Of a stretch of 8,294 nt of DNA, positions 1 to 8,294 are shown one piece after another. The notes beneath the pieces were generated by a model that had not been told where the DNA came from, did not search any database, and was given only the letters and a program-made list of their open reading frames with translations. Within the stretch, counting starts at the first letter, position 1. Each line of letters begins with the position of its first letter. Origin of the DNA: Octopus sinensis (lineage: Eukaryota); contig NW_021828473.1 in NCBI RefSeq assembly GCF_006345805.1, positions 1 to 8,294 on the forward strand, read 5' to 3'. A program made the translations under genes and the position numbers.

Positions 1-2160
1 TACAGCATTCAGGTTTGTTTTTGACAACATATTTATCCTCTTCTTGACATTCTCCAATATGGAGTCCATAACTTTATTCTTGAGAACATTACTTCCGCCA
101 TCTTCAAGTACACCCAAGTAGCGATATCCGTTGATTCCATCGACAGTCTCACAGCATGATAAAGATTCCACATTAGATGCTGATTTTTCGGAATTCATCT
201 CTAGGCCGACACTTTTAAAAAATCCATTAACAGCCTCCATCATTTTGACTAACACATCTTCTTTGAGGGCAACTATTTTCAGATCGTCAATAAAGAAGAA
301 ATGATTGGTGGAGTATGTCAACATATTGGGATCTTCCCGACTAATTTCGAGTTTGGGAAACATGGAGTTAAGCATCCTGCTTAGGGGATCCATCGCCATA
401 ACGAATAGCAGCGGGGGACAATGAATCTCCTTGGAGTATTCCCCGGCTTAACTTTACTTTCCCAATTCTTTTCCCATCGATATGTAAGTTTACTGTCCAC
501 TTCTTGACTATGTTCTTTACAAAGCTGACAATCCAATGTGGTATTCCAGAGCAATCCAATACGTGGAACAAGAACTCGTGATCAACTGAGTCAAATGCCT
601 TCTTCACATCGACCCAAGCAGAATAGAGGCCATTTCCATACTCTTTATTTAAGCATTGGTTAATGAGGGCTTGCTCTTGGGCGCTTGACATTGCTTCCTC
701 GTCCCAAGCTGATTATCTGCGATTAAGCCAAATGCCTCGATGAAATCGGCCAGTTTGGCATTAACACATTTGGTGACAAGTTTATACAAAGTTGGCATAC
801 ACGTTATAGGGCGTAAGTCCTTCGGGGTCTCACACTCACTTTTTTAGGGATCAAGTAAGTTACGCCAGTGTAAAACCAGCTATCAGGCGTGTACTCTCCA
901 TTAATTATTCGGACTATCTCTTTACACAGAAACCCATGCAAAGAATCCATCTTCTTTAAGAAAAAGTTATACGTTCCATCGCATCCGCATGCCTTCCAGT
1001 CAGGTGCATATTTGAGCATATCCATAATAAATCACTTGTGAATTGAGGTCGCATGGTTTCACCGCCAGTACACCTCACACCCACAAAATCATAAACTACG
1101 GGCCCCATATTTTTCTTGCTCCAGACATCTTCCCAAAATGATAAGCACTCACCATCACCAAACCCATACAGGGTGGCTTCGTTGCTCGAAGATAAGTTTC
1201 GATAAAATCTTCTGCGGTTTAATTCAAAACACGCATTGTCTTTCCGGAAATTTTTCCTCGAGGAATGGATAGATATCTGTTTCTTTTTGATTCTAATTAG
1301 ATCATTCAATAGAGTCTCAATTCTGGTTAGCTCCCCTTCTTAGACTTCTTATATCCGTAGCGGCAGAGAAACATCCATTGCCTTTTGCTTTTCTGCCTGA
1401 GGCAAGGTTTGTTTGGAGAAGGAACGAACTGTGTCAATTTCATCTGCTAATTTAGAGATTTTTCTTTCCGTGTTTTCCAACCATGTGCTCTGTGGTCTGG
1501 CTCTCGTAGTTAAGGCCAAATAAGCACACTGTGCAGCATATAGAATATCGGTAATTTGATTAATATCTTGGGGCGGATCATCTTTTGTAATATGATAAAT
1601 TGCAGAATTTAATCCAGCCAGGATATCAGTTTTTACCATCCTTCGTTGCACCTTTGGAGTTGGCTTTCGAGAGTCTCTCTGAATAGACTGAACTTTCCCA
1701 ATTTGGAATTTGAGTTCCTCTAGGCAATTTCTGAAACTGGAAATTTCTACGTCCACATCATCTTGCACTCTGGAAGAGTCGCATCTCCCTTGCACATTGT
1801 TATTCCGTCTAGCCATGCTCTTTAGTTGGCATAAACTGGAGCACTTTGCCGAGTACTTCTCATTGAACTTCTCCAGGACAAGGTTCCAACCACCTCTTGG
1901 CATCCTTCCAAGTCTTTGCTTCGCGCAAGGGCAATCTGAGACACCCATTCGCCTTCAGAGACACCATTGACATTTCCGATGATCGCAGAAAGAGAATGCA
2001 AGTTAGTTTTGGCAGCATCACCAACAAGATCTTCTTTAACACCATTAGCTCTTGTGGCATTGTGAGGTCCCATAGGCGACGGTCCTGTCTTTTTTAAGTT
2101 CTTTTTATTTGCAGGAAGGCCCGTAGGTTTCGTTTTCCTTAACTGCTTGGAAACGTACAT
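1..2160 (-). pseudogene. Reverse transcriptase polyprotein ORF interrupted by about 7 single-base indels
   Basis: Hand-joined frames give WKACGCDGTYNFFLKK, TYLIPKK/SECETPKDLRPITCMPTLYKLVT, NQLGTRKQCQ(G)AQEQALIN, WVDVKKAFDSVDH, RGILQGDSLSP/LLFVMAMDPL, catalytic NHFFFIDDLK (~280-306), GLEMNSEKS, GYRYLGVLED and KTNLNAV at the window edge. First ATG is at 2160. Frame breaks are near 1925, 1370, 1335, 1030, 843, 684 and 415. Confidence 0.9.
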
Positions 2161-2196
2161 GCACACACCACAACAACAATCCGTTTTTGTGACCAA
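1..2196 (-). mobile_element. R4/Dong-like (RLE-type) non-LTR retrotransposon, 5' part; continues past the window start
   Basis: Minus-strand ORF pieces join into one RT polyprotein (next feature). Composition switches from AT-rich HPRT 3' flank to mixed sequence at ~2197, which I take as the approximate 5' end. The 3' end, endonuclease and TSD lie outside the window, so the clade call rests on RT motif style only. Confidence 0.8.
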
Positions 2197-2241
2197 TAAT
2201 AAAATGAAATAAAATAATGTTAGAAATATTAAAAAGTCAAA

Positions 2242-3064
2242 TTATCCAAAATAGTCAATTCCTGCCTGATTGATGAGTGCAATGTGCTAGAGAGTGAGCC
2301 AAACAAACAAACAGGGACATCCCTGAACTCCTGGTTGTAGTCAAACCCCATCCCCACGATGAATCTGTCAGGAATACTGAACCCCACGACTATATATAGT
2401 CCAATAGTAGTACAGTCTGCAGGCATCGTCGGCTTGGCCAGTCGTTTAGAAATAAAAAAGGCGGTTTTGACAGAGAGGGGATCATACTCGGCCAGAACCT
2501 CCTTTAGCTTGGTTATAGTCCTCCCAGTATCCACAATGTCTTCAAGAATAAGAACATTCTAATTAATAATAATTTATATTTAATTAATTATTATTAAAAT
2601 AATAATTTACATTCTGGCGAACACAGGATAACACCTGGGGGGAGAATACACTCACACTTCCGGTCGACTGGTCGTTCTGGTGGTAACATTTGTGATTAAA
2701 CCAGATAACTGGCAGTCCTGATGAATTCCAAATGGAACCTCACATAGGATTCCTTCGAAGAGGAGAGATTGAGACGTTCCATAGCCTCAGTGACCTTCAC
2801 AGTGAACTTGAATGCCCCTTTGAGAACACAGAGGAGAATGAGGGACTGTCCTTTATATATATTCCATATTTCATTGCTCATTCATTCTCATTATTATCCT
2901 ACTGCATTAGTAGTGCTGTGTGCCTGTCCACTGCCTCCTCCTGTGGAATTAAAATGTCGTCTATGAAGGGGCGGTAGAATTCGGGCAATTCGAATTGGTC
3001 CGCGTTATTTCGCTCGTGGTCGTCAGGTATCTGTTTGTCACGTGCTAACACTAACCGTTATCAT
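2242..3064 (-). CDS. HPRT: Hypoxanthine-guanine phosphoribosyltransferase, 7 exons, with an apparent frameshift at the start of exon 3 (damaged copy or assembly error)
   Basis: Exons (minus): 3064-3056, 3030-2924, 2898-2702, 2676-2611, 2558-2414, 2389-2313, 2286-2242. Spliced protein: MIT|IPDDHERNNADQFELPEFYRPFIDDILIPQEEAVDR|..MSNEIWNIYKGQSLILLCVLKGAFKF..EFIRTASYL|NDQSTG..RQN|NVLILEDIVDTGRT..PADF|VGFSIPDRFIVGMGFDYNQEFRDVP|HIALINQAGIDYFG*. LEDIVDTGRT is the PRPP-binding motif. Exon lengths sum to 646 nt, which is not a multiple of 3. Confidence 0.93.
2287..2312 (-). other. HPRT intron 6, 26 nt, GT-AG
   Basis: GTTTGTTTGTTTGGCTCACTCTCTAG; removal joins FRDVP|HIALI, equivalent to human FRDLN|HVCVI. 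Confidence 0.85.
2390..2413 (-). other. HPRT intron 5, 24 nt, GT-AG, in frame and stop-free
   Basis: GTACTACTATTGGACTATATATAG; removal restores D-F-V-G-F (phase 1) and yields a following exon of 77 nt, the size of human exon 8. Confidence 0.85.
2559..2610 (-). other. HPRT intron 4, 52 nt, AT-rich, GT-AG
   Basis: GTAAATT...TTAATTAG, 50 of 52 nt A/T. It follows a 66-nt exon (human exon 4 size) and precedes NVLILED. Confidence 0.88.
2677..2701 (-). other. HPRT intron 3, 25 nt, GT-AG
   Basis: GTTTAATCACAAATGTTACCACCAG; joins ASYL|NDQSTG, equivalent to human KSYC|NDQSTG. Confidence 0.9.
2899..2923 (-). other. HPRT intron 2, 25 nt, non-canonical GC-AG
   Basis: GAC AG|GCACACAGCACTACTAATGCAGTAG|G. 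The donor falls at the conserved D-R phase-2 position after a 107-nt exon (human exon 2 size). The acceptor is ambiguous: CAG at 2902, TAG at 2899 or GAG at 2877. Confidence 0.7.
3031..3055 (-). other. HPRT intron 1, 25 nt, GT-AG
   Basis: ATG ATA ACG|GTTAGTGTTAGCACGTGACAAACAG|ATA CCT GAC GAC; exon 2 starts IPDD, equivalent to human ISDD. Confidence 0.8.
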
Positions 3065-3113
3065 TCCACGTCACCAATTATATTTATTAGCATTTTTAAA
3101 TTTAAAAAATAAT

Positions 3114-3122
3114 AATTAATTT
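3114..3122. repeat. Target-site duplication, 3' copy (AATTAATTT on +)
   Basis: Identical to 5472-5480 and abuts or overlaps the poly(A) tail. The length is ambiguous (6-9 bp) because it overlaps the A-run. Confidence 0.7.
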
Positions 3123-3134
3123 TTTTTTTTTTTT
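3120..3134 (-). repeat. Poly(A) tail of the CRE element (T15 on +)
   Basis: 15 consecutive T, about 70 nt after the ORF stop, with AATAAA just upstream on the minus strand. Confidence 0.85.
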
Positions 3135-5471
3135 GTTAATTATTTTATTTAATAAGTTTTGAAAAGTTATTATATCGAAAGAGAAGAGATTGATTTGAGA
3201 AATCAATTGAGGAAGCCCGCTGCCTGTATGGAAAGCGAGTTCCCTCGGAGTATGGCTATTCCGATCCGTTGTCTTAGCCATACTCCTTCACGAGGATCAT
3301 TCTTCTTTGTGGCGAGCATTCTTCCGAGTTCGCGCAAGAACTCGGCAGTCGCTGGGCCAACAGCTCCTGATGACTCAGCCGCAACAGGGGTGAATCTGTA
3401 GCGGTCCCCGAGGAAGGAATATTTTTTGGTTTTAAGGTTTTCCGCGATTGAGGCAGCTGCTCCAGGTGTCTGAACCGATTTAAGGAGATTCGTGCTTGAG
3501 TAAGTATCGACGCAAGTTGCGTCCCAGACCAAAGATCGTCCGGAGTTGAAAGGGAAAAGAGTCATCCCGTCAGGTCTCTTCCATCACCTCGATCGAGACC
3601 CACTGGTTCAAGCTGTGCTGGGAAGCCTGCAGCCTTCAGAGCTCTGACGATCACGTCGTTCAGAGCGGCGTGACGTGGTCCTCTTCCGGCGGATCTCCTG
3701 CAGGATAGCGGGTGCAATCCCTTCGCATCGACCGTTTTCCCGCAGCGGCATCGGTGCTCCTGGCAAACGTCTAGTCCAAGTCTTTGTCCACTTCCAATCC
3801 TCAAAGAATCGTCGTCCAAAAAAGTCCCGAGATTTGGGCAAGGGATTGCACCAAGCCATGCTCCGCTCCCTCCACTTGAGGCTGACACCAGGCAAGCAAG
3901 ACGATGTTGATTTGCTTCTTTTTTAAGCCCTTCTGAAATTTTGGAGCAGACAATGTTATCCCAGTTCCTTTGTTTCGTTGTGTCTTCGGGGATTTTGAGT
4001 CCTGACCCGTTCCAATCCCGGCAAGCTTCATCAAATGACTCATTCCAGCGAAGTCCAATAGTGTGACGAAGGACTTGCCGTGTCAAATGGTTGCAGCTTG
4101 AGAGAGACGAAAGATATGCCGGGTACGCGACCTCCAGCGCCGATCTTAGACCGACACCCCCAAATCCAGAGGGAAGCTTACATTGCTTCCAACCGAGTTC
4201 GTCGAAGCGGACGTTGATTAGTGACTCAACAGTTTGTTTGAGAGATTTGTCTATCGAAAGTAGACTGTCGTCATGTTCGTGGCAGGGTGAACATCGCAGT
4301 AGGTATAGAAGCTTGGGTAGTCCGATGTTGTTTCTCATCAGGAAGAAGGATGTGTAAGAGTCGAGGCATGACAGTCTATTTGCGAGGCGAGATAATTCTT
4401 CATTTTTAGAAAGTAGATGGTTCCTGAGTTCGTCTTCACTGAGTGGACATCCAAGGAAATATAGTTTATCAACTGGCACAGTCGGGATCCCGGGAAGCAG
4501 TTCGTTGAAAAACTCCTTGATAGAGAGAAAGTCGGTGTTTGAGTATGAGACATTTATTAACTCTGATTTGTTAATATTGATGTCCAATCCCAAGTGTTTT
4601 AATGCGGGAAGTGCTTGACGTAAAGAGTTGTATGTTTCCTCGAATGATCCTCCAATTGTGGCATCGTCGAGATACCAGAGATTTAGTTGTGCGTCAATTG
4701 ATCTCACAACATCATCAATTGTCAGGGCAAATAAGAGGGGTCCGAGCGGATCTCCCTGCTGGACACCAGTTTTTGATTTAATGATTTCATCATCAAAAAC
4801 CAGAGACGTATCTTCTCCGTATGACAATTTAACAAGAGGGAAAAGCATGGGAGCCCTCTTCCAACACGTTTCCATAATGGAGTCTCTTCTGAGAGAATTG
4901 AATGCATTGGTTATGTCCAATTTGATTCCAATGCATTCGTTTGCAGTATTCTTCTGTGTGAAGAAACGCCTTGCTGCATGAACCGCTGCCTCACATCCGT
5001 TCTGGATACTAACACCCATTTGTTCTGGGAAGAACTCCGCACCGAGTGGGCGGCTCACGAGGGTCGAAGCAATCTTCGCTGCGAGTCTTCTGAAATAATT
5101 TCCGACCGCAATGGGGCGGATTCCTCCGTTGGGTTTTTTGAACGCGAGTAGCCTTGCGGAGAAGAGCAATTCTCTGGCATACTCCGGGATGTCGCCATTC
5201 ACCATTTTCCTTATTAGGTCCGTGATCGATTTAACAAGACAGCGTCCTGCTTCCGAGGTGTAGGTGGACGTTAGGTCTTTGATATGGCCGGGGCGTAACC
5301 CATCCAAGCCTCCGCTGCTGCTAGCGGCAAAAGAAGCGATTCCGTGTCGCACTTCTGATTCGGTAATCATAATCTCTTGAGTTCCTTCAGGATTCGAGAA
5401 CTTTACATAATCACTCGGTGCACTTGGGTGCTTCTGAATTAAGGTATTCAGGACCTCGGGGGTGCTATACA
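3123..5471 (-). mobile_element. 5'-truncated CRE-clade non-LTR retrotransposon (RT plus restriction-like endonuclease)
   Basis: Bounded by a 9-bp direct repeat and a poly(A) tail. The reading frame is open right up to the 5' junction with no 5' UTR or N-terminal zinc fingers. It has CRE-style motifs (IQKHP, SGGLDGLRPGH, IRPIAVGNYFRRLAAK, QMGVSIQNGCEAAVHAAR). Confidence 0.88.
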
Positions 5472-5472
5472 A
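3203..5472 (-). CDS. RT / zinc-knuckle / RLE polyprotein with one frameshift at ~3578
   Basis: RT motifs KLDITNAFNSL, GVQQGDPLGPLLF, LWYLDD, GLDININKSE and FLGCPL; GFGGVGLR thumb region; CRCG..HPLSC knuckle; RHAALND. Adding one A to GGAAGAGA gives DGKRPDGMTL and joins ORF 3203-3565 (WDATCVDT, AENLKTKKY), the PD..D RLE catalytic core. The TTG start of the ORF track straddles the TSD; the first ATG is at 5370. Confidence 0.9.
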
Positions 5473-5480
5473 ATTAATTT
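5472..5480. repeat. Target-site duplication, 5' copy (AATTAATTT on +)
   Basis: Identical to 3114-3122 and lies exactly where coding-like sequence ends. Confidence 0.7.
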
Positions 5481-5488
5481 AAAAAAAG

Positions 5489-5518
5489 TTTTGACGTGGT
5501 GCTTTCCCGCGTCCAAAA
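5489..5518. promoter_or_regulatory. GC-rich imperfect palindrome containing TGACGTGG (bZIP-type) and TTTCCCGC (E2F-type) motifs; candidate displaced HPRT upstream element
   Basis: TTTTGACGTGG-TGCTTTC-CCGCGTC-C-AAAA in otherwise AT-rich DNA. In the reconstructed empty site it lies about 60-90 nt upstream of the HPRT ATG. Function is inferred only. Confidence 0.35.
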
Positions 5519-5549
5519 ATGTCACTAAAAATGCCTGGAGTTATATATA

Positions 5550-6100
5550 CAGTGAACAACAATAAAAACTGAACATGCTTTTTCTTATAAATTTACAATG
5601 AAAGATATTGCAAATATGGTTCAAATTTATTTTTAACATGGATCAAAGTATTTTAAATTTTTTAGTGTTTTTAATAAACCAAAATTCAAAACCAGAACAA
5701 ACTGAACAAATTTAAAAATTAAACACTTAAGCATGTTAATATCATCTATATTTTTTAATTTTATAATATTTATCCATAAATCTTTTTAAAATATTGAGAA
5801 TAAAGCAAAAACCGATTTTTTAAGACAAAAAATTCCGGACAAATGTCAAAAAATAAAATATCAGTAAGGAATATGCTTTCCTCTCGATTTATATAACTCT
5901 AAACTACGAGTTTTCATCGAATTTATTAATTTTCGAATAAAATCAGTTGGAATTTTATTCCAAATTTCTAATATTTTATCCTTTTGTTGATGTTTATTTT
6001 TGGTCGAGAATCACCAAAAGATTCCTCAGGACGATAATTATCAGAAGCTATTTAAATAAGTGTTCAACAAACAAAAAAGTCGGGTCTGGTTGACCATCGT
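5550..6100 (-). mobile_element. Tc1/mariner DNA transposon remnant (one terminus plus transposase C-terminus)
   Basis: Terminus TATATATA|CAGTGAACAACAATAAAAACTGAACA has the TA target plus CAGTG start typical of Tc1-like TIRs. AAACTGAACA is directly repeated at 5566-5575 and 5699-5708. The second TIR was not found, so the right boundary is approximate. Confidence 0.7.
5861..6100 (-). pseudogene. Degenerate Tc1-family transposase C-terminus
   Basis: 5861-5983 reads KDKILEIWNKIPTDFIRKLINSMKTRSLELYKSRGKHIPY*, matching the Tc1 C-terminal pattern W..I....I..L..SM..R...(V)I...G....Y*. About 100 nt upstream, WSTRPDF..VEHLF weakly resembles WPxxSPDLNPIEHLW (frameshifted). Confidence 0.7.
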
Positions 6101-6231
6101 TGCTCAATCGTCAATAAATATTTTAAATTAAAGAGGCTTGAAGTGAGTATGTCAATTTCAACTGTTTTAAATTTGCCAAAACATTTACAAAAAAGAATGG
6201 AAATCAGTAACAACTCAAAAAATAAGAATAA

Positions 6232-7799
6232 TTATTTTCCATCAATTAGTTTGAGAACTCTGCCAAAGGCAATAGTCCTGCCCTCATCCCTGAGAATAAT
6301 CCTCCCCAGAATGGGCAGGTCGGCAGCCACGGCCACACAGATGGGCTCCTCCACAGCCAAGACCACCTCACATCGACTGTCCGTCCTCAGGAAACGAGGA
6401 TTCCTCACCTTCTCCTCCCCCATCTCCTGAGTACTCACCAGCCGTCGGAATGTCACCTGGTGAGTCACGTGGTGGATGTGCATCATGGCGGGAAAACCAG
6501 CACAAATTATATTCGACAGGTCCATTGTCACTATCTACACACTCTAATTGACACTACACCTCCACTTTGAAGTTCTTGGCCATTTTGACTGGATGTTCGG
6601 GGGGACACATCACAGAGCCCACTGAGATCTCCTAAATCACGTTTTTTAGTCACAACAAACATCTTCTGAGGCTCCCAGGATTCTCAGACGGATATTATAG
6701 CCTGGACTCGACTGCTCGACCTCAATCTCGTCCACCATCACTTGGGAGACCGTGACAGTCACCTTATTAAATTAAATATTAATTTTAATTAATTTTAATT
6801 ATTATTATCAATATATTAATAATATACTTTGGCGGGAAGAATCATTAGTTTTTGTCCTGTGGTGACAGTCCCACACTCCAGTTTGCCAAAAACCATTGTC
6901 CCGATTATTATTGCCTTGTCGGCCACCAAAAACCTGACTGGGTGGTCAGGCCTTCGATCAATTGGCTCCAGACTGTCCAACAGACCCAGAAAAGTCCACT
7001 TTCTTTGCATTACTCGAGCAATCAGACCTAAACCAGGGACACACAGCCACAGGAGGCATTTCCTTAAGGAAAGACCCGTCAAACCCCGAGCAAGGCATAA
7101 TAAAGCACTCAGACTTGGAGAATCCCAACTGTTTCAAAAAGGGCGCCAATTTCGCGCCACAGAATTTAAACCTTTGGCGGGAAAAGTGTGAAATTACCTT
7201 TGTTCAGCCCAGGTGACAGAGGGGTCATCCATTTTATTAATAAGGACAATAAGATATTTAATGCCAGAAGCGCGGGCAATGATGGCATGTTCCCGCGTCT
7301 GCCCGCCCTTGTCAAAGCCTGCCTCGAACTCCCCCGCCCTGGCCGAGATGACGAGTACTGCCACGTCTGCCTGGACCACCCCGTTGATCATGTTGGGGAC
7401 ATATGCCTTGTGGCCTGGAGCGTCCAATATAGTCACGTGCTTCTTGGGGGTTTTGAAGTAGGCACACCCCACTTCCACTGTCTTGCCTTTTTCCCGCTCT
7501 TCCGGGTTGGTGTCGAGAGCATAGGAGAGGTACCTCACACATTACAGTTGGGAGTACCACGACTCACGGTTTAGTTCCCGCGCTTCTGCCTCGTACTTCT
7601 CCAATGTTCTCTTGCTTATCATTCCTGTTAGGAGCATTAGGTTCCCGCCAATTGTCGATTTTCCCGCGTCCACGTGGCCAATGAAGATTATGTTTATGTT
7701 ATCTTTTTTGCCCAAATCGGCTGTCTCTTCATTTGGTGGTGCTGGTTGATTATATATTAATATTTTACTGTCCTCGTGCTCCAGATCATACCCCACCAT
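6232..7799 (-). CDS. GSPT1: Eukaryotic peptide chain release factor 3 (eRF3/Sup35/GSPT), 8 exons, 448 aa
   Basis: Exons (minus): 7799-7769, 7741-7558, 7533-7198, 7171-7028, 7002-6828, 6762-6661, 6631-6560, 6534-6232; total 1347 nt, all phases compatible. Motifs: FIGHVDAGKSTIGG, ESWYLSYALDTNPEEREKGKTVEVG, DAPGHKAYVPNMI, GQTREH, INKMDD and the C-terminal GRIILRDEGRTIAFGRVLK. These are eRF3-type rather than EF1A or HBS1. Confidence 0.95.
6535..6559 (-). other. eRF3 intron 7, 25 nt, GT-AG
   Basis: GTGTAGTGTCAATTAGAGTGTGTAG; joins FKVE|IVTMDLSNIIC with the same spacing as human FDAQIVIIEHKSIIC. Confidence 0.85.
6632..6660 (-). other. eRF3 intron 6, 29 nt, GT-AG
   Basis: GTTTGTTGTGACTAAAAAACGTGATTTAG; joins GASED|EISVG and removes an in-frame TAA. 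Confidence 0.85.
6763..6827 (-). other. eRF3 intron 5, 65 nt, AT-rich, GT-AG
   Basis: GTATATT...TTAATAAG, 62 of 65 nt A/T; joins ILPAK|VTVTV. Confidence 0.88.
7003..7027 (-). other. eRF3 intron 4, 25 nt, GT-AG
   Basis: GTCTGATTGCTCGAGTAATGCAAAG; joins CPWFR|KWTFLGLLDSL and reconciles two ORF-track frames. Confidence 0.88.
7172..7197 (-). other. eRF3 intron 3, 26 nt, GT-AG
   Basis: GTAATTTCACACTTTTCCCGCCAAAG; joins WAEQR|FKFCGAKLAPFLK. Confidence 0.88.
7534..7557 (-). other. eRF3 intron 2, 24 nt, GT-AG with a GAG acceptor and an in-frame stop
   Basis: GTACTCCCAACTGTAATGTGTGAG; removal restores ESWYLSYALD. Confidence 0.9.
7742..7768 (-). other. eRF3 intron 1 (probable), 27 nt, GT-AG, in frame and stop-free
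   Basis: GTAAAATATTAATATATAATCAACCAG is an AT-rich island in GC-richer coding sequence and has the modal intron size. It lies in a non-conserved N-terminus, so homology cannot confirm it. Confidence 0.65.
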
Positions 7800-7878
7800 G
7801 TTGTATATTTATTTAATTTTTATATTAATTTAATTTGTTAAGTTTATTAAATATTATTTATAATATGTTAGTGGTGGT

Positions 7879-8007
7879 CTCGTGTCGTTCGTCACATCGC
7901 CTCACTATAGTGTATTCTGTTTTCTCAGTGTTAATTTTTAGGAGTGATTTTTCAAAAGTGTTGGCCAATTTGTCCATAGTACCTTCTAGTTGGCGGAACG
8001 ACACGAG
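7879..8007. repeat. Perfect 12-bp inverted repeat (7879-7890 / 7996-8007) flanking the inverted segment
   Basis: CTCGTGTCGTTC at 7879-7890 is the exact reverse complement of GAACGACACGAG at 7996-8007; both encode ERHE. Confidence 0.92.
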
Positions 8008-8294
8008 GAAAAATGGAGGCATACAAAGAAACTTGCTCAAAAGATTAAACAACATATGGTTGAGAGGCAAACAAATTTCTGCGTCTCTAAAAATCAAACT
8101 TTACAATATGTTCGTAAAACCAATCCTACTATACAACTCCTCCTCTTGGGCACTCAGGAAATGGAAAATCTCAATTCCTTCCACAGAATGCAGCTGAAAT
8201 ACATCCTAGGAATATTTTGGCCAAAACGGATTTCAAACAAGTGTTCTATCTCCTATATCGAAAGATTATTTGTTCAAGGCCCGACGAGAACATA
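7879..8294 (+). mobile_element. Decayed RTE-like LINE fragment with an inverted 5' segment; continues past the window end
   Basis: Minus 7995-7879 encodes RQLEGTMDKLANTFEKSLLKINTEKTEYTIVRRCDERHE (late RT palm). Plus from 7996 encodes ERHEEKWRHTKKL, then after deletions or frameshifts KRLNNIW..LKIKLYNMFVKPILLYNSSSWAL and NSFHRMQLKYILGIFWPKRISNK (post-RT thumb region). Confidence 0.8.

Follow-up and report, generated by a model that had tools for sequence, protein, structure and literature searches.

Ultra-short introns have been described in several lineages. In Dicyema, introns measure 26.2 +/- 1.9 nt (n=16) and lie at conserved positions (Aruga, 2007; PMC2222250), the median intron of Dicyema sp. 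is 27 nt (Zverkov, 2019; PMC6543705), and dicyemid micro-introns were also treated by Ogino (2010), as cited in PMC6543705. The figures for Dicyema japonicum are 6.2 introns per gene and 49% repeats, with many LINE ORF2 copies (Lu, 2019; PMC6736024). The splice-site logos of D. japonicum are reduced to 'GTa' and 'AG', accompanied by weak A's that lie farther from the AG in longer introns (Hadjez, 2026; PMC13644364). Ciliates also have tiny introns, of ~25 nt in Paramecium and 15-16 nt in Stentor (PMC9505925, PMC2222250). The regime described here is already published for dicyemids, and lately for myxozoans, and is not a new splicing system; our decoy count, the acceptor rule (use of the first AG that lies 19 nt or more from the donor) and the gap at 19-23 nt add minor descriptive detail and do not set the introns apart in kind.

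Two genes carrying candidate micro-introns

In the window, which is the whole 8,294-nt stretch of DNA that was analysed, the reading frames of two housekeeping genes, eRF3 and HPRT, both on the minus strand, become continuous once 13 GT-AG segments are removed.

7799..6232, minus strand: eRF3/GSPT gene; ATG at 7799, TAA at 6234-6232, 448-aa spliced ORF
7799-7769, 7741-7558, 7533-7198, 7171-7028, 7002-6828, 6762-6661, 6631-6560, 6534-6232, minus strand: the eight eRF3 exons
3064..2242, minus strand: HPRT gene; ATG at 3064, TAA at 2244-2242, 214-aa spliced ORF
3064-3056, 3030-2903, 2876-2702, 2676-2611, 2558-2414, 2389-2313, 2286-2242, minus strand: the seven HPRT exons

In homology searches the eRF3 protein was 50-53% identical to metazoan eRF3A over ~95% of its length, and it contains the Pfam domains GTP_EFTU, D2 and D3; several of its top-scoring named matches are from molluscs or a brachiopod. 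The HPRT protein, with the Pfam domain Pribosyltran, shares 37-42% identity with most of its top animal HPRT matches, at a coverage mostly above 90%. Both spliced proteins align gap-free across the junctions in conserved cores (compared with 9-10 homologs). TAA and TAG are absent in frame from both coding sequences, each of which terminates in TAA, therefore no ciliate genetic code is in use; the genes of the window are metazoan and read in the standard code.

The candidate introns, seven in eRF3 and six in HPRT, are as follows, in gene order.

7742..7768, minus strand: eRF3 intron 1, candidate; 27 nt, GTAAAA...CCAG, phase 1, GC 0.19
7534..7557, minus strand: eRF3 intron 2; 24 nt, GTACTC...TGAG, phase 2, in-frame TAA inside
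7172..7197, minus strand: eRF3 intron 3; 26 nt, GTAATT...AAAG, phase 2
7003..7027, minus strand: eRF3 intron 4; 25 nt, GTCTGA...AAAG, phase 2, one AG skipped
6763..6827, minus strand: eRF3 intron 5; 65 nt, GTATAT...TAAG, phase 0, GC 5%
6632..6660, minus strand: eRF3 intron 6; 29 nt, GTTTGT...TTAG, phase 0
6535..6559, minus strand: eRF3 intron 7; 25 nt, GTGTAG...GTAG, phase 0
3031..3055, minus strand: HPRT intron 1; 25 nt, GTTAGT...ACAG, phase 0
2877..2902, minus strand: HPRT intron 2; 26 nt, GTAGGA...TGAG, phase 2, the least certain junction of the set
2677..2701, minus strand: HPRT intron 3; 25 nt, GTTTAA...CCAG, phase 0
2559..2610, minus strand: HPRT intron 4; 52 nt, GTAAAT...TTAG, phase 0, GC 4%
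2390..2413, minus strand: HPRT intron 5; 24 nt, GTACTA...ATAG, phase 1, in frame, stop-free
2287..2312, minus strand: HPRT intron 6; 26 nt, GTTTGT...CTAG, phase 0

Every one of the 13 segments starts with GT and ends with AG, and 11 of them measure 24-29 nt. The regime of micro-introns far shorter than the usual animal minimum, which the sequence-only reading had described, is real. Twelve of the 13 lengths given in that reading stand, and its segments 6535..6559 and 3031..3055 are exact, with three and two internal AGs skipped, respectively. The remaining one, a 25-nt GC-AG intron with a GCACA donor at 2923-2899, has to be replaced: it runs into a stop and does not preserve the ORF, and the 26-nt GT-AG segment 2902-2877 fits best, being the sole GT-AG option among the short candidates that keeps the ORF. 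Two GC-AG alternatives, 2905-2877 (29 nt) and 2923-2877 (47 nt), differ from it by +2 and -7 bits.

All junctions were deduced from reading frame and homology. Retention of any one of 11 introns creates a premature stop, and these 11 have to be removed for frame and/or stop. For eRF3 introns 2-7 and HPRT introns 3-6, the chosen junction has the top HMM score among the ORF-preserving GT-AG or GC-AG options, and the joined sequence is gap-free at WY/LSYALDT for eRF3 intron 2 (the slash marks the junction), with SYL/NDQSTG and RDVP/HIAL at HPRT introns 3 and 6. Removal of HPRT intron 1 is required to reach the ATG; a tandem GTTAG at 3049 would give an in-frame intron of 19 nt, which ties with the 25-nt option in HMM score. 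Three of the 13 introns have a length of 3n, two of them stop-free, and at n=13 a depletion of such lengths is not visible. HPRT intron 5 restores the conserved motif PD/FVGF upon removal (HMM score 190.5 spliced, 177.6 unspliced). Because eRF3 intron 1 is in frame and stop-free, it is kept as a candidate only: it lies in an unconserved N-terminus, and the homolog HMM gives 602.8 spliced versus 603.1 unspliced. It does have a GTA donor, and its acceptor is the first AG to lie 19 nt or more from that donor.

Intron positions shared with other animals

Eleven introns have counterparts at the same codon and phase in other animals (scallop or sponge for eRF3, lamprey or an annelid for HPRT), and these counterparts measure 57-8929 bp. 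First, eRF3 introns 2-7 (six out of six testable) coincide with scallop introns, with a joint chance of ~4e-13; introns 4-7 are common to scallop and sponge, whereas introns 2 and 3 are present in scallop (802 and 1714 bp) and not in sponge. Second, HPRT introns 1, 3, 4, 5 and 6 (five out of six) coincide with lamprey introns (chance ~2e-9), which measure 8929 bp for intron 1 and 302 bp for intron 3, and HPRT introns 4-6 are also common to Dimorphilus. HPRT intron 2 lies seven codons downstream of a conserved intron site. Since they share codon and phase with long introns of other animals, the 11 introns are orthologous and ancient and have since shrunk. In conclusion, within what reading frame and homology can tell, the introns are confirmed as real, eRF3 intron 1 being a candidate, and the coincidence of positions is far beyond chance.

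Probable source of the DNA

We estimate at about 0.85 the probability that these are ordinary U2-type GT-AG introns, inherited from ancestral animal genes and shrunk to just above the shortest processable length, in a compact, fast-evolving genome that would most likely be that of a dicyemid such as Dicyema. None of the collections searched contained a near-identical protein or DNA sequence. The window has a GC content of 42% and is rich in genes and transposable elements (TEs); reverse transcriptase (RT)-derived sequence takes up well over one third of its length, with three LINE/RT remnants. The RT has its best named relatives in Octopus, the dicyemid host group, which is weak evidence. The source is probably a dicyemid.

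An origin in a myxobolid myxozoan, a parasitic cnidarian with the same intron biology and from the other animal lineage in which introns below 30 nt are known, appears unlikely. Myxobolid introns have medians of 22-27 bp and signals reduced to 'GTa' (PMC13644364), and fast-evolving genes fit the ~50% identity to other animals. However, Henneguya has 29% GC and myxozoans are described as relatively poor in TEs (PMC13644364), compared with the 42% GC and RT-rich content observed here, and no cnidarian is present among the best 120 eRF3 matches, with molluscs and a brachiopod on top. The sharing of eRF3 introns 2 and 3 with scallop but not sponge, the 25-26 nt mode, which agrees with the 26.2 +/- 1.9 nt of Dicyema (PMC2222250), and, weakly, the Octopus affinity of the RT also argue for the dicyemid.

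Splice-site information and intron length

The sequence-only reading had also proposed a reduced spliceosome that recognizes introns essentially by their length, gauging ~25 nt from GT to AG with almost no further signal. Several observations favour this ruler: 11 of the 13 introns fall within a 6-nt length range, internal AGs are skipped where the resulting intron would not exceed 18 nt, and introns of 19-23 nt are absent. No real donor matches GTRAGT (0/13), and three GTGAGT hexamers in exons are all unused. A clear pyrimidine run is present in only two introns, eRF3 intron 3, the only such case in that gene, and HPRT intron 6, which also contains CTCAC; acceptors include AAG in three introns and GAG in two. 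On these points the earlier description of degenerate sites agrees with ours, and G occupies +5 in 5/13 donors in the present model instead of the 4/13 given there; 13 introns are too few for defining a splice-site logo. Nine of the 11 short introns, eRF3 intron 3 not among them, carry A at position 17 or 18, which hints at a spacing anchored at the 5' end (nominal p ~0.04, uncorrected for multiple positions), and the same trend is reported genome-wide (PMC13644364).

Nevertheless a pure ruler is quite improbable, as the exons themselves hold segments that would satisfy it. Fully exonic GT-N-AG segments of 24-29 nt number 29, versus 11 real introns in that range, so that length and GT/AG dinucleotides cannot specify the sites; with a further 14 overlapping segments of the same size, also unused, a pure ruler would produce about three mis-splicing events for each correct one. 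Two exonic decoys are listed here.

2635..2655, minus strand: exonic decoy, GTGAGTGTATTCTCCCCCCAG, 21 nt, in frame; resembles a canonical mini-intron, yet coding
6415..6438, minus strand: exonic decoy, GTGAGT...GGGGAG, 24 nt, in frame, coding

When the first is retained, the alignment to the STGx(I/V)xV-xGG block conserved in all homologs is nearly gap-free; among all sites of the two genes, the second matches the U1 consensus best (7/9 positions). Real sites carry additional information: A or T occupies +3 in 9/11 short introns versus 3/29 decoys (Fisher p=3.7e-5), the AT content of +3..+22 separates real donors from decoys (AUC 0.92, p=3.6e-7), and GC content is 37% in short introns and 50% in exons. 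The claim of almost no signal beyond GT/AG is therefore not upheld.

In 13/13 introns the acceptor used was the earliest AG lying 19 nt or more from the donor (joint shuffle probability 0.013), and the AGs passed over would leave introns of just 4-18 nt (6, 16 and 18 nt in eRF3 intron 7). Lengths of 19-23 nt were absent (0/13), although 35% of exonic GTs would yield them (p=0.003), and 24-29 nt was found in 11/13 versus 18% expected (p=4e-7). The splicing machinery cannot be set to 25 nt, since it also has to excise the two introns of 52 and 65 nt that occupy conserved positions. The apparent ruler is better read as a lower bound on length than as a measured length. Moreover, myxozoans with equally short introns keep a canonical U2 snRNA and U2AF1/2 (PMC13644364) and Stentor retains all snRNAs (PMC9505925). 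A search of the window for snRNAs and splicing-factor genes returned none, and the content of the window has no bearing on spliceosome composition. The intron regime of the earlier reading is thus kept, and its ruler and lack of signal are not.

That the segments are non-spliceosomal (frameshift insertions of a pseudogene, assembly errors, eliminated sequences of ciliate type or ciliate tiny introns) is hardly credible: two of them are in frame and stop-free as such an origin would allow, but all 13 have GT...AG and not TA ends as in ciliate eliminated sequences, 11 fall exactly on intron positions of other animals, the proteins align through conserved cores, the code is standard, every named eRF3 match is metazoan and many metazoans are among the best homologs of eRF3 and HPRT.

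A putative mode of recognition

Donors are marked by GT with A or T at +3 and by an AT-rich body against GC-richer exons. Shrunken U2-type introns of this kind would be recognized by intron definition, with minimal U1/U6 pairing. The branch adenosine may lie ~17-18 nt into the intron and 7-9 nt ahead of the AG, for which the evidence is weak, and the 3' AG would be chosen by a scan that starts at the branch point, in the absence of a polypyrimidine tract. The narrow lengths would then reflect an evolutionary pile-up against a steric floor, presumably the minimum distance from 5' splice site to branch plus the minimum distance from branch to AG, and not an active measurement of 25 nt.

Comparison with known systems

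Compared with canonical metazoan U2-type introns, those described here have the same GT-AG ends, orthologous positions and phases, a first-AG-after-branch logic and remnants of CTCAC or pyrimidine runs (eRF3 intron 3, HPRT intron 6). They differ by lengths 2-3 times below the usual animal minimum, by the lack of a GTRAGT consensus with exonic GTGAGT ignored, by the usual absence of a polypyrimidine tract and by the tolerance of AAG and GAG acceptors. Ciliate introns are similar in their lengths piled at a minimum, weak signals, AT-richness and usual creation of a premature stop upon retention (11/13 here), whereas the standard code, metazoan genes and metazoan intron positions set the window apart, as does the lack of a visible depletion of 3n lengths among its 13 introns. 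Myxobolids (Henneguya salminicola, Thelohanellus kitauei, Myxobolus spp.; PMC13644364) are also parasites with introns below 30 nt, reduced logos and conserved positions; they are AT-rich cnidarians with medians of 22-27 nt and are described as relatively poor in TEs, whereas the window is TE-rich, has a higher GC and lacks a cnidarian signal. Dicyemids are similar in the following respects: short introns measure 25.6 +/- 1.4 nt here versus a mode of ~26 nt in Dicyema, both distributions being narrow, genes carry 6-7 introns at conserved positions, 5' and 3' splice sites are reduced to GTa and AG, weak A's keep much the same distance from the 5' end, and the DNA is LINE/RT-rich and encodes fast-evolving proteins. 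The GC content differs, at 42% in this gene- and TE-rich stretch versus the average of 36.7% reported for the D. japonicum genome.

Gene content of the window

The 8.3-kb window carries two housekeeping genes, both on the minus strand, with retrotransposon remnants between and flanking them.

Genes and retroelement sequences of the window
7799 to 6232, minus strand: eRF3A/GSPT1-like gene (eRF3), ATG to TAA, spliced product of 448 aa
3064 to 2242, minus strand: HPRT gene, ATG to TAA, spliced product of 214 aa
3121-5472, minus strand: non-LTR retrotransposon copy, 5'-truncated, between the two genes
3562-5472, minus strand: reverse transcriptase (RT) ORF of 636 aa, RVT_1
3203-3565, minus strand: 120-aa ORF after the RT ORF, in the same non-LTR copy
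3121-3135, minus strand: A15 tail of the non-LTR copy, with only about 57 nt between its end and the HPRT start codon downstream
1-2196, minus strand: degraded retroelement remnant with a frameshifted RT (RVT_1 fragment 368-691), abutting the HPRT 3' end
7835-8294, plus strand: degraded retroelement remnant with a short RT C-terminal-like fragment, just upstream of eRF3

The eRF3 product, made up of an EF-Tu-type GTPase domain and domains 2 and 3, is 50-53% identical to metazoan eRF3A/GSPT1 over about 95% of the length. The HPRT product is a phosphoribosyltransferase with 37-42% identity to most of its best animal HPRT matches, mostly at more than 90% coverage. Named eRF3 matches were all metazoan, and animal HPRTs were prominent among the best HPRT matches; protein searches with eRF3, HPRT and RT returned nothing above 53% identity. 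An exact look-up of one window ORF, and metagenome scans with the RT protein and with a 40-mer across an exon-intron junction, gave no near-identical sequence. Both coding sequences use the standard code, are free of in-frame stops and end in TAA. It was observed that the 448-aa eRF3 has only about 22 residues ahead of the GTPase domain (region 7742-7799, minus strand) and is without the N-terminal PAM2/PABP-binding extension seen in homologs of 500-630 aa; further eRF3 exons may lie upstream, past an AT-rich spacer.

Among named sequences, the RT is closest to Octopus sinensis proteins annotated as 'uncharacterized' (44-53% identity) and to a SLACS-like element from a barnacle; its best unnamed match comes from a Tara Oceans metagenome. 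The contigs of the two best RT relatives pointed to the Tara Oceans marine metagenome as the sole recognisable origin and were otherwise uninformative. One possible reading of the octopus similarity is a source that parasitizes cephalopods; another is TE exchange between host and parasite. TE sequence accounts for well over a third of the window, whose GC content is 42%.

Thirteen introns interrupt the two genes

Gene models were rebuilt from three-frame translations. In these models 13 segments need to be removed, seven in eRF3 and six in HPRT, all of them with GT...AG termini.

Introns of the rebuilt gene models
7768-7742, minus strand: eRF3 I1 (candidate), 27 nt
7557-7534, minus strand: eRF3 I2, 24 nt
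7197-7172, minus strand: eRF3 I3, 26 nt
7027-7003, minus strand: eRF3 I4, 25 nt
6827-6763, minus strand: eRF3 I5, 65 nt
6660-6632, minus strand: eRF3 I6, 29 nt
6559-6535, minus strand: eRF3 I7, 25 nt
3055-3031, minus strand: HPRT I1, 25 nt
2902-2877, minus strand: HPRT I2, 26 nt
2701-2677, minus strand: HPRT I3, 25 nt
2610-2559, minus strand: HPRT I4, 52 nt
2413-2390, minus strand: HPRT I5, 24 nt
2312-2287, minus strand: HPRT I6, 26 nt

Retained singly, 11 of the 13 introns introduce a premature stop. When the spliced proteins were aligned with 9-10 homologs per gene, the junctions were gap-free save for eRF3 I1, which sits in the unalignable N-terminus, and HPRT I2, the junction of which shows a two-residue insertion. 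Every alternative GT/GC-AG option that preserves the ORF within +/-45 nt of each intron was then considered, and the resulting proteins were scored with an HMM of the homologs. The chosen junction was the single best option for eRF3 I2-I7 and HPRT I3-I6. HPRT I5 is an in-frame, stop-free 24-mer; the protein scored 190.5 bits with the segment removed versus 177.6 bits with it retained, and removal brings back the conserved PD|FVGF motif.

The remaining junctions were less sharply defined. For eRF3 I1, spliced and unspliced forms were inseparable (602.8 versus 603.1 bits). HPRT I1, which follows a first coding exon of three codons only (MIT), begins with a tandem GTTAG GTTAG, and the donors at 3055 and 3049 give in-frame options of 25 and 19 nt that tie in HMM score. 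For HPRT I2, one GC-AG alternative outscored 2902-2877 by 2 bits.

Compared with the sequence-only reading, the list of micro-introns was reproduced save for one member, with the reservation that the HMM does not separate spliced from unspliced eRF3 I1. The introns at 6535-6559 and 3031-3055 proved exact, with three and two skipped internal AGs, respectively, and the AAG and GAG acceptors, the varied donors and the absence of pyrimidine tracts from most introns were all recovered. The exception is a 25-nt GC-AG intron with a GCACA donor, corresponding to 2923-2899: its removal runs into a TGA after 9 codons, and it does not figure among the ORF-preserving options.

Most introns lie at ancestral positions

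Exon-intron structures were taken from the genomic loci of scallop and sponge eRF3A and of lamprey and Dimorphilus (an annelid) HPRT, and mapped onto our models. eRF3 I2-I7 coincide in codon and phase with scallop introns of 368-1714 bp, and sponge introns coincide with four of the six as well. In HPRT, lamprey has introns (302-8929 bp) at the positions of I1, I3, I4, I5 and I6, and Dimorphilus has introns at those of I4-I6. Overall, 11 of the 13 introns share position and phase with introns of these orthologs, and the probability of such coincidence by chance is about 4e-13 for eRF3 and 2e-9 for HPRT. The shared positions and phases show these to be ancient introns, orthologous to the longer ones, that have shrunk by one to two orders of magnitude. 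Judged on sequence, three independent tests (alignment, HMM scoring of alternatives and ortholog intron positions) thus identify the segments as real introns.

HPRT I2 lies 7 codons downstream of a site conserved in lamprey and Dimorphilus, with phase unchanged, an offset that may reflect intron sliding, or loss plus a nearby gain. The conserved site is here contiguous coding sequence, GAC AG|GCACA (read GAC AGG CAC; region 2877-2923), and the GCACA at this site is probably what led the sequence-only reading to a GC donor. A 47-nt GC-AG variant at the conserved site was rejected, as it scored 7 bits lower and lost an invariant Arg.

The 52- and 65-nt introns (2559-2610 and 6763-6827, minus strand) are also at conserved positions; they consist of AATTAA-like low-complexity sequence of 4-5% GC. 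In composition they resemble the intergenic spacers (23% GC; 5500-6000) far more than the introns of 24-29 nt (37% GC).

Weak signals distinguish introns from exonic decoys

Both pre-mRNAs together contain 54 GT-N-AG segments of 24-29 nt: the 11 real short introns, 14 segments overlapping real introns and 29 that are fully exonic, hereafter decoys. Since these 29 decoys have the same dinucleotides and the same spacing, GT, AG and spacing are therefore insufficient to identify the splice sites. Two features mark the real sites. First, A or T was present at +3 in 9 of 11 real donors versus 3 of 29 decoys (Fisher p=3.7e-5); over all introns +3 was A in 7/13 and T in 4/13, and positions +4 to +6 and -3 lacked a consensus. 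Second, the 20 nt downstream of real donors were AT-rich compared with those following 110 exonic GTs (AUC 0.92, p=3.6e-7), GC content being 37% in the short introns, 50% in exons and 4-5% in the two longer introns. The earlier view that there is almost no signal beyond GT/AG finds no support in the sequence.

Resemblance to the canonical donor was weak, with on average 4.8 of 9 positions matching in real donors versus 3.6 in exonic GTs, and no real intron has a GTRAGT donor. Three perfect GTGAGT motifs are present and unused in exons, at 7567, 6438 and 2655 (segments 7562-7567, 6415-6438 and 2635-2655, minus strand). The motif at 2655 begins an in-frame stretch of 21 nt, GTGAGT...CCCCCCAG, which with its pyrimidine run and CAG has the look of a textbook mini-intron; by homology, it codes for conserved HPRT residues. 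GTA is infrequent in exons (8 of 111 GTN); this is not taken to show avoidance of cryptic donors, GTA being no more frequent in the ORF of the retrotransposon (7 of 76). Minor, U12-type introns (RTATCCTT donor and TCCTTAAC branch consensus) were rejected, as the donors are unlike ATATCC or GTATCC.

In a search for branch sites, 9 of the 11 short introns had A as nucleotide 17 or 18, counted from the 5' end, which is suggestive only (nominal p of about 0.04 before correction for the many positions inspected). YTNAY occurred in just 4 of these 11 introns, a small sample, at inconsistent positions. An Rfam scan of the window for snRNAs gave only a sub-threshold chance match, and no splicing-factor gene was found in the window.

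Intron lengths point to a floor near 24 nt

A single rule describes the acceptors of 13 of 13 introns: each lies at the first AG that is 19 nt or more away from the donor, and any AG passed over would have given an intron of 4-18 nt. When intron interiors were shuffled, the joint probability of this first-AG rule was 0.013. The rule extends to the 52- and 65-nt introns, in which internal AGs are absent. No intron measures 19-23 nt, whereas 35% of exonic GTs yield such a length under the same rule (p=0.003), and 11 of 13 introns measure 24-29 nt versus 18% expected (p=4e-7). These results point to a minimum-distance constraint, with a floor near 24 nt and the 3' site found by scanning, rather than to a machine tuned to 25 nt. 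That the 52- and 65-nt introns also need removal speaks for the same view. A reduced spliceosome that measures 25 nt, for which length would suffice, had been proposed from the sequence; the 29 decoys and the two longer introns both speak against it. In conclusion, a micro-intron regime with weak signals is upheld, but the claims of absent signals and of a 25-nt measurement are not.

Discussion

Ultra-short introns test the minimum sequence and space that a spliceosome needs. We propose that a conventional U2-type spliceosome would recognize the introns described here by intron definition, with minimal U1/U6 pairing, a branch A about 7-9 nt ahead of the AG and no requirement for a polypyrimidine tract. 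The lengths would have piled up during evolution against a steric minimum, through deletion bias in a compact parasite genome.

It is improbable that the window instead represents either an animal lineage not yet known for introns of less than 30 nt or a truly 5'-anchored spacing mechanism. The former would be a third independent origin of such introns. The latter would be mirrored in the 24-nt floor, the first-AG rule and the A found 17-18 nt into the introns; placement of both the branch and the 3' site would then fall to the 5' splice-site complex, in lieu of polypyrimidine-tract/U2AF recognition, and the spliceosome would respond to composition while disregarding canonical GTGAGT donors.

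The two genes illustrate how, with codon position unchanged, ancient introns that span hundreds to thousands of bases in other animals have come down to about 25 nt here, and how canonical-looking exonic donors are ignored. Such genes will be broken by gene finders whose shortest permitted intron exceeds about 20 nt, or whose donor models were trained on GTRAGT. What this analysis adds is small: a census of decoys, the GTGAGT motifs left unused in exons, the first-AG rule, the lack of introns of 19-23 nt and the displacement of HPRT I2 by 7 codons; the weight of these points would depend on genome-wide and RNA evidence.

Comparison with known systems

The window shows a phenomenon that is already published, and no new kind of system. 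In Dicyema, 16 introns of 26.2 +/- 1.9 nt at conserved positions were described (Aruga et al., 2007; PMC2222250); here the 11 short introns measure 25.6 +/- 1.4 nt, and the full set of 13 has a median of 26 nt. The Dicyema survey was widened to 40 genes by Ogino et al. (2010), as cited in PMC6543705, and the median intron of a Dicyema sp. genome is 27 nt (PMC6543705). The D. japonicum genome has 6.2 introns per gene, 49% repeats, many LINE ORF2 copies and 36.7% GC (PMC6736024). Introns of less than 30 nt have been reported in D. japonicum and in myxobolid myxozoans, with logos down to 'GTa' and 'AG' and weak A's, the distance of which from the AG rises with intron length (Hadjez et al., 2026; PMC13644364). 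Canonical U2 snRNA and U2AF are present in myxozoans (PMC13644364), and all snRNAs in Stentor (PMC9505925).

Genes of a ciliate or nucleomorph are excluded by the standard genetic code, the metazoan homologs and the metazoan intron positions; the reassigned stops of ciliates (TAA/TAG as sense) are absent here, both coding sequences ending in TAA. A myxobolid genome is expected to be AT-rich and relatively poor in TEs, with genes of cnidarian affinity; the window differs in its 42% GC and three RT remnants, one window being weak evidence for a genome. The top-scoring named eRF3 matches include molluscs and a brachiopod, and no cnidarian is among the 120 matches listed. Indirect evidence favours a dicyemid rather than a myxobolid affinity, because of the length mode, the 6-7 introns per gene, the TE-rich context, a GC content well above the 29% of Henneguya, the mollusc and brachiopod eRF3 matches listed, and two eRF3 introns common to scallop and not to sponge. 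The reduction of splice signals to GTa and AG in dicyemids (logos in PMC13644364) matches that of the window introns, with A at +3 in 7/13 and T in 4/13.
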